This document shows, piece after piece, positions 1 through 64,000 of a stretch of DNA of 64,000 bases (within the stretch, counting starts at the first letter, position 1; every line of letters starts with the position of its first letter). This stretch comes from Escherichia phage A5-4, in the sequence record OP744025. One strand, given 5' to 3'. The position numbers and the translations under genes are program-made. The notes beneath the pieces were generated by a model. That model did no database searches and had not been told where the DNA came from. It worked only from the letters and a program-made list of their open reading frames with translations.

Positions 1-882
1 ATAGGCAACATTGATCAAGTCATCACCGATGATATCCGTGCTGGTAAAGTGACTTCCGGTAACACTGTTATCACTCGCACTGTCGGGTCTAATGACCCCG
101 CTCTTGAAGTTCGTGGACCAGGTGAGATTCAGGGCGACCTTAATGTAACCGGAACTGTAACTGGTAACATTGACCTTAGCTCTCAAGACGTTAACGTTGC
201 TTCTATGACCTCAACGGGAACAGTAAATGCCCTTTCCATTGAGTCTCGTACATCGGTAACTGGATTGTCTGGTACATTCGGTGAAGATTATGAAGGTGCA
301 CCTACCTATGGTATAACTTCTCTTTCCGGCGCAAACATCAACAAGAACCTTCGAGTTGGTGGAAACCTGACTGTTGTTGGTAACATCTCTGGCAATATCG
401 ACTTATCTGGAAAGGCGATCGAGCCTGCATCTTTGTCTACCACGACAGCTACGTTAACGACGGCGAACATAACAGACCTGACTGTAACTGGTCAGTTTAA
501 TATCCCGACTGTACCGTTAAATGTTCAATCCCTTAGTTCTGAAAACGCTATTTCTGCAAGCAAGTTCAGCACCACACCAAAAGAAGTAAGCACCACCTCT
601 TCTTCTTACATCCCAGACGGCTCAACGAGCATATATAACGTAAACGTTATAAATGATGTTGAAGTGAAAGCGCCGATTGGCCTGTTGAGTTCAGGAAAAG
701 GTGAGTCAGTATTCCTCTTCTTTGAACAGGATGGTACTGGTGGACATGCGGTAACATTCGGATCGGAGTTTGTTGTGCACGGTACTGAAACCATCAACAC
801 AGATGCAAACACTGTGTCGGTAGTTAACATGGTTTATCGTGGCAAAGGCCCATTGATTGACGTATTCATCACTCGTCGCTAA
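1..882 (+). CDS. tail fibre-like protein, C-terminal part (5-prime end lies outside window)
   Basis: Frame 1 is open from base 1 (listed ORF 49..882 begins at an internal GTG). Gly/Thr/Ser/Asn-rich repeats (NVTGTVTGNIDLS, NLTVVGNISGNIDLS) typical of fibrous tail proteins. Terminator follows. Confidence 0.5.
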   Translation: MGNIDQVITDDIRAGKVTSGNTVITRTVGSNDPALEVRGPGEIQGDLNVTGTVTGNIDLSSQDVNVASMTSTGTVNALSIESRTSVTGLSGTFGEDYEGAPTYGITSLSGANINKNLRVGGNLTVVGNISGNIDLSGKAIEPASLSTTTATLTTANITDLTVTGQFNIPTVPLNVQSLSSENAISASKFSTTPKEVSTTSSSYIPDGSTSIYNVNVINDVEVKAPIGLLSSGKGESVFLFFEQDGTGGHAVTFGSEFVVHGTETINTDANTVSVVNMVYRGKGPLIDVFITRR

Positions 883-886
883 TAGA

Positions 887-910
887 GGCCCTTCGGGGCC
901 TTTTCTTTTT
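887..910 (+). terminator. rho-independent terminator
   Basis: Hairpin ggccc-ttcg-gggcc followed by ttttcttttt. Confidence 0.6.
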
Positions 911-921
911 AGGAGGACAAC

Positions 922-2157
922 ATGATCCCTTTTCCAATTATTAATTTCGGTGGCGGTGTTCCACTACCTATAGGCGTTACAATCAAGTATGCAGTAAGTA
1001 CCAGCACCGGAAATATTTTTATTCTGCTTACCAATGGGCATCTATATGTAACCGGATCTAATTATCTAAACGGGCTTGGTAAAACAGGGACCACAAATAA
1101 TGCAACTTCGGGATGGTCACTTACTAACACAGGTGTTGAAGAAGTTTATGAGGTAGGAACAGAAAGTACACTGTACGGCGGTGTGTGGGTTAAGAAAAAT
1201 AATAACCACTATGAATATATCTCTGCTGTGGTCTTTCCCACTGTTGACACAACTCTCCAAAACAGTTGGAACGTCTTGCCTGAATCCGCATACATCGTTG
1301 ATGGTGTAAATATTTTATCTTCAGCAATACAAATAGCCAGATCATACGCGATCCAACCCGACGGCACTGTTTACAGACTGCTTCCCGAGGGGCCGCAAGT
1401 AGCTTGGCCTGAAAAAACAAAATACCTGTATTTTGCAAACTATAATGCTATTCGTGTCGAGGTGGATGGGACTTTAAAATACCGAGGCGACAATGGTGTA
1501 GATCAAGTGGCAGGCACTTCTGCCGGAACAACATTATCAACTTGGACAACCATCGGGGATTCTTCTGTAAGGTATATTAGGGCAAAATGTGCTCGTGGTC
1601 AAGTGGCTAACACGAGTGGCGGTTCAGGTGCTCAATCTATTGTACTTGTTGTTGCACAGAGGGAAGATGGGTCATGGGATGCAGTTGGATCGACAGCAAG
1701 AGCAGGGATAAACTCAACCAACGTCCTCGGTCCTAATTTAGCACCTATGACAAGCATACCTGCGGGGGTTGAAGTTTATGTCACTAACCAGGTCAGTTAT
1801 ACAAACGCAAGTGTGGGAACAAGGGGAGCATTGCAAGTGTTCATCTCCGATAGGGTTAATGGCATCTATCAATCAACGGGTGGACAAGGTGGATACACCT
1901 ATTCTTTATTTAGGAATCTTTCTATAACCACTAATGCAACATCTTTCGATAATATATCTGAAGATATTATAAACGATGGTGGTATCCTTCACATGACGGG
2001 TTCATTATCCGATACTTTCAAAGTGATTGTTAGTGGTAATGGTAATCTTTACTGGACAGGGAGAGGATATTCAGGGGCTATGTACCCTGCTGACTTTACG
2101 GCCTCTAATACGATAGCTCAGAAGTTTAACTTGGAAGGTATAGTTATTCCAGCATAA
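922..2157 (+). CDS. tail fibre / receptor-binding-like protein with Gly-rich RCC1-like repeats
   Basis: 411 aa ORF with AGGAGG RBS at 911-916. Repeats of the aromatic-x-x-G-x-x-x-x-G kind (LYVTGSNYLNGLGKTG, LYWTGRGYSGAMYP), same style as ORFs at 62211-64000. Confidence 0.5.
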   Translation: MIPFPIINFGGGVPLPIGVTIKYAVSTSTGNIFILLTNGHLYVTGSNYLNGLGKTGTTNNATSGWSLTNTGVEEVYEVGTESTLYGGVWVKKNNNHYEYISAVVFPTVDTTLQNSWNVLPESAYIVDGVNILSSAIQIARSYAIQPDGTVYRLLPEGPQVAWPEKTKYLYFANYNAIRVEVDGTLKYRGDNGVDQVAGTSAGTTLSTWTTIGDSSVRYIRAKCARGQVANTSGGSGAQSIVLVVAQREDGSWDAVGSTARAGINSTNVLGPNLAPMTSIPAGVEVYVTNQVSYTNASVGTRGALQVFISDRVNGIYQSTGGQGGYTYSLFRNLSITTNATSFDNISEDIINDGGILHMTGSLSDTFKVIVSGNGNLYWTGRGYSGAMYPADFTASNTIAQKFNLEGIVIPA

Positions 2158-2163
2158 AGAAAA

Positions 2164-2190
2164 GGCGCTCAAATGAGCGCCTTTATTTTT
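2164..2190. terminator. bidirectional rho-independent terminator
   Basis: Hairpin ggcgctc-aaat-gagcgcc with A-run upstream and T-run downstream, between convergent genes. Confidence 0.6.
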
Positions 2191-2205
2191 ATCTAAATTT
2201 TACGA

Positions 2206-3381
2206 TCAAAACGGAATATCGTCGTCAAAATCCATATCATCTACAGACATATTCACATGGCCTTCGATATCAGGTGTAGGTGAATCTTCTGCTGACGGAG
2301 TTAACTGCGGTTCCGGCTCAGGTTTCTTTTCTTCTTTCTTAGGAGTTGAAGCACCGTTACGGATCTTATCTTCCAGTTGACAGATGAATCGGAAATTCTC
2401 TTCAGTCTTAGCAATAAACGTTTCAATGTTATTACTTCCCCAACGGGCAGAAAGAATACCACACTGGCCTAAACGAGCACCAAAAGAATAATCATCCATA
2501 GATTTAAACTCTTCGCGAAGTTTTGCTTTAATGGAGTCCATCGCTGCAAGAACTTGCTCTACAACAATACCCTGATTTGCGATCGTTTCATTCGGGAACA
2601 TTGCATCTGTGATAGACAGTGCATTACCTAAACGAATGGGGAGATCATCCTTACCTTTACCTGAACGAGAACCTGTTCCGGTGTTTGCACCTTTTGGACC
2701 ATATGCTTTAAAGCCAGTTACAGTACCATCTTCTGCACGAACACCTGCAATACGACCACCTTCTGAAATCTGACCTGCTTGTTCATCAGTAAGATTTACA
2801 GTAACTTCTGTGCCATCTTCCAGCTTAACAACTACCTTATTGCCTTCGATAGATGTGATATCACCATAAATCTTCTTAGCTGCACCACCAGACGGCTTTT
2901 GCTGCTGTTGGGAACCACTTGATTGCTGCTGTTGCTGACGAGGCTCACGAGCACCGGATGCGTCAGTAATTTTGATACGTGCTTTCTTACCTTCTGTAGA
3001 AGAACCTTGACTACCATCTTCTTTGGTATAGGTCTTGATAACAACAGGTAAACGAATTTTCATACCCTCTTTAAGATCAGTGTAACCACCTTCAGGATTT
3101 TTAATCTGGAACTGATTCTCATACTTCAGGTTTTTAACTTCACCCTCACCAAAAGAAATCCATGCTTGATCTTCACCTTCTTTAAGAAGAACCGCATAGC
3201 GGTGGGTATTGTTAATGCTTTTCTGCTGACCAGTATTCTTGTCTTTGAAGGTAGTCACTCGTGGGCTACCATCTCCATTAATACGTTTGATCATGATACG
3301 TTCAATCGTACCTGCTGCGATGTTTACTGTGGTATCGGAAACAGCATCGTATACAGCATTGATAACTTTAACTTCAGACAT
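2206..3381 (-). CDS. putative single-stranded DNA-binding protein
   Basis: 391 aa. C-terminus DDMDFDDDIPF is an SSB-type acidic tail; Gln/Ser-rich flexible linker (EPRQQQQQSSGSQQQQ); lies in the replication gene block. Confidence 0.5.
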   Translation of the reverse strand: MSEVKVINAVYDAVSDTTVNIAAGTIERIMIKRINGDGSPRVTTFKDKNTGQQKSINNTHRYAVLLKEGEDQAWISFGEGEVKNLKYENQFQIKNPEGGYTDLKEGMKIRLPVVIKTYTKEDGSQGSSTEGKKARIKITDASGAREPRQQQQQSSGSQQQQKPSGGAAKKIYGDITSIEGNKVVVKLEDGTEVTVNLTDEQAGQISEGGRIAGVRAEDGTVTGFKAYGPKGANTGTGSRSGKGKDDLPIRLGNALSITDAMFPNETIANQGIVVEQVLAAMDSIKAKLREEFKSMDDYSFGARLGQCGILSARWGSNNIETFIAKTEENFRFICQLEDKIRNGASTPKKEEKKPEPEPQLTPSAEDSPTPDIEGHVNMSVDDMDFDDDIPF

Positions 3382-3464
3382 TTAAATCTCCTTTAACTAT
3401 TGAACACACCATTTAAGGCCGAGAAACTATATTACAACTAACTTATTTGAATTGCAAACAACTT

Positions 3465-3845
3465 TTAGAGATAAACTCGCTTAACTTTTTCATGAACATT
3501 ATCAAACAAAGTGTTGATCATCTGCAAGTCTTTAATAAGTTCTTCCGTAAATTGTTCTTCTTTGTGAGCAAACACACGAGAACGGTCAATGTTTACGGGA
3601 TCTGCACTTTGGTCACCAGACAGGTCGAAAATGTCGATACCAATACGAGCACGACCTTTTTCAATCTTATTCTCATCATCAATACCATAAACACTCATGA
3701 TTTGCATTTCACGATCTTCTTCACTGTTTGTATAGATGATCGTGGTATTCAGATTCTTAATGCCATCATAAATGTGGATATTACGTGTAGCTGAGATAGG
3801 AATCCAATCACCAACCAAATAATCTTTACCGTCGAAAATACTCAT
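3465..3845 (-). CDS. hypothetical protein
   Basis: 126 aa ORF in the minus-strand block; no recognisable motif. Confidence 0.5.
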   Translation of the reverse strand: MSIFDGKDYLVGDWIPISATRNIHIYDGIKNLNTTIIYTNSEEDREMQIMSVYGIDDENKIEKGRARIGIDIFDLSGDQSADPVNIDRSRVFAHKEEQFTEELIKDLQMINTLFDNVHEKVKRVYL

Positions 3846-3899
3846 CTTCTTTCCTCTTTTGTTTAAGTGGGGCCATTATGCCCCACACTTAACTTTCTG

Positions 3900-4472
3900 T
3901 CAAGGACGTTTCGGTGGACTAACGACACCTTTTTTAGATAAAGGTAATTCGTCTGCATCTTTTCCACGGAGAGATTCTAACCACTCATCTAAAGATAGAG
4001 GTACTTTGCCAACACCCTTGGACCATACAGATAAGCAATACAGGTCGTATGCAGATGGGCCAGCATCACCCTTGTCACCATACGGCCCTTTTAAACTCGC
4101 CAACCAATCCTTTTCATTCAGTGGGATAGTGCCTGGATCTTCTTGTCGAAGAACTCTTAGGTATGTTTCATAAGCAGACTCTCCACGGGGACCCATTGGA
4201 CCAGGTAAACCTTGCGGTCCCTTTGCATACTCTAAATATGCAGACTTTGAACCATCATTGACCACTGAAACTTTATACAATGACCAAGCCAACAGAACTA
4301 TCCAACAAGCAAACAATGCAAGCGGGTAAGGGATCATTGAAGTAAAGAATGACAGGGCTAAAATTACAACCTTGTTCTTGTGATCACGACGGAAAGCGAT
4401 GATCACAGGGGCTAACCAGATAGCAAAGATAACCCACGCAGATAAGATAAACAACCAACTAATGTATTCCAT
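3900..4472 (-). CDS. membrane protein with superinfection-immunity-like N-terminus and collagen-like G-x-Y repeats
   Basis: N-terminal TM region WLAPVIIAFRRDHKNKVVILALSFF resembles the Imm-type motif; C-terminal GPQGLPGPMGPRGESAY and GPYGDKGDAGPSAY triplet repeats. Confidence 0.5.
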   Translation of the reverse strand: MEYISWLFILSAWVIFAIWLAPVIIAFRRDHKNKVVILALSFFTSMIPYPLALFACWIVLLAWSLYKVSVVNDGSKSAYLEYAKGPQGLPGPMGPRGESAYETYLRVLRQEDPGTIPLNEKDWLASLKGPYGDKGDAGPSAYDLYCLSVWSKGVGKVPLSLDEWLESLRGKDADELPLSKKGVVSPPKRP

Positions 4473-4660
4473 TAAGCCTCCTCAGTATCGTCTTTAAAGT
4501 AATCTAACATCCAACTCTCTACAGGTTTCGCATAGTAACCCGTTCGCCCTTTCTTTTGGAACTCCATAACAATTTCATTTGCAATACCTTTTGTGATTGC
4601 GATCCCGATCAGTGCACCACCAGGCCCCATTACTGCATGTGAACTAAGATCATTACTCAT
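4472..4660 (-). CDS. hypothetical protein
   Basis: 62 aa ORF abutting its neighbours. Confidence 0.4.
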   Translation of the reverse strand: MSNDLSSHAVMGPGGALIGIAITKGIANEIVMEFQKKGRTGYYAKPVESWMLDYFKDDTEEA

Positions 4661-4952
4661 TTTTAACCCCCTTCATTTTATCTCTTAAACTTTGAGCATC
4701 CCACGTATAACCTGAGGAGATACCTTTTTCACGTTCACTATCTTTGAACTTGCAAATTACAGATTTTGCTTCACCATCAACAACAACCGCATAACTGTTG
4801 TAGTAATTGTGTTGCTTCTTGCAAAATTCGTGTAACTCCTTGACCTCTGTTGGCATCAGAGAAGGTAGATTCTTGTATCGCTTTGTATGCTCGTCTTCAC
4901 CTTCTTTACAACCTATGAGAAGAAGTATACATAAAACGATCAACCTTTTCAA
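4653..4952 (-). CDS. putative lipoprotein
   Basis: TTG start with AGGAGG RBS 8 nt upstream; N-terminus LKRLIVLCILLLIGC carries a lipobox-like LIGC. Confidence 0.5.
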   Translation of the reverse strand: MKRLIVLCILLLIGCKEGEDEHTKRYKNLPSLMPTEVKELHEFCKKQHNYYNSYAVVVDGEAKSVICKFKDSEREKGISSGYTWDAQSLRDKMKGVKNE

Positions 4953-5101
4953 TAGTTACCTCCTAAATATTTTGTGATCTCTACTGCAAATATTGTTCCA
5001 AGTATAAACCATGTTGCACTTAACACGTTGAAAGGTAAAAACCTTGAACCTGCAAGAGAAACCATAATAAAGAACGTTACAAAAATTTCTGGAGAAATCA
5101 T
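4949..5101 (-). CDS. small hydrophobic protein (50 aa), not in ORF track
   Basis: ATG at 5101-5099 overlaps the upstream stop (TGATG); translation MISPEIFVTFFIMVSLAGSRFLPFNVLSATWFILGTIFAVEITKYLGGNY; stop overlaps the TTG start of the lipoprotein gene. Confidence 0.3.
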   Translation of the reverse strand: MISPEIFVTFFIMVSLAGSRFLPFNVLSATWFILGTIFAVEITKYLGGNY

Positions 5102-5502
5102 CATTGTTTTATAGTTCCCTTTGCAATCAATTCGTCAACCTCATCCTCTGCACGACACATAATCTGATAAATAGTCTCCGGATTGTTTAAGAATTCCGTA
5201 TACTTCTTGATACGGCATACTAAACGTGAACGAACTTGCCGCTCCCGAGTAACATGACGAAAATAATGACCTTTCTGACGATAAACCCAAGCATAGTATA
5301 CAGTCTTTGCTCGATTGCGATCTGAACCTAAACGCTCAGCCAACAGAGTGTAAGGGTCATTATTAGTGGGACCAAACAAAAATATTTCTGCAAAACTTTC
5401 TTTAACGATACGAGATTCTTCATCCGTGATTCGCGGACATTCTTCAGAACCGTAGCGTGGTGTTTTAGTGGCATTTGGCTTCTTAGGGTATACTTTACGC
5501 AT
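5101..5502 (-). CDS. hypothetical protein, possible HTH regulator
   Basis: 133 aa basic protein; segment TLLAERLGSDRNRAKTVYYAW looks like a helix-turn-helix. Speculative. Confidence 0.45.
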   Translation of the reverse strand: MRKVYPKKPNATKTPRYGSEECPRITDEESRIVKESFAEIFLFGPTNNDPYTLLAERLGSDRNRAKTVYYAWVYRQKGHYFRHVTRERQVRSRLVCRIKKYTEFLNNPETIYQIMCRAEDEVDELIAKGTIKQ

Positions 5503-5569
5503 TTCATCACTCCTCTAATTAAAACTCTTACTCCCGATGTGAGGAGCCTTTCGGCCCCTCTCTTAAATA

Positions 5570-6178
5570 TCAATCACAACTGCTTGAAGAACTACTACTG
5601 CTACTGTCAGAAGAATAACTATCATATGAAGATGAGCTTTCATACGAACTTGATCGACTTGAAGAACAGTAAGAACTTGAACTACTTGTACGATCTTCAC
5701 TGGAGGACATTACAGCAGCATACGTTGCCACACCACCTAAAGCTGCCACCTGAGGATCAACCTGGCTAGTTCCATATCCGTTTGGAGAGTCGCTCATTTT
5801 ACGTGGCGCTGCCCGACGTGCCTGATCAATATATTGTCGCTTTGCCTTCGGTGGTAATTTCTTACCTTGAGCATAAGACGGCAGTTCAACACCCTTCAGT
5901 TGTTCATCCAAAGGTTTCGGCGGCGTAGCCTGTGATTTTGGTCGTTCAACAGAGATATCAACAACCTTCATCGTCTTATCTTTGATGTTTAACCCAACCA
6001 ATACCTCATTTTCTTTTAATGGTTCTTCTAAAGATCGTGTTTCAACTGGACTGAATTTAACGCTTGCAGTTTCTTGACGTTGTTCAGCTTGCTTTGCGAT
6101 ATACTTATCGATCGCCGCAGTTTCTACTTCCAGCGGAATAAATAATGATTTTACCCAAGCAACAAACTTCTTGATCAT
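5570..6178 (-). CDS. hypothetical protein with Ser-rich C-terminal tail
   Basis: 202 aa; low-complexity C-terminus SSSSSSYCSSSRSSSYESSSSYDSYSSDSSSSSSSSSCD. Confidence 0.5.
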   Translation of the reverse strand: MIKKFVAWVKSLFIPLEVETAAIDKYIAKQAEQRQETASVKFSPVETRSLEEPLKENEVLVGLNIKDKTMKVVDISVERPKSQATPPKPLDEQLKGVELPSYAQGKKLPPKAKRQYIDQARRAAPRKMSDSPNGYGTSQVDPQVAALGGVATYAAVMSSSEDRTSSSSSYCSSSRSSSYESSSSYDSYSSDSSSSSSSSSCD

Positions 6179-6399
6179 ACTCTTTCTCCTTTTTCATCAA
6201 TAACGATTAATGGCTCAATAACTAAAAGGCGCTGCTTCATAAGACTTTTTATAGTCTCATCGATATCAGATAGAAGAATATCTTTTTGACTTTCTATCCA
6301 ATTACGTGCTGCCTTTTCTGAGACAAAGGCAATACCTTCTTGACCAATGTCCCACTCACAGAATACTTTATACACCATCATCCTCACCCTTGTCAACAT
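6175..6399 (-). CDS. hypothetical protein
   Basis: 74 aa ORF, 4-nt overlap with the downstream gene. Confidence 0.45.
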   Translation of the reverse strand: MLTRVRMMVYKVFCEWDIGQEGIAFVSEKAARNWIESQKDILLSDIDETIKSLMKQRLLVIEPLIVIDEKGERV

Positions 6400-6685
6400 T
6401 ATTTGGATTCAGTTTCTTTTCTGCCTGTTTCAAAATAATATCTAGCTTTTCAATTTCTTTGTGGAGAGGTTCAGACAACAACTTCTCACCAAAAAGCCAG
6501 AACTTCTTCATACCTTTTTTGACACCCTTCCCCATAAAATTAGCAAGATCTTCAAGCTTCCATGCAATAAAGCTAATAACCGCTGCAATAAGATGAACAA
6601 GTGCCAACAACACACGGTGCGGGTTTAAAATGCCAAGACAGATAAGCATAAAGATTATTTTTGTAAAGCCCCATACAATTTTCAT
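6368..6685 (-). CDS. hypothetical membrane protein
   Basis: 105 aa with two hydrophobic segments. Confidence 0.45.
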   Translation of the reverse strand: MKIVWGFTKIIFMLICLGILNPHRVLLALVHLIAAVISFIAWKLEDLANFMGKGVKKGMKKFWLFGEKLLSEPLHKEIEKLDIILKQAEKKLNPNNVDKGEDDGV

Positions 6686-7068
6686 TCGTAATTAATCCCC
6701 ACGTTAACAATTTCCCCAGTTTTATCATTGAACACTTCAATATCATAGTATTCAATAACGCCTTCTTCATCAAAAGAACTTTTCTGTTTACAAGGTGATA
6801 CCCAAAAGCCGTGAATTACCGCCTCTTCAAGACCATCAGTGCCGGACACACGACTTAATGTTGGATAAGGGACCAGTATAGGTTTTACTTCACCACACCC
6901 ACACGTACAGCAAAATACTTCATCTTCTTCCAGTTGGTACAGTCGCTTTTCTGGAACAAAAGTCAGATGCGCCAAAGGATATTTAGAGACGATGGCATTA
7001 ATATAAGGTTTTCCTGCCAAGCTGTCAATAAATTCATTAAACTCTTTTCTATTTTTTGATAAGCTCAT
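6682..7068 (-). CDS. hypothetical Cys-rich protein
   Basis: 128 aa; CCTCGCG cysteine cluster suggests metal binding. Confidence 0.5.
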   Translation of the reverse strand: MSLSKNRKEFNEFIDSLAGKPYINAIVSKYPLAHLTFVPEKRLYQLEEDEVFCCTCGCGEVKPILVPYPTLSRVSGTDGLEEAVIHGFWVSPCKQKSSFDEEGVIEYYDIEVFNDKTGEIVNVGINYE

Positions 7069-7301
7069 CGAGTACCTCCAAAAATATTTAAAGCTTTAGA
7101 ATAATCAATGTGACCTGGAACAGTGTGGGCCTCTTGTACAAGGCATTGCCGACAAATACGTGACACAACTGTTGTCTTGATCTCTTCTGTATCGTAGAAG
7201 CGAGACATTACCTTTGTAACTTGATTGCATTGAGTAATAACAAAATCGTGTTTACAACTTGGTTTGTTTTCTTCAGTTTCTTTCTTTTTAAAAGGCCACA
7301 T
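7065..7301 (-). CDS. hypothetical Cys-rich protein
   Basis: 78 aa; CKHD...C...CRQC pattern (zinc-ribbon-like); ATGA-type overlap with neighbour. Confidence 0.45.
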   Translation of the reverse strand: MWPFKKKETEENKPSCKHDFVITQCNQVTKVMSRFYDTEEIKTTVVSRICRQCLVQEAHTVPGHIDYSKALNIFGGTR

Positions 7302-7309
7302 GGTGACTC

Positions 7310-7492
7310 CTATTCTTCAACTATTTCGTATTCATCTTTCAAGAGCATAAATTGATAGCCCTTGCCCTTATTCGCAATAATAGTACCAGACGCGCTTTCT
7401 TTTGTCACGAAAAGAATTGAATCTTTTTGGACACCGTAATACTTAAGTTGCTCAAGCAGTTTGGTCTTTGATTCTAAGATTTTGACTTTCAT
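7310..7492 (-). CDS. hypothetical protein
   Basis: 60 aa ORF in block. Confidence 0.4.
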   Translation of the reverse strand: MKVKILESKTKLLEQLKYYGVQKDSILFVTKESASGTIIANKGKGYQFMLLKDEYEIVEE

Positions 7493-7749
7493 TAGATATC
7501 AATTACTACGATTTCAAGCATTGAATTTTCAACAGCTTCCTTAAGCTCATCGTATACAATAATAGACCAATCATTATTAAGATTACCTTTGATCAGTTTA
7601 GCCACCTGTTCTAACGAAGTCACAAAAGGTGTGTCACATTCATTATTGGAGAGACTTAACTTTGTATACATAAAGCCATCATCGTCAGCAGTCTGCCAAA
7701 ATGAAACAAATTCACCACTGACCTTATGTTTTGCTGAGTAAAATTTCAT
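7492..7749 (-). CDS. hypothetical protein
   Basis: 85 aa ORF in block. Confidence 0.45.
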   Translation of the reverse strand: MKFYSAKHKVSGEFVSFWQTADDDGFMYTKLSLSNNECDTPFVTSLEQVAKLIKGNLNNDWSIIVYDELKEAVENSMLEIVVIDI

Positions 7750-7770
7750 TTAATTATCCTCTCTGCCAGT

Positions 7771-8037
7771 TTATAATTTTTCTTTGCCCAAAGTAAGACT
7801 AATTTCGAAAGTTTTTGTTATAACTTTGTCGTCTTTGTCGAAGAAATCAAACTGGACATAACTCTCGGCCGAACTGACAACCAGGCCTACAGAGACAGTC
7901 CCTTCTGGTACGAGAGCCTTATATTCTTCTTTTAGCACAACGTCGTAAAAATACAACGCTCCACAATAAACTTCATCCCAACCATCAAAAGATTCGATGA
8001 AAGCTTTTTCAATACCAACTAAAGTCTTTTCTGACAT
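7771..8037 (-). CDS. hypothetical protein
   Basis: 88 aa ORF in block. Confidence 0.45.
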   Translation of the reverse strand: MSEKTLVGIEKAFIESFDGWDEVYCGALYFYDVVLKEEYKALVPEGTVSVGLVVSSAESYVQFDFFDKDDKVITKTFEISLTLGKEKL

Positions 8038-8060
8038 TATATTTTCCTCTTCGTTTCAAG

Positions 8061-8333
8061 TTAGATATAGTCTACACCAGCTTGTTCCAACAAGTCAAGC
8101 CTTAATTTAAGTTCTTTTTCACGATAGTCGGAAACAAGTTTATCCTTTTTCTTTTCTTCTTCTTCGAACTGGTCGAGTGGAAGAATACGAATAATGTGTT
8201 CTGCCTTCATGTAGGATGTTGATCCGATAAGCTGAACATTACCATTTGGCAGTAGTCGGCCTTTGATCACCCGATAACGAGGAAACAGGTCATATTTGAC
8301 GATTGCTGTAACTGCCATATTACTCATGTGCAT
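8061..8333 (-). CDS. hypothetical protein
   Basis: 90 aa ORF in block. Confidence 0.45.
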   Translation of the reverse strand: MHMSNMAVTAIVKYDLFPRYRVIKGRLLPNGNVQLIGSTSYMKAEHIIRILPLDQFEEEEKKKDKLVSDYREKELKLRLDLLEQAGVDYI

Positions 8334-8646
8334 TCTCCATGTCAGAAATTCGATCTTCTACCCAACCACGACGGTAAATGTTGAGGTAAGATTTACCTTT
8401 TGAACCATGATGGGCATATTCGTCAAAATCAAAATCGAAAGGTGTCTCGGTATTAAGACCTGCATCAAAGAATTGATTCTTCATTTCGAATTGCACTTTC
8501 ATGTCTGGATCATTTTTACCCAGGAATGAGGACAAATTAAAACAAAGGCCAGCGCCTCGGTAAAAAGCACCATCTTTTGGTGCACCGATATCTAACCATT
8601 TTTTATATTCTTGATAGAAATTAAGAAGTTGTGGGCTGCTTTTCAT
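8320..8646 (-). CDS. hypothetical protein (paralog of 18822..19118)
   Basis: 108 aa; shares FYxxYxxWLDxGAP...GLC...DAGL...FPFD pattern with ORF 18822..19118. Confidence 0.5.
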   Translation of the reverse strand: MKSSPQLLNFYQEYKKWLDIGAPKDGAFYRGAGLCFNLSSFLGKNDPDMKVQFEMKNQFFDAGLNTETPFDFDFDEYAHHGSKGKSYLNIYRRGWVEDRISDMENAHE

Positions 8647-8704
8647 TTTGTTCTCCTCATTTGTTTGATAGGACTACTATAACATAGTCCTATCCGCTTG
8701 TATA

Positions 8705-8947
8705 CTATTTAATTAAAGATTTTATAAATGCCTGATATGATTCAAGGTCCTCTTCTTTAATGTGGACTGTACCAGTCTCATCACCTGAAGAATTGAACAT
8801 CTGTACGATAAGATCTTGGTTGCCAGACGAAATGCAAGATAAGTTGCCTGGCTTCAAGCACTCGTTGTATGTTGCCGCTACATCGGTAAAAGCCGCAACG
8901 TTCCAGACACCACAATAATCCATACTTCTTTGAATAATAAAAATCAT
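8705..8947 (-). CDS. hypothetical protein
   Basis: Track ORF 8705..8995 trimmed to the internal ATG at 8947 (MIFIIQRSMDYCG...) to remove overlap with the upstream gene; start uncertain. Confidence 0.4.
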   Translation of the reverse strand: MIFIIQRSMDYCGVWNVAAFTDVAATYNECLKPGNLSCISSGNQDLIVQMFNSSGDETGTVHIKEEDLESYQAFIKSLIK

Positions 8948-8948
8948 C

Positions 8949-9326
8949 TTATACTCCAAATGTGGATTTGATTTCAGCAATAACCTCATGCACATTGTTT
9001 TCGTTTACTTCAAATGTGTAGGACGTTGGTTTAAGGAACGTCTGAGGTGAAACATTAACAAAGAATTCAAATTCATCATCAAAAATTTCAAAGTATTTTC
9101 CAGGTGTTGATTCTTGGCTTTTGAAAACAGTACCATCTTCCATAGTAACAGAAGAAACAGATTTTTCACCAAGGGTGTATGTTTTTAGCTCGTCAACAAC
9201 GAAACTGGGGCCGTGGCGACGGAGTATTTCAACCATAGTTCGGTTAGCTCCACAAATACCAGTACGCTTAATAAATAACTCTTCACACCGAGGATTGAGA
9301 ATATAAGTTTTTCCTACTTGCATCAT
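8949..9326 (-). CDS. hypothetical protein, member 3 of tandem paralog triplet
   Basis: 125 aa; N-terminus MxVGKTYxLNP and C-terminus EVIxxIKSTF shared with the next two genes. Confidence 0.55.
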   Translation of the reverse strand: MMQVGKTYILNPRCEELFIKRTGICGANRTMVEILRRHGPSFVVDELKTYTLGEKSVSSVTMEDGTVFKSQESTPGKYFEIFDDEFEFFVNVSPQTFLKPTSYTFEVNENNVHEVIAEIKSTFGV

Positions 9327-9336
9327 TACAATCTCC

Positions 9337-9696
9337 TTATGCTAAGTTAAATGTGGATTTGATCAGGTCAATAACCTCTTGTGCGTTGCTCTCCGACACA
9401 GATACCTGAATAATTTTAAGGTCGCTGACCTCTTCAAAGTATTCGAACTCAGATTCACGAAGTTCAAAGTACATTGCCCCACAGCCCACACTGAATGAAT
9501 CACACCCTACAGCGCCATCTTCTGTTGTGATGTTATTAACATACTCATCACCTTCGATCATGCTCATGTTGTTAACAATAAATCGTGGCCCGTGCTCATC
9601 CAGAAAAGAAACAATCTCGTGATTGTAACTTGGGTCAGCCTTAATAAATTTGTCTACGAGTTTTGGATTAAGTTTATAAGTTTTACCCACTTCCAT
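9337..9696 (-). CDS. hypothetical protein, member 2 of tandem paralog triplet
   Basis: 119 aa; clearly similar to 9708..10082 (MExGKTYxLN, HGPxFxVNN, YFELxESEF, VSxSNAQExxDLIKxTFNLA). Confidence 0.6.
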   Translation of the reverse strand: MEVGKTYKLNPKLVDKFIKADPSYNHEIVSFLDEHGPRFIVNNMSMIEGDEYVNNITTEDGAVGCDSFSVGCGAMYFELRESEFEYFEEVSDLKIIQVSVSESNAQEVIDLIKSTFNLA

Positions 9697-9707
9697 TTTT
9701 GTTCTCC

Positions 9708-10082
9708 TTACGCCAGGTTAAAGGTAGCTTTAATCAAATCTAAAGTTTCTTGTGCATTACTACGAGAGACGGCAACCTGAATAATAACAGGGTCTTCATC
9801 TTCCCCGACTTCTTTGAAGAAGGGGAATTCACTCTCTGCAAGTTCAAAGTATACACACTTGTTACCTTCGCGGTCGTGAAAAACGTCACTACCTAAAGTA
9901 CCATCTTCAAATATGACATTGTTAACATATCTAACATTATCATAAAAGTAGGTGTTGTTGACAACAAATTTAGGACCGTGTTTATAAAGAAGATCAGCCA
10001 ATTCTTGATTGTAGCTAGGGTCCATACTAATAAAAGCTTTTTCTAAGTCTTTATTAAGAATATAAGTTTTTCCGATTTCCAT
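9708..10082 (-). CDS. hypothetical protein, member 1 of tandem paralog triplet
   Basis: 124 aa; see 9337..9696. Confidence 0.6.
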   Translation of the reverse strand: MEIGKTYILNKDLEKAFISMDPSYNQELADLLYKHGPKFVVNNTYFYDNVRYVNNVIFEDGTLGSDVFHDREGNKCVYFELAESEFPFFKEVGEDEDPVIIQVAVSRSNAQETLDLIKATFNLA

Positions 10083-10095
10083 CTTTGTTTTCCTC

Positions 10096-10272
10096 TTATT
10101 TGTTGATGAATTGGCTAAGGATTTCGATAAGATCTTTAGCTTGTTTCTTGTCGAGAATCACGCTGTCTCCTGCATGGCAGATTTCAATAACATCCTCTTC
10201 TGCATGATATTCAACTTCCTTTGCATGAAAATCTTCAGTTTCTTTAATCACTTTTACAATGCGCTGTGTCAT
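10096..10272 (-). CDS. small acidic protein (58 aa), not in ORF track
   Basis: ATG at 10272 preceded by GGGAGAGAA; translation MTQRIVKVIKETEDFHAKEVEYHAEEDVIEICHAGDSVILDKKQAKDLIEILSQFINK; fills a gap in the minus-strand block. Confidence 0.4.
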   Translation of the reverse strand: MTQRIVKVIKETEDFHAKEVEYHAEEDVIEICHAGDSVILDKKQAKDLIEILSQFINK

Positions 10273-10382
10273 CTTGTTTCTCTCCCTTTCTCTCTTTCAT
10301 CGTTTAGTTTCGATAAGGTGATAGTACATCAACTAACCAATTATTATTTAGCAATTAGTGCTAAACGCCATAATCAATCTTA

Positions 10383-10625
10383 TTAATTTTCATTTAATAC
10401 CCTTAGTGCTCTCTTTTCACAAATATCCCTGAGCCTGATTACCTCTCCTATTAGATAGGAAATAGCCTTAGCTTGTACTGGTTCATCGTAATCCCCAACC
10501 GTCCCAAACACTTCATCGAGAGATAGGAAGAACTCTGAAGAGTAAATACTGTTTTGATCTTCTATAGCACGGTCTGCATTAAATTTAATATCTTCCAGGG
10601 CGCTATTACTGATATTCATAGTCAA
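10383..10625 (-). CDS. hypothetical protein
   Basis: 80 aa ORF, 4-nt overlap with the upstream gene. Confidence 0.45.
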   Translation of the reverse strand: MTMNISNSALEDIKFNADRAIEDQNSIYSSEFFLSLDEVFGTVGDYDEPVQAKAISYLIGEVIRLRDICEKRALRVLNEN

Positions 10626-11047
10626 ACTCCATAATCTATCTTAACAAGCTTCCCTTTGTAGTATCCAAAGTTTTTAGGAAATGCGTCGTACTCGAAGAAA
10701 TCTCGGTCAAGGGTTCTATCTTTATCGTTATCAACCTCATCATAAAGTTTTTGTAGATCAGCTGTAAATAATCCCTTATTCTCTACTGGTTTAGCCTTGT
10801 GCATCACAACCATAAGTCCGAATCTGTTTGAGTAAGCTATTGGGCATAGATGCGGGTTATTATACCCTTTCCACTGACCCTCCGTCATATTGCTGAGCAT
10901 TCCCTGAACAAACGCCTTCCATGAATTAAATCTTGGGAACTTAATCGCATACTTGTTTGTGATTATGACAATTCTCGTCCCACCACTCCTGTTTATCTGC
11001 ATCTTAATATCTCCAGACCTCGTTACTTGTTTCGATGAGGGCATCAT
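10622..11047 (-). CDS. hypothetical protein, possible small kinase-like fold
   Basis: 141 aa; Gly-rich loop RSGGTRIVIITNKYAIKF and KIDYG near C-terminus faintly resemble kinase subdomains. Speculative. Confidence 0.45.
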   Translation of the reverse strand: MMPSSKQVTRSGDIKMQINRSGGTRIVIITNKYAIKFPRFNSWKAFVQGMLSNMTEGQWKGYNNPHLCPIAYSNRFGLMVVMHKAKPVENKGLFTADLQKLYDEVDNDKDRTLDRDFFEYDAFPKNFGYYKGKLVKIDYGV

Positions 11048-11084
11048 ACCAGAATGAATCTGTGTGTCAACACTTTTTATTCAG

Positions 11085-11112
11085 GCAATAAAAAACCACC
11101 CCGAAGGGTGGC
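11085..11112 (-). terminator. rho-independent terminator
   Basis: Hairpin ccaccc-cgaa-gggtgg with T-run on the minus strand, just downstream of polymerase exon 2. Confidence 0.6.
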
Positions 11113-11129
11113 TTAAGATTAAAATTTCA

Positions 11130-11429
11130 TTAGTGACAATCTCCCCAGCTGTATCCACAAAGGTATTCTCCAGTTATCATCACTGGTGATTTCATCATCT
11201 TAGCTGCTTGTTCGACACAACGAACAACCATCTCTCCTACAGGGCAGTATGTAATAGTGAAGATACCATTTTCATCTGGATCACACTTAAACTTCCCTTC
11301 CTTCACGCAATGACCATCCAAGATCATTTTCTTAGCCAAGCAAGCTTCTACAAATTTCTTCGCGTCAGCTTCATTGTCAAAGGTCCAAGTCTTCTTAAAC
11401 TTGTGTGGCACTTCAAGCTGGTATTCATC
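11130..11429 (-). CDS. DNA polymerase (family A, T7 gp5-like), exon 2
   Basis: Frame of ORF 11130..11480 from GAT at 11429: DEYQLEVPHKF... ending ...GYSWGDCH, matching the family A C-terminus (T7 ...NWAICH); completes motif C when joined to exon 1. Confidence 0.7.
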   Translation of the reverse strand, partial: DEYQLEVPHKFKKTWTFDNEADAKKFVEACLAKKMILDGHCVKEGKFKCDPDENGIFTITYCPVGEMVVRCVEQAAKMMKSPVMITGEYLCGYSWGDCH

Positions 11430-12201
11430 CAAAAGTTTAACGAGGTCGTTACTCTCGCCCACATCATTACATGTTGCCATACGTTTTCACGTATGGATCG
11501 GACTATATCACCATCCTTTTCAGGATGCTCCCCATTTCGACGGCACTTGCTCGCCTACGCCTCTCGGCTAGTCTCTGAACGTTAGGACCATGTGTAGTCA
11601 CAAGAGATGTGTGTCCAGTTTTTACGGATTTTTATGGACCTTACCACGTTGTAAGGATAACCCATATCCCGAATCTGTGCACTTCCATAACCTTGCCCCA
11701 GGAAGTTGCAAATCTCTCTAACCTCTTCTTCGGTAACTATACTTCTGGCGTTATCAACCCCTGTTGCTGAACGACATTTATCAGCAAAGGTTTTCTTGAT
11801 ATTTCCACCACGAGTTGTCCATTGGAGGTTTGAATAGTGGTTATTCCTTTTGTCAGGCCACTTATGATCAACCTCCGGCAAACCTTCAGGGTTTGGTACA
11901 AAACACTCTGCCACCAAAACGTGAACAGCCTTTGTAGTCGTCCTTTTGTTGAGATACAGACTTACAATAAGATACCCACGTCCATTATCAACTGCCGCCA
12001 TTGGTTTCCCTCGACGACCTATAATGGTCCCGTCTTCATAAACCTTGTAACCGAAATAATCTTTATATTCCACATGATCCTCTTCGCTGCTGATTAACAT
12101 AGTCTCATACTAACTCACACTTGAATTAATATCAACCTTAGTCTTCCAGCAATTAAAGGAGTTTTCGATGTGAGTTACCTCACAAAGCCACAATGTTACT
12201 T
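11430..12201 (-). mobile_element. group I intron carrying an HNH homing endonuclease gene, inserted in polymerase motif C
   Basis: 772 nt between codons H and D of HDE. 5-prime exon ends in U, intron ends in G. Contains P-like AAUUGCUGGAAGACU (12139-12153), Q-like AAUCAGCAGC (12086-12095), R-like GUUCAGAGACUA (11566-11581) and S-like GAUAUAGUCC (11500-11511). Confidence 0.7.
11582..12100 (-). CDS. HNH homing endonuclease (intron-encoded)
   Basis: 172 aa; GYLIVSL...AVHVLVAECF...VDHKWPDKRNNHYSNLQWTTRGGN is an HNH-3 type signature; lies between the two polymerase exons. Confidence 0.75.
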   Translation of the reverse strand: MLISSEEDHVEYKDYFGYKVYEDGTIIGRRGKPMAAVDNGRGYLIVSLYLNKRTTTKAVHVLVAECFVPNPEGLPEVDHKWPDKRNNHYSNLQWTTRGGNIKKTFADKCRSATGVDNARSIVTEEEVREICNFLGQGYGSAQIRDMGYPYNVVRSIKIRKNWTHISCDYTWS

Positions 12202-14085
12202 ATGGTAATAGATAATACGTCTAACGCCTTCATCATACCAACCTTTCTTGACCAACTGCCAGTGCAGGAGGATACCCACCAAGTCAAACAGTGCAGCACC
12301 ACCATTCTGCTGATAAGCATTAAGCAATGAGTGTTTGGAACGAGTGTAGATCTTACGCCCATCCAGACCATAGATGAATCGCTTACCGTTAGCTTCCCAA
12401 AACTTCTCTAATGCTTCTTTACGACCTTTCAAGCCGATGTTGCTATCCCAGAATGCGTCGATTACTGCTTGGGCTTTCTCAAGACTGATACCAAGCATTG
12501 ATGCAATCTTCGCTGCCTGTGCCCCGTACATGATTCCGTATGTCACCCCTTTACCTTCGCCACGAGAAACCTTCTTCCCTGCTGCTTTGGTATATGCTTC
12601 TGCGTTTCGGGAGTGAGCATCTCCAGATTCCATGATACGAAGATAAGCACCGCCATCGAAATCATAAGCGCCCCATGCTGCGATCATGCCTTCCAAGTTT
12701 GAACCGTCGATACCTACCTGATATTTACCCTCAGAGGCTCTGAATAGTTCACGCATCTCTTTACCGAGAAGAACTTTCTCATCCGGCTTAGGTACGTTTG
12801 CTACGATCGTATGCTTACGACGACCTGTGTTAGTTATTCCACTATAACGGGCCGGAAGTTTACCGTCAACTCGTAGACGTGGATGGTTAAGCCATCCGGT
12901 ATCAACCTTCTCTTCTTTCAGCGGGTCAAGAACAGATCGTCGGTTACGTAAAGACAGCCATTTAACAATCTGTTTAGCCATTTCACCATCTACTCGCTCA
13001 AGGTTAGGGCAAAGACCTTGCTGATCCTTAAGTTGCGGGGATGTTGGCAATGCACGAGCTTTCTTACGGAAAAACTTGAACATCTTTTCTTTATCTGACC
13101 ACTGCTTAGGTGTGATCGCCAAGCTTTTCAGAATCAGATCACGATACTCCGTCTGATCCAAATCTTCAATGTATTGACGAACAATCAGATCAACCTCACT
13201 ATCAGGACGCTGTTTCTTGAACTGATCTTTAGTTGCATCCTTTGTACGCCAAATTGTTGGGACCCACCCTGCATCACGGATCAGGAACTTCTTAACGTCG
13301 TCCTGGTTACCAATACGCATCGGAATCATAATGTCCGGCATCTTTTGTTCTTTGATATCCATCAAAGCACGAGCCATATCTTCCGGCGGCAAAGGAACAA
13401 GTCCTTGCTGCTTAACGTTTTGTGCACGGATAAAATCACCCATTTTGGATTCATCCTCTACACCGTGCTCAACACAATACTTGATCGCGGCGGCAGTAAG
13501 AGATCCGTCAGCCTTAAACGGCTTACTTGGTGCACCTTTAAACTCCAAGGCTTCCCAATTGATATTATAACCTAACTTCTCTAACCATTTCCAACCTGTA
13601 CCGGAAAGAGATCCATCACCCTTGAAAGGTTTAGATGGGAATGTCGGTTGTGCTGATTTCGACATCTCTTTCTTCGGCAACTTAGGTTCAACCTCTAACT
13701 CAATGTCTGTCATCATCTTATCGATACGATCACGAAGCTTGAGTGCTTTTTCTTCATCAAATGAAACACCCTGAATTTCTTGCTCAATCATCAGGTAGTC
13801 AGTCAACATACCTCGACGCAGGGCATTCTTCCAGTTGATCATTTTATACTTCTTCTGATCTTTGTCTGTTTCATCCTTATACATGAAGCGTTTATCATCC
13901 GGCATAGATTCACAAGAGATCTCTTTCATCAGAGCATCCCATACCATTTCGTTGATAATTACGTCTTCAATAATACGATCGCAATACTTCCAAAGTGGAA
14001 GGCCACGCCAATCTTCGATCGCCACTTTCTGGTTAGCTACTCGCATACCCCAAGCTTCAAGCCCGTGTGGCCCTACAGGCTTCAT
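12202..14085 (-). CDS. DNA polymerase (family A, T7 gp5-like), polymerase part, exon 1
   Basis: HGLEAWGMRV matches T7 HALEAWGYRLG; Exo III-like YCDRIIEDV; motif B region SRGEGKGVTYGIMYGAQAAKI; reading frame ends ...RRIIYYH at the intron junction (track ORF 12196..14085). Confidence 0.8.
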
Positions 14086-14531
14086 TTTACCGTGACGGGG
14101 TTCTTTACCATCTCAGGACAACCGCGAGGCAGAGGGCGATCTGGATACAGTGTACGGGACATTGAAAGTGTATCGAAGATGTTTACTTGTTTACCATTAA
14201 TCGTACCCATGCAACCAGGGTCTGCAAACATATCGTAAGTTGTTCCAAGCATCTTCTTAAACAACTGGAGGTCGTAGCCGAAGATGTTGTGGATAGCAAT
14301 TGCTTTAGGCTCTGTGACAAACCACTCGTTTAATTCCTCAATGGTCCGAATCTTAAAGTTTTTACCTTTAGATTGGATAAATTTAACAGCTTGATCGTAA
14401 CCTTCCCGCTGGGGATCAAGAAAGATGTTCCAGTTATCTTTTTTATACTCTTTAAACAAGACGCAGTGAATCAGATCAACCTCTGTCAATAGACCATTCG
14501 CTTCCGCATCTCCAATAAATAAGCCTTTCAT
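14082..14531 (-). CDS. DNA polymerase 3-prime-5-prime exonuclease N-terminal part (Exo I/II), separate frame
   Basis: Exo I FIGDAEANGL and Exo II AIHNIFGYD align with T7 gp5 DIEAN / HNGHKYD. Likely start ATG 14531 with GAAGGAG RBS. Stop overlaps the next ORF start (ATGA at 14082-14085). Confidence 0.7.
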   Translation of the reverse strand: MKGLFIGDAEANGLLTEVDLIHCVLFKEYKKDNWNIFLDPQREGYDQAVKFIQSKGKNFKIRTIEELNEWFVTEPKAIAIHNIFGYDLQLFKKMLGTTYDMFADPGCMGTINGKQVNIFDTLSMSRTLYPDRPLPRGCPEMVKNPVTVK

Positions 14532-14696
14532 TTTTTCTCCTTCTTCAAGCTCCAACTAGACTAAAACAAAGCCCAGCCGGAGGTATGACCCTTCGGCTAG
14601 GTTATCAAAAGTGTCGGTATCCTTCATCAATAAAATAAAGCATCACTAACAGGGCGAATACCCCACATAAGAAGATCAAGCCCAATAAGGTGGGCA

Positions 14697-14972
14697 TCAG
14701 TCTTCTATTACCTCAAATTCACCACTAAAAGCTACGATAGTTTCACCGTAGCCCATGTTCAATCGGGCAGTTGTAGGTTTGCCATTCCTAGATAGATAGT
14801 ACACCCTCGCTTCGTAAATGTCACCAACTTTTACACCGTAAGCCTGTAGGTCTTTGTTATTGATATCTTTATTTTCAGCATTGATTATTCGAACACTGCT
14901 GATCTCTGAGTATACAGAATTATCTTTCATCAGTATTTTTCCTCTGGACGGAAAACTCCACGGCAAGCCCAC
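14697..14972 (-). CDS. hypothetical protein
   Basis: 91 aa ORF in block. Confidence 0.45.
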   Translation of the reverse strand: MGLPWSFPSRGKILMKDNSVYSEISSVRIINAENKDINNKDLQAYGVKVGDIYEARVYYLSRNGKPTTARLNMGYGETIVAFSGEFEVIED

Positions 14973-15214
14973 ATACTTGCTTCTTTGAGGCGATCTTTAG
15001 CCTTAGATAAGCAATCAGATGCAAAAAGCACGGAATCTAGATCCCCTTCGGGAATCGAAGAGTCATTAGCCAGTCGATTATATTCCTCAATAATCTCGTC
15101 TTCTAATGCTTTTAAAATAAGACCTAAACGAATTTCAGCATCTTTAATGGCATTCACCTTACCGATTTTTTCATCGGTGTGTGGTTTGTAGCCCTTAATG
15201 TCATCAATAGCCAT
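14930..15214 (-). CDS. hypothetical protein
   Basis: 94 aa ORF; start may be internal. Confidence 0.45.
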   Translation of the reverse strand: MAIDDIKGYKPHTDEKIGKVNAIKDAEIRLGLILKALEDEIIEEYNRLANDSSIPEGDLDSVLFASDCLSKAKDRLKEASMWACRGVFRPEEKY

Positions 15215-15696
15215 TACCAGTCCTCCTCTGTTTGTTCATACTCTGAAGGGGTGATGAAGTAATTCTGACCCCGCTTGCACTGGTTGAAAGTCCCAACATA
15301 CCAAGTACCGATATCCATGTTGATGAAAGTTTCTTCTTGAACAAAGATCAGATCAGCAAGATTATTGTCTGATCGTTGAGTCGCTAATAAAATATGCTCA
15401 AAATCTGCTAATGTCAGGTTATAACAGAAGCCGTCTTCGTCTTCCATGATTGCAACAACAGAACTACGCCCTTGGGTAAATTTACGAAACTGTAGACGTA
15501 AATGGCGATGCTCATGATCATTAGTCTTAACCTTTTTTCGATTTTCAAAGTATTCTTCGGAATAGTGTGGATGCTTTAATTTCAGTTTTTCAATTTCCTC
15601 AATAGAAAGAGCGTCCTTATCCCAACCAGTAAACCACTTACCATTATCATTAAATACCGCAGGGTATTTACGCTTACTTAAATCTTTAAACATCAT
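15214..15696 (-). CDS. hypothetical protein
   Basis: Track ORF 15214..15756 trimmed to internal ATG (MMFKDLSKRKYP...) to reduce overlap; start uncertain. Confidence 0.45.
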   Translation of the reverse strand: MMFKDLSKRKYPAVFNDNGKWFTGWDKDALSIEEIEKLKLKHPHYSEEYFENRKKVKTNDHEHRHLRLQFRKFTQGRSSVVAIMEDEDGFCYNLTLADFEHILLATQRSDNNLADLIFVQEETFINMDIGTWYVGTFNQCKRGQNYFITPSEYEQTEEDW

Positions 15697-16018
15697 AGTC
15701 CTCCCCATAAATATCTTGAATTTTTGAAACCAGGTATTCAGGATCACTACCATCATACCACACTTCTACGAAAACCTTTTGGGAATCCTTAACGATCTTT
15801 GCCCCTACTCTTTCAATCCCCTTAAAGAAAGATTGTAAGATGTAATCATCCAGCAAGTTCACCCCGTAAGCATCGTGGAGAGATTTCTCATCGTGAACAT
15901 ACACAACCATCTTACCATCGTAGGTGAGTTGGATATGGGGATCATCTTCCCAAGCAATAGCCGGAGAATCCGGCTCAAGCTTTGCGATAACCCCAATCGT
16001 CAAGCAGTTGTCACTCAC
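15686..16018 (-). CDS. hypothetical protein
   Basis: 110 aa acidic protein; ATGA-type overlap with the upstream gene. Confidence 0.5.
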   Translation of the reverse strand: MSDNCLTIGVIAKLEPDSPAIAWEDDPHIQLTYDGKMVVYVHDEKSLHDAYGVNLLDDYILQSFFKGIERVGAKIVKDSQKVFVEVWYDGSDPEYLVSKIQDIYGEDYDV

Positions 16019-17232
16019 TCCTTACCTCCTGCGATACGTAACATTTGGATAGTTTTCTCCAGTTCTTTACGAGGTTTGGCAACCAGGCGACGTTCATGTC
16101 GCTTAAGGAAACCCTCTAAAAACTCCAACGGTTTAAATGATAACACTTCCTGAACTGATTCGTCAACAGCATATTCTTTCTGGACCATACGATAAACCGG
16201 ATTCTTTACAGTTACCGGAGTATAACCCTTCGTGATCGCCATCTGAGTAACAACACGTTTCTTACCGTCGGTCCACGAATCGTCAATAGGGAAAGAATCT
16301 TTTCCGTATTTTTCAGCGAACAACTTAACTGCTGTCTTTGTCAGGTCGTCCTGATCTTCTTGTGACCGACTTTGACCCCAATAATAGCCACCAGAGGTCT
16401 TAGCACGACGTTCTGAGAACAAAGCAAGGTCATCGTACTGCTCAAGAGCTAAACGCGCCAGAAGTTCGATATCGTCGCTTTCTGACAGTAGTCGGTTTGC
16501 TTCGTACTTAACCTCAAAAGTATTTGCACTGTCACGATCACGGTCAAGAGTAAAAGCCTCTGGCTTAAAATCATAATCGAATTTAAAATTACCTGGAACA
16601 CGAGTAACGAACAGTCCATTTACAAACAGGTTGCAGTCGCCACCTGTGATAGAGCCATCCTCTTCTTCATTTTGGTATTCGTCCGCAGCATTGTATAGCT
16701 TAGTATAAGCTTTACCGCGGTCATTCTGAATAACGACTGTACGTTCAGTAGTTGGTGCATAGTTATCCATAATTTCCGACATAGCGTACTGAGGGATGTT
16801 TTCAATGATAACGGTCACAGTATTTGAATCACGACCCGATAAGGCGTTTTCATGGATATCCACCGCCAAAATGTTCTGTTCGTATGTGGTATCGTAAACC
16901 ATATTTGGAATCCAAAGATCATTACCATTTTCGATAACGATATCTGCGCCTTCACGAACAAGCACCAGAAGACCCACTTTCAGACCTTCACCAAACTTAC
17001 CGATCTTACTGTCATCATCACGTTTGGTTGAAACACCCATCAAAAGGCCGGAAACAGGAACAACACCGCCACGAGAGATGATTGTGATCTTACCTTGATT
17101 ACTATCATCATTCCCAAAATAAATATTGAAATCTTCTGTATCGATAGCATTTTGCATGAGTTCACGAGCACCTTGCCACCATGACCAGTGGCTGACGTAA
17201 TTTTCAGTGATGCTCAATTTAATCTGTTTCAT
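16015..17232 (-). CDS. GHKL (Bergerat-fold) ATPase-like protein
   Basis: 405 aa; N-box-like ELMQNAIDT and G2-box-like IGKFGEGLKVG; remainder unassigned. Confidence 0.45.
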   Translation of the reverse strand: MKQIKLSITENYVSHWSWWQGARELMQNAIDTEDFNIYFGNDDSNQGKITIISRGGVVPVSGLLMGVSTKRDDDSKIGKFGEGLKVGLLVLVREGADIVIENGNDLWIPNMVYDTTYEQNILAVDIHENALSGRDSNTVTVIIENIPQYAMSEIMDNYAPTTERTVVIQNDRGKAYTKLYNAADEYQNEEEDGSITGGDCNLFVNGLFVTRVPGNFKFDYDFKPEAFTLDRDRDSANTFEVKYEANRLLSESDDIELLARLALEQYDDLALFSERRAKTSGGYYWGQSRSQEDQDDLTKTAVKLFAEKYGKDSFPIDDSWTDGKKRVVTQMAITKGYTPVTVKNPVYRMVQKEYAVDESVQEVLSFKPLEFLEGFLKRHERRLVAKPRKELEKTIQMLRIAGGKE

Positions 17233-17244
17233 TTATTTGTCCTC

Positions 17245-17961
17245 TTATTTGTTGTATTGATAAATTGCTTCAGCTAAGCCCCGTGGGGTTAGTGACCGGA
17301 TCATCTTAGTTCTTGCTGACTTACCTCCTAACTTATTCTGCTGATCTGACCAACCAGGTGCAACAGGAACCGGAGAGGTTTTTGGAATTATAAACCCATT
17401 TCCTGTCCAAAGTCCAGTCTTTTTCGGATAAGCATCCCTTGGTTTAATGTATTGAGGAAAATAAGGGTTAACATCATTTACCGGAAGGTAACCGCCATAT
17501 TCCCAAGGGTTAAAATATACAGTAGGTTTTCGCCATTGTCCAGCTAAAACACTTACTGGGTTTTCAATCATATACGGACAATCGAAAACAAATTCAGCAA
17601 GCCAAGCTGCAATCTTCGCAGTTCTTACCGCCTTGACCTGGAAGAAAGGATCTTTTGCTTTCTTCGATGCAAAGTGACGAGAACCACTAACAGCCATATC
17701 GGTACATGGAGGATAGGCAAGGATCAGGTCCGGCGCAGGCAATCCTAAGTTCTCTACATTCTCCATCCATTCAATATCGATAAAGGCGTTAACGTAAGTG
17801 ATGTTGGGATGAATTTCCTTTACGCCTTCATAATCCCCGTGATCAGCATCGTCATAGTTGAAGCAGTAGCATTTGTGCCCTGCCTTCGCCCAGGGAAGAA
17901 CATCAATCCCTGAACCAGAAAAGAGACTCCAGATAATCTTTTTATTCATCGTAGCATCCAA
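17245..17961 (-). CDS. DNA cytosine-C5 methyltransferase-like protein (short form)
   Basis: 238 aa; motif I-like WSLFSGSGIDVL, motif IV-like LAYPPCTDMAVSGS, motif VI-like MIENPVSVL; no obvious target-recognition domain. Confidence 0.5.
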   Translation of the reverse strand: MDATMNKKIIWSLFSGSGIDVLPWAKAGHKCYCFNYDDADHGDYEGVKEIHPNITYVNAFIDIEWMENVENLGLPAPDLILAYPPCTDMAVSGSRHFASKKAKDPFFQVKAVRTAKIAAWLAEFVFDCPYMIENPVSVLAGQWRKPTVYFNPWEYGGYLPVNDVNPYFPQYIKPRDAYPKKTGLWTGNGFIIPKTSPVPVAPGWSDQQNKLGGKSARTKMIRSLTPRGLAEAIYQYNK

Positions 17962-18254
17962 ATAGTGGTTAATTTACAAATACACCAGAAAATCCCGATC
18001 AGTGTAGCCAGAGTAATAACACAAGTCAATACTATAGGTAAGAATATCGTCATAATCACTGCAAAGACTGAAATACCTATGCTTGCAATAAGATCCGGCA
18101 CGAAATAGTGAAATGGATCTCTTGCCTTTTTAATGTTGTCCCATGTTATTACTACGGAGCTAAGGACGAGCCAGAATAAAAAGTACAAAATGCAAGGAAA
18201 TAAAGTCATGTGTGACTTAACCATATCAAACCACATGTTGTAGAATTCAATCAT
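17946..18254 (-). CDS. hypothetical membrane protein
   Basis: 102 aa, three hydrophobic segments. Confidence 0.5.
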   Translation of the reverse strand: MIEFYNMWFDMVKSHMTLFPCILYFLFWLVLSSVVITWDNIKKARDPFHYFVPDLIASIGISVFAVIMTIFLPIVLTCVITLATLIGIFWCICKLTTIWMLR

Positions 18255-18574
18255 TCAGTTTTCCTCGGTACAGATGCAATAACAGCCTTTTCGACGAGAC
18301 ATACAATAAATCTCCCAATCCCTGCCAAAAGGAGAGCAAAGACTGTAAAAGGCAACCCATAAATAAGAACCAAAATCATCAATCCAAAACAAGCGGAAAA
18401 CAGGACTTCTGTGCCTAGCCACATTTTGGAGTAATTGATATAATTATGCCGCAATTTTAAAAACAGTCCAGCAATAGAGCCTACAGAAAATATACCAATC
18501 AACCAAGGTGCAGTTACAAATGAACGACTGAACCCTTCCCAAAAAACAAAAACATTAATGATTGCTTCGATCAT
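18251..18574 (-). CDS. hypothetical membrane protein
   Basis: 107 aa, hydrophobic segments; 4-nt overlap. Confidence 0.5.
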   Translation of the reverse strand: MIEAIINVFVFWEGFSRSFVTAPWLIGIFSVGSIAGLFLKLRHNYINYSKMWLGTEVLFSACFGLMILVLIYGLPFTVFALLLAGIGRFIVCLVEKAVIASVPRKTE

Positions 18575-18825
18575 AAACCATACCTCGCTTCATATAAGAA
18601 TTCATCAAGATCTTTACTGTCGTCGGAACCTTCTACTGTCAACGGCATCAGGTGTTCTTTGAAATAATAGCAAAGATTGCCGGAACTCGTTTCCACTAAA
18701 CATGTGGTTTTGCAAACCATCTTAACTTTCACCGATAGTCCCGCATCTTCATGGCTGTGGACCATTGCAAGACAACCATCATAAAGCTTATCCTCGTAAG
18801 GTAAGCAAGGATCTGGATTTTTCAT
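18571..18825 (-). CDS. hypothetical protein
   Basis: 84 aa ORF, 4-nt overlaps on both sides. Confidence 0.45.
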   Translation of the reverse strand: MKNPDPCLPYEDKLYDGCLAMVHSHEDAGLSVKVKMVCKTTCLVETSSGNLCYYFKEHLMPLTVEGSDDSKDLDEFLYEARYGL

Positions 18826-19118
18826 CGTGAACTTTCCTCCTCCGCATGTTTACGCACCCATTCTACACGGGACGCGTTCAGGTGTTTGTTATCGTCGTAG
18901 TGATACGCTTTCCAACCTTCGTCGAAAGGGAACTCCCAGTTCAGTCCGGCATCGGTAAACTGTTGCTGCATCTCTTTGAGTAACTTATAGTCACACTCTG
19001 AAAACTCTTCCAGTGCGTTACACAGACCGCAGGTCCGATCAAACGTCTCGGAGTGTGGTGCACCAGCGTCAAGCCACTCAGCATAGGCTTTATAGAATGC
19101 TTTAAGTTGCTCGCTCAT
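18822..19118 (-). CDS. hypothetical protein (paralog of 8320..8646)
   Basis: 98 aa; AFYKAYAEWLDAGAP...GLCNAL...DAGLNWEFPFD shared with 8320..8646. Confidence 0.5.
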   Translation of the reverse strand: MSEQLKAFYKAYAEWLDAGAPHSETFDRTCGLCNALEEFSECDYKLLKEMQQQFTDAGLNWEFPFDEGWKAYHYDDNKHLNASRVEWVRKHAEEESSR

Positions 19119-19514
19119 TTATTTATCCTCTGCATATGCAATCTTAGTCATGTAGTCAATACAATCATATTGAACATTGTGGCTATTAAAAACAGCCTTG
19201 TCTTTGTAAATAACTTGCCAATAATCAATGCTTTCAATTTCGGAAAGGTATGCAACACACTCCCCTTTTGGATTAATAAGTTCAACTCGATCAGTTTCTC
19301 GTAATTTCCAACCAGTAGGTAACTGAACAGCTTGTTCCTTAAAAATCACAATATCGTCACGGTGACCAGTTGCCCTTTTAAATGCCCGCAGTAATTCTTT
19401 GTATTCACGATATTTCACATAAAGGCCGTCCTCTGATTTTTCCATACGGGCTTCATTGATATTGCAATTACCATCCATATCTCCAACCAGGTCGTAACGA
19501 TATACAGGTTTCAT
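19119..19514 (-). CDS. hypothetical protein
   Basis: 131 aa ORF in block. Confidence 0.5.
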   Translation of the reverse strand: MKPVYRYDLVGDMDGNCNINEARMEKSEDGLYVKYREYKELLRAFKRATGHRDDIVIFKEQAVQLPTGWKLRETDRVELINPKGECVAYLSEIESIDYWQVIYKDKAVFNSHNVQYDCIDYMTKIAYAEDK

Positions 19515-19723
19515 TTTTTAACTTTCTCCTTTTTCTCAGGTTTTACATCGCAAACTTTTTGTTGATAACTGATCGGTGTTACATAGCGCCACGTCTTTTT
19601 AAGGTTCTCAACGAGGATTCGCATTTGTTCCTCATCAGCACCCCAGCCTGCGGTATGTGCTATTTCATCAACACTCATCTGGCATTTAACGTACCATCTT
19701 GTAATTGTCTTCGATTGTATCAT
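19511..19723 (-). CDS. hypothetical protein
   Basis: 70 aa ORF, 4-nt overlap. Confidence 0.45.
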   Translation of the reverse strand: MIQSKTITRWYVKCQMSVDEIAHTAGWGADEEQMRILVENLKKTWRYVTPISYQQKVCDVKPEKKEKVKK

Positions 19724-19750
19724 TATCGTTTCCTTGAGGTCAAGAGATTT

Positions 19751-20047
19751 TTATTTAATACCTAATTCTTTTGCACTGTAAATATCATTACCTTCATAGC
19801 CTTTGTAGTAGATCAGGATATCTTTGACAATCTCTCCCGTCGGTCCGCTCCGGCGAGTACGTGGTCGCTGTGCATTGACCAAATAAACTTCACCACGAGT
19901 ATTTATTTTTGTTGTACGATGGCCTTCGACAAAGGTCAAAGTTGTATATGCAGGAACCTTAACAAGAACTTCTACCTGGTCACCAGCAGTATTCTGTTGT
20001 TCATTTGCCATATCATCTTTAACAACAGTAGTCATAAGTTTGGTCAT
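19751..20047 (-). CDS. hypothetical protein
   Basis: 98 aa ORF in block. Confidence 0.45.
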   Translation of the reverse strand: MTKLMTTVVKDDMANEQQNTAGDQVEVLVKVPAYTTLTFVEGHRTTKINTRGEVYLVNAQRPRTRRSGPTGEIVKDILIYYKGYEGNDIYSAKELGIK

Positions 20048-20049
20048 TT

Positions 20050-20373
20050 TTATTCTCCTTTGTTCAGTGTGGATACGAATTCGATATAAGATTCTGCATT
20101 TCGTTTATGATAAATCTTAGGGTAACTTTCGGTTACTTTGCTGTATTTGATGTATCGCTCAAACATACCGACGACACCACCAATGGAATGCACAACAACG
20201 CCCTCTTCACCAACAAAGGTAACAACCTCTACGAATGGAGTATTATCGTAAGAGCGATTTACAATCAGGTCGCCAACTTCAAATTCGATTTTATCATTTT
20301 GTGAGTAGTACATTTGTTTTCTCCTTTCTGTTTGGTATGGGAGAAGTATAGGGAAGTTTGATGAGGGTGTCAA
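20050..20373 (-). CDS. hypothetical protein
   Basis: 107 aa ORF in block. Confidence 0.45.
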   Translation of the reverse strand: MTPSSNFPILLPYQTERRKQMYYSQNDKIEFEVGDLIVNRSYDNTPFVEVVTFVGEEGVVVHSIGGVVGMFERYIKYSKVTESYPKIYHKRNAESYIEFVSTLNKGE

Positions 20374-20405
20374 TAGAAAAAACCGCCCGAAGGCGGTTTA
20401 TTTTT
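20371..20405. terminator. bidirectional rho-independent terminator
   Basis: Hairpin ccgccc-gaag-gcgg flanked by A-run and T-run, immediately downstream of the helicase gene; same hairpin recurs at 62178-62193. Confidence 0.6.
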
Positions 20406-20409
20406 AGGA

Positions 20410-21516
20410 TCAGAAAGGTGCGTCGTCGTCCCAATCATCCGGCTCTGTGTCCGGCACATCAGGAATATCACCTGTGGATTCAACGATACTTTGTTGTTCC
20501 CACGTAGGTTCTTCTGAAGGTTGTTCCATTTCTTCCATAACCTTCTTGATCTCTTCCTCTTGCTCACGCAGGAAGTTATCATCCGGCTCAGGAATATCTT
20601 CCTCTTTAATATCTGAACGAGTGAGATCACTGTTTTGTTCAGACAGAGGTTGAATCTCTGCTGCTTTAGGCTTAAAGTCTGGAGAACGATGATCATCTTC
20701 TGGATGAGCGGCATACCACTCACGAAGAGTTTCATAAGGACTCTCTAAGAAGCCCTCTGGCGGTTCCAGATAATCACCCGTGTCAATGTCATAGAACACA
20801 GGGAATTTACCAGCACGACCGTGTTTACGGTCATCCAGAATAACAAAGTAAGAAGTGTTACGTTGTTTCATCGGGAGTTCTGGATCTTTGTTACGTTCAA
20901 TACCCCACATGTAATAAGTGTTACGCATCATTGCACGGCTACCAGCAAACTGCGCTGACTGGACTTGACCACCAAATTCATGAGGCTTACCAGATTCAGG
21001 CTTGTTAAGGTGACAGAAGCAATAATAGGTAAAGCCAAGCTCTTTTGCCAGTTTGGAGATCTCATCAGAGAATCGTTCCAGTTCCTGGTTAGCTTCGGAA
21101 GCACTCATACCTTGCACAAGACGAGTGATTGGGTCAATAAAGATATCTTCACAACCTTCTACGATCACTGCGTGACGGATAGCACCTTTCAGTTCATCCC
21201 ATACTGCACGACCATAGTTGTTATAATAGATAACACTATCACCAACTTCATCAGTAGCCTTGATCAGTTCTTCTTGCTTAAAGTAGCCACGTTGACCTTC
21301 AAATACTTCATTACCCCAAATGTCACGGAAAGTTCCATCTTCTTGAGGAATCATTACCTTTTCTGCGTTAACAAAGTCTTTATGATAACGCTTACCTGCG
21401 ATCTTTTTACAGGTAATTTCGTTCTCTTCTTCAAACTTAAACACCGCAGCCTTTGACTTCTCAATACCTGTAATGTGTTCTACCATCTGGTTAAGAAGTT
21501 CAGACTTACCCATTTT
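20410..21516 (-). CDS. primase-helicase (T7 gp4-like), helicase domain, exon 2
   Basis: Begins within Walker A (..KMGKSELL); CFCHLNKPESGKPHEFGGQVQSAQFAGSRAMMRNTYYMWGIERN aligns with T7 gp4 [32 protein letters not shown]...IALERN; acidic C-terminus ...DDWDDDAPF. Exon start uncertain by a few nt. Confidence 0.75.
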   Translation of the reverse strand, partial: KMGKSELLNQMVEHITGIEKSKAAVFKFEEENEITCKKIAGKRYHKDFVNAEKVMIPQEDGTFRDIWGNEVFEGQRGYFKQEELIKATDEVGDSVIYYNNYGRAVWDELKGAIRHAVIVEGCEDIFIDPITRLVQGMSASEANQELERFSDEISKLAKELGFTYYCFCHLNKPESGKPHEFGGQVQSAQFAGSRAMMRNTYYMWGIERNKDPELPMKQRNTSYFVILDDRKHGRAGKFPVFYDIDTGDYLEPPEGFLESPYETLREWYAAHPEDDHRSPDFKPKAAEIQPLSEQNSDLTRSDIKEEDIPEPDDNFLREQEEEIKKVMEEMEQPSEEPTWEQQSIVESTGDIPDVPDTEPDDWDDDAPF

Positions 21517-22268
21517 CACCGTTATGTTCGACAGGGTTCGCTACTCCCTGCCCGTTCTCTTACGAACTGCTACATGTCCCCATGCAGACCAGACTATATC
21601 TTCAACCTGTTTCCAGGTGCTATGCACTTCGGACCGCTTGGCCCTACTCTACTCGATTCAAGAGTCTAGCTCTTGTCTTTCGATAGTCGTTGCTCCTTCC
21701 TCTCAACCGCTTTGTAATTTGTCTTACGGTATCTCTGTGTATCCCAAAATGCTCTGCAATTTCTTTTTGTTGAAGCGTGGTATTAATAACCATTTCGTAA
21801 ACCTGCTTCTCAAAATCATCAGCATATCTATTTGGATTTCTTCTACCGTTGGCCCAACCATGATCGACATTTTCTTTCGTGGTTGTCCATTCCAAATTAA
21901 CATCGTTGTTGTTTTGCCTGTCGCTATCTTTATGATTAACAACAGGAAGGTTATGAGGGTTATCAACGTAGTGTTCAGCCACCAATTGGTGAATAAATCT
22001 ACGTGTAACCTTACCATCTTTACTTAACGAAACTCTAAGATACCCTGAACTATTGGTATCCGGTTTGAGTTTTTTAAGCTTCCGGTAAACATCTCCCCTT
22101 CGGGTAATGATGTAATTTTCAAAACCTTTTATTCTTTTCATTTCCCCCCCTTGCAATAAACAAAGAGGTTGAGAGGCTTGGATCAGGATTACGTGTTCTA
22201 CGCTTCCCCTGAGTTCACATAGTATTTAGTCGAGGCATCTCTGCCAAGGCTGGCTAGACTTAATGTTT
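21517..22268 (-). mobile_element. group I intron carrying an HNH homing endonuclease gene, inserted in helicase Walker A codons
   Basis: About 750 nt between ...FIGAG and (K)MGKS...; S-like AAGAUAUAGUCU (21591-21606); R-like CAACGACUAUCG (21681-21695); candidate P/Q in the 5-prime part (CUCAGGGGAAGCG, AAUCCUGAUCC). Boundaries approximate. Confidence 0.6.
21644..22156 (-). CDS. HNH homing endonuclease (intron-encoded)
   Basis: 170 aa; GYLRVSL...FIHQLVAEHYVDNPHNLPVVNHKDSDRQNNNDVNLEWTTTKEN is an HNH signature; probable true start at the internal ATG (MKRIKGF). Confidence 0.75.
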   Translation of the reverse strand: MQGGEMKRIKGFENYIITRRGDVYRKLKKLKPDTNSSGYLRVSLSKDGKVTRRFIHQLVAEHYVDNPHNLPVVNHKDSDRQNNNDVNLEWTTTKENVDHGWANGRRNPNRYADDFEKQVYEMVINTTLQQKEIAEHFGIHRDTVRQITKRLRGRSNDYRKTRARLLNRVE

Positions 22269-23204
22269 ACCAGCACCGATGAAGTAACCTTCACCTGGAC
22301 GACGACCCAAGGTAAGCTTGGTCATGGTGGGCCAAGGGAACTTCTTGCCGAGTTTAGGGATCTCATGTGCCTTTTCGCGGAACTGTGAATAAGTCGAGAA
22401 ACCATCCGGCACATATTCCTTTGGCTTCATTGCAGCCCAAAACAACTGATCAGAAAGTCCTTTGTTATACATGTCGCAAGGGTCCATATCTTCTGGAATG
22501 TCCACGACCTTCATTTGTGGAATTACAGAGTATACCGCTGCAACTGCATCTTTACCTTTCATGATCCCTTTGGCCTTCTCTGCTTCTGTCGCACGGTCAG
22601 CATCGAAAGCTACGATAATCTCTTCAAACTTACTCAGAAGCTTATAGTTATTCTTCTGTGATAAGTTTTGCACGGCATTGGATGTACCGTTAGAGATAGA
22701 TACAACTGTGAAGTTTGGTTTACGAGTGGAACCATCCTTCGGTTTGTACTTCTCTGTCAATACCTGCCACAAGATTGCAGCATCATATTCACCTTCAGTG
22801 ATAAAGATCATACGTTTGGAAGACTTATTTGCACCTTCCAGCCCAAACATATCACAAGCCACAGATTGGAAACCAATAGTTGTAAAGTGACCTTTCTGTT
22901 GCTTAGGGATCGTAAGATCACGCTTCTTAAAACCTACAACCTTACCTTCTAATGTATACGGGAAATAATGTGCTTCTGGTGTCATACCGTCTTTAGCTGA
23001 CAGTTTGGTACGAATACCAAATCGTTTAGCTGTCTTTTCGTCGATACCGCGCTCAGGGATACTTTTGCACGGGTAAGTCAATACGTCTTCAACTGTTTCT
23101 TCTACACGAGACACACCACCACCATAATTACGTGCTACTGAAGCTTTAGGATTTTTATGTCCAAACTTATAACCGCCAAACAAACTTTCGCCAATAGTGC
23201 TCAT
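22269..23204 (-). CDS. primase-helicase (T7 gp4-like), primase (TOPRIM) domain, exon 1
   Basis: KRMIFITEGEYDAAIL, VVSISNGTSNA, IIVAFDADRATEAE, EYVPDGFSTY and TLGRRPGE align with T7 gp4 TEGEIDMLTV, VVSLGHGASAA, ILMFDMDEAGRKA, PWIPDGVVS, TLGARGGE. No N-terminal Cys4 zinc-binding domain. Frame stops 3 codons after the proposed splice site. Confidence 0.75.
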
Positions 23205-23361
23205 TACTGCTCCTTGATCATCGTCGCCAAATAAATAGTGTTACCGTTTGAATTAATACCTGCTGTTACAGGACCCATCAATTTATAACCATAATCGTAA
23301 TGCTTCAGTATATATTTCTGAAGAGACAATAGATTTGTATACGATAGGATCTTAATGTCCA

Positions 23362-23670
23362 TCAAAAACCTCCAGTTTCTTCATCAAATGCCTGACTTAC
23401 TTGTGCATCACGGATACGTTCTTCAATACAACGATACACTACTTCATACGGGATATCAAGAGCAATTTCTTCACCATCTTCATAAACAGTGATTGAAAAA
23501 ATATCTAAGTAATCTTCGGCATCCCAATCTGACTCTGCATCTGGAATACCTTTGTACATAACAACCTCTACTTCAACAACCACCTCTTTACCGATCGCCT
23601 TATGAAAATGTGTGAATTCGAAGTTTACTGTACGCATTTTATTTTCTCCTGATAATTTATATTTATTCAA
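23362..23670 (-). CDS. hypothetical protein
   Basis: 102 aa acidic ORF. Confidence 0.45.
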   Translation of the reverse strand: MNKYKLSGENKMRTVNFEFTHFHKAIGKEVVVEVEVVMYKGIPDAESDWDAEDYLDIFSITVYEDGEEIALDIPYEVVYRCIEERIRDAQVSQAFDEETGGF

Positions 23671-23673
23671 TTC

Positions 23674-23865
23674 TTACTTTTTGGAAATGATATGTTCTTC
23701 ACGAACTTGAAGCTTAGTACCATCTGTCATTTCGACAAGATAAGCATTGCAAAGAATGTATTCTTGTAGCAACAAGACCTTACCATCACCTTTCTTACCG
23801 TACTTTTCGTCAACTTGGTCGAAACTTACTTCATCGTTGATTGCATATTTAAACACATTACTCAT
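23674..23865 (-). CDS. hypothetical protein
   Basis: 63 aa ORF. Confidence 0.4.
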   Translation of the reverse strand: MSNVFKYAINDEVSFDQVDEKYGKKGDGKVLLLQEYILCNAYLVEMTDGTKLQVREEHIISKK

Positions 23866-24239
23866 GCGTATTCAACCTCACTGATCATTTCAAAACCATC
23901 ATTTTGGATTAACGTTTTAACAAAGCCAATATTACCATCTTCTATGTTTCTGTGCAACCACATATACCCTTCAGCACAGTAAACATTAACACCGTAGCCT
24001 AGTTTAGCTGCTCGTTCAAAATCACCACTTTCTTTCTTAACCAAACAACGAACCATCTTTTTCATCAGTCTTTCCCCCTTATGATCAGGAACAACGTACT
24101 TATTGATTGCCTTAACAAGATGTTCCCGTAATTGTTGTGTATGACCATACTTTGAAACAGTTTCCATAATCTCACCAATGCACTTATTGAACAGGTGGGG
24201 TGGAATTTTTAACTTTCCGAATTGATCCATATCAACCAC
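23862..24239 (-). CDS. hypothetical protein
   Basis: 125 aa ORF, 4-nt overlap. Confidence 0.5.
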   Translation of the reverse strand: MVDMDQFGKLKIPPHLFNKCIGEIMETVSKYGHTQQLREHLVKAINKYVVPDHKGERLMKKMVRCLVKKESGDFERAAKLGYGVNVYCAEGYMWLHRNIEDGNIGFVKTLIQNDGFEMISEVEYA

Positions 24240-24449
24240 CTAAGTTAGTGAAATCTCTATTGTAACTTTAGCTTTACCTGCCACCATTGCAGTTCCAGAT
24301 TGTAACGCAAGCTCGATAGTTTCAAAATTTACAGATGGACTTTGCAACAATATACCATCAACAGCACGGAAAACCTCAGGCTTTTGACTATCCCGATTGA
24401 TAAAATATAATTCTCGGCTCTCCATAAACTTCACAATGTCAAACATCAT
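24240..24449 (-). CDS. hypothetical protein
   Basis: 69 aa ORF. Confidence 0.4.
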   Translation of the reverse strand: MMFDIVKFMESRELYFINRDSQKPEVFRAVDGILLQSPSVNFETIELALQSGTAMVAGKAKVTIEISLT

Positions 24450-24452
24450 CGC

Positions 24453-24677
24453 TTACTCCTCAATAATTTCAAGTTTACCGTTAATAGTATACAGAGTTGT
24501 CGCCTTCTCTTCAACAACTTTTAACGCGTTAATGACAGAATCATAAAACTCTTCAGATTCCTTAACTTCTTGTTTGCACTTCTTGATATGGTCGGCACTA
24601 ATATCCCGAAGACTCAACAGTTGTGCACGATTAAGTACAGACAAGTCTACAGAAAAATCATCAACTTTAAAACTCAT
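24453..24677 (-). CDS. hypothetical protein
   Basis: 74 aa ORF. Confidence 0.4.
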   Translation of the reverse strand: MSFKVDDFSVDLSVLNRAQLLSLRDISADHIKKCKQEVKESEEFYDSVINALKVVEEKATTLYTINGKLEIIEE

Positions 24678-24759
24678 ATTTAATCTCCTTGTTTGTGTTC
24701 AGTTACTTTATCACTTTGAGAGAAAGATGCAACAAGATTATTGCATCTTTTTTAATTAT

Positions 24760-26118
24760 TTACTGGTTATTGAAAATACTCGGGAACTTCTCGTGATAGA
24801 AGTCTACAACATCCTGATCAACGATGATATCTTTTACTCGCAGACGCTTCATCAGGCGAAGACCTTCTACGGATGTGGCACGAGATAGCATAACGTAGGC
24901 TTGCCCAGGTGTAAAAGTACCAAAACCAAGATCAATATTTACTTTACCCAAGGTAAGACCCTGCGCTTTGTGACCCGTGATCGCATAGCCTAACTTAAAT
25001 GGGTACTGGATATACTCACCGATAGATTTATCGACAAGAACAGTTTTTTCAACCATCTTCTTGATCGTCTTTTTGGTTCCGTCCGGCATATCAACTTCTT
25101 CCTCTTCAAGCATCATCTTTTTCTCAGGTACTTGAGCAACGTTGTTCCATGTTGCAGGGCCGATTGGGACCATCTTGCCATCGATATCTACAACAACAAA
25201 GGTTTTTGCGATACGACGAACAATGCCGACTGTACCGTTGACATAATCAGGCACTTTCTTCTTCTGATCATTGTCGTTAACAACAATCATTACTTTAAGA
25301 CCTTCCTTGAGAAAGAGTTTTTCATTAACTGGACGTTCAACAAACTCACCAGTAATACGGGCATTAAATTCATGCTGTTCAGCATTAATCTTTGCGTACT
25401 CTTTGTTGTTAATCTCTTCTGCCAGCTTGTTTGTGGTAGTTAAAGTTACTGCCCCGTCAAGTGGACGACCAAAGCAACGCTGGTTAAAGAAGTTAACGGC
25501 ATCAGGGATGTTTTTCCCGATACGAATATTGTTCAGGTGTTCTGCAAACACTGGATCACTTTGACGATGAACTTTAGGAAGATAAGCATAGGTCAGATTC
25601 AAAGATTCCCAAGTTTCACACCCAAAAGGAATTTCTTTCCCGTGCAGTTCACGGAACAAAGGAACTTCTTCTTTCTTAAGTACAGGCTTGATCTGGAAGC
25701 CGTCACCAAACATGATGATCTGGAGTCCACCAAAAGGCTTATCGGATTTACGATGGTGGCGAAGTTTCATATCGATTTCTTTCAGTTTGTCACTTCGAGT
25801 CATACCGATCTCATCGAACACGATACCATCGAGTGCATCAGATGCCATAAGCATAGCTGCCTTTTTAGATTTTGCTTTATAATCCTCGGAAGTTGTGACA
25901 CCAAAGGTTAAACCAAACGCTTTATGGGTAGTAACACCACGGATGTTTAATGATGCCACGCCTGTTGGACCAACAAACAGAAAACTATCAGCAAAGAAGT
26001 CACGCAGTGCTGCGATCATCATACTTTTACCACTACCACCAGGTCCGGTGATAAAAACGTTTTCCCCATTCATGATTGCTTGCATTGCCGCTTCGTTACC
26101 GATCACTGTCTTAGTCAT
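24760..26118 (-). CDS. SF1 DNA helicase (Dda/RecD/Pif1-like)
   Basis: 452 aa; Walker A ITGPGGSGKS, Walker B IVFDEIGM, later motifs YAITGHKAQGLT and AYVMLSRATS. Confidence 0.75.
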   Translation of the reverse strand: MTKTVIGNEAAMQAIMNGENVFITGPGGSGKSMMIAALRDFFADSFLFVGPTGVASLNIRGVTTHKAFGLTFGVTTSEDYKAKSKKAAMLMASDALDGIVFDEIGMTRSDKLKEIDMKLRHHRKSDKPFGGLQIIMFGDGFQIKPVLKKEEVPLFRELHGKEIPFGCETWESLNLTYAYLPKVHRQSDPVFAEHLNNIRIGKNIPDAVNFFNQRCFGRPLDGAVTLTTTNKLAEEINNKEYAKINAEQHEFNARITGEFVERPVNEKLFLKEGLKVMIVVNDNDQKKKVPDYVNGTVGIVRRIAKTFVVVDIDGKMVPIGPATWNNVAQVPEKKMMLEEEEVDMPDGTKKTIKKMVEKTVLVDKSIGEYIQYPFKLGYAITGHKAQGLTLGKVNIDLGFGTFTPGQAYVMLSRATSVEGLRLMKRLRVKDIIVDQDVVDFYHEKFPSIFNNQ

Positions 26119-26329
26119 TATTTAGTTCCTCATATTCATATGGGTAGAGTAGATATCCTTTGTTGTCTTTTAGTGCTACGGCTATAACACTCTCAAGGTA
26201 AAAATCATCATCATAGTGAATTTCTTCAATTACAAGAATATCACCTTTCTTTGGATGGTCATCGCGATCACTGAAATCATTTAGTAACTTTATTTTTACG
26301 TTTTTCATATAACATCTCCGCTGCCACAA
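26111..26329 (-). CDS. hypothetical protein
   Basis: 72 aa ORF. Confidence 0.4.
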   Translation of the reverse strand: MWQRRCYMKNVKIKLLNDFSDRDDHPKKGDILVIEEIHYDDDFYLESVIAVALKDNKGYLLYPYEYEELNND

Positions 26330-26489
26330 GGGTTAAGATCATTGCCATATACATTACAATAGAAGTCACGCTGATTTCAATGAAAACCTCGTCGGTTACA
26401 TGATCAAAGTAAGCATCCTTTACATATCTGACACCTACTAGCCAAAATGTCATAACTACAGCAAATGTCAGTATCATGCGTTTTATCAT
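26277..26489 (-). CDS. small two-TM membrane protein (holin-like candidate)
   Basis: 70 aa with two hydrophobic segments and a basic C-terminus (EKRKNKVTK); ATGA-coupled downstream of the wall hydrolase gene. Confidence 0.4.
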   Translation of the reverse strand: MIKRMILTFAVVMTFWLVGVRYVKDAYFDHVTDEVFIEISVTSIVMYMAMILTLVAAEMLYEKRKNKVTK

Positions 26490-27001
26490 TTCTTTTTCTC
26501 CTCTTTGTCTTTGTAAAAGATGTGATTTTCTATGGTGACTGTTCTTTTTAGAAGTTTACGCCAAACAGGTTTAACCTTCTTAGTATGATAGTACAGAGAT
26601 CCGTGTGTTGGGTCAAACCTTTTATACAAAACCTCATTATTTTTTATCTTGTGTACAAACTTGGAGATGCTTAGAGCGCCCTCCCAGGAATCTTTATCGG
26701 TTATGCTATAAGAGGATTTAGTTAATGTCCATGAGAACTGAGAGGCTTGATATACAACCCCTTTCATTGTCCTTGGGAATTTATCATTTTTCATCCGATT
26801 CATTGTAACAAAGGCAACAGCCATTTGCCCATTTATTGTCTCACCTCGTGACTCCATATAGACATTACAGGCCAAGGCATTTACAGAATTATCCTTTTTG
26901 GTACATTTATGAATAACCTTCTGTGCTCTCTCTTTGGCATAAGTGACGCCTGGTGCCAGAGACAGAGTACAAATCAAACCACATAAAACTAATTTTTTCA
27001 T
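26486..27001 (-). CDS. secreted cell-wall hydrolase (SleB / Hydrolase_2-like)
   Basis: Signal-peptide-like MKKLVLCGLICTLSLAPGVTYA; NVYMESRGETINGQMAVAFVTMNR resembles the SleB-family core. Confidence 0.55.
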   Translation of the reverse strand: MKKLVLCGLICTLSLAPGVTYAKERAQKVIHKCTKKDNSVNALACNVYMESRGETINGQMAVAFVTMNRMKNDKFPRTMKGVVYQASQFSWTLTKSSYSITDKDSWEGALSISKFVHKIKNNEVLYKRFDPTHGSLYYHTKKVKPVWRKLLKRTVTIENHIFYKDKEEKKK

Positions 27002-27047
27002 TTTTCCTCCAATTGAGGACCCAGCTTATCACTGGGTCACCCTCTTG

Positions 27048-27434
27048 TCAACTACCTTCGATATGCTTCTGAATTTGATCAGCAATGCCTTTCCATAAAC
27101 CATTAAGGAAAGGGTTACTTGTGATGATTTCGCCCAACCAAGGGCCATACAGGCGGTATACGTAGTCATCTGTGATCGCATAGATACTTCCATCACGTAC
27201 AGCAAGACCACGTACAAGGGAGGTTGTTACACGACGACCTGCAAACCCCGTCTTTTGGTATTCCAGTTCAGAATGTTCAATATAACCTACCAGATTTACC
27301 AGATTTTGAGTTCCATCAATTGCAAACCCACATTTCTTTTCAAGGTCTTCTGAAATCTTACTGATCCCCTCTAATGCGAAGTTACCTCCAAATTTTAGGC
27401 CGTACTTAGCTGCAAGTTTATCGTGCGCTGTCAT
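27048..27434 (-). CDS. hypothetical protein
   Basis: 128 aa ORF. Confidence 0.45.
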   Translation of the reverse strand: MTAHDKLAAKYGLKFGGNFALEGISKISEDLEKKCGFAIDGTQNLVNLVGYIEHSELEYQKTGFAGRRVTTSLVRGLAVRDGSIYAITDDYVYRLYGPWLGEIITSNPFLNGLWKGIADQIQKHIEGS

Positions 27435-27625
27435 TTTACACTTTCCTTGATCAGTTGTTCAAAAGTTTCAACATCCTGAGTGATATGTGCTGTACTTCCA
27501 TCACGGAAGACAACAACGGTAGTTTCTTCACCAAAATGATTACCTTCACGAAAGAGAAGAATCTCTTCTACACGTAGAGCAACTTTAAGACCACCCTCAC
27601 CTGTCAAATTTGCTTTTACGAACAT
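27431..27625 (-). CDS. hypothetical protein
   Basis: 64 aa ORF, 4-nt overlap. Confidence 0.4.
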   Translation of the reverse strand: MFVKANLTGEGGLKVALRVEEILLFREGNHFGEETTVVVFRDGSTAHITQDVETFEQLIKESVK

Positions 27626-27816
27626 TATAAACCTCCCATGCTACGAAGAATAACATCTTTCATACGAATAAGAATTTCATTCTTATCCACCTCAGGAAAA
27701 ATTTCAACCAGTTTAATAAGTAAACTTCTTCCACTTTTATACTCACCCGATCTTGCAAGGTGTAGAACAGTTCTTGCAAACTCTAACTCGTCTAAAGGTA
27801 CTTTTCCTTCAACCAT
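27625..27816 (-). CDS. hypothetical protein
   Basis: 63 aa ORF. Confidence 0.4.
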   Translation of the reverse strand: MVEGKVPLDELEFARTVLHLARSGEYKSGRSLLIKLVEIFPEVDKNEILIRMKDVILRSMGGL

Positions 27817-28070
27817 TCCGCAGCCTCCTTCAAGTTGTCAAACACTTTATAAGCAACACCTGTATATTCTGAATCCCAATCGTCACTTGGGTCATAATCC
27901 TCGTTAATCTCTTCTACATCAACATGATACTTATTTTCGTAGTCCTTTTCAACAAGAATACGAAGATCATGATAAACAGATGCTTCAACTTGGTCTGCTA
28001 TTTTATCAAAGTAATCTCGATCTGTCATCTTTATACCCCACAACGTTGGAGAAAAGCTTCGCAAATGCAC
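27792..28070 (-). CDS. hypothetical protein
   Basis: 92 aa acidic ORF; start may be internal. Confidence 0.4.
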   Translation of the reverse strand: MHLRSFSPTLWGIKMTDRDYFDKIADQVEASVYHDLRILVEKDYENKYHVDVEEINEDYDPSDDWDSEYTGVAYKVFDNLKEAAEWLKEKYL

Positions 28071-28282
28071 AAAAAATCTTCTTTTTCTACATTCTTGATA
28101 TCCATACCGATCTCTTTAAAAAGTTTAGGAAGATCAAGAGCCTTCGCGTCCTTTTCTAACTTGAAATAGCCGTTCTTATCATACGGAATTTTTTGGAGGA
28201 ATAGAACATCTGGATTATCAGAGCCTTTTGTTTTTGTTGCTAGATAATCATAAATATCTTCACGAGGTACTGGCTTCTTCAT
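28031..28282 (-). CDS. hypothetical protein
   Basis: 83 aa ORF. Confidence 0.4.
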   Translation of the reverse strand: MKKPVPREDIYDYLATKTKGSDNPDVLFLQKIPYDKNGYFKLEKDAKALDLPKLFKEIGMDIKNVEKEDFLCICEAFLQRCGV

Positions 28283-28283
28283 A

Positions 28284-28727
28284 TTATTCTCCTGTCAAAT
28301 TTAATTTGTCACCTTTTCGCATCTCAAGGAAGGCTTTGAGATCTCCAAACTTAGTTTCCGTAAACGCAGAACCTGCCGGAGCTTTGTTATAATCCCATGT
28401 TTCCTTTGCTTCGTCAATATCTCCCACACGAGATTCAATTTTCTTTCTGAATTCGTAAACGGAATACTTTGAACGAATAACTTTCGGCGGTACGTAACGC
28501 ATAATGCCTGCGTCGCTTGATCTCTTTGATAATGAAACCTTTTGTTGATGCATTTTAACACATCTTAAAACGTACTCCTCGAATTCCTTTTTAAAAGCCA
28601 GGTGAATCAAGGATTCTGGTGCAGAGAAGTGAACCTTGCGATAAGACCCATCATCATCCATAAGGTAACACACTTCTGGTTTTCCTGCAAAAACTTCAAC
28701 ATCAAAACTTTCAATCTGGAACTTCAT
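28284..28727 (-). CDS. hypothetical protein
   Basis: 147 aa ORF. Confidence 0.5.
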   Translation of the reverse strand: MKFQIESFDVEVFAGKPEVCYLMDDDGSYRKVHFSAPESLIHLAFKKEFEEYVLRCVKMHQQKVSLSKRSSDAGIMRYVPPKVIRSKYSVYEFRKKIESRVGDIDEAKETWDYNKAPAGSAFTETKFGDLKAFLEMRKGDKLNLTGE

Positions 28728-28771
28728 AAAGTAAAACCCCCATCGGTTAGGATAGGGGTATATTACATTGG

Positions 28772-28966
28772 TTACTCTACAGAGTCAACCGTTTCAACAA
28801 AGATAATATCACCATATTTCAGCTTACGGCGGTTGTCACCTTTGTGGGTGTGGTCCACAGGGTTAAATGATCCAATATCATTGGAATGTTTCCAGCCAGA
28901 TTTAACAGAAAACTGCTTAACAACAGCAGCAAAATCTTCCGGCTTTAACTCAATCATATGCTCCAT
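28772..28966 (-). CDS. hypothetical protein
   Basis: 64 aa ORF. Confidence 0.4.
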   Translation of the reverse strand: MEHMIELKPEDFAAVVKQFSVKSGWKHSNDIGSFNPVDHTHKGDNRRKLKYGDIIFVETVDSVE

Positions 28967-29053
28967 TACATACTCCTTTCATAAGAAATTTCTCTATAGG
29001 GGCTTCATAGAGTAAAACCCCTATTGATTAAGATAGAACCTATTATCAGTTAT

Positions 29054-29443
29054 TTACTCGTCAACAACTTTCCAACTCCAAAGATAACCATCTTTAGGCA
29101 TAGTGGAACCTTTAACAAATATCATTTCGTCATAAAGATCATTTTCGTTAGGCAAATCTTCTAGGAGTTTAAACTCAACATTGTTATACTCATTATAGAT
29201 GATTTGTGCACGGAGTTTCTTGCCTACCTTAATGGAGTTAGTTTCTGATCGAACACATTCAATAATGTATCCCTTTTCATAAGAAATTTCTTCACGAGAT
29301 ACCTTATAGACCTTGACCAACGCAGGAAATTCCTTTTGTATTTTCAAAGCTGTATGCTGCGCTTCTTGTTCACTATCATAACCCTTGAAGAATTTAAAAA
29401 CTTCACCTTCCCACTTGATCCAGACTTCATATTCTTTTTCCAT
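29054..29443 (-). CDS. hypothetical protein
   Basis: 129 aa ORF. Confidence 0.5.
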   Translation of the reverse strand: MEKEYEVWIKWEGEVFKFFKGYDSEQEAQHTALKIQKEFPALVKVYKVSREEISYEKGYIIECVRSETNSIKVGKKLRAQIIYNEYNNVEFKLLEDLPNENDLYDEMIFVKGSTMPKDGYLWSWKVVDE

Positions 29444-29453
29444 GTATCACCTC

Positions 29454-29771
29454 TTAAGAAATAAGTTGGATTTTTGGACCTTTTTCTTTTTCTGCTTGAC
29501 GCAGGCGTTCACGAACGTACAGTTCGATATCAGTTGGTCGCCACAATTCAACTATAACCACATCGAAACGGTTTTCGTGAGCACCAGGTTGTTTATTCAT
29601 GTAGCTTGCCATCAGGTCTGCACTTTCTTGATCAGCAAATACAGCTTTTGCTACGATTGGCTTACCATCTTCAGTTTGTCCCATACTCATGCTCGGAATG
29701 TTGTGACCTGCATCATTATCACGAATAGCAAACACAAGAGTAGTTTCAGCATTTTTCAGAAAGTCAGTCAT
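29454..29771 (-). CDS. hypothetical protein
   Basis: 105 aa ORF. Confidence 0.45.
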   Translation of the reverse strand: MTDFLKNAETTLVFAIRDNDAGHNIPSMSMGQTEDGKPIVAKAVFADQESADLMASYMNKQPGAHENRFDVVIVELWRPTDIELYVRERLRQAEKEKGPKIQLIS

Positions 29772-29991
29772 TAATAATCTCCACGTCAGAATTGATATCA
29801 GTTTTATAAAACAGTCCCAGAGTTTCTGCGACCCCTATCTCTATGAAAACAGCATCCTCATACACAACTGCATCAGAGGTTGCGTATACTTTATTATAAA
29901 TTGGCTGGCCTGTAAAGTCACAATCAACAATATATTTAAACTTTTGGCCTTTCTTTACATCACGGGCCTTGATCAGCTTAACATTAATCAT
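29764..29991 (-). CDS. hypothetical protein
   Basis: 75 aa ORF, 8-nt overlap. Confidence 0.4.
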   Translation of the reverse strand: MINVKLIKARDVKKGQKFKYIVDCDFTGQPIYNKVYATSDAVVYEDAVFIEIGVAETLGLFYKTDINSDVEIIND

Positions 29992-30679
29992 CGGTACTCC
30001 CTATTTGTAATGGTACAATACCTAAAGCTTCCAAACCTGCCTCCACGACCTTACGATTTACAGAAGCCTCAAACTCTGCTTGTGCTTTCGCCTTAACAAC
30101 CTCGGAGTTTTCCTTAAACACGTTAATCGCATGTTGAGTGATATCCGGCAGCTTTGAATGAACACGAGTGATCTTATTCTTAAGTTCAGTCAATTCTTTC
30201 TTTGTTGCCTTACCTTTCTCAATAAGTTGCTGGACTTCAATTACGGCTTCCAGATGGTCCTTTAAAAGATCTTTTAAGTCTTTATCCACGTTCAAGCCGA
30301 TCATGTCAGAACTGTTTTGTTGTCCCTCAATGCCAGGAACATATCCATCGCCCTTGATATATCTTAATGTGATTGGTACGCCTTGTCCACTATGGGATGC
30401 CACTAACTCTGCCCATTGGTAAGATGTTAATTCAATCTCAATGACACGAGAGTTTCGTGACGTATAATAAGACGGCAAACCATAAGAGATCTCCTGGTAT
30501 GCGGTATCAATACGTAAACAAACACGTTGATTATGGGTCGTGTCTGATCCGAACATTTCCACATTCCCACCAGTTGGGTGAGTGATTGATGCCAACCCAT
30601 AAGCTGGGTGTGTCTGGATTACACGCTCAAATACTCCAGCTTCAGATAATTTTACTTCGGGCTTCATTACGTTTCTCAT
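29984..30679 (-). CDS. hypothetical protein
   Basis: 231 aa ORF with a coiled-coil-like C-terminal half. Confidence 0.5.
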   Translation of the reverse strand: MRNVMKPEVKLSEAGVFERVIQTHPAYGLASITHPTGGNVEMFGSDTTHNQRVCLRIDTAYQEISYGLPSYYTSRNSRVIEIELTSYQWAELVASHSGQGVPITLRYIKGDGYVPGIEGQQNSSDMIGLNVDKDLKDLLKDHLEAVIEVQQLIEKGKATKKELTELKNKITRVHSKLPDITQHAINVFKENSEVVKAKAQAEFEASVNRKVVEAGLEALGIVPLQIGSTDD

Positions 30680-30687
30680 AAAATCCC

Positions 30688-30888
30688 CTATTTTATTTTT
30701 ACAATGTATTTAGAAGTTCTTCGGATTCTTTGGGTCCTTGTCCAAGTTGGGTCAACATACTCTATTCCTGCCATACCCTTACTCGGGATGATTCTGGTGA
30801 TAATCCCCTTAAATATAGTTTTACGATCGTCATAAGTAAAAGCTACTTTGTCACCAACTTTCATCTCTATACCCATTAAATCTTTCAA
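30688..30888 (-). CDS. hypothetical protein
   Basis: 66 aa ORF. Confidence 0.4.
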   Translation of the reverse strand: MKDLMGIEMKVGDKVAFTYDDRKTIFKGIITRIIPSKGMAGIEYVDPTWTRTQRIRRTSKYIVKIK

Positions 30889-30892
30889 ATCA

Positions 30893-31117
30893 TCAACCCC
30901 GTCTTTCTTTCAGTTCCTGTAAGAACAACTCATCAGCAAGATTATTTAAACTATTTGCCAGATTTCGGGCTTGTTCACGAGTAACACGAATACCAACAGA
31001 ATCACAACCCTCACGATCGCAGTAGTCAATTCCGATCAGGATTTTACCTTTTTCAGTTGAGGGTGTAATATTAATTTCTGCCTGATAATCTACGCCAATA
31101 TCCTGGAATGTCATCAT
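30893..31117 (-). CDS. hypothetical protein
   Basis: 74 aa ORF. Confidence 0.4.
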   Translation of the reverse strand: MMTFQDIGVDYQAEINITPSTEKGKILIGIDYCDREGCDSVGIRVTREQARNLANSLNNLADELFLQELKERRG

Positions 31118-31272
31118 TTTGTGTATACCTCTTGTATTTCTGCGATTAATGTTTCAGAGGAACTGGCAATTTCTGCTCGGACTTCCTCTGCTTTTTCTTT
31201 ATCTTCAAATAGGGTCGGATGAATTTGAGCATCCTCACCACAATGAAGACACAGTATAGCATAATACTTCAT
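31114..31272 (-). CDS. small protein (52 aa), not in ORF track
   Basis: ATG 31272 overlaps the upstream stop (TGATG) and its stop overlaps the next start (ATGA); translation MKYYAILCLHCGEDAQIHPTLFEDKEKAEEVRAEIASSSETLIAEIQEVYTK. Confidence 0.35.
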   Translation of the reverse strand: MKYYAILCLHCGEDAQIHPTLFEDKEKAEEVRAEIASSSETLIAEIQEVYTK

Positions 31273-31634
31273 CACTTATTACCTTTTTCTTCTTCATGCG
31301 GCTTAACAATAATCTCTTCAATAATCTCAGGATCAATGTTTTTAGTATACATAAAAGTATAAAGCGCCGTTTTCAAAGCGGCACGTTTACCATAGTAATG
31401 ATCTGCGATGCCATTCTGTTTTGATAGTTTATGAATCTCCACTATTTTGCTTTCAACTTCTTCGTTGGAGATCTCTATATACTCGACTGCTGACATGCGT
31501 TCAATAAATATTGCATTAAGACCGTATAACTTGGCATCTCGCTCCACGTATTCTTTGAATCGCTGCCACTCTACCTCATCTTTGATAAGGTCTGCAATTT
31601 TAAAGATTACTGGGTGCTTACGTGATTTGGTCAT
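31272..31634 (-). CDS. hypothetical protein
   Basis: 120 aa ORF. Confidence 0.5.
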   Translation of the reverse strand: MTKSRKHPVIFKIADLIKDEVEWQRFKEYVERDAKLYGLNAIFIERMSAVEYIEISNEEVESKIVEIHKLSKQNGIADHYYGKRAALKTALYTFMYTKNIDPEIIEEIIVKPHEEEKGNK

Positions 31635-31690
31635 TTATTCTCTCCTCGTTTGTTTTGATAGGGTCATATTACACGACCCTTGATATGGTG

Positions 31691-31948
31691 TCAACTAAAA
31701 ATTAAAGAAACAACGTGGTAAATTACTTGGGGAAAGATAACTACGAAGTACAGATCAACAAATCCAGAGATAAAGTGATAAGCCTTCAGTTTTGTACGTT
31801 TACCTTTGTAAAAATCAGAGATGATTTTGAAATATTTATAAAGATTCCTTAAAAGTGCAAAACCGATCAACCCCAATCCACTAAGAACCACAACAAAAAG
31901 TGAAAACTGGACGTCCGCACTAAAAACACCAATAATAAGATCTAACAT
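31691..31948 (-). CDS. hypothetical membrane protein
   Basis: 85 aa with two hydrophobic segments. Confidence 0.45.
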   Translation of the reverse strand: MLDLIIGVFSADVQFSLFVVVLSGLGLIGFALLRNLYKYFKIISDFYKGKRTKLKAYHFISGFVDLYFVVIFPQVIYHVVSLIFS

Positions 31949-32229
31949 TAAATTTCCTCCAATTCAGACTCTACGATGTAAAAACCTTGTAATATTTCAT
32001 AAACCCACGTATTAAAATGGTCAGAATATACTATACCCTTTACACTATAAGTTTTATTTTCAAACTTAACTGTTGGGTTATTGACCCTCACCACAGTATC
32101 ACTTGCAAACTTAGGCATACCGTGCTTTGAAATTGCTTCACGATCAACTTTGTAAACATCCCTCCCAAAGAACTTTTCTAGTGGACAAAGATTATTCTCA
32201 AAATCAGTACCCATAGTCAACATCTCCAT
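31948..32229 (-). CDS. hypothetical protein
   Basis: 93 aa ORF. Confidence 0.45.
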   Translation of the reverse strand: MEMLTMGTDFENNLCPLEKFFGRDVYKVDREAISKHGMPKFASDTVVRVNNPTVKFENKTYSVKGIVYSDHFNTWVYEILQGFYIVESELEEI

Positions 32230-32470
32230 TAATTACCGAGGTGCTTTTGTTTGTCTTACCATTTGAAGTCTTGATATGAGTATCTGCATGAGGACAATAC
32301 ACCACATTCAGACTCATATCTCCTGGGTTAGCTTTGAGACGATAAATCTTACAACCTGCCTCTTTCATTTCTTGCGGTAAAATGTAATTAGTAGTCTTAT
32401 CGACAACGCCCTTTTGATCACAACCGGAAATGAAACATACCATAAAAATCGCAGCAATAATCTTTTTCAT
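32204..32470 (-). CDS. putative lipoprotein
   Basis: 88 aa; N-terminus MKKIIAAIFMVCFISGCDQ with lipobox ISGC. Confidence 0.5.
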   Translation of the reverse strand: MKKIIAAIFMVCFISGCDQKGVVDKTTNYILPQEMKEAGCKIYRLKANPGDMSLNVVYCPHADTHIKTSNGKTNKSTSVINGDVDYGY

Positions 32471-32817
32471 TTTACCTCCATCATAAATACTTTAACTTTT
32501 CGTACCTCTAATCTTACTTTATTAGAGCCTTGAAGTCTATTTCTTTTTTCAATTGCGTCATTAATGTCGCCATAGAAGTAGTGATCCTTACCTATTGTTG
32601 GTATTCCATTGCCGCCTTGCATAGCCAGTGTATACATTTCTTTTCCACCTTGCAACCCTTTTGATACTTTTTCTTCAAAATATTTATTGAATTGGGTTGG
32701 TGAAGTGTCAATTTCTACATCATCTTCCCATCCCATAACTTTATCCCAAAAACGGTCAATCTTGTCAAGAACTTTGTTACTAATCTTTTTAATCTTCTTC
32801 AACATAATCTTCCCCAT
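32467..32817 (-). CDS. hypothetical protein
   Basis: 116 aa ORF, 4-nt overlap. Confidence 0.45.
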   Translation of the reverse strand: MGKIMLKKIKKISNKVLDKIDRFWDKVMGWEDDVEIDTSPTQFNKYFEEKVSKGLQGGKEMYTLAMQGGNGIPTIGKDHYFYGDINDAIEKRNRLQGSNKVRLEVRKVKVFMMEVK

Positions 32818-33277
32818 TATTTATTTGGATACCGAAACGATTTTCGTTAGTGGAAAAGAAACCATTTTCCATGCGGCGAATCTCTTCTTTCATCACTTCC
32901 TGCATCGTTAATTTAAGGATTTCTTTGTTTAATTTTGGCTTAACTTCACGGAGCTTGTCAAGAAGTTTTTCCATTTCTTCTTTTACTTTTTCTTCCTCAT
33001 TTTCTACCTCTAATTGGTCCATTGCATCTTTACAAACACAGCAATGGCCCACAACTCTTAAAATATGATTTTGTATAGGTAATGCTTTTCTTCCACAATA
33101 CCCACAAACAATAGACCCACCGGAGGACCGGGCATCTATCGTCAATGTAGGCTTGGCCCCTTCTGCTTGAGAATGCCAAGTCTTTTTACCCTGGTAATCA
33201 TACATAAAGAATTCGTAGGATCTTTCATCAACGTGGTCTTCGAGCATATGTAAAGTTCGTGTATTGAAATGTTTCAT
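32789..33277 (-). CDS. hypothetical Cys-rich protein (zinc-ribbon-like)
   Basis: 162 aa; CGYCGRK...GHCCVC cysteine cluster plus a Glu/Lys-rich helical tail; first gene of the leftward block. Confidence 0.5.
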   Translation of the reverse strand: MKHFNTRTLHMLEDHVDERSYEFFMYDYQGKKTWHSQAEGAKPTLTIDARSSGGSIVCGYCGRKALPIQNHILRVVGHCCVCKDAMDQLEVENEEEKVKEEMEKLLDKLREVKPKLNKEILKLTMQEVMKEEIRRMENGFFSTNENRFGIQINNGEDYVEED

Positions 33278-33397
33278 TTTTAACTCCTCGTCGTTTGTAT
33301 GTGCTAACTATACGAGAACTTGAGGGGAAGATCAATACTTGATTTGCATTTTATTTTCATTATACTGTGCACATCTAAAACGAGAAGGAGATGACAA

Positions 33398-33961
33398 ATG
33401 AGTCAAGATAAAGAGTTAGCCATTGCGATATCCGTAGCTGCTTCTGCCCATGTTGACCAAGTAGATAAAGGGGGGAATATCTATATTCTTCATCCTTTGC
33501 AGGTGATGCAAACATTGCAGCAAAAGGGAAGGGAAGATTTAATGGCAGCAGGAGTTTTGCATGATGTGATTGAAGATACTGAAATCACTATGGAACACCT
33601 CTTTAAAAAGGGGATTTCAGAAAGAACCTTAGTGATTGTCGATGCAGTGACAAAGAAACGTAAGCAATCTTCATCTGATTACCTAGAGGGGATTTTAGAG
33701 AGTGAGGGTGCTTGTCATGTTAAGCTTGCGGATCTTAAACACAACTTAGATATTCTGCGAACTTGTAGCACCACAGAAAAAGACTTGCAACGGGTCAGGA
33801 AGTATGTAACAATGCACTTGTTGATTACGGAGATGGTTGATTGGTATGAAAGTATCGGAAGGTATCTCGATTATTGTGATTCTTTTGCCTATTCTAGCTA
33901 TCTCGACGAACGTAAAGAATTTGTTCAGAAACTTATTAAAAAATGGAAGGAGTTTAAATGA
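33398..33961 (+). CDS. small alarmone hydrolase (SpoT/RelA-type HD-domain (p)ppGpp hydrolase-like)
   Basis: 187 aa; ILHPLQV, AAGVLHDVIEDT and VKLADLKHNL align with SpoT hydrolase motifs (ITHP, LLHDVIEDT, IKLADRTHNMRTL). Confidence 0.75.
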   Translation: MSQDKELAIAISVAASAHVDQVDKGGNIYILHPLQVMQTLQQKGREDLMAAGVLHDVIEDTEITMEHLFKKGISERTLVIVDAVTKKRKQSSSDYLEGILESEGACHVKLADLKHNLDILRTCSTTEKDLQRVRKYVTMHLLITEMVDWYESIGRYLDYCDSFAYSSYLDERKEFVQKLIKKWKEFK

Positions 33962-34491
33962 AAAAGGTATTGAGTATTGAGCCGTTCACAACAACATACT
34001 TTGACGATTTGGAACGTCATGGTGATTATGGGGTACAAGACGCTGATGGTTGGAAAGAATTCCCTGAAGAAACAAAAGGTGACATTACAAAGCTCGGTTG
34101 TAAGATCAATGGATCTGAACCAAAAGGTGTTTACACCATGTTTTCTTTCCTTGAAGCTATGAACCCAATGTACAAGGGAGATCGGCAATTTGGTTTTTCT
34201 TTTGCATCATTCCTTACTTGTAGCTGTGGTCATGGGGGTTGTGCAGGCTATCATGATAATGTGGTTATTCGACGTAAAAAGAATACCGTGATGGTCATGG
34301 GTAAAAAGGAAGATGGTTATGACGAAGGTGTTGTATTGACAGGTGAATCTGTTGTATACTTCGATAAAAAGCAGTGGGACGGTGTTCTAGAACACTACCT
34401 TAAACTCTTCAAAGAAAATCCTGATGGTGTTTTTGAAGATGCGGGTTTTATGTTTACTGGTCGTTGGGGGACTAAAAATTTTTCAAAATAA
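33958..34491 (+). CDS. hypothetical protein (ATGA-coupled to the alarmone hydrolase)
   Basis: 177 aa; CSCGHGGCAGYH Cys/His cluster; start overlaps the upstream stop. Confidence 0.55.
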   Translation: MKKVLSIEPFTTTYFDDLERHGDYGVQDADGWKEFPEETKGDITKLGCKINGSEPKGVYTMFSFLEAMNPMYKGDRQFGFSFASFLTCSCGHGGCAGYHDNVVIRRKKNTVMVMGKKEDGYDEGVVLTGESVVYFDKKQWDGVLEHYLKLFKENPDGVFEDAGFMFTGRWGTKNFSK

Positions 34492-34561
34492 TTTAAAAAC
34501 TTGTTGACTTAAGAAATAGAAAAGATATACTTATCACATCAAAAACAAGAGGAGATATAAA

Positions 34562-35791
34562 ATGCAAGCAACTTATCAACGTATGGACCAAACCATGTTC
34601 AAAAAACGTATCAGTGTTCGTGATATGGAATCACTGATTCGCCTAGGGGCTTCCATCGGAAAGACCGTATTCTTTTTTGGTGGTGCTGGTCTTGGTAAGT
34701 CTGAAAAAGTAAAACAGATCGCTGATTCCATGTTCCCACATCGTGTAGGTAATAACCTTTGTGATGTTCGTCTGTCGGATAAAGAGCCACAAGATATCGC
34801 AGGTATTCCGATTCCGATCTCTTATCCAGATCCGAAAACTGGTAAAGAAGTCACTCGTACCGTATATGCAGTTCCAAACTTTTGGCCTACTGATCCTGAT
34901 TGGGAAGGTATCGTGTTCTTGGATGAACTGCCAAATGCACCATTGGGCACTCAGCACTCTGCATATCAGGTTATTCTTGATCACGTTGCAGGTGAGCATA
35001 AGTTCCCGAAAGGTACTGTGTTTGTAGGTGCAGGTAACCGTGATACTGATGGAGCAGGGACTACTTCTATGCCTGGCCCATTGGTTAACCGTATGATCAT
35101 TGCAGAAGTTGATTATAATCTGGATGTGTGGATCGAAGACTATGCGATTCCGTTCCGTCTGCACCCGAACATTATTGGTTTCTTGAAGCAGTTTCCAGAG
35201 CATTTCTATACTGGTGACGTAGAAAACCGAAGTACTCCGGTTTATTCATCTCCTCGTCAATGGAAAACAGCATCTGACATTCTGTACAAGTATGATGCGG
35301 GTGAGATTAATGAATTTATCGCAGAGGTTGCTCTTGCAGGTACAGTTGGTGAAGGCCTGGAAGTACAGATCCTTGCTTATCATTTACGTGCTAAAGAACT
35401 TCCTCCGATTGAAGATATCTTTAGTGGTGCAGTTGAAGAACATAAACTTGATCGCAGTAAGAACGACCTTGTTTACGTCCTGGCACAAACTGGCCTTCGT
35501 CGCATGGAAGATGAGGTTATGGATAATGACATGACGGATGATAAGTTCCTTGAACGTGCAGGTAACTTCCTTACGTTCATGTACAATAACTATTATGCAA
35601 ACAACAAGGATACAATGATTGCTTTGATCTTGGGCGTGTTCCGTGGTCCAAACGATAAGCCATCTATCCTGACTGTTAACCCGAAACGTCAGAAAATGAT
35701 TCCGCTCATGCGTAAAAGTTGCCCGACTGTTTCTGCCGCAGTTATGGAATACATGACTCGCTATGGTCAACTGATTAAAGAATTCGAATAA
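34562..35791 (+). CDS. MoxR-like AAA+ ATPase (CobS-like)
   Basis: 409 aa; Walker A FFFGGAGLGKSE, Walker B IVFLDELPNAP, sensor-like VFVGAGNRD. Confidence 0.7.
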   Translation: MQATYQRMDQTMFKKRISVRDMESLIRLGASIGKTVFFFGGAGLGKSEKVKQIADSMFPHRVGNNLCDVRLSDKEPQDIAGIPIPISYPDPKTGKEVTRTVYAVPNFWPTDPDWEGIVFLDELPNAPLGTQHSAYQVILDHVAGEHKFPKGTVFVGAGNRDTDGAGTTSMPGPLVNRMIIAEVDYNLDVWIEDYAIPFRLHPNIIGFLKQFPEHFYTGDVENRSTPVYSSPRQWKTASDILYKYDAGEINEFIAEVALAGTVGEGLEVQILAYHLRAKELPPIEDIFSGAVEEHKLDRSKNDLVYVLAQTGLRRMEDEVMDNDMTDDKFLERAGNFLTFMYNNYYANNKDTMIALILGVFRGPNDKPSILTVNPKRQKMIPLMRKSCPTVSAAVMEYMTRYGQLIKEFE

Positions 35792-35795
35792 TCTC

Positions 35796-35824
35796 TTGAC
35801 AACGAAAAACAGTTAACTTAATAT
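35796..35824 (+). promoter_or_regulatory. sigma70-type promoter followed by a stem-loop
   Basis: TTGACA (35796-35801), 17-nt spacer, TAATAT (35819-35824); then imperfect hairpin 35827-35848 and T-run before the HNH gene. Confidence 0.5.
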
Positions 35825-35866
35825 AAGGGCATCTCGAAAGAGGTGTCCTTTTTTAATTTGGAGAAA

Positions 35867-36361
35867 ATGATGGATTTCATAAAAGAAGGATTTTCTTTCG
35901 ACCCCCTTGCAAAGTTTCTACTAAGGAGAAATGGAAGAGAAGTAGGGAATGTAGTAAAGAATCATAAAGGTTATGATAAAGACTATGTACGTGTAACATG
36001 GTCAAGGGAAAGGAAAAGAAAATCTGCGTATGCTCACAGGATCATTTGGGAATTGCATTATGGCAAGATACCTGATGGTTATTGTATAGACCACATAAAT
36101 GGAGATGGTTTGGATAACAGGATTGAAAACTTAAGATTGGCAACTAAGAGTCAGAATGGTCAAAACAGGAAAAACAACAAGAATAAAAAGGATGGTCTTC
36201 CTAAAGGTGTAGTTATGAATCATGGAAAATACACAGGAAGGGTCTATGTAAATGGAAAAAGGTTACAGAAAATTAGTTCCGACCTTGACGAAATAGTCAA
36301 TTGGTTGGAGAATAAACGTAAAGAAAATCACGGTGTGTTCATGAACAATGGAGAACAATAA
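35867..36361 (+). CDS. HNH homing endonuclease (free-standing)
   Basis: AYAHRIIWELHYGKIPDGYCIDHINGDGLDNRIENLRLATKSQN is an HNH signature; start set at ATG 35867 after GGAG; sits between the AAA+ and VWA genes, stop overlapping the VWA start. Confidence 0.7.
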   Translation: MMDFIKEGFSFDPLAKFLLRRNGREVGNVVKNHKGYDKDYVRVTWSRERKRKSAYAHRIIWELHYGKIPDGYCIDHINGDGLDNRIENLRLATKSQNGQNRKNNKNKKDGLPKGVVMNHGKYTGRVYVNGKRLQKISSDLDEIVNWLENKRKENHGVFMNNGEQ

Positions 36362-37899
36362 TGTCAAAAATTAGTCAAGAAGAAAAAGATATGATCGAAA
36401 TGCAAGTCTTCGAAGCTGAACGTATTATTGAAGCTGCAAGTCTTCAACTTATGCGCTTCAAAGCGTTCTACGGGGTGATGCTTTCGTCTATGCCTGTTAA
36501 AAAGGCGACGGAATGGTGTAGTACAATGGCGACTGATGGACGTAACCTGTATTACCATCCAGAGTTCGTTGCAGGTATGACAGAAGAACGTAAAAAATTG
36601 GTACTTGATCGACTTTCCAAATCTGAGAAAGATCCTAAAAAGCTGAAAGAGGGTATTGAGTTTATCAATGTCTTCTATCGTCGAAAGACTGCTCGTGAGC
36701 TTGCTCTTATTCTTGAGCATGAATGTGATCATGTGATCTCTGATCATGCTTCTCGTGGCAAGGGGTTTAATCACGAACTTTATAATATTGCTGCGGATCA
36801 TCGTATCAATACAACGGCGGTTCTTATTCACCAAAAGGGGGATGAGTTAGGTAAGGCATGGTTCCCTGCCGGAGAAAGAACAGTATTCGATAAGAATGCA
36901 GAATTTGGATTTATGGCCTGGTCTTACTGTGATTTCCGATTCAAAGATATGTATACTGAGCAGATCTATGAAATCCTGAATAAAGAGCAAGATGATAAAG
37001 AAAAATCCAAAGGGAAAGGTTCTGGTTCTGGAAGTGAAGAGGGTGATGGTGAAGAAGGTGGTCAAGGTCGTAAAGGTGTTGATCAGCACATGGATCAGAA
37101 TGGTGATCCAGAAGATTCAGAAGGTGATGGTATCGAAGATGCACTAGGAATCGACCGTAAAGCGAAGCCTAAGCAAACAGCAGAGGAACGCCAGTATAAC
37201 GATGGGGTTATGCGTCGAGCCATTGAGAATGCCGTACAGGCAGCAGGAAGCGGTGCACCGGAAGATGCTCGTCGTTTTGTAGAAGCGGCGGGTAAACCAA
37301 AGATTAATTATCTTCGTTTGTTGCGTAAAACTATTGAACGTCTGTTCAAAGATGATGTATCATATCGTCGTTTGTCACGCCGTAGTCACTCGTTAACTCG
37401 GACTCTTCGTGGCTCGGGTTACTTATCTGGACGACAGACGATTGGTTTACCCTCAAAGAATAAACAGAAGACTATTCGTGCAGGTGTCTTCTTCGACGTA
37501 TCTGGATCATTTAACGATGATCTGTTAAGACCAACAATGCGTGAGATTCGTGGATTGTGTAATCTTTACGATGAGTTTGAAGTTACAATGGCTTGCTGGT
37601 CAACAAAGGTTGGTAACATTGAAACGTATACGAAGAAGAATGTGAATGAGATTGCTAACTACAAGATCAAGACCACATTTGGTACGGATGTTTCTTGTGT
37701 GTTCGAGGCATTAGATGAAATGAAAGACCCTATGGATCAGATCATCATCTACACTGACGGTTACTTTGCTGATGTATCCCAAAAGAAAGATTGGGCCAAA
37801 AAGTATGGTAAGAATGTTCTTTGGATCATCCTGGGTCGTGGGTCTTCGTTCACCCCGCCTTTTGGCAAGGCAATTGATTTTGACAAGTATCTTAAATAA
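36361..37899 (+). CDS. VWA-domain protein with N-terminal HExxH metallopeptidase-like region (CobT-like partner of the AAA+ ATPase)
   Basis: 512 aa; HECDH (HExxH) near residue 120; Gly/Glu/Asp-rich linker; C-terminal VFFDVSGSF...IIIYTDGYF consistent with a VWA/MIDAS fold. Confidence 0.6.
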   Translation: MSKISQEEKDMIEMQVFEAERIIEAASLQLMRFKAFYGVMLSSMPVKKATEWCSTMATDGRNLYYHPEFVAGMTEERKKLVLDRLSKSEKDPKKLKEGIEFINVFYRRKTARELALILEHECDHVISDHASRGKGFNHELYNIAADHRINTTAVLIHQKGDELGKAWFPAGERTVFDKNAEFGFMAWSYCDFRFKDMYTEQIYEILNKEQDDKEKSKGKGSGSGSEEGDGEEGGQGRKGVDQHMDQNGDPEDSEGDGIEDALGIDRKAKPKQTAEERQYNDGVMRRAIENAVQAAGSGAPEDARRFVEAAGKPKINYLRLLRKTIERLFKDDVSYRRLSRRSHSLTRTLRGSGYLSGRQTIGLPSKNKQKTIRAGVFFDVSGSFNDDLLRPTMREIRGLCNLYDEFEVTMACWSTKVGNIETYTKKNVNEIANYKIKTTFGTDVSCVFEALDEMKDPMDQIIIYTDGYFADVSQKKDWAKKYGKNVLWIILGRGSSFTPPFGKAIDFDKYLK

Positions 37900-37908
37900 G
37901 GAGGATCT

Positions 37909-38280
37909 TTGAGCGAGTATACTTACAAGTTGTCAGTCGGTAGGCGTGGAGTGGTTATGACTATCAACATGATTAATGAAAGTGCGGAGGCTGTGAAATG
38001 GTGGGCCTCCACCTTTAACGGGAAAGGTTTTACTTTATCTCGTCATAAGGTTGGATCAGGAAAGCCAATAGATCTTGTCAAGGAGGACACTTTCTTGTAT
38101 CCTGATCGTATTGCTGATGAAGATATTGATTTCCTATCTGCTACGGTTGGTAGTTTGTTGGATGAGGAGCCAGACATTGTAAGGTTACTCTCTTTACTTA
38201 CAGCAATGTGGTCAGCAGGTCATGATGAGGAAAGTATGCATACGATGGTAAGGAATACGTTGAGACGTTGGTCTAAGTAA
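37909..38280 (+). CDS. hypothetical protein
   Basis: 123 aa; TTG start 8 nt after AGGAGG. Confidence 0.45.
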   Translation: MSEYTYKLSVGRRGVVMTINMINESAEAVKWWASTFNGKGFTLSRHKVGSGKPIDLVKEDTFLYPDRIADEDIDFLSATVGSLLDEEPDIVRLLSLLTAMWSAGHDEESMHTMVRNTLRRWSK

Positions 38281-38600
38281 CAACATTTCCTTTATGCCCA
38301 TTTAGGCATACAATACTATATTAGATGATAAACCCCTCAACCTGCTCGGTTGCTTCGACGGGGTTTATATATCTATTAAAAAATTAACCACACTCACATT
38401 CGTTCGGTACTTAATTTTTTAAGTCACCACAAAATTGTGTTGACACCACAATGAAACAGATGTAGAGTTAACAAGAGAAGGAAAGTCAATTGGATAAGTT
38501 TTACATATACTGTCTAACATTGGGATTGATCTTCATGATTGTTGGATCAGTGGGTAAAGTTTTACTCAATAGTTTTGGAATTTATTAAGAGGAGATCGTA

Positions 38601-38843
38601 ATGAGAGTACGTCAACATCGTGGTACATTGATCGAAAGTTTGAAAACTGTTAAACAGATTGAAGGTACAAAACAAGCTCTTGTGGATCATATCAACAAAG
38701 AGTTAGGTAAACCGTTTAACTTCTCTGTTGATTCGATCAGTATTGTGGAAAAAGGAGTTGATGAGCGTATCAACTGGAACAACCATCTGATCCTGATTGA
38801 TGGATTTGGTGTATTTGGTTATTGTGATCAACATCCTGTTTAA
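38601..38843 (+). CDS. hypothetical protein
   Basis: 80 aa; GAGGAG RBS upstream. Confidence 0.5.
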   Translation: MRVRQHRGTLIESLKTVKQIEGTKQALVDHINKELGKPFNFSVDSISIVEKGVDERINWNNHLILIDGFGVFGYCDQHPV

Positions 38844-38963
38844 GAGGTGGTTATGGGTATTAAATGGTGGTTGTTTGTAGTTCCTGCAAATGATAATGCA
38901 GGTGGTGATGGTAAACGTGCAGTCGCACAAACCTATGTCTATGGTCGTCATTAAGGGGTTATT

Positions 38964-39371
38964 ATGGATGCTTTTTTGAGTATGGTGTTTGCACTAACAG
39001 TGGTTGATTGGGTATTTATCGGTATCTATTTACTGTGTATTCCTTTTGTGATCTGGTTTTACATTGACCTTTTGGCAGGTACTGGCAAGGTAAGTGGGAT
39101 GGATTACTTCATGTTTATTGTTGTGATCCTGATGGGACCTTTAGCTTTGTTGTCTTTCCTTATTGCAAACATTGTGGTAAGAGGGGGCGCTATCAAACAA
39201 GCCATTCTTTTAAAGGTGAGTGGAACTGATATCGGTAAGAAGATCATTGTCTGGAACATTACACGTAAGCTTAAGAAGACTGATACCAAATGGGTTAATC
39301 CTTTAGAGCGAGCCGTTCAGAAACGTCACAAAGTCTTAATAGGGAGAAAACATGGGAAATGCAATCCGTAA
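38964..39371 (+). CDS. hypothetical membrane protein
   Basis: 135 aa with three hydrophobic segments. Confidence 0.5.
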   Translation: MDAFLSMVFALTVVDWVFIGIYLLCIPFVIWFYIDLLAGTGKVSGMDYFMFIVVILMGPLALLSFLIANIVVRGGAIKQAILLKVSGTDIGKKIIVWNITRKLKKTDTKWVNPLERAVQKRHKVLIGRKHGKCNP

Positions 39372-39512
39372 AATCAAGTGGAAGTTTTGGGAATACGCGC
39401 TGGTTGTTGCTGGATATCTTTTCGGATACGGTCATGAAGTGTACTATGGTGTGAAGCATAATCGAAACATGGCGTACTTCGCGTGGAAGTTTCCAGAGCG
39501 TAAGGAAAAGAA

Positions 39513-40034
39513 ATGAAAGTCACAGAAAGCTTAGTTAAAAAGCTTCGAATAGAAGAACTCCAGGAAGAAAGGCTCGATCCTATCGAGGTTATCATTGAGA
39601 ACTACGAGAATGGTAGAGGTAAGCTTATAGTCACCTCAAGTGGTAAGTCTTGGGTAGGCCAATGGAATGCAATGGGAGGTAGTGTAGAGTCCTTCATCCA
39701 ACGGGTAGATAATGACTACCTTATCGGATGTATGGGGCGAGCGCCTAAATTCATTGAAGACAAGGATGAAGATCCTGTCTTCATTAAGAAGATGATCTTG
39801 AAGCAACGCCGGACCGATTCAATAACTAAAGGGCAGGCGAGATGGGCTTGGGATTATACGGAGACGTTTGCCCCTGACCGTGATCACATCCTTCATGGGG
39901 TTCCTTTTGCGCTTCAACCCCTGAGGGAGTTAGAAGAACCTTGGTATCTGGACTGGCCCACAAAAATCAATACGGATTATGTACACCAAAGTAAGATCCT
40001 GGATGTTGTTCGTAAAGTCATAAAGCCAAATTAA
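39513..40034 (+). CDS. hypothetical protein
   Basis: 173 aa ORF. Confidence 0.5.
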   Translation: MKVTESLVKKLRIEELQEERLDPIEVIIENYENGRGKLIVTSSGKSWVGQWNAMGGSVESFIQRVDNDYLIGCMGRAPKFIEDKDEDPVFIKKMILKQRRTDSITKGQARWAWDYTETFAPDRDHILHGVPFALQPLRELEEPWYLDWPTKINTDYVHQSKILDVVRKVIKPN

Positions 40035-40108
40035 TCACAAAAAGGGGTTGACGGGAGTCGCCCCTTAAGTTAGACTTCAGTTATCGAAACAAAGAGGGGA
40101 AACACATA

Positions 40109-40324
40109 ATGACTAAGATTGTAACTTACGTGTTCGAAGGTGATTCTGTACCCAGTGAATTTTTTGAAGATGTTTACAGCAATGATCGTGGAGTGGAACC
40201 TTTAAAGGTTTTACTTGTTGATGTTACCAACTACGGTGATGATATCGAAGTCACAGTGCAAGGAACAACCCGAGAAGTCATTGATGAACGTATGAAGTAT
40301 TGGACACTGTTGCTGAAAAAATAA
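40109..40324 (+). CDS. hypothetical protein
   Basis: 71 aa ORF with GAGGGG RBS. Confidence 0.45.
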   Translation: MTKIVTYVFEGDSVPSEFFEDVYSNDRGVEPLKVLLVDVTNYGDDIEVTVQGTTREVIDERMKYWTLLLKK

Positions 40325-40356
40325 AAAAGTTATTTTAAATTACATAGGAGAAAGAA

Positions 40357-40980
40357 ATGGCTATCTATGCAAAACTGAAAGAAAGTAAGAAAAGTTATTT
40401 TATTTCAATGGACCCATCTAACCGACGTATGATTGAAAATCATGGTGATCGATTCATTGTTCGACCTTCTGAGAATAACGATTCTTACTTACGTCCGGTG
40501 GGTCCACGTATTGAGGGTCAGTTCTTAACATCCCGAGATATCGAAGAGTATTTCACATTCTTCCCTAAATGGTCAGCAGAGTCAGCAGAATACATCGTTA
40601 ACCTAGCGGTTCCACGGGGTCAAGTGGCTATCGACAATCAGTATCTGTTAGGGGATGGAAGTGTTAGTGATTACAAAATTAAAACAAGTCATCCGAATAT
40701 GTGGCGACTGTATAACTCTGATAACCCTGACGATTACGTTATGCTCAACCAAAGTAATTTAGAGAAATACTTCACTTTACAGGAAGATAGCTTAAAGAAA
40801 GCATTGGCTAAGTTTGATAATTACACTCCTGCACCTGTAGAAAAAGAACAGGAAGTTGTAGATACGTATGTTTTTGAAGTGAACATTAAGCGCACAGTCA
40901 GAGTTAAGGATGCGGAAGTCACAGAGGACAATCTGGATCAATTCATTGCACAGCTTACTAAACTGGTTAAAGGAGAATAA
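40357..40980 (+). CDS. hypothetical protein
   Basis: 207 aa ORF with GGAGA RBS. Confidence 0.5.
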   Translation: MAIYAKLKESKKSYFISMDPSNRRMIENHGDRFIVRPSENNDSYLRPVGPRIEGQFLTSRDIEEYFTFFPKWSAESAEYIVNLAVPRGQVAIDNQYLLGDGSVSDYKIKTSHPNMWRLYNSDNPDDYVMLNQSNLEKYFTLQEDSLKKALAKFDNYTPAPVEKEQEVVDTYVFEVNIKRTVRVKDAEVTEDNLDQFIAQLTKLVKGE

Positions 40981-40983
40981 AAG

Positions 40984-41298
40984 ATGATTATCGATGAAAG
41001 AACGCAAGTAGTTATTGACAAGACTTTCAGTGTACGTAAAAGTATCATTGCAGACATTAGTCTTGAGCGTATCACCGAGGAGGGTATTGATACTTCTGTA
41101 AACTATCCCTTGGTGGAAGAAGACTTCCTACGTAAAATTATGAAGCAGGGTTTTACCGACTACGTTCGGGTAGAAACGAACAAAGACATGTGGTTAGTTT
41201 TTACATTAACTGCGGACACTGATCACGAACAAGAATTCAATGTGGCATTGGCCTGGATTCTTAAATACTGTGATGACAATGATCTGGAGGTGATGTAA
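40984..41298 (+). CDS. hypothetical protein
   Basis: 104 aa ORF. Confidence 0.45.
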   Translation: MIIDERTQVVIDKTFSVRKSIIADISLERITEEGIDTSVNYPLVEEDFLRKIMKQGFTDYVRVETNKDMWLVFTLTADTDHEQEFNVALAWILKYCDDNDLEVM

Positions 41299-41525
41299 TG
41301 CACAAGCTTCCAAAGAACTTTCGATTCTATCGTGATCTGAAATTAAAGTCTGTACTGTTTGTCGAGAATTTAGAGTTAGAGGAGTTTTATGGTTTTGAAT
41401 GGTACAAAGGGGATATGGGAGAGATGAACTTAGAGAATGTTCTCAAATTTTGGGGAAATGATGATGGGGAAGGATACAGCCCCACACCAAAACACAAGCT
41501 TTCCCTTGTTGAGATTAGACAGTAA
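41298..41525 (+). CDS. hypothetical protein
   Basis: 75 aa ORF, overlapping start/stop. Confidence 0.45.
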   Translation: MHKLPKNFRFYRDLKLKSVLFVENLELEEFYGFEWYKGDMGEMNLENVLKFWGNDDGEGYSPTPKHKLSLVEIRQ

Positions 41526-41630
41526 CAAAAGAAGGGGCCTAAACAGGCCCCTGTAAACATAAACAAGCACAAGACGATAAATAACCTTACCAAAGATAAA
41601 AGGTCCTCACAAACGCATACAGGAGCTTAC

Positions 41631-42449
41631 ATGGCCTACCGTAAATTTGACCCACTGATCATTTATGAAGTTGTCCCAATGAGCGTCACCAATCCTCATG
41701 GTTTGCAATCACCTACTCCACTTGACCATAAGACAATGATCAGGAATGCAGAGTACACCTTAAGAGATCTTGAGAACGAAGAGATTGAAAGTGCTGTGCA
41801 TGGATTGAAAGACCTGATCCGTGAACTTGATACGGATGATTCTGTTCAAGAATATATTGAAAAGTCAGAGGCGCTAATCACGAAGTTTCATGAGTACCGC
41901 ACTAAGGTATCGCGTATTCTTGATGAAGCTTTTGATCCTTCATCAAAAGACCCGATAAATGATGACAAGGCAATAGCCTTACTCAGCCAAATAGCTGACG
42001 CTACTGACAGCATGGACCCTGGTTTTGTAAGGGCTGATCATACCTGTGTAGATCAGTTTCCTTTAGCCTATCTTAAATCCAAAAAAGCATTCGGTAGTCT
42101 GGCTTTTGTCTGGGAGTATGAGAAAGATTCCCTTACTCGTTACATCAATCGGGTAGGTAAGAAAGATACTTCAGTTACGTTAAATATCTTTTGTGATGGT
42201 TCCTTGATGGTCCATAACAACTGGACAAAAGAGAGCATCCTCTTTGGTAAAGAAAGAGATCAGAAATTTAAACTGGTAAACTATATCCGTTTCGCAACAG
42301 AGGATAGTAAAATGGGTAAGTCATTTAAAGAGGAGGACTTTAAAACTTTCTTTGAGGATTGGCTTTCCCCAACAGAAGAAGAGATCCAACTCTTCAAGGC
42401 TGTAAATGGGGATGTTTCGTTCGACCTCTACACACTTTTTAATGAGTGA
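41631..42449 (+). CDS. hypothetical protein
   Basis: 272 aa ORF; last gene before the iteron region. Confidence 0.5.
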   Translation: MAYRKFDPLIIYEVVPMSVTNPHGLQSPTPLDHKTMIRNAEYTLRDLENEEIESAVHGLKDLIRELDTDDSVQEYIEKSEALITKFHEYRTKVSRILDEAFDPSSKDPINDDKAIALLSQIADATDSMDPGFVRADHTCVDQFPLAYLKSKKAFGSLAFVWEYEKDSLTRYINRVGKKDTSVTLNIFCDGSLMVHNNWTKESILFGKERDQKFKLVNYIRFATEDSKMGKSFKEEDFKTFFEDWLSPTEEEIQLFKAVNGDVSFDLYTLFNE

Positions 42450-42746
42450 TATTTGTTCGCTGAAACAAATTCAGATTTCAGATCCAAAATCTATTTGAGA
42501 TATTTCCCTGTGATATTTGTTTCATGGGGAATTTTCAGATTTCAATTTGAAATTCTATTTGAGATAAATTTAAGACTCCTGCCACCGTGCCCCATCCATA
42601 CTGTGTCATTCCTGCATACCTGCACCACTAGATCAACTTAGTTGATGCCCCTCTTACAGACTCACCCTCCAGATTCAATACGTTACTGCTCCACTATACA
42701 TACGATACAAAGCAAACATACGACACTCATGACCAGAATAATTTGA

Positions 42747-42912
42747 GAACTTGAGAGGTTTTTCATTTTTGAGATCGTAACCTGAAAACTGTGCACGAGA
42801 ACTTGAGAGGTTTTTCGATACAGGGATTAGGAACTTGATAGCTTTTTCATTTTTGAGTTTGCATTTGAACTTGAGAACTTGAGCTACAGGCCAGATACTT
42901 GAGAGGTTTTTC
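42747..42912. repeat. iteron-like direct repeats
   Basis: Five copies of GAACTTGAGAGGTTTTTC-like units at 42747-42764, 42799-42816, 42831-42848, 42867-42884 (partial) and 42895-42912, inside an 800-bp ORF-free region. Confidence 0.7.
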
Positions 42913-43269
42913 AAATTTCAGTTTCATTTCAAAATTGAAAAATTTTTCATAAGCATAAAAGTATAGAGGTTGTCAAGGTCTTTGATAAGAAATTTTTCAG
43001 GGGGTGAGAATTATTCTCATTTGCAAAATAGCGGGCAGGGGTGGTGATTGCCTCGTGAAACCGTCCTCATCACCGTGAATATATAATAGCACCGTTTTTG
43101 ATTCGAAAGCAACAACATTTTAAAAATATTTTTCGGTAAATTTTAGGCGAGCTACCAGCGATTATAGCTATCGATGCCCTTCGGCTATCATCACCCAAGT
43201 TTAACGCCGTTGGTAGGCGATTGTTTTCCTATGTAGGCATTATGGCCCCTGGCGGGGCCGTTGTCAACA

Positions 43270-43551
43270 TTATTTTTTATCTTCTTGCCAGGTAAGAACG
43301 CCTAACCAAAAATACACGTCGCCCTTAGCGTTCGGCGGTATCTTGCTTTCTTTCCCGCCAGCACACGCCCAAAGGTAACCATCGGTAAACGTATCAAGGT
43401 AGTCCATATCTTCCACCTTTCGATCCGCCAGGTTAAGGATAGTATTAACGTCTAAGCCTGTTGCGCTTGCTACCTGGTAGACCGTGCCACCTTGCCAGCC
43501 TAACGAGTGCATAAGATGCAAAGTAGTAGTAGTAGTGGTGATGGTAGTCAT
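43270..43551 (-). CDS. hypothetical protein
   Basis: 93 aa; poly-Thr N-terminus MTTITTTTTTL; isolated leftward gene. Confidence 0.4.
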   Translation of the reverse strand: MTTITTTTTTLHLMHSLGWQGGTVYQVASATGLDVNTILNLADRKVEDMDYLDTFTDGYLWACAGGKESKIPPNAKGDVYFWLGVLTWQEDKK

Positions 43552-43748
43552 AGTATCGCCCTTTCTTCTGTTGTGCGCCCTGGTTGGCGCGGTAAAAAGA
43601 CTATAAATGATCTTCCTTTATATGGCAAGGAAAAAGAAAATTAAAAAAGATTGAAAATAATGTTGACGTGGTGAATCTGGTAGCGTAGTATTCATCTCAT
43701 CGAACGGCGACATGCCAACAAGTAAACAAATAAAAGGGCAACAACAAA

Positions 43749-43934
43749 ATGAATAAAAGAATTACAAACGTAAATCCTGGCGAACGTTTCCAACATGAGG
43801 GGCATTTGCACACTGTAGTAAGCAACAAAGAGCATACTGTAAGAGTAAATAGAAATATCTTGCAACTTCGCGATCGTTTTGGTATCGTACAGACTTACAC
43901 TTTCGAAGCAAATAAAACAGTTAAAACTTTCTGA
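43749..43934 (+). CDS. hypothetical small protein
   Basis: 61 aa; promoter TTGACG-N17-TAGTAT upstream. Confidence 0.45.
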   Translation: MNKRITNVNPGERFQHEGHLHTVVSNKEHTVRVNRNILQLRDRFGIVQTYTFEANKTVKTF

Positions 43935-43945
43935 GGATTTTTAAA

Positions 43946-44281
43946 ATGGCACTAGTCACTAAGTATTTCATTGAAGGCCAGCAAGCGGCGCAACAAGGTT
44001 ACAGCCGTGTTACTCGTTACAAGAAAGAAGAAAACAAGATTGAATTTTTCAAGGGTTACGATAGTGTAAACCGTGATGCAATGGTCCTACGCTTCGAATC
44101 CGATCCAGTGGGCAAGCCTGTTACCTCTTACCAGGCATCACCGCAGATTGTTTATGTTGGTACTGTTAAAGAATGTAACGACAAGTTAATCACTTTGAAG
44201 CAGGCCGATCGTGCGGGTTACTTTGTTGTTTACACTGCTGACGGTAAGCCTTACCAGTACGAAAGCAAATATTTTAAATAA
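43946..44281 (+). CDS. hypothetical protein
   Basis: 111 aa; GAGGA RBS. Confidence 0.5.
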   Translation: MALVTKYFIEGQQAAQQGYSRVTRYKKEENKIEFFKGYDSVNRDAMVLRFESDPVGKPVTSYQASPQIVYVGTVKECNDKLITLKQADRAGYFVVYTADGKPYQYESKYFK

Positions 44282-44362
44282 AAAGTATTGACAGAAAGAA
44301 AGAAGTAAATTAAATTATACCACGTAACGCCGCAATCGTGCGGCAATAAAAACTGATAGGAA

Positions 44363-44584
44363 TTGAACAAAATGGCTAAAATCATCATTAAAAAATCCCG
44401 TGTATCTTCTGTTGCTCGCGTCGAAATGGTAAACACTATGCCAGGTTACCGGACTCGCGAGGAAGCCCGAAGCGTTGCAAAACAGATTAAAGCCCGTGGC
44501 TTAACTGTAAGTGCACCGACCAAAACACAAGAAGGATGGAAGGTATCTATTAAATCCGGTACACTGTCAATCAATAAACACTAA
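44363..44584 (+). CDS. hypothetical small basic protein
   Basis: 73 aa; promoter (TTGACA at 44287) and stem-loop upstream. Confidence 0.5.
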   Translation: MNKMAKIIIKKSRVSSVARVEMVNTMPGYRTREEARSVAKQIKARGLTVSAPTKTQEGWKVSIKSGTLSINKH

Positions 44585-44801
44585 TAGCCAAAACATTAAC
44601 GGGGCAACTTTGCCCTCATTAAATAACATTATCCAGGAGTATTAACATGACTAGCCAAAACACTAACATTGAAAAAATCAACATTACTAAAGAGCGTAAA
44701 GCATGGAATGAAACATTAAATCTCAAAGGTAAGAAGCTGAATAAAACTAAACGCGATCGCAGTACAAAGCGGGCCTTTTGTGAATTTACAGCGGATCAAG
44801 A

Positions 44802-45101
44802 GTGATGATTAAAGTTATTGCACTTACTGCTTTATTGTGTATACCATTTTTGGCGCACGGTACTAAGTTTTACGGTGCTAACTTGATAGATTGTAAAGCT
44901 CATATGCTGGACCATGAAACAGGCAACAAATTTCTTAAGCCTTTCCAGATCAATCCGGCGGCATTTAGTGACGGTGTTTTGTATCAGGAAGGTAAAGCCA
45001 GTACGCTGATAATGCATTACGATCCGGCAACAAAGAAAGGTAGTCTATCAATCCAGGTTGGAGAGGTGGAAGAGTTTTCCGGTGAAATAGTCTGTAATTA
45101 A
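44802..45101 (+). CDS. hypothetical secreted protein
   Basis: 99 aa; N-terminal signal-peptide-like MMIKVIALTALLCIPFLAHG. Confidence 0.5.
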   Translation: MMIKVIALTALLCIPFLAHGTKFYGANLIDCKAHMLDHETGNKFLKPFQINPAAFSDGVLYQEGKASTLIMHYDPATKKGSLSIQVGEVEEFSGEIVCN

Positions 45102-45109
45102 TATCTTGA

Positions 45110-45136
45110 GGCCCGTCATTGTACGGGCCTTTTTCT
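45110..45136 (+). terminator. rho-independent terminator
   Basis: Hairpin ggcccg-tcattgta-cgggcc followed by ttttt. Confidence 0.6.
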
Positions 45137-45290
45137 TTTATGAAAATAATTTTGAAAATGTTGTTGACAGTAAAATCGATTCTGTTAAGATGTATCACAT
45201 CAGGACGGGGAACGAAGTAAACACTCCCCGTTAAGTAGTCCAGGAGTAAGACATACGAAAAACTCCCCTGATAAAAAGATTTAAAAGTGG

Positions 45291-45318
45291 TTGACACAAA
45301 ATTAAAAACTGTTAAGAT
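45291..45318 (+). promoter_or_regulatory. promoter plus stem-loop cassette
   Basis: TTGACA (45291-45296), 16-nt spacer, TAAGAT (45313-45318); GC hairpin ggcggcaatagtgccgcc at 45330-45347; then RBS and ATG 45368. Confidence 0.6.
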
Positions 45319-45367
45319 GTATCACATACGGCGGCAATAGTGCCGCCTCCAACAAAGAGAAATTATC

Positions 45368-45619
45368 ATGGCTAACAAAACTAAAACCACTAAAACTTAT
45401 AACGGTCACAAAAACAAAAATCATTGGAACGTTTCTCTATGGCTTAACAATGATTCATCACTTTACCAGCTGGCGAAAGAATTTATTAACGCTAACACTA
45501 ATCGTAATGATGCGGCGCGGGATATGATGATTTTTCTGGAACAAACTGGACAATATAAAACTCCAGACGGTTTCAAGTACAGCACTACGGCGATCCGTGC
45601 TGCAATGGTTGGAATGTAA
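45368..45619 (+). CDS. hypothetical protein (paralog of 47186..47425)
   Basis: 83 aa; shares HKNKxHWNVSLW...TPDGFKYSTTAIRAAMVGM with 47186..47425. Confidence 0.6.
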   Translation: MANKTKTTKTYNGHKNKNHWNVSLWLNNDSSLYQLAKEFINANTNRNDAARDMMIFLEQTGQYKTPDGFKYSTTAIRAAMVGM

Positions 45620-45675
45620 TATTCAATACTGTAACAATGGCGGGATTAGTTCCCGCCTTTGCGGAGAAATATCTA

Positions 45676-45963
45676 ATGAGCAAAGTAATTGACTGTAAAG
45701 TGTTAACCAAATCATTGTCAATCAGTGAGTGCACCAATGGTTATTGGCTTTATGATGAAACACGCGGCATGAATCTGGCTATGGAAGCTAAAACGGCTGA
45801 GGCGGCGTATGTGCAAGCCCTGGAATACTACCAGAGACGTTTAAAGGAAGTAGAAAACAATTATCAGAATCTCAAAGAGAAAGTAGATCATTTCGTTGGT
45901 CAATTCGTTGACGATGACGAGGAAGACGGGCACTACTGCAACCGCTGCGGATCTTACAGTTAA
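45676..45963 (+). CDS. hypothetical protein
   Basis: Track ORF 45637..45963 trimmed to ATG 45676 (MSKVIDCK...) because the first 13 codons lie in the upstream stem-loop; CNRCG near C-terminus. Confidence 0.45.
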   Translation: MSKVIDCKVLTKSLSISECTNGYWLYDETRGMNLAMEAKTAEAAYVQALEYYQRRLKEVENNYQNLKEKVDHFVGQFVDDDEEDGHYCNRCGSYS

Positions 45964-46049
45964 GTACTTGCAATTAGTTTTAAGTACTGTATAATGTTTT
46001 ACATCGAGAGCGGGAATAGTTCCCGCCTCACATCAAAGAGATTAAAATT

Positions 46050-46277
46050 ATGGCTATCCTTATTGTTCGTGTATCCGGTACAGTTGGTAACTCCCAGGTT
46101 GTAGCAGTTGTAACAAGCAAAAAGATTAATGAATCTTCTAAAATCTTGAACGAATGGGCCGTTGCTAACTTTGGTCAATGGTCGAGCGTCGAGTATCTCG
46201 AATCTTACCAGGTGCCAACTATTAGCCTAACCGATCTCAATGTTGATCGCCTGTTATGCCTGGATGAATTGATTTAA
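46050..46277 (+). CDS. hypothetical small protein
   Basis: 75 aa; stem-loop gcgggaatagttcccgc upstream. Confidence 0.5.
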   Translation: MAILIVRVSGTVGNSQVVAVVTSKKINESSKILNEWAVANFGQWSSVEYLESYQVPTISLTDLNVDRLLCLDELI

Positions 46278-46361
46278 AAAGTAGTTGCAAAGTAAAACGA
46301 ATAAAGTATAATACATTACATCAGGGGGAGAAATGATTCTCCCCACTAAAAGGAAACTAAA

Positions 46362-46505
46362 ATGAAAACTTGTCAGTGTGGTAAAAAGTCTATTGCTGGT
46401 CTGCGTCGCGGTGTTGCTTTATGCCAGTATCATTACAATAGTCAAGTATGGGGTAAAACGTGGGCTGACCAGGTTGAAGCAGCAAAGAAAGCAAAAAGTA
46501 ATTGA
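46362..46505 (+). CDS. small Cys-rich protein (47 aa), not in ORF track
   Basis: ATG 46362 follows the stem-loop ggggagaaatgattctcccc; translation MKTCQCGKKSIAGLRRGVALCQYHYNSQVWGKTWADQVEAAKKAKSN; replaces the unlikely minus-strand ORF 46390..46707. Confidence 0.4.
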   Translation: MKTCQCGKKSIAGLRRGVALCQYHYNSQVWGKTWADQVEAAKKAKSN

Positions 46506-46529
46506 CAGCAAGAAGAAAAAGAGTAAACT
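46502..46529 (+). promoter_or_regulatory. promoter plus stem-loop cassette
   Basis: TTGACA (46502-46507), 16-nt spacer, TAAACT (46524-46529); hairpin ggcggcaatagcgccgcc at 46541-46558. Confidence 0.55.
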
Positions 46530-46582
46530 GTATTACGTAGGGCGGCAATAGCGCCGCCACATCAAAGATAGAGAGAATCAAA

Positions 46583-46801
46583 ATGGCCAATATCCGCACT
46601 GTACTGAAAAATGCAAAACAAGTTTTATTTTCTGACGATGAATATTTTAATCGCAATATCAAAGGCGTTCGGAACATTGAGGATGTAAAGGAATTATTTG
46701 GAATCAAAGGTAACGTATATCGTAAAGGATTGCACGGTAATAATTTTGAATATAAGTTGGCTGATAGTGATTATAATTTTACACTGACCACCATTAGTTG
46801 A
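46583..46801 (+). CDS. hypothetical small protein
   Basis: 72 aa ORF after the cassette. Confidence 0.5.
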   Translation: MANIRTVLKNAKQVLFSDDEYFNRNIKGVRNIEDVKELFGIKGNVYRKGLHGNNFEYKLADSDYNFTLTTIS

Positions 46802-46881
46802 AAGTTTTAATCTAGCGCTATTGACTTAAGCCGATAGTGCTGGCATAATAACTTTTATCAAGAACATCAAAGGAAAGTAAA

Positions 46882-47094
46882 ATGGCTATCATTACTAAAA
46901 TCAAAGTAAACAAAACACTGGTTAAGCTGGAAGAAGTGAAAGCAGGTTATAAAGTATCTTGGTGTGGCATGTATCGGATGTTCACAGATATAGACGATGC
47001 AATCAATTACTACACTAACACGATTAAAAACTTTGTTCGTGCTGATGTGATTATTGCAGTGGAAGCACATAAAGCATCGAAAGAAAGTAAGTAA
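46882..47094 (+). CDS. hypothetical small protein
   Basis: 70 aa ORF; promoter-like TTGACT upstream. Confidence 0.5.
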   Translation: MAIITKIKVNKTLVKLEEVKAGYKVSWCGMYRMFTDIDDAINYYTNTIKNFVRADVIIAVEAHKASKESK

Positions 47095-47185
47095 AATTAT
47101 TACCACAGTACTATTGACAACTGCTGATAGTACTGACATAATAACTTTTATCAAGTAGTACAAATCAAAAAGAGAGAATATCATC

Positions 47186-47425
47186 ATGGCTAAATCTAAA
47201 ACTTTCAACGATCACAAAAACAAAACTCATTGGAATGTTTCCTTGTGGATTAATAATGGTGAAGCACTGTATCGGCTTGCTCAAAATTGCATTGCACAAA
47301 GTAAAACTAAAGATATTGCTGCGGAATGTATGTACCGCAGATTAAAAGCGAACGGCACTACAACAACGCCGGACGGATTTAAGTATAGCACCACTGCGAT
47401 CCGTGCCGCGATGGTTGGAATGTAA
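47186..47425 (+). CDS. hypothetical protein (paralog of 45368..45619)
   Basis: 79 aa; see 45368..45619. Confidence 0.6.
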   Translation: MAKSKTFNDHKNKTHWNVSLWINNGEALYRLAQNCIAQSKTKDIAAECMYRRLKANGTTTTPDGFKYSTTAIRAAMVGM

Positions 47426-47444
47426 AAAGAAAAAGTAAAAGTAG

Positions 47445-47473
47445 TTGACACAAAGAAACAAAACAAGTAAATT
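47445..47473 (+). promoter_or_regulatory. promoter plus stem-loop cassette (near-identical copy at 49565)
   Basis: TTGACA (47445-47450), 17-nt spacer, TAAATT (47468-47473); hairpin gcgggg-aatgg-ccccgc at 47485-47501. Confidence 0.6.
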
Positions 47474-47523
47474 AATCACATCAGGCGGGGAATGGCCCCG
47501 CTAAAAGAGAAGAGAGAAATCAA

Positions 47524-47856
47524 ATGAGCTTTTTATCTATCGTGCAGACTAACTTTGAAAATGATTTTATTGCTCAAGCTATCAACATTGACAAAGGTAT
47601 CCCAAATATCAATTTTGGTTTTAATAGTGGTGGTTATGAGAGATACCAGTATTTTGTAACTGACGATGGAAGTGTTTTAGGTATCAATACGGTGATGGCT
47701 AATATCCAAAACATTAATTTCAATGATCCCGATGAGCGCTCATTCTATATCGTCGGTGTCCAGGTGAACTACAATGATGACTCTTTAATCGATGATTACA
47801 CTGGCGAGACGTTAGAGAGTGCTTACGGTGACGAATCAGAAGAAGAAGAAGAATAA
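47524..47856 (+). CDS. hypothetical acidic protein
   Basis: 110 aa; C-terminus DESEEEEE. Confidence 0.5.
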   Translation: MSFLSIVQTNFENDFIAQAINIDKGIPNINFGFNSGGYERYQYFVTDDGSVLGINTVMANIQNINFNDPDERSFYIVGVQVNYNDDSLIDDYTGETLESAYGDESEEEEE

Positions 47857-47956
47857 GATTAAAAAAGTAGTTGACTGAAAGACTACAAAGAAGTAAGATA
47901 ATTAACGAATAGGGGGAAACATCTTCCCCCATAAACAAAAGAAAGAGAGATTAAAA

Positions 47957-48139
47957 ATGACAGAACTGATTGCAACTACAAAGATCGAAGGCGTTAACGA
48001 TGTTACTTTGTCCTATGATCCTTCTACTCTGGTTTATGTTGTGAAATATGGCAGAATGATCGCAGAACTTGATTGCATTGATGAGGCTTTCGAAAAATAT
48101 TTCGAACTTATCAATATTGCTTATGATGACTACCGTTAA
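47957..48139 (+). CDS. hypothetical small protein
   Basis: 60 aa; promoter TTGACT and hairpin gggggaaacatcttccccc upstream. Confidence 0.45.
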   Translation: MTELIATTKIEGVNDVTLSYDPSTLVYVVKYGRMIAELDCIDEAFEKYFELINIAYDDYR

Positions 48140-48169
48140 TATACAACGCAAAAATAGAAAGGTGATAAA

Positions 48170-48379
48170 ATGATCAATGAAAAAACAATCAATGACGTTC
48201 GAGAGGAAGTTTTAGCCGTTGCCGTAGAATCTGGCGCACGTCAGGCATTTTGGAAAGCTACTGATCTTTACCCTGAGCAAGCCGAAAATATTCTCAATCA
48301 GGTCAGCGTTAAACTTGAACAAATGGGAAAACTGAAAACAAGTGAGCGCCTCGACCAAATCATTAAAGAAAGTTTTTGA
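48170..48379 (+). CDS. hypothetical small protein
   Basis: 69 aa; AAAGGTGA RBS. Confidence 0.5.
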   Translation: MINEKTINDVREEVLAVAVESGARQAFWKATDLYPEQAENILNQVSVKLEQMGKLKTSERLDQIIKESF

Positions 48380-48443
48380 TTGACTTTTAACATTGCCCCT
48401 ATTAGTATTCAGGGGCAAGATTAAAAGAAACAAGGACACGAAG

Positions 48444-48755
48444 ATGAATGATATTGTTAGCATCATAGGTTTACTCGGCATAGGTTACATCGCCACATCA
48501 ATTACAATGAGTTACTTCAATAAAAGGCGTGATAAAATGTTTTGTTACTTTGAGTATCGTTACCGTGGTAAGGTTGGATCATCCCGTGACTATGGTCCGA
48601 TGTTAGAGATTGATGCGGTTGGCGCTATGCAGTATCGCCAGTCACTAGGGGCTGAAATAATTTTTGAAGTGTACCGCAGTACAGAAGAAGAGATCCACGA
48701 CATTATTGATGAGCGTCAATATTATCACGAACAACAAACTAAACGCAGGGCTTAA
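48444..48755 (+). CDS. hypothetical membrane-anchored protein
   Basis: Track ORF 48393..48755 trimmed to ATG 48444 (MNDIVSIIGLLGIGYIATS...) because the upstream codons overlap a promoter (TTGACT 48380, TAGTAT). Confidence 0.5.
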   Translation: MNDIVSIIGLLGIGYIATSITMSYFNKRRDKMFCYFEYRYRGKVGSSRDYGPMLEIDAVGAMQYRQSLGAEIIFEVYRSTEEEIHDIIDERQYYHEQQTKRRA

Positions 48756-48903
48756 GATATGACTAATACAAACCGACAAAAAATCATCAAAACTAAAAAG
48801 CTTGATTTCAATACTTATCAAGAATGCAAGAAGAAAGTAAAAGATAAGCGAGAGAACAAGCGGCATGAATGGATCACTAATACAATCGATCTTTAACAAT
48901 CAA

Positions 48904-48930
48904 GGCCCGCTATGATGTGGGCCTTTCTTT
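48904..48930 (+). terminator. rho-independent terminator
   Basis: Hairpin ggccc...gggcc followed by tttcttt. Confidence 0.5.
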
Positions 48931-48943
48931 ATGGAGAACAGAC

Positions 48944-49171
48944 ATGATTAATATTCTTTCACTTACAGAAGTGATCCGCTTCCTCAAAAACAACGCCCTG
49001 GGAACGTCTATAGCGTATCTAATCCCTCAAGGTAAAGATTATGCCAGCGTTACACGTTCAATCACTGCTACGGCCTCCAGAGAAGAAATAAAGGTCAGTG
49101 TAAGCCAATTGCTCATCGTTGATCCTTCCTCCTGTGAAACAACCCAGGCTGTAAAGATAATTAGAAAATAA
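48944..49171 (+). CDS. hypothetical small protein
   Basis: Track ORF 48917..49171 trimmed to ATG 48944 (MINILSLTEV...) with GGAGA RBS; the earlier ATG lies inside the terminator hairpin. Confidence 0.45.
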   Translation: MINILSLTEVIRFLKNNALGTSIAYLIPQGKDYASVTRSITATASREEIKVSVSQLLIVDPSSCETTQAVKIIRK

Positions 49172-49256
49172 TTTAAAAAACTTCTTGCATCCATTATCGA
49201 GAAGATGTACATTAGTTTCATCAAGACGAGATGAAGATAACCCAAAGGTGATTACT

Positions 49257-49550
49257 ATGTTATACGAAGTTTTTGCAGGTTTCTGTTTTTATGGTGCTGC
49301 CGCCGTTCGCCAGTGTGATGACTATGTAGTTGAGTCATTCGATGATCCTTTGGCGTGTGAGATTGTTACTACAACTTATGAGCAAGATCGCCGTTGGATT
49401 AATCCGGCCTGTATTGCATCGCCTGAGGTTGAAGCTATGCCGGAAGGTGAGGAATTGACAGAAGAAGACTTGCAAGAAGTAAAAGAAGTTATGAGTTACA
49501 TGATTGATAATCTGGACGCTGAAAACTTGCAACGTGCCTTACAAAAATAA
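49257..49550 (+). CDS. hypothetical acidic protein
   Basis: Track ORF 49185..49550 trimmed to ATG 49257 (MLYEVFAGF...) with AAAGGTG RBS; upstream codons overlap a promoter. Confidence 0.45.
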   Translation: MLYEVFAGFCFYGAAAVRQCDDYVVESFDDPLACEIVTTTYEQDRRWINPACIASPEVEAMPEGEELTEEDLQEVKEVMSYMIDNLDAENLQRALQK

Positions 49551-49564
49551 TTTTAAAAAAGTAG

Positions 49565-49593
49565 TTGACTCGAAGAAACAAAACAAGTAAATT
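49565..49593 (+). promoter_or_regulatory. promoter plus stem-loop cassette (near-identical copy of 47445)
   Basis: TTGACT (49565-49570), 17-nt spacer, TAAATT (49588-49593); hairpin gcgggg-aatgg-ccccgc at about 49605-49621. Confidence 0.6.
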
Positions 49594-49637
49594 AATCACA
49601 TGAGGCGGGGAATGGCCCCGCTGAACAAAAAGAGATT

Positions 49638-50018
49638 ATGAAAATGGCTAAAAATACTAACGTTTGTGATTACGCTGATCTGGTTACTCTGAATGCAGAT
49701 TCTAAAATCAACCTGTCAAACGTGGAAGCGGTGCACGTCCTGGCCCGCCGCTGGTTCCAAAAGTTATATGGTAATACTTATTTCTCTTTAAGTGTGGATG
49801 TGGAGATCGCTGGTAAATTGGTAGAAGTAGTTAACGTCCCGTTTAAATATGGTTATGGTGATCATTTCGATACCGTGGCACTGGAAGAATTTAGCAAGGT
49901 TATCAACATGGAAGGAAAAGAGTTTTCAGAGTATAGTTACCTTTCCCGTTTTTGCCGTGACAATAACATCCCTGTTTATTCGAACGCTGTTGATGTTAAA
50001 CGCAAAAAAGATATGTAA
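49638..50018 (+). CDS. hypothetical protein
   Basis: 126 aa ORF downstream of the cassette. Confidence 0.5.
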   Translation: MKMAKNTNVCDYADLVTLNADSKINLSNVEAVHVLARRWFQKLYGNTYFSLSVDVEIAGKLVEVVNVPFKYGYGDHFDTVALEEFSKVINMEGKEFSEYSYLSRFCRDNNIPVYSNAVDVKRKKDM

Positions 50019-50105
50019 TTATTATTGACAGTACATAGAAAACAAGTAAACTGTATTACATAGAAAGCGGGAACACTTCCCGCTTATATTTCAGGAATAA
50101 GAGAA

Positions 50106-50357
50106 ATGATCGAACAAATCAAAACTACGACGGCTAACGTAACGGGTACAATATCGCACTTTATTAGTGATGAATCGCGGGGCGTTCCTTATTGTGCAGT
50201 ACATGTAAACAAAAATGGCGACTACTGGTTAACGGCGTATGGATCTTATTCTTTCGGACGTAGTGCACACCAAAAGATCCTGGATAAAGTACAACCAACG
50301 GGTAAAAATATTACCGCTGAGATGTTTAATAAATCACTTGCAAAGTTAAAAGCGTAA
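50106..50357 (+). CDS. hypothetical small protein
   Basis: 83 aa; cassette with hairpin gcgggaacacttcccgc upstream. Confidence 0.5.
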   Translation: MIEQIKTTTANVTGTISHFISDESRGVPYCAVHVNKNGDYWLTAYGSYSFGRSAHQKILDKVQPTGKNITAEMFNKSLAKLKA

Positions 50358-50418
50358 AGTATAATACATCACATCAGGCGGGGAGTGTTTCCCCGCCACA
50401 AAATGAAAGGCCAACAAA

Positions 50419-50598
50419 ATGAAATCAAGCATGATGGTAGCGACTGTAAACATTATCATTGGTAACGGAACTGGACACCACGAAATCATAAAAAACAAGG
50501 CTTACTCTATTAGCTCCCTCAAAAACGACATGCGTTTATCTTTGGGCCAAATCCGCGCTTACTTTCGTGAAGGCTATCAGAAAAAAGTAGCAAATTAA
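50419..50598 (+). CDS. small protein (59 aa), not in ORF track
   Basis: ATG 50419 follows hairpin ggcggggagtgtttccccgcc; translation MKSSMMVATVNIIIGNGTGHHEIIKNKAYSISSLKNDMRLSLGQIRAYFREGYQKKVAN. Confidence 0.45.
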   Translation: MKSSMMVATVNIIIGNGTGHHEIIKNKAYSISSLKNDMRLSLGQIRAYFREGYQKKVAN

Positions 50599-50658
50599 TA
50601 GTTGACGCAAAGGTCATTTTAATTTAATCTATAACAAATCGACAAATGAGGCATAATC

Positions 50659-50961
50659 ATGTTTACCAAAGCAAATGAGTATTTCTTTTTAGATTTACTT
50701 GATGAAAGTATCTTTGTAGCTATGGGCAAAAAGTCAATGGTCTTTAAACGCAAAAAAGATAATGGTGACTTTGAAGATAGCGAAGCCGTGCTAACAGTCA
50801 AGGAAGGTAGAGATCCTGCTACGTCTGTTTTAATCTACACCTTGACCAACGGCGGTGAAGTTATCGCATCAGGTAGTAGCCATCCGATCCCAAAATCGGA
50901 AGTGAACACTGTAATTATTGGTTTTGTTGTAGCTTGTTTCTACGAGGAAAAAAGCAAATGA
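50659..50961 (+). CDS. hypothetical protein
   Basis: 100 aa; promoter TTGACG at about 50600 upstream. Confidence 0.5.
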   Translation: MFTKANEYFFLDLLDESIFVAMGKKSMVFKRKKDNGDFEDSEAVLTVKEGRDPATSVLIYTLTNGGEVIASGSSHPIPKSEVNTVIIGFVVACFYEEKSK

Positions 50962-51122
50962 ATCCGCAAAATTTATCTTATGTAAACTGGCCCAATAAGG
51001 CTGAGAAGAAAGAAAACTTGAAACGTCTGGTTAACTTTTATCGTGAAGCTGGTCATAGTAAAGTAACAGCGGTTAAAATGGCAAAGCGCCACCTTAACAA
51101 GCCAAGTACTAAACTAATTTAA
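50958..51122 (+). CDS. hypothetical small basic protein
   Basis: Track ORF 50934..51122 trimmed to ATG 50958 (MNPQNLSYV...), ATGA-coupled to the upstream gene, GAGGAA RBS. Confidence 0.45.
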   Translation: MNPQNLSYVNWPNKAEKKENLKRLVNFYREAGHSKVTAVKMAKRHLNKPSTKLI

Positions 51123-51193
51123 AAACTTGTTGACGTTGGCTTGTGCCGTACCTATAATGGACGGCATAGGCAAACGAAATAGGATTTATAGAA

Positions 51194-51400
51194 ATGAAAA
51201 AGAAAATTGTATATAATATTATTAGCTTTATCGCAACTATCCTCCTGGCTATTGCTGGTCTATCTTTGATTGTTGCAGTAGGATCTCTGTTTCCTGGGGC
51301 AATAAGTATTAGCATAGCTTTCGCCGCATTGTCTGTTTTTACAGGGTATGCAGGGATTAAAGTTACTTATTGGTCAGAAGATTACAAATATTCAAACTGA
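51194..51400 (+). CDS. hypothetical small membrane protein
   Basis: 68 aa, two hydrophobic segments; promoter TTGACG-N17-TATAAT upstream. Confidence 0.5.
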   Translation: MKKKIVYNIISFIATILLAIAGLSLIVAVGSLFPGAISISIAFAALSVFTGYAGIKVTYWSEDYKYSN

Positions 51401-51413
51401 ATTGAGGTGTAAG

Positions 51414-51563
51414 ATGTACAAGCTATTAACCTGGGAAACAGAATCATCGTCACCGATCAGCCGGACCTTTTTTGATTTGTGCACGGCTTACAGGCTGGCA
51501 AAGGGAGGGTATCATAAGGCCCAAATCATTGATGAATTTAATGTTATCCTTTATGAATTTTAA
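51414..51563 (+). CDS. hypothetical small protein
   Basis: Track ORF 51348..51563 trimmed to ATG 51414 (MYKLLTWE...) with GAGGTG RBS. Confidence 0.4.
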   Translation: MYKLLTWETESSSPISRTFFDLCTAYRLAKGGYHKAQIIDEFNVILYEF

Positions 51564-51790
51564 TCAATTCATATACTTAAAAGAAAGTTAGAAAAAGTTT
51601 TAAAAAGTGGTTGCAACAGGTATTGGATAGTAGTATAGTACTTTCAACGGGGCGAGATGGCCCAAAACGAAAAAACTTGAAAGGTGATTATCATGATGGC
51701 AATTTTCTTAATTTCTCTTCTGGTCGCTGTATGTTCTGCCACTGCTGCCGCTGTACTTTATGACACCCGCTACAATGAGGAATAATAAAA

Positions 51791-52009
51791 ATGAATATTG
51801 TCAACATTACAGGTAAGACCGAGATCCTTAAGAATCTTGCGCCAGGTGAGTCCACCGTATGGATCTGCAAAGATGGCGAAGTAGAAAAACAAATGAGATT
51901 GTTTACCGCTATTTGTTGTCGGTTAAATATGAAAGTTACACAAATCCGATCGATGATTGTTAGTGTGGGAAACATTCCGACTGAATGCATAATTCTTACA
52001 AAGATTTAA
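51791..52009 (+). CDS. hypothetical small protein
   Basis: 72 aa; GAGGAA RBS. Confidence 0.45.
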   Translation: MNIVNITGKTEILKNLAPGESTVWICKDGEVEKQMRLFTAICCRLNMKVTQIRSMIVSVGNIPTECIILTKI

Positions 52010-52085
52010 AAATAGCTTTACAACAACGATAAAATCAGTACAATACAAATCAGGCAATAAAGCCAACTAAAGAAAGGTAAAGACC

Positions 52086-52325
52086 ATGCAAACTATTATC
52101 ACTAAATTTCTTCCTCCTACGAATACCCGTGGCGCTCGCATCAAAGCAAAATGTTGGTTGACAGATATCACTATCGCCTATCCGGTAGCCGAGATCAACG
52201 AAGCCCATAAACTGGCGGCAGAAGTGTTAATTACAAAATTGAAGATGACAACAGATATTGATTGGAAAATTGTTGCAAGTGGTGAAACACCGGACGGATC
52301 AGGTTATGCATTTATCATCAAATAA
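52086..52325 (+). CDS. hypothetical small protein
   Basis: 79 aa ORF. Confidence 0.5.
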   Translation: MQTIITKFLPPTNTRGARIKAKCWLTDITIAYPVAEINEAHKLAAEVLITKLKMTTDIDWKIVASGETPDGSGYAFIIK

Positions 52326-52328
52326 TTG

Positions 52329-52357
52329 TTGACAACAGCAAAGTAAGCGCGTAGTAT
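52329..52357 (+). promoter_or_regulatory. promoter plus stem-loop cassette
   Basis: TTGACA (52329-52334), 17-nt spacer, TAGTAT (52352-52357); hairpin ggggcgacaagcgcccc follows. Confidence 0.55.
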
Positions 52358-52393
52358 TCATTTTACAGGGGCGACAAGCGCCCCGCTTATCAG

Positions 52394-52675
52394 ATGAGAC
52401 AAATCATGAAAATATCATTGGACGTTGCAATCAAGGCCATCGAATCCGGTTACACTCTGGTTAAGGACGATAAGGCTAAAATCGTGCATCACGTTAACAA
52501 GGAAACAGGCGAAAGCATGATCACATATAAAGCCGCCTACTTTCTCCAATCAGTAGCAGATCCGCGCCTGCAACGCCAGGTTACGGCGGCTATCGCTAAA
52601 AAATTATGTGCTTTACAGGGTACAAGTTTTAACGAGATCGCCCCGTGTTTTGATTGGTCAAGCTTGAAAAAATAG
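52394..52675 (+). CDS. hypothetical protein
   Basis: 93 aa ORF; alternative start ATG 52406. Confidence 0.5.
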   Translation: MRQIMKISLDVAIKAIESGYTLVKDDKAKIVHHVNKETGESMITYKAAYFLQSVADPRLQRQVTAAIAKKLCALQGTSFNEIAPCFDWSSLKK

Positions 52676-53090
52676 TTTGACAATACGCAGTTATCTGGTA
52701 AAGTGTACTACATAGCGCGGAAATACTTCCCGCCATTAATGAGGATAATTTAATGAAAACTTTCAACGCAACAGCCTCGACAATTGGTTATATTATTACA
52801 GTGCAAGCCGTAGATCTGGTAGCAGCAGCAAACAAGATTAAAAGAATGATCCCGCTAGGTAGTGAATTTTCCGTTTGGGAAGTAAAATAATTCTTGACAA
52901 TAGTTTGTTACTTGATAGAATGTATTTCGTAGGGCGGGGCAATGGAGCAACGCCCATTAATGAGGCTAGCATCATGTTAGAGAAAATTTTCACGGTTGCA
53001 GTGGTTGGCCTGGCGTTATCGGTTGGAGTGGTTGCAACTATGGCTAATATGATCCTATCTTCCCACGGTATCGGTTAAGAGAGACACATC

Positions 53091-53477
53091 ATGAAAACAG
53101 AAATCATTATTGAAATCATCAACGGTTACAAAGAGGCTTTTATCTTTGCTGAATCAGCCAGGAATCACGAAGGTGATTTTATAGATGACATGACTGATTA
53201 TGATTTTTCAGATCAAGCCCAGCAACGGATCATTCGTGACGTGGCGGCTTTTTGTGACGCCAATGATGCCGCTATCTCTGAGGCAATGAGCGACGGCGCA
53301 ACAGCCAACCAGATCGGGAATGATTTACATTTTACCCGTAACGGTCACAGCGTAGGCTTTTGGGATCGCCCTGAGATATACACTACTAACACGGCTAACC
53401 GTTTGACCAATGCCGCTAAATTTATGCCAAACGTGTCAGCCTACATTGGGAAAGATAATCTGATTTATATTGAATAA
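53091..53477 (+). CDS. hypothetical acidic protein
   Basis: 128 aa ORF. Confidence 0.5.
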   Translation: MKTEIIIEIINGYKEAFIFAESARNHEGDFIDDMTDYDFSDQAQQRIIRDVAAFCDANDAAISEAMSDGATANQIGNDLHFTRNGHSVGFWDRPEIYTTNTANRLTNAAKFMPNVSAYIGKDNLIYIE

Positions 53478-53483
53478 AAAGTA

Positions 53484-53511
53484 TTGACAAGCTGAATCAA
53501 CCTGACAAGAT
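53484..53511 (+). promoter_or_regulatory. promoter plus stem-loop cassette
   Basis: TTGACA (53484-53489), 16-nt spacer, CAAGAT (53506-53511); hairpin ggggcgataaacgcccc at 53522-53538. Confidence 0.55.
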
Positions 53512-53558
53512 GTATCACATAGGGGCGATAAACGCCCCATAACAGAAAGGGTAATCTT

Positions 53559-53753
53559 ATGACGTTAGCAACATGTACCGGATCAAAAATTGCTTGCTTT
53601 GAGTTTATGGAAGACTACCACACGACCGCAATCACTGACCAATATATTACAGTGATCACGCGTGACGGTATCGCCTGGCATGTTCCGGTTTATGATGGGG
53701 ATACCTATGAAGTCACCGACAGCGACGGCAATACAGCTATCTTTGTTGTCTAA
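53559..53753 (+). CDS. hypothetical small protein
   Basis: 64 aa ORF. Confidence 0.45.
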   Translation: MTLATCTGSKIACFEFMEDYHTTAITDQYITVITRDGIAWHVPVYDGDTYEVTDSDGNTAIFVV

Positions 53754-53765
53754 GGGGGAAACACT

Positions 53766-53993
53766 ATGCACAATAACATCATTACCGATCGTGCCGCCAC
53801 TATGCGCCCTGGCGATCGGGCACGTTTACAGGTTGGCGCTTATCCGTTCCCTACTTATGACTTTTGCAAGGTGACGGCAGTCGAAAACAATCCCTTTGAT
53901 CCTGATACCGTGATCATCTGGTACGAAGGAAGGGGAAATAAGTATGAAGATGTTTTATGGCGGGATGAGCATATCAACATTATTCGTTACTAA
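53766..53993 (+). CDS. hypothetical small protein
   Basis: 75 aa ORF. Confidence 0.45.
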   Translation: MHNNIITDRAATMRPGDRARLQVGAYPFPTYDFCKVTAVENNPFDPDTVIIWYEGRGNKYEDVLWRDEHINIIRY

Positions 53994-54111
53994 TCGCCAC
54001 CTAACAGCCTAAATAGTAGGAGGTAATGCAATCCCCTACTCAATGAGAATGGAGCGCCCTGGCTTATGCTGGGGCGTTTTATGTTGTATGGAAATAATTT
54101 AGAAAATAAGC

Positions 54112-54140
54112 TTGACGCCGGGAATGTTAGCGCGTATAGT
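54112..54140 (+). promoter_or_regulatory. promoter plus stem-loop cassette
   Basis: TTGACG (54112-54117), 17-nt spacer, TATAGT (54135-54140); hairpin gcggcaatagtgccgc at 54153-54168. Confidence 0.6.
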
Positions 54141-54188
54141 TTATCACATAGGGCGGCAATAGTGCCGCTCATAATTGGAGTAGAGATC

Positions 54189-54362
54189 ATGGCAATTCTG
54201 GCGAAAGATGTAAAAGTAGGTATGACCTTTAATGATTGTGAAGTTGTCTATGTTGCCGCGCACGGCGACGGTATCATTACCATTGAAACAGAACACTTTG
54301 ATCGAGATTGTGGCGAGATGGAATATTTTTCTTGCGAGTATCATGAAAACGATGAGTTTTAA
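54189..54362 (+). CDS. hypothetical small protein
   Basis: Track ORF 54066..54362 trimmed to ATG 54189 (MAILAKDVKVG...) because the upstream codons overlap the promoter cassette. Confidence 0.45.
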   Translation: MAILAKDVKVGMTFNDCEVVYVAAHGDGIITIETEHFDRDCGEMEYFSCEYHENDEF

Positions 54363-54442
54363 ACTATTGACACTGTAAGTAATTGTGTTAATATTTTTGT
54401 GTAGGGCGGCAATGTTGCCGCTCACTGACTGGAGCTATCACC

Positions 54443-54844
54443 ATGACCTTTACAATCACCTCTTACACTGACGTTGCCAGCATTGCTAAAACTTTCGGCC
54501 CTGAAGCCCTTAAATATGCGGTATCCAATGGTAATCTGACAAAAGAGGAATGTTATCTGATTGGAAGCTGTAAACGTTGGGCGGTATCTCGTAACATCGA
54601 GATTGAAAACGTAAATGATGGCAACATCGAATATAGCGTTGATGCAGTATTCCAAGTTGTTGATTTAGGTGGTATCTATAATACCAATCTTAATGATGTG
54701 CGTATCGTTCGCACTGGCTTTGGGGCTTATGATGTTCCAGTTCGTGAAGCTATGGAAAAAGGTTATATTAATCCAGCCATTTTAAGCATGATCATGACTG
54801 AGGCCAAACAACGTAACGAGATACGGGCTATCCTGGGCCTGTAA
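54443..54844 (+). CDS. hypothetical protein
   Basis: 133 aa; cassette with hairpin ggcggcaatgttgccgc upstream. Confidence 0.5.
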   Translation: MTFTITSYTDVASIAKTFGPEALKYAVSNGNLTKEECYLIGSCKRWAVSRNIEIENVNDGNIEYSVDAVFQVVDLGGIYNTNLNDVRIVRTGFGAYDVPVREAMEKGYINPAILSMIMTEAKQRNEIRAILGL

Positions 54845-54943
54845 TGAAATATTAATGGAAAACTATTGACACGGATCGTCAATATGCTAATATTTATCAC
54901 GTAGGGCGGCAACGCCCCAGATTAATAAAAATAGGAAATAAAT

Positions 54944-55150
54944 ATGACTACTTCAATGATCAGATCTTCCGACATTAAAAAGGCTTTATCTGCATTGCGT
55001 TATCATCATAGAATGAAAGTAATCAACGATGAGAGCTATCTAGATTCATCGTTAGAAAGCGATACGTTGGAAGCCATTTCAAAATTATCTGATTTGCATA
55101 AACGCATGACCGAAAGCAACCGATCCGACTTCATAGGGGGCGAAATATGA
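54944..55150 (+). CDS. hypothetical small protein
   Basis: 68 aa ORF. Confidence 0.45.
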   Translation: MTTSMIRSSDIKKALSALRYHHRMKVINDESYLDSSLESDTLEAISKLSDLHKRMTESNRSDFIGGEI

Positions 55151-55407
55151 GCATTGCAATGTTAATCAATACCGTAGAAGAGGCGAAAGCATTAAAGTTA
55201 CGTGTTGAACTGATTGATCAGCCAGGTGGAGATCTCCTTGTACAAATCTATCCCCCAAAGGATGATTCTGGCGCTTATGATTGGTGCTACTCTGACACGT
55301 TCGAACAAGTAGACATTAAAGCAATAACATCATTTATCAATAGGGCTATACTTGAGCAAACGATAGAACTTAACGGGATGTTAAAAACACCCTGGCACAT
55401 TTACTGA
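55147..55407 (+). CDS. hypothetical small protein
   Basis: 86 aa; ATGA-coupled to the upstream gene; terminator follows. Confidence 0.5.
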   Translation: MSIAMLINTVEEAKALKLRVELIDQPGGDLLVQIYPPKDDSGAYDWCYSDTFEQVDIKAITSFINRAILEQTIELNGMLKTPWHIY

Positions 55408-55418
55408 GTTCGACAAAA

Positions 55419-55446
55419 GGGCTTGACTTGTTCAGCCCTTTTTTGC
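55419..55446 (+). terminator. rho-independent terminator
   Basis: Hairpin gggcttgacttgttcagccc followed by ttttttg. Confidence 0.6.
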
Positions 55447-55619
55447 TATTCTTATCAAACGGGCGGCACCTGGGAACAGGGGGGAGGTAATCACTGGACG
55501 ACTCCGCTATATAGTGATAGTAAATAGCTATCAATAATCTCCAAAAATAAAATAAAACCTATCGAGTCTTTACAATTCTTTCTATTGACACAACAACCGC
55601 ATTACAGTATTATTTATCT

Positions 55620-55880
55620 CGTAGGGCAGCGAAGCAGTGATGTAAAGTAGTTACTCTATGATGTAAGTTCTGAGAAGTCGAATCCGATAAAGTATCAGAA
55701 AGTTTCTAAGTTTTCGAATCGTCCAGATGAAAAAGGCTGGCAAGTGTTGAGAAAGGGCACGTTGAGTAAGTCCTGAACAGGGGCGCTCCTAGACACCTTC
55801 TACTGAGATTGCGATCGAAGTGTTAAACTGTGAGAAACGATAAAGAGTACCAGGAAAGAAAGAAGTAAAAGAAGTGAAAA
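55620..55880 (+). ncRNA. candidate promoter-driven non-coding transcript
   Basis: Promoter TTGACA (55585-55590) + TATTAT (55608-55613) is followed by about 260 nt with no ORF longer than a few codons, up to the next promoter (TTGACA 55886). Every other cassette in the array sits directly in front of an ORF. Confidence 0.25.

Positions 55881-64000: not shown

Follow-up and report, generated by a model that had tools for sequence, protein, structure and literature searches.

What does a phage gain from a small membrane protein in which a superinfection-immunity-like N-terminus is joined to collagen-like repeats? This question is raised by an ORF on the minus strand (3900..4472) of a 64,000-nucleotide stretch of Escherichia phage A5-4 (sequence record OP744025), which is referred to as the window in the following. 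The initial annotation had described the product as a membrane protein whose N-terminal transmembrane segment, with the motif AFRRDHKNK (aa 26-34), resembles small Imm-type exclusion proteins, and whose C-terminal half contains two stretches of Gly-X-Y triplets, GPQGLPGPMGPRGESAY (aa 85-101) and GPYGDKGDAGPSAY (aa 129-142). This combination had been considered unusual for an inner-membrane exclusion protein. In this study, profile comparisons, structure models, family alignments and gene order were used to analyze what the protein consists of, how it varies among related phages, and which function can be assigned to it.

The gene and its conservation

The ORF starts with ATG and comprises 190 codons plus stop, covering an Imm-like core, a stalk and a conserved tail. 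Its product is 100% identical to the hypothetical protein A54_252 of Septuagintavirus sv54, and the source phage is a Vequintavirinae coliphage with a genome of ~140-145 kb. A Shine-Dalgarno sequence, GAGGAGG (4477..4483, minus strand), lies 4 nt (CTTA) before the start codon, which is overlapped by the stop codon of the upstream ORF (TAATG). The surrounding 5 kb show ~93% identity to the phages A73, W70, A7_1, LTH01, and UPEC06, and all genes of the matching 5 kb are annotated as 'hypothetical' in these five phages. This label, found in all records, is the one point in favor of a chance ORF or of low-complexity sequence miscalled as a gene, and the probability of such an artifact is close to nil. 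Compared with the UPEC06 orthologue, dN/dS is ~0.16 overall (membrane half ~0.13-0.16, C-terminal half 0.16); purifying selection acts on both halves alike. Also, 28 phage genomes and many metagenomic contigs have the gene in this same place. Because of the dN/dS of 0.16 and the strong ribosome binding site, we regard the gene as real and under selection, and the conservation data together with the confidently modeled membrane core refute the reading as a chance ORF.

The membrane core is related to T4 Imm

Hydropathy analysis of the protein revealed hydrophobic stretches at aa 4-27 and 35-65, which flank a loop with a charge of +4. An AlphaFold2 (AF2) monomer model calculated from a 25-sequence family alignment was confident for aa 1-70 (pLDDT 84-93) with helices at aa 2-28, 34-45 and 48-70. 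Thereby, three parts can be delimited on the minus strand: a first transmembrane helix (aa 2-28; 4389..4469), the basic loop RRDHKNK (aa 28-34; 4371..4391), which is predicted to be cytoplasmic, and a second hydrophobic region of 31 residues (aa 35-65; 4278..4370). The break between the second and the third AF2 helix (46-47) falls at the conserved residues S45 and P48; according to the model, the second hydrophobic region may cross the membrane as a kinked helix or fold back as a helical hairpin. The topology prediction that had been proposed as a check on the initial annotation thus supported a membrane protein, both by the two hydrophobic stretches and by the confident helices.

On the basis of profile comparison, conservation and the AF2 model, aa 1-66 (4275..4472, minus strand) are assigned to a divergent version of the T4 Imm / PF14373 membrane core. 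The family profile aligned with T4 Imm in hhalign with a probability of 86.6% (E 4.4e-6) over 54 columns covering both hydrophobic segments, and an alignment of 21 core sequences gave 85.7%. In the hhalign alignment, P26, R33, and W55 of T4 Imm pair with P22, R29, and W57 of the family, whose conserved core residues are P22, A26, R29, H31, N33, S45, P48, and W57. P22 is invariant, R29 is conserved to at least 90%, and W57 is invariant in an alignment of ten phages. W50 of T4 Imm has no clear counterpart in the Vequintavirinae family because the family carries a 6-residue insertion at that place. For T4 Imm, it was described that the N-terminus faces the periplasm, that the tape measure protein gp29 is bound at its helical-bundle domain, and that exclusion is weakened by the exchanges R33A and W50A (bioRxiv 10.64898/2026.03.06.709160).

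The Pfam model PF14373 itself matched the 190-aa protein with 18.8 bits (E 0.0015; profile positions 1-26 of 42), which is below the gathering threshold of 27.9 bits. It matched 5 of 10 family members, mostly below the threshold (best E 1.8e-5), and precomputed PF14373 matches were present on three relatives. The PHROG described as 'immunity to superinfection' (phrog_1039) matched the 190-aa protein with 5e-6, and two homologues bear the automatic UniProt name 'Superinfection immunity protein'. Comparison with PADLOC gave no match for the protein. A search of 1.84 billion representative sequences with a core-only HMM returned the phage family first, followed by ~190 short proteins bearing the canonical PF14373-type motif LPxxIAxxRxHxN...GW..GW. 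The superinfection-immunity-like character noticed at the N-terminus was therefore supported by the hhalign result, phrog_1039 and the mostly sub-threshold PF14373 matches. In bacteria, the PF14373 domain is widespread and fused to a variety of partners, such as SHOCT domains, signal-peptide extensions and zinc ribbons; it may therefore represent a membrane module of a generic kind.

The C-terminal half resembles a small tail-fibre repeat array

The C-terminal half begins with a degenerate partial module, SKSAYLEYAK (aa 75-84; 4221..4250, minus strand as for all features of this section), which precedes a first Gly-X-Y run of five triplets, GPQGLPGPMGPRGES (aa 85-99; 4176..4220). It is followed by a module of 31 aa, SAYETYLRVLRQEDPGTIPLNEKDWLASLKG (aa 99-129; 4086..4178), a second run of four triplets, GPYGDKGDAGPS (aa 129-140; 4053..4088), and a second 31-aa module, SAYDLYCLSVWSKGVGKVPLSLDEWLESLRG (aa 140-170; 3963..4055). 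The protein ends with the peptide GKDADELPLSKKGVVSPPKRP (aa 170-190; 3903..3965), which is family-invariant in the alignments and has the consensus G(K/R)DA(D/E)E(I/L)PLSxxGV followed by basic residues. Each run hence leads into one SAY..Y...WLxSL(K/R)G module, the first reading SAYETYLRV...EKDWLASLKG and the second SAYDLYCLS...LDEWLESLRG.

The Gly-X-Y periodicity is beyond chance: two in-register runs with at least 4 Gly occurred in 6e-5 of 100,000 composition-preserving shuffles, and one run with at least 5 Gly in 1.4e-3 of them. The collagen model PF01391 reached 14.4 bits on the 190-aa protein, below its threshold of 27.2 bits, with runs of only five and four triplets. Collagen matches in Pfam (E<=0.01) were obtained for 7 of 10 relatives (best 1.4e-5), and clusters of the CR3 type bear precomputed PF01391 matches. 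NCBIfam gave only weak matches to collagen adhesins on the 190-aa protein.

The same unit of run plus module is present in 13 copies in Psa21 gp201 and in one copy in gp42 of the Xylella phage Salvo. Tblastn searches matched fibres of 201phi2-1, RSF1, Streptomyces phages, and jumbo phages, and PHROGs for tail fibres or tails matched aa 62-140 (2e-7 to 7e-5). Since no curated Pfam model for the module was found, an HMM was built from 15 modules of Psa21 and Salvo; it scored 37.7 bits on the 190-aa protein compared to at most 7.0 bits in 2000 composition-matched shuffles. In the AF2 model, helices were placed with low confidence in module 1 (aa 100-108 and 120-127) and module 2 (aa 141-151 and 161-168), and pLDDT of the stalk was 45-63. 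Judged by these similarities, the C-terminal half can be described as a miniature tail-fibre repeat array ending in a conserved PLSKxGV peptide. The two collagen-like runs of the initial annotation are thus real (shuffle p 6e-5), while their description was incomplete, as the interleaved tail-fibre modules and the peptide at the end had been overlooked.

Searches for further relatives of this part gave little. No PDB sequence matched the C-terminal half even at an E-value of 10, and a Foldseek comparison of the AF2 model with PDB and BFVD returned only the protein's own orthologue. Matches of module 1 to Sel_put and to KCU-star 'selenoprotein' families were weak and were rejected as chance similarity of a short helix-loop-helix. 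No further SAY module was found in the window, including the fibre genes that the phage itself carries there, or in the tail-fibre region of A73, and tblastn of related genomes found one place with SAY modules per record. Therefore, mimicry of the phage's own fibres is unlikely.

Apart from its conservation, the stretch D-A-D-E-(I/L)-P-L-S of the terminal peptide was seen to resemble loosely the tip D-D-D-I-P-F of the SSB-like protein encoded nearby. As this stretch is internal and not C-terminal, the likeness may be a coincidence.

Stalk length varies within the family

The protein is a member of a syntenic family restricted to Vequintavirinae, for which database searches gave ~33 sequence clusters plus further divergent representatives sharing the core, or ~40 clusters in all. 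INPHARED contained 28 records, which comprise Certrevirus, the Septuagintavirus-like group of E. coli phages and the Salmonella phage SSBI34. Membrane core and C-terminal peptide are constant across the family and everything between them varies, the stalk spanning 0-13 triplets and 0-2 modules. A member of 89 aa (P0062) has no triplet, CR9 has 4, CR3 has 10, and both SSBI34 and P0086 have 13. A single SAY module was found in P0023, P0028, P0032, P0061, P0064, and P0067, and two modules were found solely in the A54_252 lineage. The closest single-module relative, P0067, corresponds to the 190-aa protein minus an internal block consisting of run 2 and module 2.

In a tree of the core, module-bearing members are spread over at least five separate lineages; modules have therefore been gained or lost more than once. 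In the comparison with UPEC06, dS was 0.43 in the C-terminal half and 0.10 in the membrane core, an approximately four-fold difference, and the degenerate SAY segment differs by an indel of 5 aa in the UPEC06 orthologue. The excess of dS and the indel suggest a stalk that is mosaic or prone to recombination. According to the sequence alignments, a variable-length stalk on an Imm-like core is thus the family-wide architecture. Within this Vequintavirinae family, the combination that had been considered unusual is the norm and not a one-off fusion.

A conserved three-gene cassette in a replication block

Two further small genes are conserved jointly with the Imm-like gene. The first gene of this cassette encodes a 51-aa protein with two hydrophobic segments (4949..5104, minus strand; phrog_22594), and the second a 99-aa lipoprotein (4653..4952, minus strand; phrog_15849) with the lipobox LLIGC and the invariant residues C44 and C67. 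The order of ~50-aa protein, ~95-aa lipoprotein and Imm-like protein, with overlaps of 1-4 nt, was present in every lineage examined, including the stalk-less one. In Certrevirus, the lipoprotein gene is translationally coupled to the Imm-like gene. In the window, a 62-aa ORF with no family match (4472..4660, minus strand) lies between the two; an ORF of 62-74 aa at this position (e.g. 4754..4978 in locus L014) is confined to the E. coli-phage lineage. For the lipoprotein, an AF2 model based on an alignment of database homologues predicted a small alpha-beta3-alpha domain of ~80 aa (pLDDT 79) with a probable disulfide, and no significant structural neighbour of this model was found. An NCBIfam match of the lipoprotein to EexN (E 0.03) was discarded as weak and probably due just to the signal peptide.

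The Imm-like gene is located near the end of a minus-strand block that begins with the DNA polymerase gene, contains many small ORFs, and ends with a DUF7325 gene and the gene of a 391-aa protein (2206..3381, minus strand). The latter terminates in DMDFDDDIPF, is annotated as hypothetical everywhere, matches phrog_4477 (unknown function), and judging from its sequence is probably the SSB-like protein of the phage. The block and the tail-fibre genes run towards each other, and a bidirectional terminator with a perfect 10-bp stem (2161..2184) separates the SSB-like gene from a tail-fibre gene (922..2157, plus strand). Sigma70-like promoters with 11/12 matches are present near the Imm-like gene.

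Several other features of the region were recorded. At the stop codon of the Imm-like gene, and overlapping it, there is a minus-strand sigma70-like promoter, TTGACA-17-CATAAT, from which the DUF7325 and SSB-like genes are predicted to be transcribed; the promoter spacer contains a GC-rich hairpin (GTGGGGC/GCCCCAC; 3867..3903). In the Certrevirus phages CR9, F1M1E, KaOmega, and POP15, an extra gene for a protein of ~215 aa directly follows the Imm-like gene (3317..3961, 1842..2492, 1830..2483, and 1823..2461 in the extracted loci L004, L006, L007, and L009); CR3, PcCB7V, DU_PP_I, and the window lack it. Further upstream on the minus strand of the window, a 202-aa protein (5570..6178) matching phrog_13005 has an extremely Ser-rich C-terminal tail, SSSSSSYCSSSRSSSYESSSSYDSYSSDSSSSSSSSSCD, and the motif (V/I)GKTY-x-LN recurs in three tandem paralogues of ~120-125 aa (8949..9326, 9337..9696, and 9708..10082), which also have a C-terminal motif in common.

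Orientation of the stalk

The charge pattern bears on the side of the membrane that the stalk faces: the N-terminal tail is acidic, the loop has a mean charge of +3.8 across the family, and the residues following the second hydrophobic region carry no net charge; predicted N-terminal signal peptides of relatives support an N-out orientation of the core. Because of the positive loop compared to the neutral C-terminal flank and because of the periplasmic lipoprotein partner, the odds lean slightly towards a stalk on the periplasmic side.

The opposite arrangement, with N-terminus out, C-terminus in and the second hydrophobic region folded as a helical hairpin, is less probable, yet it carries appreciable weight. 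The second hydrophobic region comprises 31-35 residues across the family (mean 33) with a conserved central Pro, and its length, the conserved S45/P48 and the AF2 break at 46-47 would suit such a hairpin. Tails rich in K/R occur in the short-tailed members P0062 and P0066 and in T4 Imm, P0152 and P0121 have extra transmembrane segments after basic linkers, and the canonical relatives P0158, P0165, P0181, and P0188 carry CxxC...CxxC zinc ribbons at their C-termini. With such Cys4 ribbons, the C-terminus would be cytoplasmic. The gene is also located among replication genes, two genes from that of the SSB-like protein ending in DDDIPF, and the cytoplasm is the usual folding site of tail-fibre repeats. 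With a cytoplasmic C-terminus, stalk and acidic-then-basic peptide might block or watch over the entry channel where it opens into the cytoplasm; alternatively, they might tether a cytoplasmic partner to the membrane. However, CR3-type members have no K/R in at least the first 15 residues past the membrane region, the flanks of the C-terminal tails of canonical relatives are neutral to negative (45 negative versus 33 positive residues), and the tightly linked partner is a lipoprotein of the periplasmic disulfide type. The likeness to the SSB tip is short and internal, whereas the SSB tip requires a free C-terminal carboxylate. As far as their sequences can be interpreted, the fusions of the relatives give conflicting topology signals.

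Proposed function and alternative explanations

Our preferred reading, to which we assign a probability of about 45%, is that of an Imm-type superinfection-exclusion protein with a spacer stalk. It is based on the homology of the core to T4 Imm, the conservation of the experimentally tested Arg, and the location among early genes. The product would be a T4 Imm-like (PF14373) protein of the inner membrane that is presumably expressed early and most likely shields the infected cell from superinfection. In analogy to T4 Imm, the two-helix core would bind the tape measure or pore-forming protein of an incoming related phage and thereby keep it from forming a channel for DNA across the inner membrane. 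Between core and terminal peptide, a variable spacer appears to have been inserted, made of collagen-like triplets and here also of two helix-loop-helix modules that were probably borrowed from the repertoire of tail-fibre repeats. This spacer may trimerise like the same repeats do in fibres (PMC9437275), and would hold the terminal peptide (DADE-I/L-PLSKxGV plus basic residues) off the membrane. If located in the periplasm, the peptide could meet either the incoming tail tip or the co-encoded lipoprotein. Runs of four to five triplets are short for a stable triple helix.

A bolder version of the exclusion reading, which we consider rather unlikely, is that Vequintavirinae phages have turned tail-fibre parts, collagen-like triplets and SAY...WLxSLKG knots, into a component of defence: a trimeric, membrane-anchored 'periscope' of adjustable length on an Imm core. 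This periscope would expose the conserved peptide to the tail tip or the tape measure protein of the incoming phage, or dock onto the lipoprotein. If this were true, several parts would form an exclusion machine across the periplasm, with a stalk length that evolves in step with the tails of the attackers; it would contain the first collagen-like helix anchored to the inner membrane in a Gram-negative periplasm, and would be the first exaptation of fibre repeats to exclude superinfecting phages.

Two other explanations have to be weighed against an exclusion protein with a spacer stalk. The core could be a generic two-helix anchor, so that the activity lies in stalk and tail and is unrelated to exclusion; the protein could then be a fibre-protein decoy or assembly factor, or a modulator of a host envelope protein. 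Fusions of PF14373-type cores to many unrelated bacterial domains fit this idea, as do a terminal peptide conserved as strongly as the core and the homology of the stalk to fibre repeats. It is nevertheless improbable, as mimicry of the phage's own fibres is hard to reconcile with fibre genes that have no SAY module (in the window and in A73), the conserved core residues are those in common with T4 Imm including the functionally tested Arg, and the core is retained in members that have no stalk at all.

Alternatively, the cassette could be an envelope or lysis-timing device with the Imm-like protein as holin, antiholin or spanin-like component, its stalk extending to the lipoprotein and so linking the two membranes or the peptidoglycan; we judge the device and such a coupling role of the stalk both as quite improbable. 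Spanin pairs consist of a type II i-spanin with a single transmembrane segment and a long periplasmic coiled coil and of a short proline-rich o-spanin, and are encoded in the lysis cassette. Three membrane or envelope proteins conserved jointly in overlapping genes would suit a device of this kind, stalk plus lipoprotein superficially resembles such a pair, and T4 Imm has been said in a review to resemble a holin (PMC6832632). The details are different, however: the cassette has the lipoprotein gene ahead of the Imm-like gene, the membrane anchor consists of two helices, and the lipoprotein is predicted to be a folded alpha-beta domain of ~80 aa instead of a short proline-rich o-spanin. A stalk of no triplet in P0062 or of four in CR9 is too short to span the periplasm, and the cassette is located within a replication/early block, where a scan of the ten neighbouring ORFs with PHROGs or Pfam detected no endolysin. 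With this gene order, the two-helix anchor, a stalk of 0-13 triplets, and no adjacent lysis genes, a spanin pair was rejected.

Comparison with known systems

The mechanism of T4 Imm, binding of the tape measure protein, has been proposed only recently, and the family described here can be seen as a natural experiment on this theme, with a similar core, a spacer of 0 to ~125 residues, an invariant end peptide, and a constant pair of lipoprotein and 50-aa partner. If its members do exclude phages, they would illustrate ways in which proteins of the Imm type are lengthened and diversified, and would provide a tractable set of length variants. They could also explain cross-exclusion among rV5-related phages in therapy cocktails. 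In addition, the family gives an example of tail-fibre repeat modules recombining into a non-structural gene. Our literature search found neither a paper on an Imm-like protein extended by collagen-like or fibre repeats nor an exclusion system in Vequintavirinae.

T4 Imm is the closest known counterpart. Both proteins have a small N-out core with a Pro in the first helix, an Arg in the basic loop and a Trp in the second region, and both are encoded among early or replication genes of a virulent myovirus. T4 Imm has 83 aa with a tail of 18 aa, in contrast to the extension of 124 aa found here, which contains the stalk with its two fibre modules and the PLSKxGV peptide. Further differences are the 6-residue insertion with the conserved S45/P48 in place of N49-W50 of T4 Imm, a PF14373 score below the Pfam threshold, and an exclusion activity that is predicted from homology.

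With the fibres of Psa21 (gp201), Salvo (gp42), 201phi2-1, and RSF1, the stalk shares the succession of (G-X-Y)4-5 and SAY-x-x-(A/Y)...(E/D)-W-L-x-S-L-K-G. Collagen-like linkers of variable length are known from trimeric phage adhesion devices (PMC9437275). Unlike these tail fibres, the protein has only two units, with modules of 31 aa instead of 24-26 aa because of longer loops, and it carries a membrane anchor and no domain for receptor binding or baseplate attachment. Its gene is located outside of the structural module, within the early/replication block and on the strand opposite to the fibre genes.

In a wider sense, the protein is comparable to HK97 gp15, TP-J34 Ltp, T5 Llp, and T4 Spackle, which are likewise small envelope proteins encoded by early or moron-type genes. 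Action on the tape measure protein has been reported for HK97 gp15, and TP-J34 Ltp reportedly acts on this target as well. The lipoprotein partner of the Imm-like protein, in turn, recalls T5 Llp and TP-J34 Ltp.

Follow-up and report, generated by a model that had tools for sequence, protein, structure and literature searches.

The Frd.2 protein of phage T4 (NP_049852; PF03197; phrog_622) is an early non-structural protein (PMC12152347). Kim et al. (2025) grouped Frd.2 with GoF and MotB.1, two other early T4 proteins, on the basis of a predicted LSm/SH3-like N-terminal domain, for which FeoA-type domains are the nearest structural neighbors (PMC12152347). Frd.2 is conserved across T4-like phages and relevant to fitness in a genome-wide knock-down screen of T4 by CRISPRi-ART, where frd.2 was the sole gene of unknown function to be called "Fit" (PMC11879866), a call that conflicts with the normal plating of frd.2 amber mutants (PMC12152347). 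T4 and RB69 have one annotated frd.2 copy each. Diverged, same-strand and adjacent or nearly adjacent Frd.2 paralogs are found in Dhakavirus JS10 (frd.2a and frd.2b), Gaprivervirus P479 and Mosigvirus FP43.

We analyzed a three-gene array in a Vequintavirinae (rV5-like) coliphage, in a window that comprises the whole stretch of DNA under analysis (64,000 nucleotides). The array had been described in an earlier note as three consecutive genes, and co-oriented minus-strand ORFs were found exactly at the positions that the note had given (Table 1). By their sequences, A, B, and C all belong to the Frd.2 family of phage T4, and the small T4-type accessory island that carries them lies immediately downstream of the DNA polymerase gene. 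Our favored reading, to which we assign a probability of about 60%, is that these Frd.2-family genes in the T4-type island of an rV5-like phage encode proteins for early host takeover that act by binding a partner protein. Three aspects of the locus are somewhat new: the presence in a Vequintavirinae clade of a family described as conserved throughout the Tevenvirinae; the number of copies, which is three as compared to one or two in the T4-like genomes examined; and direct evidence that cassettes have been exchanged with Mosigvirus at an intergenic element of T4 type. The locus is otherwise a routine accessory-gene cluster of an already described, functionally uncharacterized family, and holds little surprise for phage genomicists.

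Table 1. Features of the Frd.2 array and its surroundings (positions in the window).
Feature	Coordinates	Strand	Properties and basis
Terminator-like hairpin, then TTGACA-16-TATGAT with TG	11043..11114	-	consensus scan; promoter-like part 11070-11043
Frd.2-family copy A	9708..10082	-	124 aa, pI 4.4; ORF, Pfam, phrog_622, AF2
Frd.2-family copy B	9337..9696	-	119 aa, pI 4.3; forms a duplicate pair with A
Frd.2-family copy C	8949..9326	-	125 aa, pI 5.05; subfamily other than that of A and B
RB69 ORF245c-like gene	8705..8947	-	80 aa; phrog_16188, E 3.4e-30; starts 1 nt past the stop of C
T4-type intergenic element	8647..8712	-	66 nt; hairpin, promoter-like hexamers and GGAG RBS of the next gene

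The family assignment rests on two profile collections. PF03197 (FRD2, "Bacteriophage FRD2 protein") matched A with 64.8 bits (E 1.2e-17), B with 73.0 bits (E 3.4e-20), and C with 73.0 bits (E 3.5e-20), all above the gathering threshold of 29 bits, and phrog_622 was matched full-length by all three proteins (copy A, E 4.6e-21; overall down to 1e-23). In a 27-member family alignment that includes A, B, and C, as well as in an alignment with the T4, JS10 and P479 proteins, the conserved columns Y7, N25, G36, F39, F77-E78, E83-F84, F87, N104, and F116 of PF03197 are present in the array proteins, which are single-domain proteins within the ~110-135 aa typical of the family. T4 Frd.2 shares with them its length (~120-130 aa), its acidity, a predicted barrel followed by a C-terminal helix, and the motifs GKxY, N, HG/GGxF, YFE, EFxFFxEV, and NxxExIxLIxxxF, but it is only 29-35% identical to A, B, and C. 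The genomic setting is likewise different. The single T4 gene is located between gene 32 and frd, a context that is also present in RB69, JS10, P479, and FP43 and is absent for the array, which holds three copies downstream of a Vequintavirinae DNA polymerase gene; we treat this position as a matter of context and not as a property that defines the protein family.

To place the array among other phages, we compared copy B with 50,697 phage records by tblastn. Among the matches listed, only those to A7_1, A73, W70, UPEC06, and vB_EcoM-LTH01 (LTH01) exceeded 90% identity; the same phages provide the closest records to the source genome, with A7_1 (96% identity) in the lead. The other listed matches, at ~33% identity, were all to T4-like-sized genomes, many with the gene annotated as frd.2 or FRD2, and those genomes outside the clade that were inspected belong to the Tevenvirinae. 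When 1.84 billion cluster representatives were searched with an Frd.2 profile, 40 clusters matched, approximately 35 of which are small phage-type proteins of ~110-140 aa with the same motifs; homologs of cellular type were not found among these representatives. Four matched clusters of much longer proteins (P0026, P0032, P0035, and P0039; 358-1749 aa) were rejected as spurious, since these tandem-repeat proteins have several matching stretches each and cover the profile only partially. A word-indexed homolog search with copy B recovered only its own ortholog, and the fuller set was obtained from the HMMER scan. A loci search with the three-copy alignment returned three IMG/VR loci, none of them from this phage clade. 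A sequence-profile search of the PDB detected no solved structure of a family member.

The earlier note had also listed three motifs shared by the genes, all of which are present: an N-terminal motif (MEIGKTYILNK in A, MEVGKTYKLNP in B, and MMQVGKTYILNP in C), a central motif (HGPKFVVNN, HGPRFIVNN, and HGPSFVVDE, respectively), and a C-terminal motif (SRSNAQETLDLIKATFNLA, SESNAQEVIDLIKSTFNLA, and NENNVHEVIAEIKSTFGV, respectively). Pairwise BLASTP with compositional adjustment gave 55% identity for A/B (E 8e-44), 35% for A/C (E 3e-20), and 38% for B/C (E 1e-21). With these E-values, and with each alignment covering essentially the full length of the proteins, the similarity is far above what chance would give and extends well outside low-complexity segments; the 35 invariant columns of the three-way alignment are likewise distributed along the whole length. 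Copy C is the most diverged member, as had been proposed. On the coding strand the intergenic gaps are 10-11 nt, and each following gene has a TAAGGAGA Shine-Dalgarno sequence that includes the TAA stop codon of its upstream neighbor, an arrangement that fits one polycistronic unit.

An HMM search of all ORFs in the window found no close fourth paralog, with a distant candidate only at 40357-40980. This 207-aa ORF on the plus strand matches the Frd.2 profile weakly, though significantly (E 2.6e-6), and its residues 6-67 align to the family with an hhalign probability of 88%. Its N-terminus "YFISMDPSNRRMIENHGDRFIV" mirrors that of copy A, and a "EVTEDNLDQFIAQLTK"-type helix lies at the C-terminal end. 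The ORF may encode a distant, longer, possibly two-barrel relative of Frd.2, like two proteins of 225-254 aa (P0034 and P0038).

The relationships among the copies were assessed by neighbor-joining phylogeny with 500 bootstrap replicates. A clade of A and B is recovered in 97.6% of these; C groups in 84.6% with the allele found at the same position in LTH01, with a T4-like Frd.2 (P0005), and with both copies of Mosigvirus FP43. Bit scores are in line with this topology: the best match of C outside its own clade is the downstream copy of FP43 (46% identity, 110 bits), as compared to 67-70 bits against A and B, and the LTH01 position-C allele scores 153 bits (60% identity) against the upstream copy of FP43 and 100 bits against C of the window. 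The tree and the bit scores together show that the array consists of one old duplicate pair, A/B, and a member of a separate subfamily, C, which is common to Mosigvirus-type T4-like phages. Judged from the tree, the A/B duplication is particular to this phage clade. The FP43 tandem copies belong with C and the LTH01 allele, and A/B lean weakly to the frd.2a type. Deep nodes are poorly supported (48.8% for A/B with the frd.2a type, 45.8% for C with the FP43 downstream copy). Synonymous divergence between the paralogs is saturated (dS 1.7-2.2, Nei-Gojobori), which indicates that the duplication is old and makes the paralog dN/dS uninformative; the values obtained (0.17-0.39) were set aside as unreliable. 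There was no sign of recent gene conversion between copies, with no long identical tracts and only tracts of 30-47 nt at 65-81% identity.

The earlier note had read the array as a tandem triplication and had pointed to host-range or anti-defense selection. On such a reading, one ancestral gene was triplicated in place and the copies are diverging in an arms race. The copies are indeed true tandem paralogs, with homology along the entire length and a gradation in divergence, and tandem Frd.2 pairs have arisen repeatedly in T4-like phages (JS10 frd.2a/b, P479, and FP43). A simple triplication in place is nevertheless contradicted by the tree, where monophyly of all copies of this phage clade was recovered in just 0.4% of bootstrap replicates, and by the closer similarity of C to the Mosigvirus copies. 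As to selection, Nei-Gojobori estimates between orthologs gave dN/dS of 0.0-0.31 across A, B, and C, well under 1 in every pair, which points to purifying and not diversifying selection on all three copies. The values for A and B (0.12-0.31) are somewhat above those of the four flanking genes (0.03-0.21), and selection on these two copies is perhaps slightly relaxed; Tajima relative-rate tests revealed no significant asymmetry between them. Nor does copy number vary: three copies were found in five of five GenBank relatives, and also in both long Logan contigs with an identical copy C protein. The sole arms-race-like signal is the occurrence of two very different position-C alleles among close relatives, but the LTH01 allele was exchanged as a recombination tract and did not diverge by point mutation. 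A role in host range through adsorption is also unlikely, given that the array lies in the replication/early block and not among tail-fibre genes, and that the T4 homolog is early and non-structural (PMC12152347). On an anti-defense or host-takeover function these observations weigh neither way. Taken as a whole, in-place triplication under arms-race selection is an improbable account of the locus.

The AlphaFold2 predictions for A (pLDDT 85.6) and B (pLDDT 91.1) are mutually consistent. In the predicted layout, strand 1 precedes two helices, strands 2-4 come next, and after a short helix and a strand a less confident linker leads to a conserved amphipathic C-terminal helix. The ~14-kDa protein is predicted to fold into an N-terminal FeoA/Tudor-type SH3-like beta barrel with a two-helix insertion, and the models show the five-stranded SH3/LSm-like barrel and C-terminal element described for the PF03197 family (PMC12152347), with SH3/Tudor domains among their structural hits. 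Foldseek searches against viral models retrieved uncharacterized proteins, of which those with a named source are from T4-like phages. Among the proteins retrieved were GoF (E 1.1e-4) and T4 MotB.1 (E 3.6e-4), in agreement with the grouping of Kim et al. (2025) (PMC12152347). GoF and MotB.1 are small early accessory proteins, as we propose for A, B, and C, but differ from them in having no similarity at the sequence level and different C-terminal domains, and for GoF only the D25Y mutant has an assayed activity. The resemblance to FeoA/DtxR SH3-like and CarD/UvrD Tudor-like domains is one of fold only (5-20% identity), with no shared motifs or Pfam matches; the metal-binding histidines are not evident in A, B, or C.

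A, B, and C most likely serve early in host takeover, by binding to a protein partner. In this proposal, the three genes would be co-transcribed early as one operon from a sigma-70-type promoter, like T4 frd.2, and their products would be accessory factors of host takeover that affect transcription or the fate of mRNA. Because the proteins are so acidic, a basic protein partner, of host or phage origin, is a more likely ligand than RNA itself. The retention of several diverged copies may provide several binding specificities or allow hetero-oligomers to form. [quoted passage not shown] It draws on the prediction of a five-stranded LSm-like N-terminal domain with Hfq among its structural neighbors and on the stabilization of a reporter mRNA by GoF(D25Y) (PMC12152347), and the A and B models share the barrel and are linked by Foldseek to GoF and MotB.1. 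The charge of the family argues in the opposite direction: it is uniformly acidic, with a median pI of 4.47 and a net charge of -11 as compared to a pI of 10 for the Hfq core, and the only basic region is the N-terminal half of copy C. Furthermore, wild-type GoF and MotB.1 are inert in the reporter assay, in which activity was seen only with a mutation that makes the surface potential more positive (PMC12152347); A, B, and C have no LSM/Hfq Pfam match at E <=1; and Sm-fold proteins with basic RNA-binding faces were not the closest structural neighbors. We therefore regard direct RNA binding as unlikely, and family acidity as a concrete argument against the RNA-chaperone hypothesis and for a protein target. 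Less likely again is that the barrel is a Tudor-like RNAP-interacting domain of the CarD, Mfd, or UvrD type that docks on RNAP beta and redirects or protects early transcription. No CarD_CdnL_TRCF Pfam match to A, B, or C was found. Copies A, B, and C and the LTH01 allele constitute a set of natural variants for functional tests.

The T4-type character of the island extends beyond the three frd.2-like genes. The gene that follows C is 78.6% identical in nucleotide and 70% identical in amino-acid sequence to RB69 ORF245c, and genes of this type occur in only 10 phage records, all of them RB69-like (RB69-group Mosigvirus). In RB69, ORF245c also adjoins frd.2, and it is labeled "frd.3" in AY301284. 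Two other identities for this gene were considered and rejected: it is not homologous to T4 Frd.3, and it has no match to the gene downstream of the FP43 frd.2 copies. In A7_1 and A73 it is reduced to an internally deleted (~168 bp) remnant, and the closest Vequintavirinae relatives in general hold either this remnant or nothing; the Logan contigs have the same short gap of 134 nt at the corresponding position. On the far side of the intergenic element, the gene at 8320..8646 (108 aa) belongs to a gene pool of phi92, Phapecoctavirus, and N4 and not to the T4 pool, which bounds the island at roughly 8647-10082. Composition gave no signal of recent import (GC 35.5-39.7% as compared to 39.8 +/- 3.6% locally), and a scan of 7000-12500 identified no Rfam families in the array.

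The intergenic element contains a perfect 10-bp stem at 8667-8694 (fold of -16.5 kcal/mol, z -4.7), which is overlapped by a promoter-like TATACA-17-TATAGT sequence (with TG) detected by consensus scan at 8704-8676. It occurs once in the window, with 0 copies expected by chance, and was found at 1518 places in 598 phage records, with up to 8 copies per Mosigvirus genome. T4 carries one copy of the element, near the start of gene 41. In FP43 an identical hairpin is situated between the two frd.2 copies, so that the tandem pair of a T4-like phage has the same element beside its genes as the array; the differences are that FP43 has two copies and the array three, and that the array resides in a different host-genome lineage. 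A possible counterpart among described elements is the promoter-early stem-loop (PeSL) of T4-like phages (PMC2839356, PMC4122927), which is similarly a conserved, intergenic, multicopy stem-loop with promoter-like hexamers, and the element resembles PeSLs also in lying at indel and replacement boundaries. It departs from the terminator-then-promoter layout of PeSLs (PMC4122927) in that its hexamers overlap the stem and a U-tract is absent.

Evidence for exchange with Mosigvirus at this element came from LTH01. The 5' half of its position-C gene (L003 3707-4096) is ~50-65% identical to the upstream frd.2 of FP43, whereas the 3' half, together with the element, is 82-97% identical to FP43 in DNA, and the identity collapses directly beyond the ATG of the next gene. 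This pattern indicates a recombination tract shared with Mosigvirus that ends at the hairpin element, and the chimeric gene points to recent recombination between phage families; the allele is separated from copy C of the window by a dS of 1.8. The ending of the tract at the element recalls the role that has been put forward for PeSL cassettes in T4-like phages (PMC2839356, PMC4122927). Among the relatives, the element lies both at the boundary of the deletion in A7_1 and A73 and at that of the recombination in LTH01, and it may serve as a PeSL-like crossover site common to both phage families. The three retained copies and the Mosigvirus recombination tracts suggest that the gene is worth acquiring and keeping outside the T4-like phages. 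A bolder proposal, which we consider unlikely, is that Straboviridae and Vequintavirinae, two unrelated families of E. coli myoviruses, actively trade Frd.2 cassettes through recombination at the hairpin element, and that the repeated, independent accumulation of two or three diverged copies reflects selection on an acidic SH3-like effector which neutralizes a variable host target. If this were true, the target might be, for example, a defense or RNA-surveillance protein, and Frd.2 would be a counter-defense or host-takeover factor of general importance.

Upstream of the array, the terminator-like hairpin and near-consensus sigma-70 promoter-like sequence at the beginning of Table 1 form a candidate start of a transcription unit running through A, B, and C. 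All ORFs from this site to position 8705 are co-oriented and closely spaced. Promoter-like sites as a class were not more frequent than in shuffled controls (20 found, as compared to 15.8 +/- 4.0).

The DNA polymerase gene itself is split into two parts (12196-14085 and 11130-11480). The interruption at 11478-12211 (minus strand) matches the group I intron family RF00028 over the full model with 42.9 bits (gathering score 50; E 1.1e-8) and carries an ORF for an HNH endonuclease (Pfam HNH_3) at 11582-12100. The polymerase gene is also split in A73 and LTH01; in A7_1 and two Logan contigs it is uninterrupted and encodes 876-884 aa. Close relatives differ as well in the stretch from the polymerase gene to the array (10096-11047, minus strand). 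In the window and in A7_1 it contains three extra small ORFs (58, 78-80, and 141 aa), the 58-aa product having a weak match, below threshold, to a T4 y05I-like C-terminal domain (E 0.0016); A73, LTH01, and the Logan contigs lack all three ORFs. These patterns indicate that the window combines an A7_1-like set of small genes with an A73-like, intron-containing polymerase gene.

Follow-up and report, generated by a model that had tools for sequence, protein, structure and literature searches.

The region analyzed here lies within a stretch of 64,000 nucleotides from Escherichia phage A5-4 (sequence record OP744025; hereafter the window), an rV5-like coliphage placed in the Vequintavirinae, and all features described below are on the minus strand. 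Two open reading frames in this region encode parts of a DNA polymerase. The upstream frame (12196..14085) has the C-terminal end ...GVRRIIYYHK followed by a stop codon, and the part of it that we treat as exon 1 (12202..14085) is an open frame ending ...YYH, with the His codon CAU at 12204..12202 and a match to the Pfam family DNA_pol_A (E = 2e-11). The downstream frame (11130..11480) contains LLDEYQLEVPHKF and has the C-terminal end GYSWGDCH. Exon 2 (11130..11429) comprises 99 aa plus the stop codon, reads DEYQLEV...SWGDCH, matches the DNA polymerase family PHROG 8888 (E = 1e-52) and opens with the catalytic Asp-Glu of motif C. Both frames, with these ends, are present at the positions given by an earlier reading of the same DNA, made from the sequence only and hereafter called the sequence-only reading. 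A hairpin followed by a U-run, resembling an intrinsic terminator, lies just 3' of the polymerase stop codon (11093..11114). At the other end of the gene, the true start of the polymerase is located upstream, at ~14555, the frame being broken by an apparent 1-nt deletion near 14090-14094.

The sequence-only reading had joined the two frames at the His and Asp codons, had recognized family A motif C in the result, and had likened the end of the downstream frame to the NWAICH of T7 gp5. When the joined polymerase was aligned with T7 gp5, riiyyHDEyql was placed against ymawvHDEiqv (H653-D654-E655), so that the alignment spans the junction and bears out the motif. The C-termini are alike as well in direct alignment (...GPNWAICH in T7 gp5 and ...GYSWGDCH in the joined polymerase), T7 gp5 indeed ending as claimed and aligning with the tail of exon 2. 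Exon 2 alone gave no significant match when compared with the PDB sequences. The Asp of motif C is a metal ligand of family A polymerases with an established catalytic role, and the insertion point between His and Asp corresponds to H653 and D654 of T7 gp5 and positions 881 and 882 of E. coli Pol I. The spliced product is predicted to be a protein reading ...YYHDEYQLEV..., with ...TATTACCAT joined directly to GATGAATAC... at the RNA level. All 12 of the aligned introns carry an in-frame UAA at intron positions 4-6, so unspliced RNA would yield a truncated protein ending ...YYH(K/R), or ...YYHK in the case of the 11430..12201 copy.

The insert between the two exons occupies 11430..12201 and is exactly 772 nt long. 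Its limits could be read from phage A7_1, a relative that is 95% identical and lacks the insert, and whose DNA at the junction reads ...TATCAT immediately followed by GATGAATACC...; no bases are shared at this junction and the flanks differ, therefore the limits of the insert are unambiguous. The polymerase of A7_1 is a single CDS of 884 aa, in which RRIIYYH runs directly into DEYQLEV (...GVRRIIYYHDEYQLEVPHKF...), i.e., an uninterrupted polymerase identical in arrangement to the predicted spliced product. Of all the evidence for the proposed join, this natural allele without an intron is the strongest single item; it encodes exactly the junction expected from an insertion between the His and Asp codons at 11430-12201. 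The U that ends the 5' exon (12202) and the G that ends the insert (11430), two further details of the sequence-only reading, were both seen.

Other close relatives fall on either side of this comparison. In A73, W70, and LTH01, viable isolates that keep the intron in an essential gene, the polymerase region is ~97% identical and the insert 99.9-100% identical, while A7_1 and UPEC06 are ~95% identical with only 76% of the query covered, in two pieces. Phages that are 95-97% identical thus differ in whether they have the intron (e.g., A73 vs. A7_1). Exon 1 ends with TACCAT in all intron-plus alleles and differs synonymously in the two intron-minus alleles (TATCAT and TACCAC), a pattern that, weak as it is with two intron-minus alleles, would fit a constraint that P1 places on the exon solely in intron-bearing alleles. 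No co-conversion tract was seen around the junction when the source phage was compared with A7_1, and hence no direct trace of recent homing; the only divergent patch between the two lies ~850-1100 nt upstream of the junction and is unrelated.

A covariance search with the Rfam model Intron_gpI (RF00028) aligned 12211..11478 with the full model (positions 1-253), at a score of 42.9 bits (E = 9e-9). This score is below the gathering threshold of the model (50 bits), and a scan of the whole window at that threshold returned no match. The Rfam alignment places an insertion of 497 nt in P6, and the shortfall would be a penalty from this insertion rather than the mark of a weak core, because the ORF-less copies at the same site (64.7-77.3 bits) and CR9, which has the same architecture (56.7 bits), exceed 50 bits. 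The intron-less A7_1 control gave no Intron_gpI match. Beyond the end of the model (11478), the intron continues for 48 nt that include P9.1 and P9.2 and finish with the terminal G at 11430.

The structure of the ribozyme was worked out from an alignment of 12 diverse same-site copies, from which the cargo was removed and in which 6 nt of each exon were kept. The predicted intron, 772 nt long and assigned to subgroup IA2 (11430..12201), starts with AAGUAA and ends with the terminal G (omega-G) at 11430. Its internal guide sequence CAUUGUGG (12188..12195), read from the sequence, is contiguous for P1 and P10: in P1, which was recovered by RNAalifold, GUGG pairs with CCAU of exon 1 and leaves a U.G pair at the splice site, and in P10 CAUU pairs with GAUG of exon 2. 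P1 is invariant in the 12 copies and P10 too, save for one position in K412, so the support for these two helices is sequence and not covariation. The P2 hairpin UGUGAGGUAACUCACA (12169..12184) has double-sided compensatory changes at 6/6 pairs. The 5' strand of P3, CUCCUU (12156..12161), pairs with 11528..11533, with compensatory changes at 3/6 pairs and 100% of the cells paired. The P element AAUUGCUGGAAGACU (12140..12154; 5' strand of P4 and start of P5) and the Q element AAUCAGCAGC (12086..12095; 3' strand of P4) were located by the Rfam alignment and by pair counts, and lie on the two sides of a P5 extension (12107..12135) that includes a hairpin at 12110..12129. The 5' strand of P6, AGGAUCAUG (12073..12081), pairs with CAUGGUCCU (11584..11592), and this stem, which closes the loop holding the ORF, shows compensatory changes at 6/6 pairs across copies with different cargo.

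On the 3' side of the ORF, the R element GUUCAGAGACUA (11569..11580; 5' strand of P7) has as its partner the S element GAUAUAGUCC (11500..11509; 3' strand of P7), the latter located by the Rfam alignment and pair counts. In the resulting P7 pseudoknot 100% of the cells are paired and one pair is compensatory (U-A to C-G). Between P7 and the 3' strand of P3 lie P7.1 GCCGAGAGGC, a GUA linker and P7.2 GGCGAGCAAGUGCCGUC (together 11539..11568); the linker is invariant in 12/12 copies and P7.2 has compensatory changes at 3/4 pairs, while P7.1 was left out of the pair counts since the alignment is poor there. These are followed by the 3' strand of P3, GGGGAG, and the P8 hairpin CAUCCUGAAAAGGAUG (together 11512..11533; compensatory changes at 5/6 pairs of P8), and, after the S element, by the hairpins P9 (11477..11496), P9.1 (11462..11473), and P9.2 (11439..11459), located by pair counts within 11439..11496. 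A compensatory change in P9.1 is private to the 11430..12201 copy (CAU/AUG vs. CAC/GUG in the others), and P3, P7.2, and P9.2 have three covarying pairs each. According to published criteria, subgroup IA2 is defined by two additional helices, P7.1 and P7.2, which lie between P7 and the 3' strand of P3 and are joined by G-U-A (PMC3428280), and the P7.1-GUA-P7.2 arrangement seen here indicates membership in this subgroup.

When RNAalifold was run without a group I prior, it returned P1, P2, P3, P4, P5, P6, P7.2, P8, P9, P9.1, and P9.2. P7 was added as a pseudoknot, and one spurious invariant helix was dropped before the pairs were counted; this helix, GUCCGA/UUGGAU over the 3' splice site, was considered an artefact of the unmodelled P7 and was replaced with it. 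Canonical pairing was found in 98.4% of 806 cells, vs. 36-41% when the 3' partners were slid by 1-3 columns, and 35 pairs had double-sided changes, vs. 4-9 in the slid controls. In 500 shuffles, none matched the observed paired fraction, the number of double-changed pairs or cells, or the covariation score, and the 11430..12201 copy has all of its canonical pairs intact (68/68). Each of the strings that the sequence-only reading had proposed as P, Q, R, and S is found a single time in the insert, and their order is canonical; the group I identity that it had drawn from them is upheld far beyond chance by the full-model Rfam match together with the covariation statistics. Readings of the insert as an intein or a group II intron were discarded, because the reading frame meets a stop two codons into the insert, a reverse transcriptase is missing, and the core is that of a group I intron.

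The ORF looped out of P6 (11582..12100) encodes an HNH homing endonuclease, with a longest frame of 172 aa from an ATG at 12100. It matches PHROG 59 (HNH endonuclease; E = 1e-33) and lies just under the Pfam cut-off for HNH_3 (23.9 bits vs. 24.8; E = 3e-5). I-HmuI (1U3E), the only solved structure in the PDB related to it by sequence, was matched with E = 3.5e-5 using the single sequence and E = 2.1e-12 using a profile of five sequences, the match being confined to the N-terminal part and the HNH part (residues 10-100) and stopping at ~100-118. The architecture of I-HmuI has three parts, one of which is a helix-turn-helix DNA-binding domain at the C-terminus. His79, Asn86, Asn87, and Asn100 are invariant in five homologues and, like the conserved D78, align with the HNH motif of I-HmuI. 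A structure prediction from the alignment of five sequences was too poor for use (mean pLDDT 46.6), with three C-terminal helices at low confidence in this AlphaFold model. Pairwise comparison of the homologues gave pN of 0.18-0.34 vs. pS of 0.68-0.96, raw pN and pS being used as the dN/dS ratio was incalculable for most pairs due to saturated synonymous sites. Since pS is saturated and pN low, the HNH gene is being maintained as a protein, i.e., is under purifying selection. An HNH homologue in the Autographiviridae phage Khlen, followed up as a lead to a T7-like polymerase intron, proved to be free-standing and surrounded by structural genes, and was set aside as irrelevant.

The ATG at 12100 sits in the P5/P4 strand, 5 nt upstream of Q. 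The likelier start is a GTG at 12073 (163 aa), preceded by GAGGA and located after Q, because in SSE121, WalterGehring, and CM1 the protein begins about five residues before the conserved motif Y(H/F)GY, and the frame further upstream is not open in SSE121. The placement of the HNH gene between Q and R by the sequence-only reading therefore stands for the frame that begins at GTG 12073 and does not for the longest ORF, from ATG 12100, which overlaps Q. At its 3' end the ORF stops with UAA (11584..11582), 1 nt upstream of the R element. The 5' strand of P6, AGGAUCAUG, consists of the GAGGA and the start codon, and its pairing partner, CAUGGUCCU, is made up of the final codons of the ORF; because this putative Shine-Dalgarno sequence, GAGGA, and the start codon lie in the 5' strand, folding of the ribozyme probably hides the ribosome-binding site in P6 and limits translation of the endonuclease. 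In addition, a weak sigma70-like match (TTGATA-17-TAGTAT, 9/12 positions) within the P5 extension (12107..12135) may serve the endonuclease gene as an internal promoter; the record of PVP-SE1 also has an annotated promoter at this position of the intron. In the introns of phage T4, expression of the ORF is uncoupled from that of the host gene via internal promoters and a sequestered ribosome-binding site.

The same ribozyme was found at the same site in Vequintavirus, Certrevirus, Seunavirus, the Aeromonas Plateaulakevirus, and the Vibrio phage K412, each copy being preceded by ...TACCAU and followed by GAUGA(A/G). The copies differ in length and cargo: those without an ORF measure 254 nt (K412), 276 nt (rV5), 328 nt (SYGMH1), and 343 nt (KP12), followed by CB7 and phiTE (687 nt), Aeromonas 2L372D (740 nt), SSE121, CR9, and the OP744025 copy (771-772 nt), WalterGehring and ime (842 nt), and PVP-SE1 (919 nt). 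An HNH gene of the type found at 11582..12100 is carried by OP744025, CR9, SSE121, and WalterGehring, a shorter HNH gene that is only 31% identical to it by CB7, phiTE, and the Aeromonas copy, and a LAGLIDADG_2 gene (E = 1e-16), located downstream of the R element (P7), by PVP-SE1.

The closest system with splicing data is that of the Pectobacterium phage CB7, for which Buttimer et al. 2020 (PMC7344957) used RT-PCR on infected cells together with Sanger sequencing to demonstrate that both HNH-containing inserts of the polymerase gene are spliced. One of them (the CB7_50 insert) has the identical site, between YYH and DEYQLEV, as well as the same guide sequence and ribozyme ends; the ORF of this type of intron is also looped out of P6, P2 to P9.2 align column by column with 11430..12201, and the ribozyme flanks of phiTE are up to 95% identical to those of the present intron. 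The cargo of CB7 is different (an HNH protein of 127 aa, 31% identical to the product of the 11582..12100 ORF), its P5 extension is longer, and CB7 has a second polymerase intron upstream, which is absent from the OP744025 window. The CB7 insert was classed as group I solely by its HNH gene (PMC7344957), and the RNA structure of the intron at this site was worked out in the present analysis. A homologous intron at the identical site is thus already known to splice, and 11430..12201 is a further example at a known site. In the GenBank record of the BASEL phage WalterGehring, the polymerase is likewise a joined CDS that encloses a 'putative homing endonuclease'.

More distant systems share some of these traits. 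PhiI and W31, two T7-like phages, have introns that reportedly self-splice. These are IA2 introns with an HNH gene in P6a, inserted at Pol I position 881, and thus resemble 11430..12201 in subgroup, in ORF location, and in the boundary between His and Asp of motif C (PMC3428280), but they reside in another host polymerase and phage family (Autographiviridae); as to a relation between the ribozymes, the shared insertion position is what is documented. The insertion at a catalytic motif, which the sequence-only reading had called the usual pattern of homing introns, hence has precedents at this very site in CB7 (PMC7344957) and in PhiI and W31 (PMC3428280). The introns of SPO1, SP82, and Bastille (with I-HmuI, I-HmuII, and I-BasI) are also group I introns in a family A polymerase with a nicking HNH endonuclease, but they belong to phages of Gram-positive hosts and are inserted, together with that of Pf-WMP3, at Pol I position 674, in the finger subdomain (PMC3428280). 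The T4 introns in td, nrdB, and nrdD have in common with the present one the IA2 core, an endonuclease ORF in a peripheral stem and a conserved site in a gene of nucleotide metabolism or replication, but they occupy different genes, and the endonucleases of td and nrdD are of the GIY-YIG type.

Taken together, we assign a probability of roughly 93% to the reading that 11430..12201 is a mobile, self-splicing group I intron of subgroup IA2 in the family A polymerase of an rV5-like phage, inserted between the His and Asp of motif C. The group I intron interpretation put forward by the sequence-only reading is supported by the Rfam match, the T7 gp5 alignment, the A7_1 junction, and the splicing of the CB7 homologue (PMC7344957). 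In this scheme, transcription of the polymerase gene would run through the intron, the guide sequence CAUUGUGG would pair with CCAU of exon 1 to form P1 with its U.G wobble at the splice site, and the P3-P9 core would fold, allowing a free guanosine to attack the 5' splice site. P10 would then form between CAUU and GAUG of exon 2, the terminal G (11430) would enter the G-binding site, and ligation of the exons would restore ...YYHDEYQLEV... and with it an active polymerase; for the 11430..12201 copy, self-splicing is what we infer. By analogy with I-HmuI, the HNH endonuclease would, during mixed infections, nick or cut polymerase alleles that lack the intron, close to the insertion site, and the intron would be copied in when the cut allele is repaired, which is homing.

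The alternative that survives best, although we consider it unlikely, is a ribozyme that splices while the element itself is immobile, the HNH protein being inactive or repurposed and the intron inherited vertically. The missing co-conversion signature around the junction with A7_1 would agree with this, and the frequent ORF-less derivatives at the site (rV5, SYGMH1, KP12, K412) make clear that the endonuclease can be lost. The HNH_3 score, marginally under the Pfam cut-off, points in the same direction, but in the present copy the ORF is intact and the HNH residues aligned with I-HmuI (D78, H79, N86/N87, N100) are conserved, with low non-synonymous divergence against saturated synonymous sites. 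Presence and absence among phages 95-97% identical is, moreover, what would be expected of a recently mobile intron.

Appreciably less probable is that splicing needs a protein cofactor from the phage or host, or that the ORF in P6 impairs folding, which would make splicing inefficient and regulatory. The introns of T4 td and of PhiI and W31 reportedly self-splice in vitro under mild conditions. Folding could be slowed by the 497-nt insertion in P6 and by an ORF that overlaps core elements, but the IA2 intron of Pf-WMP3, with an ORF in P6a, self-splices in vitro, and the ORFs of PhiI and W31 are at the same position as that of Pf-WMP3 (PMC3428280). The splicing evidence for CB7 is solely in vivo (PMC7344957), as a dependence on cofactors would allow; against such a dependence, all core helices are intact in the 11430..12201 copy.

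We regard it as very improbable that the polymerase is split without splicing, by insertion of a free-standing HNH gene, into two pieces that are translated separately and reassemble, as reportedly happens in the Aeromonas phage Aeh1, where the NrdA subunit is split by mobE. The records of A73, CR9, and SSE121 in GenBank do list two separate 'DNA polymerase' CDSs, and in the clade of the OP744025 phage an in-frame ATG is found 17 codons upstream of exon 2, but this ATG belongs to the P9 stem and lacks conservation: in rV5, SYGMH1, WalterGehring, K412, and the Aeromonas copy the frame meets a stop 2-8 codons upstream and offers neither ATG nor GTG; likewise, one HNH-containing insert of CB7, in a different gene, did not splice, but the homologous one does (PMC7344957), the site is also occupied by copies of 254-343 nt that have no ORF, the split would part the His from the catalytic Asp of a single motif, and the flanking RNA retains full group I covariation, which a mere intergenic spacer would lose.

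Read as a homing intron, the insert adds one more case to the established pattern of such introns at catalytic motifs of phage replication genes. It also calls for a correction of annotations, as the records of A73, W70, LTH01, CR9, SSE121, and rV5 list two polymerase fragments, with a 'hypothetical protein' or HNH gene, rather than a single spliced polymerase, and the 11430..12201 intron goes undetected in a standard Rfam scan at the gathering threshold. The same-site copies with different cargo or none provide a convenient comparative series and leave the current understanding unchanged. Going further, we tentatively propose, at slightly less than even odds, that a single IA2 ribozyme 'chassis' has remained fixed between the His and Asp of motif C in several phage lineages, that its endonuclease cargo has been repeatedly exchanged or lost, and that in the HNH-bearing forms the covarying P6 stem, built from the opening and closing codons of the ORF, hides the ribosome-binding site. 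If true, these phages would offer an unusually clean natural series for the independent association of ribozymes and endonuclease genes, and also one for the coupling of endonuclease translation to ribozyme folding.

In the window sequence as recorded, the polymerase frame is broken in its N-terminal part as well as by the intron. At 14082..14100 (-), the window reads GTCAC-GGTAAAATGAAG where both A73, a close relative with the intron, and A7_1, a relative (~95% identical) without it, have GTCACAGGTAAAATGAAG, i.e., 1 nt has been deleted in the window, outside any homopolymer. Because of this deletion, the frame encoding the polymerase N-terminus (14082..14555, minus strand) terminates at ...NPVTVK*, and its TGA stop shares bases with the ATG that opens the following frame (ATGA). 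The deletion reflects either a sequencing error or a true split between the exonuclease part and the polymerase. Farther along the gene, at ~13060..13300 (nt ~1260-1500 of the polymerase gene, counted from its start), each 60 nt contain 11-13 mismatches to A7_1, compared with 0-6 in the remainder of the gene; this divergent patch is a mosaic segment that has no relation to the intron. The region 11043..11114 (-) contains a strong terminator-like hairpin (11114..11093) directly after the polymerase stop codon, followed by a sequence match to a sigma70-like promoter (11070..11043; 11/12, extended -10) ahead of the next gene.

Further group I introns were detected with Rfam in known or apparent polymerase genes of other phages (L numbers denote their loci, with locus coordinates). 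CB7 (L004, 2944..3614), phiTE (L005, 446..1116), KP12 (L007, 445..1116), and SSE121 (L010, 195..417) carry a second one farther upstream in the gene (37.5-52.1 bits), for which the window has no equivalent. Another (68.9 bits) was found in Vibrio phage vB_VibM_10AMN (L014, 419..758), where it precedes a large ORF. The gene that holds it resembles a split polymerase gene and carries only hypothetical-protein annotations; a second match in this phage, at 2501..2601, is to the 3' half of the window intron. In phage rV5 (L009, NC_011041), a 276-nt group I intron without an ORF occupies the same polymerase site as that of the window (2393..2668, 64.7 bits). The rV5 genome paper gives the polymerase as 775 aa and mentions introns in the terminase only, and the C-terminal polymerase exon is annotated as a separate gp220.

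Inside the P5 extension of the window intron, a sigma70-like match (TTGATA-17-TAGTAT) at 12107..12135 (-) may represent an internal promoter for the endonuclease gene. A promoter was annotated at the corresponding intron position by the depositors of PVP-SE1 (L006, 1569..1595), and CR9 and SSE121 retain TTGATA-17-TAATAT and TAAAAT.

One ribozyme at one site carries cargo that is unrelated or only distantly related between phages. In the PVP-SE1 intron (L006, 1501..2419), the cargo is a LAGLIDADG_2 gene located 3' to the R element (the P7 5' strand), while the introns of CB7 (L004, 3999..4685), phiTE, and Aeromonas phage 2L372D (L015, 2499..3238) encode a short HNH in P6, 31% identical to that of the window. 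As the CB7 intron combines CR9-like P2 and P9.2 with phiTE-like cargo, its sequence suggests recombination within the intron.

What the first reader, a model, noticed from the sequence alone, without database searches (positions are those of the whole stretch)
14082..14115. Polymerase exonuclease active site is split across two overlapping frames (ATGA junction)
Exo I (FIGDAEAN) and Exo II (HNIFGYD) lie in ORF 14082..14531. The HGLEAWG segment and the Exo III-like YCDRIIEDV lie in the next ORF, which starts at an ATG overlapping the first ORF's stop (ATGA at 14082-14085). Because one catalytic domain is divided, a single polypeptide would need a -1 shift in 14085-14112 (candidate A-AAA-TGA at 14088-14082), or the assembly is missing a base in a homopolymer (CCCC at 14097-14100, AAAA at 14085-14088). 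Two separate subunits remain possible.
Basis: partly seen in the sequence, partly recalled or inferred. Interest (0 to 1): 0.6.

Follow-up and report, generated by a model that had tools for sequence, protein, structure and literature searches.

The report
One-base deletion splits phage DNA polymerase
The DNA polymerase gene of E. coli phage A5-4 is cut into two overlapping reading frames by the loss of a single base that every related phage still has, so this is either a tolerated accident (an enzyme made in two pieces) or a sequence error, not an evolved frameshift signal or a second polymerase.

Summary
On the minus strand, ORF 14531..14082 (Exo I, Exo II) stops at a TGA that overlaps the ATG of ORF 14085..12196 (HGLEAWG, Exo III, polymerase), and ORF2 is in the -1 frame.

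The cause is one missing base. All relatives read GTC ACA GGT AAA ATG AAG (V T G K M K). The window reads GTC AC- GGT, between 14092 and 14091, which is not a homopolymer. 800 of 801 phage records encode the junction peptide in one frame.

The window is phage A5-4 (OP744025; Illumina MiSeq, metaSPAdes). Its paper counted the N-fragment as "an additional DNA polymerase".

No other real gene in the 64 kb has a frame break. ORF2's ATG has no Shine-Dalgarno sequence, there is no slippery heptamer or spaced stimulator, and nothing is conserved. It is therefore neither a programmed frameshift nor an evolved two-subunit enzyme.

Best reading (about 0.45): a real, recent deletion that the phage tolerates. 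The ribosome stops two codons later on AUGA and reinitiates at Met150, giving 17 kDa and 83 kDa pieces cut in a peripheral beta-hairpin. This resembles the accidental Pfu split polymerase.

Main rival (about 0.35): a consensus error. Reads or Sanger sequencing would decide.

The parts
14082..14531 (-). N-terminal polymerase fragment ORF (149 aa, 17.1 kDa). It carries Exo I (D8, E10) and Exo II (N82, D87) and ends NPVTVK*. Its start has a strong Shine-Dalgarno sequence.
   Evidence: annotated in GenBank as UZZ64241.1, 157 aa from TTG 14555
14091..14092 (-). Site of the single-base deletion. Relatives have A (A73, A7_1, UPEC06) or C (CR3) between these two bases, as the third position of the Thr147 codon. 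The context CAC-GGT is not a homopolymer.
14082..14085 (-). ATGA stop/start overlap. The TGA of ORF1 is created by the frameshift. The ATG is the ancestral internal Met150 codon.
14085..14088 (-). AAAA run, forming A_AAA followed by TGA. It is the only possible -1 slip site and would restore the frame to give ...NPVTVK-MKPVG...
   Evidence: read from the sequence; low expected efficiency (PMC4066793)
12202..14085 (-). Rest of polymerase exon 1 (Met150 to His778). It holds HGLEAWG, Exo III (E189, D190), the thumb/palm/fingers regions and motif C up to YYH. The mechanical ORF runs on to a stop inside the intron at 12196.
   Evidence: PF00476, E=2.1e-11
11430..12201 (-). 772-nt group I intron inserted between YYH and DE of motif C. 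It carries an HNH homing-endonuclease ORF (12100..11582). It is absent from A7_1 and UPEC06 and present in A73.
   Evidence: (RF00028, E=7.6e-9, 42.9 bits, below the gathering score of 50); exon ends in U and the intron ends in G
11130..11429 (-). Polymerase exon 2 (DEYQLEV...GDCH*). It is annotated as a separate 116-aa 'DNA-directed DNA polymerase' ORF, 11480..11130.
14059..14082 (-). Local 8-bp hairpin (AAGCCUGU/ACGGGCUU) starting at the last base of the stop codon. It is too close (2 nt) to act as a classical -1 stimulator and is not significant against shuffles (z = -0.86).
14124..14182 (-). Interval in which the gene switches from a 1.2-kb block matching A7_1 (56 of 56 informative sites, no private SNPs, 15357..14182) to A73-like sequence. 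The deletion lies 32-90 nt beyond this interval.

Best explanation
The T7-like family A DNA polymerase gene of Escherichia phage A5-4 carries a lineage-private deletion of one base, the wobble A of Thr147 (ACA). SHOWN: the ancestral state is one ORF; this is the only frame break in a real gene in the window; the site is not a homopolymer; the data are Illumina; the phage is viable; the frameshifted ribosome reads only GUA AAA (G148V, K149 unchanged) before a UGA that overlaps the in-frame AUG of Met150. INFERRED: the deletion is real in the sequenced stock and is tolerated. Terminating ribosomes reinitiate on AUGA and produce an N-piece (residues 1-149, 17 kDa, Exo I and Exo II) and a C-piece (150-876 after intron splicing, 83 kDa, Exo III and polymerase). 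The two pieces reassemble because the cut falls in the turn of a peripheral beta-hairpin that some homologues lack. A small extra amount of full-length G148V enzyme may come from -1 slippage of tRNA-Lys on A_AAA next to the stop. It is an accident, not an evolved signal. Sub-confidences: 'singleton 1-nt deletion, neither programmed nor a second polymerase' about 0.9; 'real rather than a consensus error' about 0.6; 'stop-start is the main rescue route, given that it is real' about 0.75.
For: Relatives read GTCAC[A/C]GGTAAAATGAAG and the window lacks that base. The repaired 129-aa junction peptide is 100% identical to A7_1, and 800 of 801 phage records hold it in one piece. Of 133 A73 ORFs of 90 aa or more matched in the window, the polymerase is the only real CDS with a 1-nt frame break. 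The other unpaired indels are intergenic or lie at the ends of tiny ORFs. The source is phage A5-4, sequenced on MiSeq and assembled with metaSPAdes; it forms plaques and has kill curves like A7-1. Only 4.4% of possible 1-nt deletions are 'seamless' like this one, which fits a mutation that survived selection better than a randomly placed error. An AlphaFold model of an 84%-identical, co-linear homologue (pLDDT 88.7) puts K149|M150 between the turn NPVTGK and strand 150-152 of a hairpin lying between helices 121-128 and 158-164. That segment is deleted in the Felixounavirus homologue and variable in SP6. Precedent: Pfu 4C11, where a single dA deletion made AUGA, translation was coupled in E. 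coli, and the two pieces formed a 1:1 complex with wild-type activity (PMC3061061).
Against: No reads are available, and no second assembly carries the deletion. ORF2's AUG has no Shine-Dalgarno sequence (-3.0 kcal/mol, and 37% of random positions do as well). In E. coli, removing the Shine-Dalgarno sequence cut reinitiation by 60-90% in three of five gene pairs and abolished it in one (PMC6728339), so the C-piece yield could be low. The cut lies inside one compact DEDD fold, between Exo II and Exo III. No natural homologue is split there: none of 116 hits ends at the junction. Assembly of the two pieces is untested. metaSPAdes has no consensus-polishing step, so an error cannot be ruled out.
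Confidence: 0.45

Rival explanations
1. Consensus or assembly error. The real A5-4 genome has the A and encodes an ordinary single-chain polymerase, and the split exists only in the database record.
For: This is a singleton among 801 records. The repaired protein is 100% identical to A7_1 around the site. There is no sign of adaptation, such as a Shine-Dalgarno sequence for ORF2. DNA polymerase is essential, and the phage grows like its intact relative. The assembly was made with default metaSPAdes, and the paper mentions no check of this gene. The deletion lies 32-90 nt from a switch between A7_1-like and A73-like sequence, which could reflect a mixed library.
Against: Illumina consensus indels outside homopolymers are rare, and de Bruijn assemblers do not invent k-mers, so some reads must carry the deletion (established knowledge of the method). 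No other real CDS in 64 kb is frame-broken. A randomly placed error had only about a 4% chance of landing in a seamless stop-start configuration. A5-4 has private SNPs on the A73-like side, so it is not a simple chimera.
Confidence: 0.35
2. The deletion is real and is rescued mainly by -1 ribosomal slippage. tRNA-Lys in the P site slips from AAA (14087-14085) to AAA (14088-14086) while UGA waits in the A site, giving full-length G148V polymerase. This is compensatory frameshifting of a 'problem indel'.
For: There is perfect re-pairing on A_AAA, with a slow-to-decode stop codon adjacent. The resulting product differs from the ancestral protein at only one residue. Compensatory low-level frameshifting is documented elsewhere (PMC5009743).
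Against: Z_ZZN tetramers without a stimulator gave 0.147% against a 0.112% background in E. coli, and A_AA.A was the weakest responsive motif even with a pseudoknot (PMC4066793). There is no heptamer. The hairpin starts 2 nt after the site and is not significant. No upstream Shine-Dalgarno-like stimulator is present.
Confidence: 0.08
3. The deletion is real and only the C-piece matters. Translation from Met150 gives a polymerase without a working proofreading domain, so the phage replicates as an exonuclease-deficient mutator.
For: All polymerase-domain motifs lie in ORF2 plus exon 2. A5-4 shows many private SNPs in the flanking regions, although this is not specific evidence.
Against: The C-piece would keep about 40 residues of a broken exonuclease fold. 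In the model these pack against the missing sheet, so misfolding is likely. ORF2 has no independent initiation signal, so it is made only where the N-piece has just been made.
Confidence: 0.07
4. An evolved feature: either a programmed frameshift or a deliberate two-subunit polymerase, or a second, additional polymerase gene as the genome paper implied.
For: The ATGA overlap resembles operon-style coupling. The paper lists 'an additional DNA polymerase ... only in A5-4'.
Against: It is not conserved in any of five relatives at 95-99% identity or in 800 of 801 homologues. The sequence is co-linear with a single gene, with a 1-nt gap as the only difference. There is no Shine-Dalgarno sequence and no stimulator. 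The 157-aa protein is simply residues 1-149 of the same enzyme.
Confidence: 0.03

Closest known systems
Pfu 4C11 / 'Pfu SQ' split family B DNA polymerase (Hansen et al., NAR 2011; PMC3061061)
   Same: A single A deletion just upstream of an internal Met codon creates a TGA that overlaps the ATG (AUGA). In E. coli the two pieces are made by termination-reinitiation with essentially no change in sequence, and the polymerase stays active as a 1:1 complex.
   Different: It is family B, it is cut in the fingers domain, and it arose in a laboratory selection with biochemical proof. Here the enzyme is family A, the cut is inside the 3'-5' exonuclease fold, it occurs in a natural phage isolate, and there are no protein data.
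Naturally bicistronic DNA polymerases (gp43A/B of T4-related phages, split PolB of Methanothermobacter, RM378), as summarised in PMC3061061
   Same: A replicative polymerase made from two polypeptides that assemble, with the splits falling in variable surface elements.
   Different: Those splits are conserved within lineages, are usually caused by inserted DNA, and each part has its own start signals. This one is a 1-nt deletion in a single genome, with no Shine-Dalgarno sequence.
Stand-alone ~177-200-aa exonuclease-domain homologues (e.g. P0141, P0150, P0147)
   Same: They are homologous to the N-terminus of this polymerase and show that proofreading can sit on a separate polypeptide.
   Different: They contain the whole DEDD fold, including the junction hairpin, HGLEAWG and Exo III, in one chain. 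None ends at the A5-4 break.
Programmed -1 frameshift sites of bacteria and phages (dnaX A_AAA_AAG; IS3/IS911; Z_ZZN tetramers)
   Same: The direction of shift is the same, and an A-run decoded by tRNA-Lys is involved.
   Different: There is no X_XXY_YYZ heptamer, no stimulator at 5-9 nt, no upstream Shine-Dalgarno sequence and no conservation.
Bacteriophage T7 gene 5 DNA polymerase
   Same: This is the best sequence match (E=5e-16) and the best fold match (E=1e-11). Exo I, Exo II, HxLEAWG, Exo III and motif C are co-linear.
   Different: Identity is about 15%, there are extra insertions (876 aa against 704 aa), and the junction hairpin is longer than in T7 (gaps in the alignment). The position of T7's Exo III Tyr appears to be Arg186 here; this rests on a manual alignment and was not tested.

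Membership tests
Programmed -1 ribosomal frameshift site | Slippery heptamer X_XXY_YYZ, or an efficient tetramer such as A_AAG | tested here: not met
   The sequence is G_GUA_AAA_UGA. Only A_AAA is present, and it is the weakest responsive tetramer in E. coli (PMC4066793).
Programmed -1 ribosomal frameshift site | Stimulatory structure 5-9 nt downstream, or a Shine-Dalgarno-like element upstream | tested here: not met
   The hairpin starts 2 nt after the site, with z = -0.86 against shuffles. The best anti-Shine-Dalgarno pairing upstream is -3.0 kcal/mol, which is background.
Programmed -1 ribosomal frameshift site | The two-frame arrangement is conserved among relatives | tested here: not met
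   800 of 801 records have a single frame, including all five relatives at 95-99% identity.
Evolved split (two-gene) DNA polymerase | The split is shared by a lineage | tested here: not met
   It is a singleton. None of 116 representative homologues ends at the junction.
Evolved split (two-gene) DNA polymerase | The downstream cistron has its own translation-initiation region | tested here: not met
   -3.0 kcal/mol, against -8.8 kcal/mol at the true gene start.
Evolved split (two-gene) DNA polymerase | The cut falls in a variable surface element and no catalytic residue is lost | tested here: met
   The hairpin turn is at residues 144-149 in the model. The segment is absent in the Felixounavirus homologue. 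Only G148V changes.
Evolved split (two-gene) DNA polymerase | The pieces associate and are active | not testable with these tools
   This needs co-purification and activity assays.
Sequencing/assembly indel artefact | Homopolymer or low-complexity context, or an indel-prone platform | tested here: not met
   The context is CAC[A]GGT. The data are Illumina MiSeq.
Sequencing/assembly indel artefact | Other frame-breaking indels in the same assembly | tested here: not met
   There are no other real CDSs with a frame break among 133 matched ORFs.
Sequencing/assembly indel artefact | The base is present in the raw reads | not testable with these tools
   No reads or independent assembly are on record.
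T7-like family A DNA polymerase with DEDD 3'-5' exonuclease | Pol A domain and T7 gp5-like fold | tested here: met
   PF00476, E=2.1e-11. T7 gp5 by sequence, E=5e-16. Foldseek top 27 hits are T7 gp5.
T7-like family A DNA polymerase with DEDD 3'-5' exonuclease | Exo I DxE, Exo II D and Exo III D carboxylates | tested here: met
   D8, E10, D87 and D190 are invariant or at least 90% conserved.
T7-like family A DNA polymerase with DEDD 3'-5' exonuclease | Exo III Tyr (Y-x3-D) | tested here: inconclusive
   A manual alignment of DRIIEDV with T7 DYNVQDV puts the invariant R186 at the Tyr position. The phmmer alignment of that stretch has low confidence.
Group I intron with HNH homing endonuclease (the second interruption of the same gene) | Group I core, a precise insertion relative to an intron-less allele, U at the exon end and G at the intron end, and an HNH ORF | tested here: met
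   RF00028 full-length match, E=7.6e-9 but 42.9 bits, below the gathering score of 50. There is a 772-nt insertion relative to A7_1. The boundaries read CAU|...G|GAU. HNH_3 scores 23.9 bits against a cut-off of 24.8. Splicing was not tested here; homologous Certrevirus polymerase introns splice (PMC7344957).

The most novel reading that the evidence does not exclude
A viable lytic coliphage replicates with a family A DNA polymerase whose proofreading domain is physically cut between Exo II and Exo III by a spontaneous 1-nt deletion. The enzyme is made as two polypeptides by Shine-Dalgarno-less AUGA termination-reinitiation. This would be a natural counterpart of the engineered Pfu split, might alter fidelity, and would be a snapshot of how split polymerases originate.
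Probability: 0.4. Interest if true: 0.45.

Novelty: new member of a known kind. Interest (0 to 1): 0.25.

Why it matters
There are three practical consequences. First, A5-4 is the exemplar of the species Septuagintavirus sv54 and is in RefSeq (NC_130866.1), so three 'DNA polymerase' CDSs from one gene are spreading through databases. Second, the genome paper's statement that A5-4 has 'an additional DNA polymerase', suggesting a different replication strategy, is not supported. All of those CDSs derive from one gene, interrupted once by a 1-nt deletion and once by a group I intron. Third, if the deletion is real, this is a cheap natural test of whether a DEDD proofreading domain can work when cut in a hairpin, and of how well E. 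coli ribosomes reinitiate on AUGA without a Shine-Dalgarno sequence. If it is an error, the record needs a one-base correction.

Tried and rejected
The gap aligns unambiguously to CAC[A]GG.
- Intron, intein or inserted element at the junction: rejected. The alignment is co-linear with only a 1-nt gap.
- Programmed frameshift: rejected.
- Transcriptional slippage on A4: considered and dismissed because the run is too short (established knowledge, not tested here).
- Exact searches for the junction, with or without the base, in IMG/VR, JGI metagenomes and GTDB genomes found nothing.
- Exact-protein look-ups of the 149-aa and 629-aa products found no contig. Cluster look-up shows only the GenBank record, so there is no independent assembly to compare.
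- The first two word-indexed protein searches returned very few relatives.
- The first AlphaFold run, with a 5-sequence alignment, failed (pLDDT 47) and was discarded. The second, with 41 sequences, was usable.
- Sequence-only alignment of the isolated exonuclease domain to T7 is weak (E=0.22), so mapping relies on the full-length hit and the fold search.
- The nearby mosaic switch was considered as a cause of the deletion. However, small switches are dense in this gene, so the proximity is not significant and no mechanism links it to a 1-nt loss.
- The single phage record (1 of 801) lacking 80% coverage of the junction peptide was not examined.
Full report
**What is in the sequence.** The gene lies on the minus strand.
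- ORF1 starts at ATG 14531, behind a strong Shine-Dalgarno sequence (GAAGGAG, -8.8 kcal/mol). It ends ...RGCPEMVKNPVTVK at TGA 14084-14082.
- ORF2 starts at ATG 14085-14083 (MKPVGPHGLEAWG...) and runs to 12196.
- ORF2 is in the -1 frame, which is open upstream only to 14113.

**What caused it.**
- The window is a rV5-like (Vequintavirinae) coliphage. Its closest records are A73, W70, LTH01, A7_1 and UPEC06 at 95-99% identity.
- In all of them, and in Cronobacter phage CR3, the polymerase crosses this point as one ORF.
- They read GTC ACA GGT AAA ATG AAG (V T G K M K). The window reads GTC AC- GGT AAA ATG A.
- One base is missing between 14092 and 14091: the wobble base of Thr147. This is not in the CCCC or AAAA runs.
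- ORF2's ATG is simply the ancestral Met150 codon. The TGA is the +1-frame reading of ATG A.
- A 129-aa peptide spanning the repaired junction is 100% identical to A7_1. It is found in one piece in 800 of 801 phage records, from Vequintavirinae to ICP1, Felixounavirus and SP6.
- A full HMMER scan of 1.84 billion representative proteins found 116 homologues of ORF1, and none ends at this junction.

**Where the window comes from.**
- Exact protein look-ups identify it as Escherichia phage A5-4 (OP744025, 145,365 bp, Septuagintavirus sv54). The three pieces are annotated as separate 'DNA polymerase' CDSs.
- The describing paper (PMC11370258) used Nextera XT, Illumina MiSeq, default metaSPAdes and RAST.
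- It reports clear plaques and kill curves similar to A7-1.
[quoted passage not shown] That extra polymerase is the N-terminal 149 residues of the single polymerase gene.
- A5-4 is also a RefSeq/ICTV exemplar.

**Real mutation or error?** No reads are available. The indirect evidence leans modestly towards a real mutation.
- The platform and the non-repetitive context are not indel-prone.
- Across the 64 kb, every other unpaired 1-nt difference from A73 is intergenic or at the very end of a tiny ORF.
- Of 133 A73 ORFs of 90 aa or more with a match in the window, the polymerase is the only real gene with a 1-nt frame break. This fits a clean assembly shaped by purifying selection.
- Only 83 of 1901 possible 1-nt deletion alleles (4.4%) would place a stop on an in-frame ATG with 3 or fewer codons changed. 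A random error had a small chance of landing there, whereas a mutation that survived in a viable phage would be expected to be of this kind.
- Against a real mutation: it is a singleton in an essential gene, and nothing around it has adapted.
- I put real against error at roughly 60:40.

**How it would work if real.**
- After the deletion the ribosome reads GUA AAA (G148V, K149 unchanged) and meets UGA overlapping AUG.
- Termination-reinitiation on AUGA is well documented in E. coli (PMC6728339).
- It has an almost exact precedent. In Pfu clone 4C11, a single dA deletion produced AUGA before an internal Met. The two pieces were made by coupled translation in E. coli and formed a 1:1 complex with wild-type activity (PMC3061061).
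- Here the products would be 17.1 kDa (Exo I, Exo II) and 83.2 kDa (Exo III and polymerase, after splicing).
- An AlphaFold model of an 84%-identical, co-linear homologue has a mean pLDDT of 88.7 and best fold matches to T7 gp5. It places K149|M150 at the turn-to-strand boundary of a small beta-hairpin (strands 141-143 and 150-152) in the long connection between helices 121-128 and 158-164.
- This hairpin is deleted in the Felixounavirus homologue and variable in SP6. Met150 itself is Ala in close homologues.
- The cut is therefore in a peripheral, dispensable element, although it still lies inside one DEDD fold.
- Weak points: there is no Shine-Dalgarno sequence before ORF2 (-3.0 kcal/mol, at background level), and loss of the Shine-Dalgarno sequence usually costs 60-90% of reinitiation in E. 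coli.

**The -1 slip.**
- tRNA-Lys could re-pair from AAA to the overlapping AAA next to the stop, giving full-length G148V enzyme.
- Bare Z_ZZN tetramers shift at about 0.15% against 0.11% background, and A_AA.A is the weakest motif even with a pseudoknot (PMC4066793).
- The only local hairpin begins 2 nt after the site and is not better than shuffled sequence.
- This route can be at most a minor contributor, comparable to compensatory frameshifting of problem indels (PMC5009743).

**What it is not.**
- It is not a programmed frameshift: there is no heptamer, stimulator or conservation.
- It is not an evolved two-subunit polymerase: it is a singleton with no initiation region.
- It is not a second polymerase.
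- Natural relatives with a separate exonuclease protein do exist (177-200 aa, for example P0141 and P0150), but they carry the entire fold, including this hairpin and Exo III.

**The rest of the gene.**
- ORF2 does not end at the true C-terminus. It stops at ...IIYYHK* because a 772-nt group I intron (12201..11430) sits between YYH and DE of motif C.
- The Rfam RF00028 match has E=7.6e-9 and covers the full model, but scores below the gathering threshold.
- The intron carries an HNH ORF at 12100..11582.
- It is absent from A7_1 and UPEC06 and present in A73.
- Repairing the base and removing the intron gives an 876-aa protein co-linear with A7_1's.
- Homologous polymerase introns in Certrevirus CB7 were shown to splice (PMC7344957).

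**Verdict.** This is an ordinary kind of event, a private frameshift mutation or a record error, in an unusually forgiving position. Interest is low to moderate. Its main value is correcting the annotation and the published inference, and offering a simple experiment.

Noticed in passing
window 11430-12201 (-): A 772-nt group I intron with an HNH homing-endonuclease ORF (12100..11582) interrupts polymerase motif C between YYH and DE. It is present in A73 and absent in A7_1 and UPEC06. It explains why ORF2 ends in ...YYHK* and why a third 'DNA polymerase' CDS (11480..11130) is annotated.
   Followed up: yes
window 21520-22269 (-): The primase/helicase gene is also interrupted relative to A73. 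A ~750-nt insertion cuts the P-loop (…IGAGKH* / …MGKSELL). It carries an HNH+HTH ORF (22156..21644) and gives a weak group I intron hit (E=8.8e-4, 21760..21570). It is probably a second intron with a homing endonuclease.
   Followed up: partly
window 14124-15357 (-): Mosaic structure. A 1.2-kb block (15357..14182) matches A7_1 at 56 of 56 informative sites and has no private SNPs. From 14124 onward the gene is A73-like with private SNPs. The switch lies 32-90 nt from the deletion. This could be recent recombination among phages from the same farm. A link to the deletion is unproven.
   Followed up: partly
literature: PMC11370258; RefSeq NC_130866.1: The genome paper counts the 157-aa N-fragment as 'an additional DNA polymerase ... 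only in A5-4' and infers different replication strategies. A5-4 is the RefSeq/ICTV exemplar of Septuagintavirus sv54, so the broken annotation is being propagated.
   Followed up: yes
window ~13975-13995 (-), residues 183-190 (CDRIIEDV): The position of the Exo III tyrosine of T7 gp5 (DYNVQDV) seems to be an invariant arginine (R186) in this polymerase family and in SP6. This suggests a non-canonical Exo III motif. It rests on a manual alignment only.
   Followed up: no
proteins P0141, P0150, P0147 (metagenomic): Many ~177-200-aa stand-alone proteins are homologous to the whole exonuclease domain of this polymerase and end just after Exo III. These lineages appear to have the proofreading domain as a separate gene. 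Their genomic context was not examined.
   Followed up: partly
window 24074, 50581, 51121, 53754: There are single-base homopolymer length differences from A73 (C5 vs C4, A6 vs A5, and similar). They fall within the last few codons of very small hypothetical ORFs or just upstream of starts. They may alter the C-termini of those ORFs or their ribosome-binding sites.
   Followed up: no
window 14531-14555 (-): GenBank starts the N-fragment, and A7_1's polymerase, at a TTG 24 nt upstream (LELEEGEK...). The ATG at 14531 is 6 nt after a strong GAAGGAG Shine-Dalgarno sequence and is the more likely start.
   Followed up: partly

Follow-up and report, generated by a model that had tools for sequence, protein, structure and literature searches.

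A Dcm-like methyltransferase gene and a GHKL-like gene of Escherichia phage A5-4: probably neighbours through lineage history and not a two-part system

Introduction

Two adjacent, co-oriented genes of Escherichia phage A5-4 (sequence record OP744025) encode a protein with the nucleotide-binding motifs of a GHKL-type ATPase and a short protein with the motifs of a C5-cytosine methyltransferase. The question that this locus raises is whether the two proteins act together on DNA or are simply neighbours. A first-pass annotation of the sequence had raised the former possibility, suggesting a joint role in DNA modification or in countering restriction. The analysis described here leads us to the opposite view: the whole is best explained by two early or middle genes that are probably independent and that lie side by side through the history of the lineage, and not by a two-part system. 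The window, that is, the whole stretch of 64,000 nucleotides that was analysed, comes from a Septuagintavirus (Vequintavirinae), an rV5-like coliphage with 97.6% identity to phage A7_1.

Gene arrangement

Both open reading frames described for the interval 16015-17961 are present, on the minus strand, at 16015-17232 (405 aa) and 17245-17961 (238 aa). The genes and the signals around them are as follows.

16015..17232, minus strand: GHKL (Bergerat-fold) ATPase-like protein, phrog_6077; 405 aa, ATG start
17245..17949, minus strand: compact orphan C5-cytosine DNA methyltransferase of the phage 'Dcm-like' kind; ATG start at 17949, 234 aa
17245-17961, minus strand: mechanical methylase open reading frame; 238 aa from the TTG at 17961
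17240..17244, minus strand: GAGGA ribosome-binding site of the GHKL gene, read from the sequence
20345..20373, minus strand: near-consensus sigma-70 promoter, TTGACA-17-TATACT, from a consensus scan only
20380-20399: hairpin terminator, directly after which the promoter follows

The methylase probably starts at the ATG at 17949, giving 234 aa, rather than at the TTG at 17961, because this ATG overlaps the stop codon of the preceding open reading frame (ATGA) and the resulting length equals that of the 234-aa GenBank homologue A71_165. The methylase gene is followed by a spacer of 12 nt, which holds the ribosome-binding site 3' of the methylase stop codon, and then by the GHKL gene. As judged from the sequence, the promoter at 20345..20373 likely starts the transcription unit that contains both genes; early sigma-70-like promoters have been reported in the corresponding region of Certrevirus (PMC7344957).

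The GHKL-like protein

The 405-aa protein had been assigned to the GHKL, or Bergerat, type on the basis of the motifs ELMQNAIDT and IGKFGEGLKVG, with the rider that it is neither a topoisomerase nor MutL. The motifs lie at residues 24-32 and 77-87, and the assignment holds: relatives linked to the protein by profile pass the Pfam gathering cut-offs for HATPase_c and HATPase_c_3, and the Bergerat alpha/beta sandwich fold is present. The chain opens with the GHKL domain (residues ~1-145), continues with a small domain rich in beta structure (~160-225) and ends in an alpha/beta region that varies (~238-405). The pI is 4.9, and no transmembrane segment is predicted. The conserved elements are listed below.

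17140..17163, minus strand: N-box, E24-x-x-Q-N28-x-x-D31, with the catalytic Glu and the Mg-binding Asn; E24, Q27, N28 and D31 invariant in the GHKL family alignment
17062..17076, minus strand: degenerate G1-box, S53-R-G-G-V57 for DxGxG; its Asp position tallied over 139 family representatives
16978..17001, minus strand: G2-box, or ATP-lid, G78-K-F-G81-E82-G83-L-K85; G78, G81, E82, G83 and K85 invariant in the alignment and among the 139 representatives
16534..16542, minus strand: R231-D232-R233, at the boundary that follows the second domain; invariant in the alignment and kept in at least 137 of the 139 representatives

The Glu, Asn and Asp of the N-box are each retained in at least 136 of the 139 representatives, and the G2-box aligns with IGQYGNGLKSG of MORC2. 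We infer that R231-D232-R233 may act as a gamma-phosphate sensor. The G1-box is degenerate. Its Asp contacts adenine in GHKL proteins, and at this position the representatives carry Ser (67), Asn (49) or Thr (19), with Asp in 2; the second Gly of DxGxG shows no conservation among them. The canonical DxGxG is retained in P0177/P0178 and in tandem-repeat relatives, the latter passing the Pfam HATPase_c thresholds.

Direct searches with the 405-aa protein gave little. There was no match in Pfam, and scans of Pfam, NCBIfam and PADLOC returned at most sub-threshold scores (a sacsin-type domain, with 25 bits where 50 are required, and TmtA, with an E of 2e-4). A single-sequence search of the PDB found no match, and the best hit of a profile search was MORC2, with an E of 0.15. 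Searches of the literature found no characterised phage GHKL protein of the 405-aa type. The family itself is very large and phage-specific, with 6,341 cluster representatives at E <= 1e-3 (clusters at 50% identity), and the phages that carry it infect Proteobacteria, Bacteroidota and Firmicutes. Among bacteria and archaea, a scan that took one genome for each species yielded 8 relatives, mostly on MAG contigs, a count that is too low because the scan was restricted by its peptide patterns.

Possible roles of the GHKL-like protein

What can be said of the role of this protein is conditional. It appears to be a soluble, acidic, stand-alone protein that retains the catalytic Glu, the Mg-binding Asn and the glycines of the ATP-lid and has lost the adenine-contacting Asp. 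Such a protein would most likely work in the manner of MORC, Hsp90 and rIIA, as a conformational switch or clamp that is driven by nucleotide but recognises the base differently, and its target would be expected to be a host or phage macromolecule early in infection, in host takeover or counter-defence, and not DNA methylation. That it is a nucleotide-driven switch acting in early infection is put forward tentatively.

With the G1 Asp lost, the sequence is also compatible with a protein that could bind no nucleotide whatever. It would then be a pseudo-ATPase, in which the Bergerat fold would survive only as a scaffold or as a module for binding, for instance to a host protein that it inhibits. 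That 135 of the 139 representatives have Ser, Asn or Thr for the adenine-contacting Asp, that the second Gly of DxGxG varies and that no Pfam HATPase model picks up the 405-aa protein are all consistent with this. We nevertheless regard it as unlikely, since thousands of diverged sequences keep Glu24, Asn28, Asp31 and the glycines of the G2-box almost without exception, which is hard to explain other than by nucleotide chemistry.

We give somewhat less credence to a second alternative, in which the 405-aa family is a very large, almost exclusively viral GHKL clade whose base pocket has been re-tooled (Asp to Ser, Asn or Thr) with the catalytic machinery kept. The re-tooled pocket would therefore imply a ligand other than ATP, perhaps another NTP or a nucleotide immune signal, which the protein would bind or hydrolyse, and the family would constitute a general counter-defence or host-takeover factor that has passed unnoticed in thousands of phage lineages.

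Improbable, too, is that the protein does the work of T4 rIIA in shorter form, guarding against prophage-encoded or other abortive-infection systems. The idea draws on a search of BFVD, in which no named viral structure is nearer than rIIA and, past the true family members, rIIA proteins dominate the matches (E 1e-7 to 1e-8), and on an architecture that the GHKL-like family has in common with rIIA, a conserved GHKL module at the N-terminus followed by a C-terminus that varies. In addition, Certrevirus CB7 is reported to have neither rIIA nor rIIB (PMC7344957), and other members of Certrevirus have the GHKL-like protein. However, an hhalign comparison with T4 rIIA yielded an E of 0.008 and a probability of 5% over 90 columns, a generic similarity running from the N-box to the G2-box, and we reject orthology. 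Moreover, rIIA keeps DxGxG, is ~725 aa in length and partners rIIB, and no rIIB-like neighbour is conserved near the GHKL gene. Finally, Seunavirus 4MG has a GHKL-like protein and for Seunavirus PVP-SE1 both rIIA and rIIB have been reported (PMC7344957), so that the two families do not look mutually exclusive at the level of the genus.

Homologues in the Pseudomonas phages PaMx11 and Ab18 had also pointed to thymidine-hypermodification clusters; this link was discarded, the neighbours in Ab18 being a ligase, an exonuclease and hypothetical proteins only.

Whatever its role, the GHKL-like protein is what makes this locus notable. Among phage families without an assigned function, its family is one of the larger; the family keeps the catalytic residues and does without the Asp that binds adenine and is the hallmark of the GHKL nucleotide pocket. 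Establishing the biochemistry of a single member would allow thousands of genes to be annotated.

Relationship between the two genes

If the two proteins formed a functional pair, a MORC-like ATPase might, for example, load or stimulate a methylase poor in target-recognition domain (TRD) on DNA, as has been proposed for MORC homologues linked to restriction-modification systems, and the two would thereby alter the DNA of the phage or oppose restriction. The two genes lie close together in the same orientation, with 12 nt between them, in what is likely one transcription unit, and CR9 and three of four Certrevirus-like viral contigs likewise have a methylase directly upstream of the GHKL gene. 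A helper is conceivable for a methylase with almost no TRD, and the GHKL motifs are most like those of MORC.

The distribution of the two genes tells against such a pair. Phage records with the methylase number 1,521, and those with the GHKL-like gene 100. When 59 loci with GHKL homologues were clustered, a methylase homologue was present within 4-6 kb in the Certrevirus/Septuagintavirus clade only; at the ~50 GHKL loci of other lineages there was none over that distance. Nor did any other neighbour prove to be conserved across lineages at the 59 loci, where the sole cross-lineage clusters were antisense shadow open reading frames.

Within the clade itself, the methylase is dispensable. In the Certrevirus PcCB7V, the GHKL gene adjoins a 27-aa remnant of a decayed methylase gene. 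The phages phiTE, DU_PP_I and DU_PP_IV are reported to have no cytosine methylase (CB7 paper, PMC7344957), and DU_PP_I has the GHKL-like gene. At this locus, the methylase of the window is 46% identical to that of Certrevirus and the GHKL protein 70%, which suggests independent exchange of the methylase cassette. Furthermore, the homologous Dcm of phage K42 is active when expressed by itself in E. coli (bioRxiv 10.1101/2023.08.16.553469). Taken together, these observations leave the joint action proposed in the first-pass annotation without support and make a functional pair very improbable. We conclude that the methylase and GHKL-like genes are, with high probability, functionally independent.

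The methylase

The smaller protein had been recognised as a C5-methyltransferase from the motifs FSGSG, PPCT and ENP, which we find at residues 14-18, 84-87 and 133-135 of the 238-aa open reading frame. The identification stands, with phrog_757, DNMT3A/B as Foldseek matches and 55% identity to an active phage Dcm all in agreement. Its conserved elements are the following.

17908..17922, minus strand: motif I, F14-S-G-S-G18, the AdoMet-binding loop; G16, S17 and G18 conserved in at least 90% of the methylase family alignment
17701..17712, minus strand: motif IV, P84-P-C86-T, with the catalytic cysteine; P84, P85 and C86 invariant in the same alignment
17557..17565, minus strand: motif VI, E133-N-P; E133, N134 and P135 invariant
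17419..17424, minus strand: K180-K181 in place of motif VIII QxRxR; K180 invariant, K181 conserved in at least 90%
17281..17298, minus strand: motif IX-like R222-S-L-T-P-R227; R222, S223, L224, P226 and R227 invariant

The Glu of motif VI contacts the target cytosine in C5-methyltransferases. The QxRxR of motif VIII is absent, and its place is taken by P-K180-K181-T, in which K180 and T182 are invariant in the family alignment. For the region that follows, we compared the protein with the motif order of M.HhaI. The earlier statement that a TRD is lacking is correct in that there is no canonical large TRD, and can be made more precise: the motif VIII equivalent and motif IX are only ~40 residues apart (183-221). 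Upstream of this region, residues 150-178 form a family-conserved segment of ~30 residues. Motif X (GN) is absent altogether from the methylase, as the chain ends 11 residues beyond motif IX, a point that the earlier annotation had missed.

HMM searches, proposed in that annotation as a check, gave a divided answer. The methylase matches phrog_757, 'DNA methyltransferase', with an E of 5e-78, and scores 20.7 bits against Pfam PF00145, below the gathering cut-off of 22 and over residues 11-109 only; for the GHKL-like protein, as described above, it is the relatives and not the protein itself that pass. An AF2 model of the methylase has a pLDDT of 90, and the closest fold to it in Foldseek is that of DNMT3A/B (E ~2e-7), the top 36 matches consisting of DNMT3A/B, MET1 and one prophage methyltransferase. 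A cytosine methylase detected by HHpred is listed in the Septuagintavirus paper.

The methylase is 55% identical, end to end, to the Dcm of phage KarlJaspers (234 and 236 aa). Its C86, E133 and K180/K181 align with C82, E128 and K175/K176 of the K42/KarlJaspers Dcm, all four being conserved. Expression of the K42 Dcm raises 5mC in msDNA as measured by LC-MS, and a quadruple mutant in C82, E128, K175 and K176 is inactive; the K42 enzyme also triggers the retron Ec86/Eco1, and Ec86 escape mutants map to its gene (bioRxiv 10.1101/2023.08.16.553469). The verdict that the function is not evident is accordingly out of date for the methylase, which is of an already known kind: another compact phage Dcm, a type with published activity and a published role as an Eco1 trigger. 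We consider the present protein, from its sequence, very probably an active DNA C5-methyltransferase. That it should instead have another substrate (free nucleotide or RNA) or transfer a group other than methyl is hardly credible: it has no canonical TRD or motif X, its Pfam score is under the gathering threshold and the 5mC of the K42 study was measured solely on bulk msDNA hydrolysate (bioRxiv 10.1101/2023.08.16.553469), but the increase of 5mC in DNA depends on the catalytic residues of the homologue, the fold matches are DNA C5-methyltransferases and the catalytic PPC and ENP are invariant.

As a DNA C5-methyltransferase, the enzyme would methylate cytosines of the phage DNA during its replication, using AdoMet, the nucleophile Cys86 and Glu133. 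By analogy with the characterised homologue, the target is probably CCWGG; for the short Dcm family, this target is a deduction that drew on the host Dcm and on mutants of msDNA, with dcm+ cells as the host (bioRxiv 10.1101/2023.08.16.553469). CCWGG is not avoided in the window, with 97 sites where 73.6 +/- 8.5 are expected. Methylation may shield the phage genome from restriction enzymes that are blocked by 5mC and, as a side effect, could betray the phage to sensors of the retron Eco1 type. The methylase is useful mainly for predicting the sensitivity of the phage to Eco1-type retrons and its resistance to 5mC-blocked restriction enzymes.

Comparison with known systems

The nearest characterised counterpart of the methylase is the Dcm of K42/KarlJaspers (Bas06), likewise a member of PHROG 757, with which it shares its size (234 versus 236 aa) and an identical catalytic Cys, ENP Glu and KK pair. 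The carriers differ, the window phage belonging to the Vequintavirinae and K42 and KarlJaspers to the Drexlerviridae. With E. coli Dcm and the M.EcoRII-type enzymes (PF00145) it has motifs I, IV and VI and the presumed CCWGG target in common; unlike them, it has no large TRD or motif X, carries KK for QxRxR and scores below the PF00145 threshold. The catalytic domains of DNMT3A and DNMT3B resemble it in their Rossmann C5-methyltransferase core and very small target-recognition region, although identity is 13-19% and the TM-score 0.4-0.5, and the phage protein is ~50 residues shorter, ending after motif IX.

The GHKL-like protein differs from the GHL branch (MORC, Hsp90, MutL and type II topoisomerase) in having no G1-box Asp, and its sequence similarity to them, with an E of 0.15, is not significant; it carries no Toprim, MutL C-terminal, CW or coiled-coil region, its C-terminal domain being unrelated. 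With T4 rIIA it shares the character of a phage-specific early protein whose GHKL module is N-terminal and whose C-terminus varies; in contrast to rIIA, it is half as long, without DxGxG and without an rIIB partner.

Genomic setting

The window shares 97.6% identity with Escherichia phage A7_1 and 93-94% with phages W70, A73, LTH01 and UPEC06, all five of which belong to the genus Septuagintavirus of the Vequintavirinae (PMC11370258). The genes for the GHKL-like protein and the methylase lie on the minus strand, flanked by the primase/helicase and DNA polymerase genes, in a run of closely packed ORFs, many of which overlap.

Features of the region (window positions)
11133-14555, minus: DNA polymerase gene
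11582-12100: HNH endonuclease ORF in the polymerase gene
14695-14680: next terminator-like site (consensus scan only)
16015-17232, minus: GHKL-like protein, 405 residues
17245-17961 or 17245-17949, minus: methylase, 238 or 234 residues
17946-18574, minus: two small ORFs, 102 and 107 residues
20373-20345, minus: near-consensus sigma-70 promoter, TTGACA-17-TATACT, right after the hairpin (consensus scan only)
20380-20399: perfect 8-bp GC-rich hairpin upstream of both genes, reading as a terminator on either strand (consensus scan only)
20449-23204, minus: primase/helicase gene
21644-22156: HNH endonuclease ORF in the primase/helicase gene

Both ORFs, and every motif quoted from them in the first-pass annotation, are present in the sequence. 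The 405-residue ORF has an ATG start, seven bases past GAGGA. For the methylase, 238 residues is the mechanical maximum, from a TTG. The likely product has 234 residues, because the preceding ORF's stop codon and the ATG at 17949 overlap (ATGA) and because the GenBank protein A71_165 is of this length. Methylase residue numbers below refer to the longer version. The two small, very hydrophobic ORFs directly upstream overlap each other and the methylase by 4 nt; they look like membrane proteins, and neither has a homologue in the other 58 GHKL loci compared. The hairpin and promoter mark the boundary between the primase/helicase gene and a block of small early genes. GC skew turns from negative to positive at about 33-34 kb of the window, matching the switch from minus- to plus-strand genes, which points to divergent transcription modules.

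The polymerase gene, a single CDS in UPEC06 and A7_1, is broken twice. A 1-nt deletion near 14091 (GTCAC-GGTAAA versus GTCACAGGTAAA in three relatives), which may be genuine or a sequencing error, gives ORFs of 157 and 629 residues. About 770 bp with the HNH endonuclease ORF are inserted between residue 777 (12202) and residues 778-876 (11429-11133); this insertion resembles a homing-endonuclease intron of the kind described for Certrevirus CB7. The primase/helicase gene is likewise split by its HNH endonuclease ORF: measured against the single gene of PcCB7V, 23204-22269 encodes residues 1-312 and 21636-20449 encodes residues 276-678.

Relationship between the two genes

The GHKL gene was found in 100 phage records and the methylase in 1521. 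To compare neighbourhoods, ORFs were called and clustered at 59 GHKL loci: the window, 52 viral contigs, one metagenome contig and five phage regions from GenBank. Antisense shadow ORFs aside, no neighbour family was common to more than one lineage across these loci. Of the 59, the window and three Certrevirus-like contigs alone have a methylase homologue in the surrounding 4-6 kb; CR9 and UPEC06, searched separately, also have one at this distance. In Pectobacterium phage PcCB7V, the GHKL gene, annotated there as 'chaperon protein htpG', is preceded by a 62-residue ORF (L002:6816-7004, in the PcCB7V region; annotated 'N-type ATP pyrophosphatase') that is a decayed C-terminal methylase remnant, 27 residues of it matching window residues 211-237 with 67% identity. 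Phages phiTE, DU_PP_I and DU_PP_IV are reported to be without a cytosine methylase (PMC7344957), and DU_PP_I carries a GHKL protein that is 70% identical. The methylase thus comes and goes inside the Certrevirus/Septuagintavirus clade. Moreover, Certrevirus has at the same position a methylase with only 46% identity to that of the window, against 70% for the adjacent GHKL protein; the window methylase is nearer (55-62%) to methylases of unrelated phages, which suggests that the methylase cassette has been exchanged independently. In addition, a homologue of the methylase, K42 Dcm (see below), needs no partner to function. The evidence speaks against the two genes being a pair, and the joint role in DNA modification or in countering restriction put forward in the first-pass annotation is not supported.

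The GHKL-like protein

The 405-residue protein has no Pfam match, and NCBIfam gives only a sub-threshold sacsin-type ATP-binding domain; PHROG 6077, of unknown function, covers it end to end. Run exhaustively against 1.84 billion cluster representatives, a profile of the protein returned 6341 relatives at E <= 1e-3 and 1704 at E <= 1e-30. Among them are metagenomic proteins of about 1100 residues (P0185-P0190, P0200, P0206, P0209 and P0213, spanning about 940-1120 residues; for example L010:671-3988, on a metagenome contig) with three tandem copies of the approximately 220-residue N-terminal module, a layout recalling the three Hsp90-like repeats of sacsin. Every copy has the FGEGLK signature and a canonical DxGxG, and these proteins exceed the Pfam thresholds for HATPase_c and HATPase_c_3, which places the family securely within the GHKL superfamily. 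The GHKL-type call is right. By its AF2 model (pLDDT 84, from a 38-sequence alignment), the protein has a Bergerat fold, most likely of GHL/MORC type; the second domain is possibly transducer-like and the C-terminal region after it is unrelated. With a pI of 4.9 the protein is acidic, and no membrane segment was found in it.

At least 136 of 139 single-module representatives keep E24, N28, D31, K70, G78, E82, G83, K85 and R231-D232-R233. In place of the adenine-contacting Asp of the G1 box, the same set has Ser (67), Asn (49) or Thr (19), with Asp itself in two cases. That the catalytic Glu and the Mg-binding Asn are kept would speak against a dead scaffold, and loss of the Asp would favour altered base recognition. 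This family-wide loss beside invariant catalytic residues is the new observation here.

Essentially all members are viral. One genome per prokaryotic species was scanned in a pattern-limited search, which gave eight loci, mostly on MAG contigs, and a 'genomic' match in Sphingobacterium sits in an obvious phage region. Vibrio phage records label relatives 'histidine kinase-like ATPase'. In a viral structure library, rIIA proteins dominate the matches after true family members (E 1e-7 to 1e-8). Membership of the rIIA family was rejected, as hhalign against T4 rIIA aligns only the generic N-box-to-G2-box region (E 0.008, probability 5%); rIIA is the nearest named relative. The protein is a member of a catalogued, uncharacterised phage family, phrog_6077. 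With low confidence, we take it to be a nucleotide-dependent MORC/Hsp90/rIIA-like switch acting early in infection. It would be of higher interest only if the altered pocket binds a non-ATP ligand.

The methylase

A cytosine methylase, found by HHpred, is already listed for Septuagintavirus (PMC11370258), and the C5-methyltransferase-like assignment proved correct: Pfam matches residues 11-109 only, just below threshold (20.7 versus 22 bits), but PHROG 757 'DNA methyltransferase' covers the protein end to end (E 5e-78). The phage records with homologues (tblastn) include T1-like Drexlerviridae, rV5-like phages, Klebsiella Webervirus and many others. Motif VIII is KK instead of QxRxR, only about 40 residues separate it from motif IX, so that the reported lack of a target-recognition domain is essentially right, and the chain stops past motif IX without a motif X.

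The 'Dcm-like C5 cytosine methyltransferase' of KarlJaspers (Bas06) shares 55% identity with the window protein from end to end. In K42, a strain of KarlJaspers whose genome is 95.4% identical to that of Bas06, dcm is 711 bp long; according to a preprint, all four mutants escaping retron Ec86 disrupt this gene or its upstream region (10.1101/2023.08.16.553469). K42 Dcm, functional when expressed alone, is toxic only with the retron present; by LC-MS, 5mC in msDNA is high with the wild-type enzyme and not with C82A/E128A/K175A/K176A, and mutating the msDNA CCTGG site abolishes defence (10.1101/2023.08.16.553469). The corresponding window residues are C86, E133, K180 and K181; in an alignment of 26 homologues the first three never vary, and conservation of K181 is at least 90%. 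CCWGG specificity was inferred for K42 Dcm with a dcm+ host (10.1101/2023.08.16.553469), and by analogy CCWGG is the probable target here. The window has 97 CCWGG sites where dinucleotide-preserving shuffles predict 73.6 +/- 8.5, a mild enrichment rather than avoidance that is compatible with protection by methylation.

Overall, we conclude that the methylase adds a new member to a known, experimentally supported family, its architecture unusually minimal yet within a family of published activity. The closest solved folds to its confident AF2 model (pLDDT 90) are the catalytic domains of DNMT3A/B (E ~2e-7, TM 0.4-0.5), the comparison also chosen by the K42 authors for K42 Dcm.
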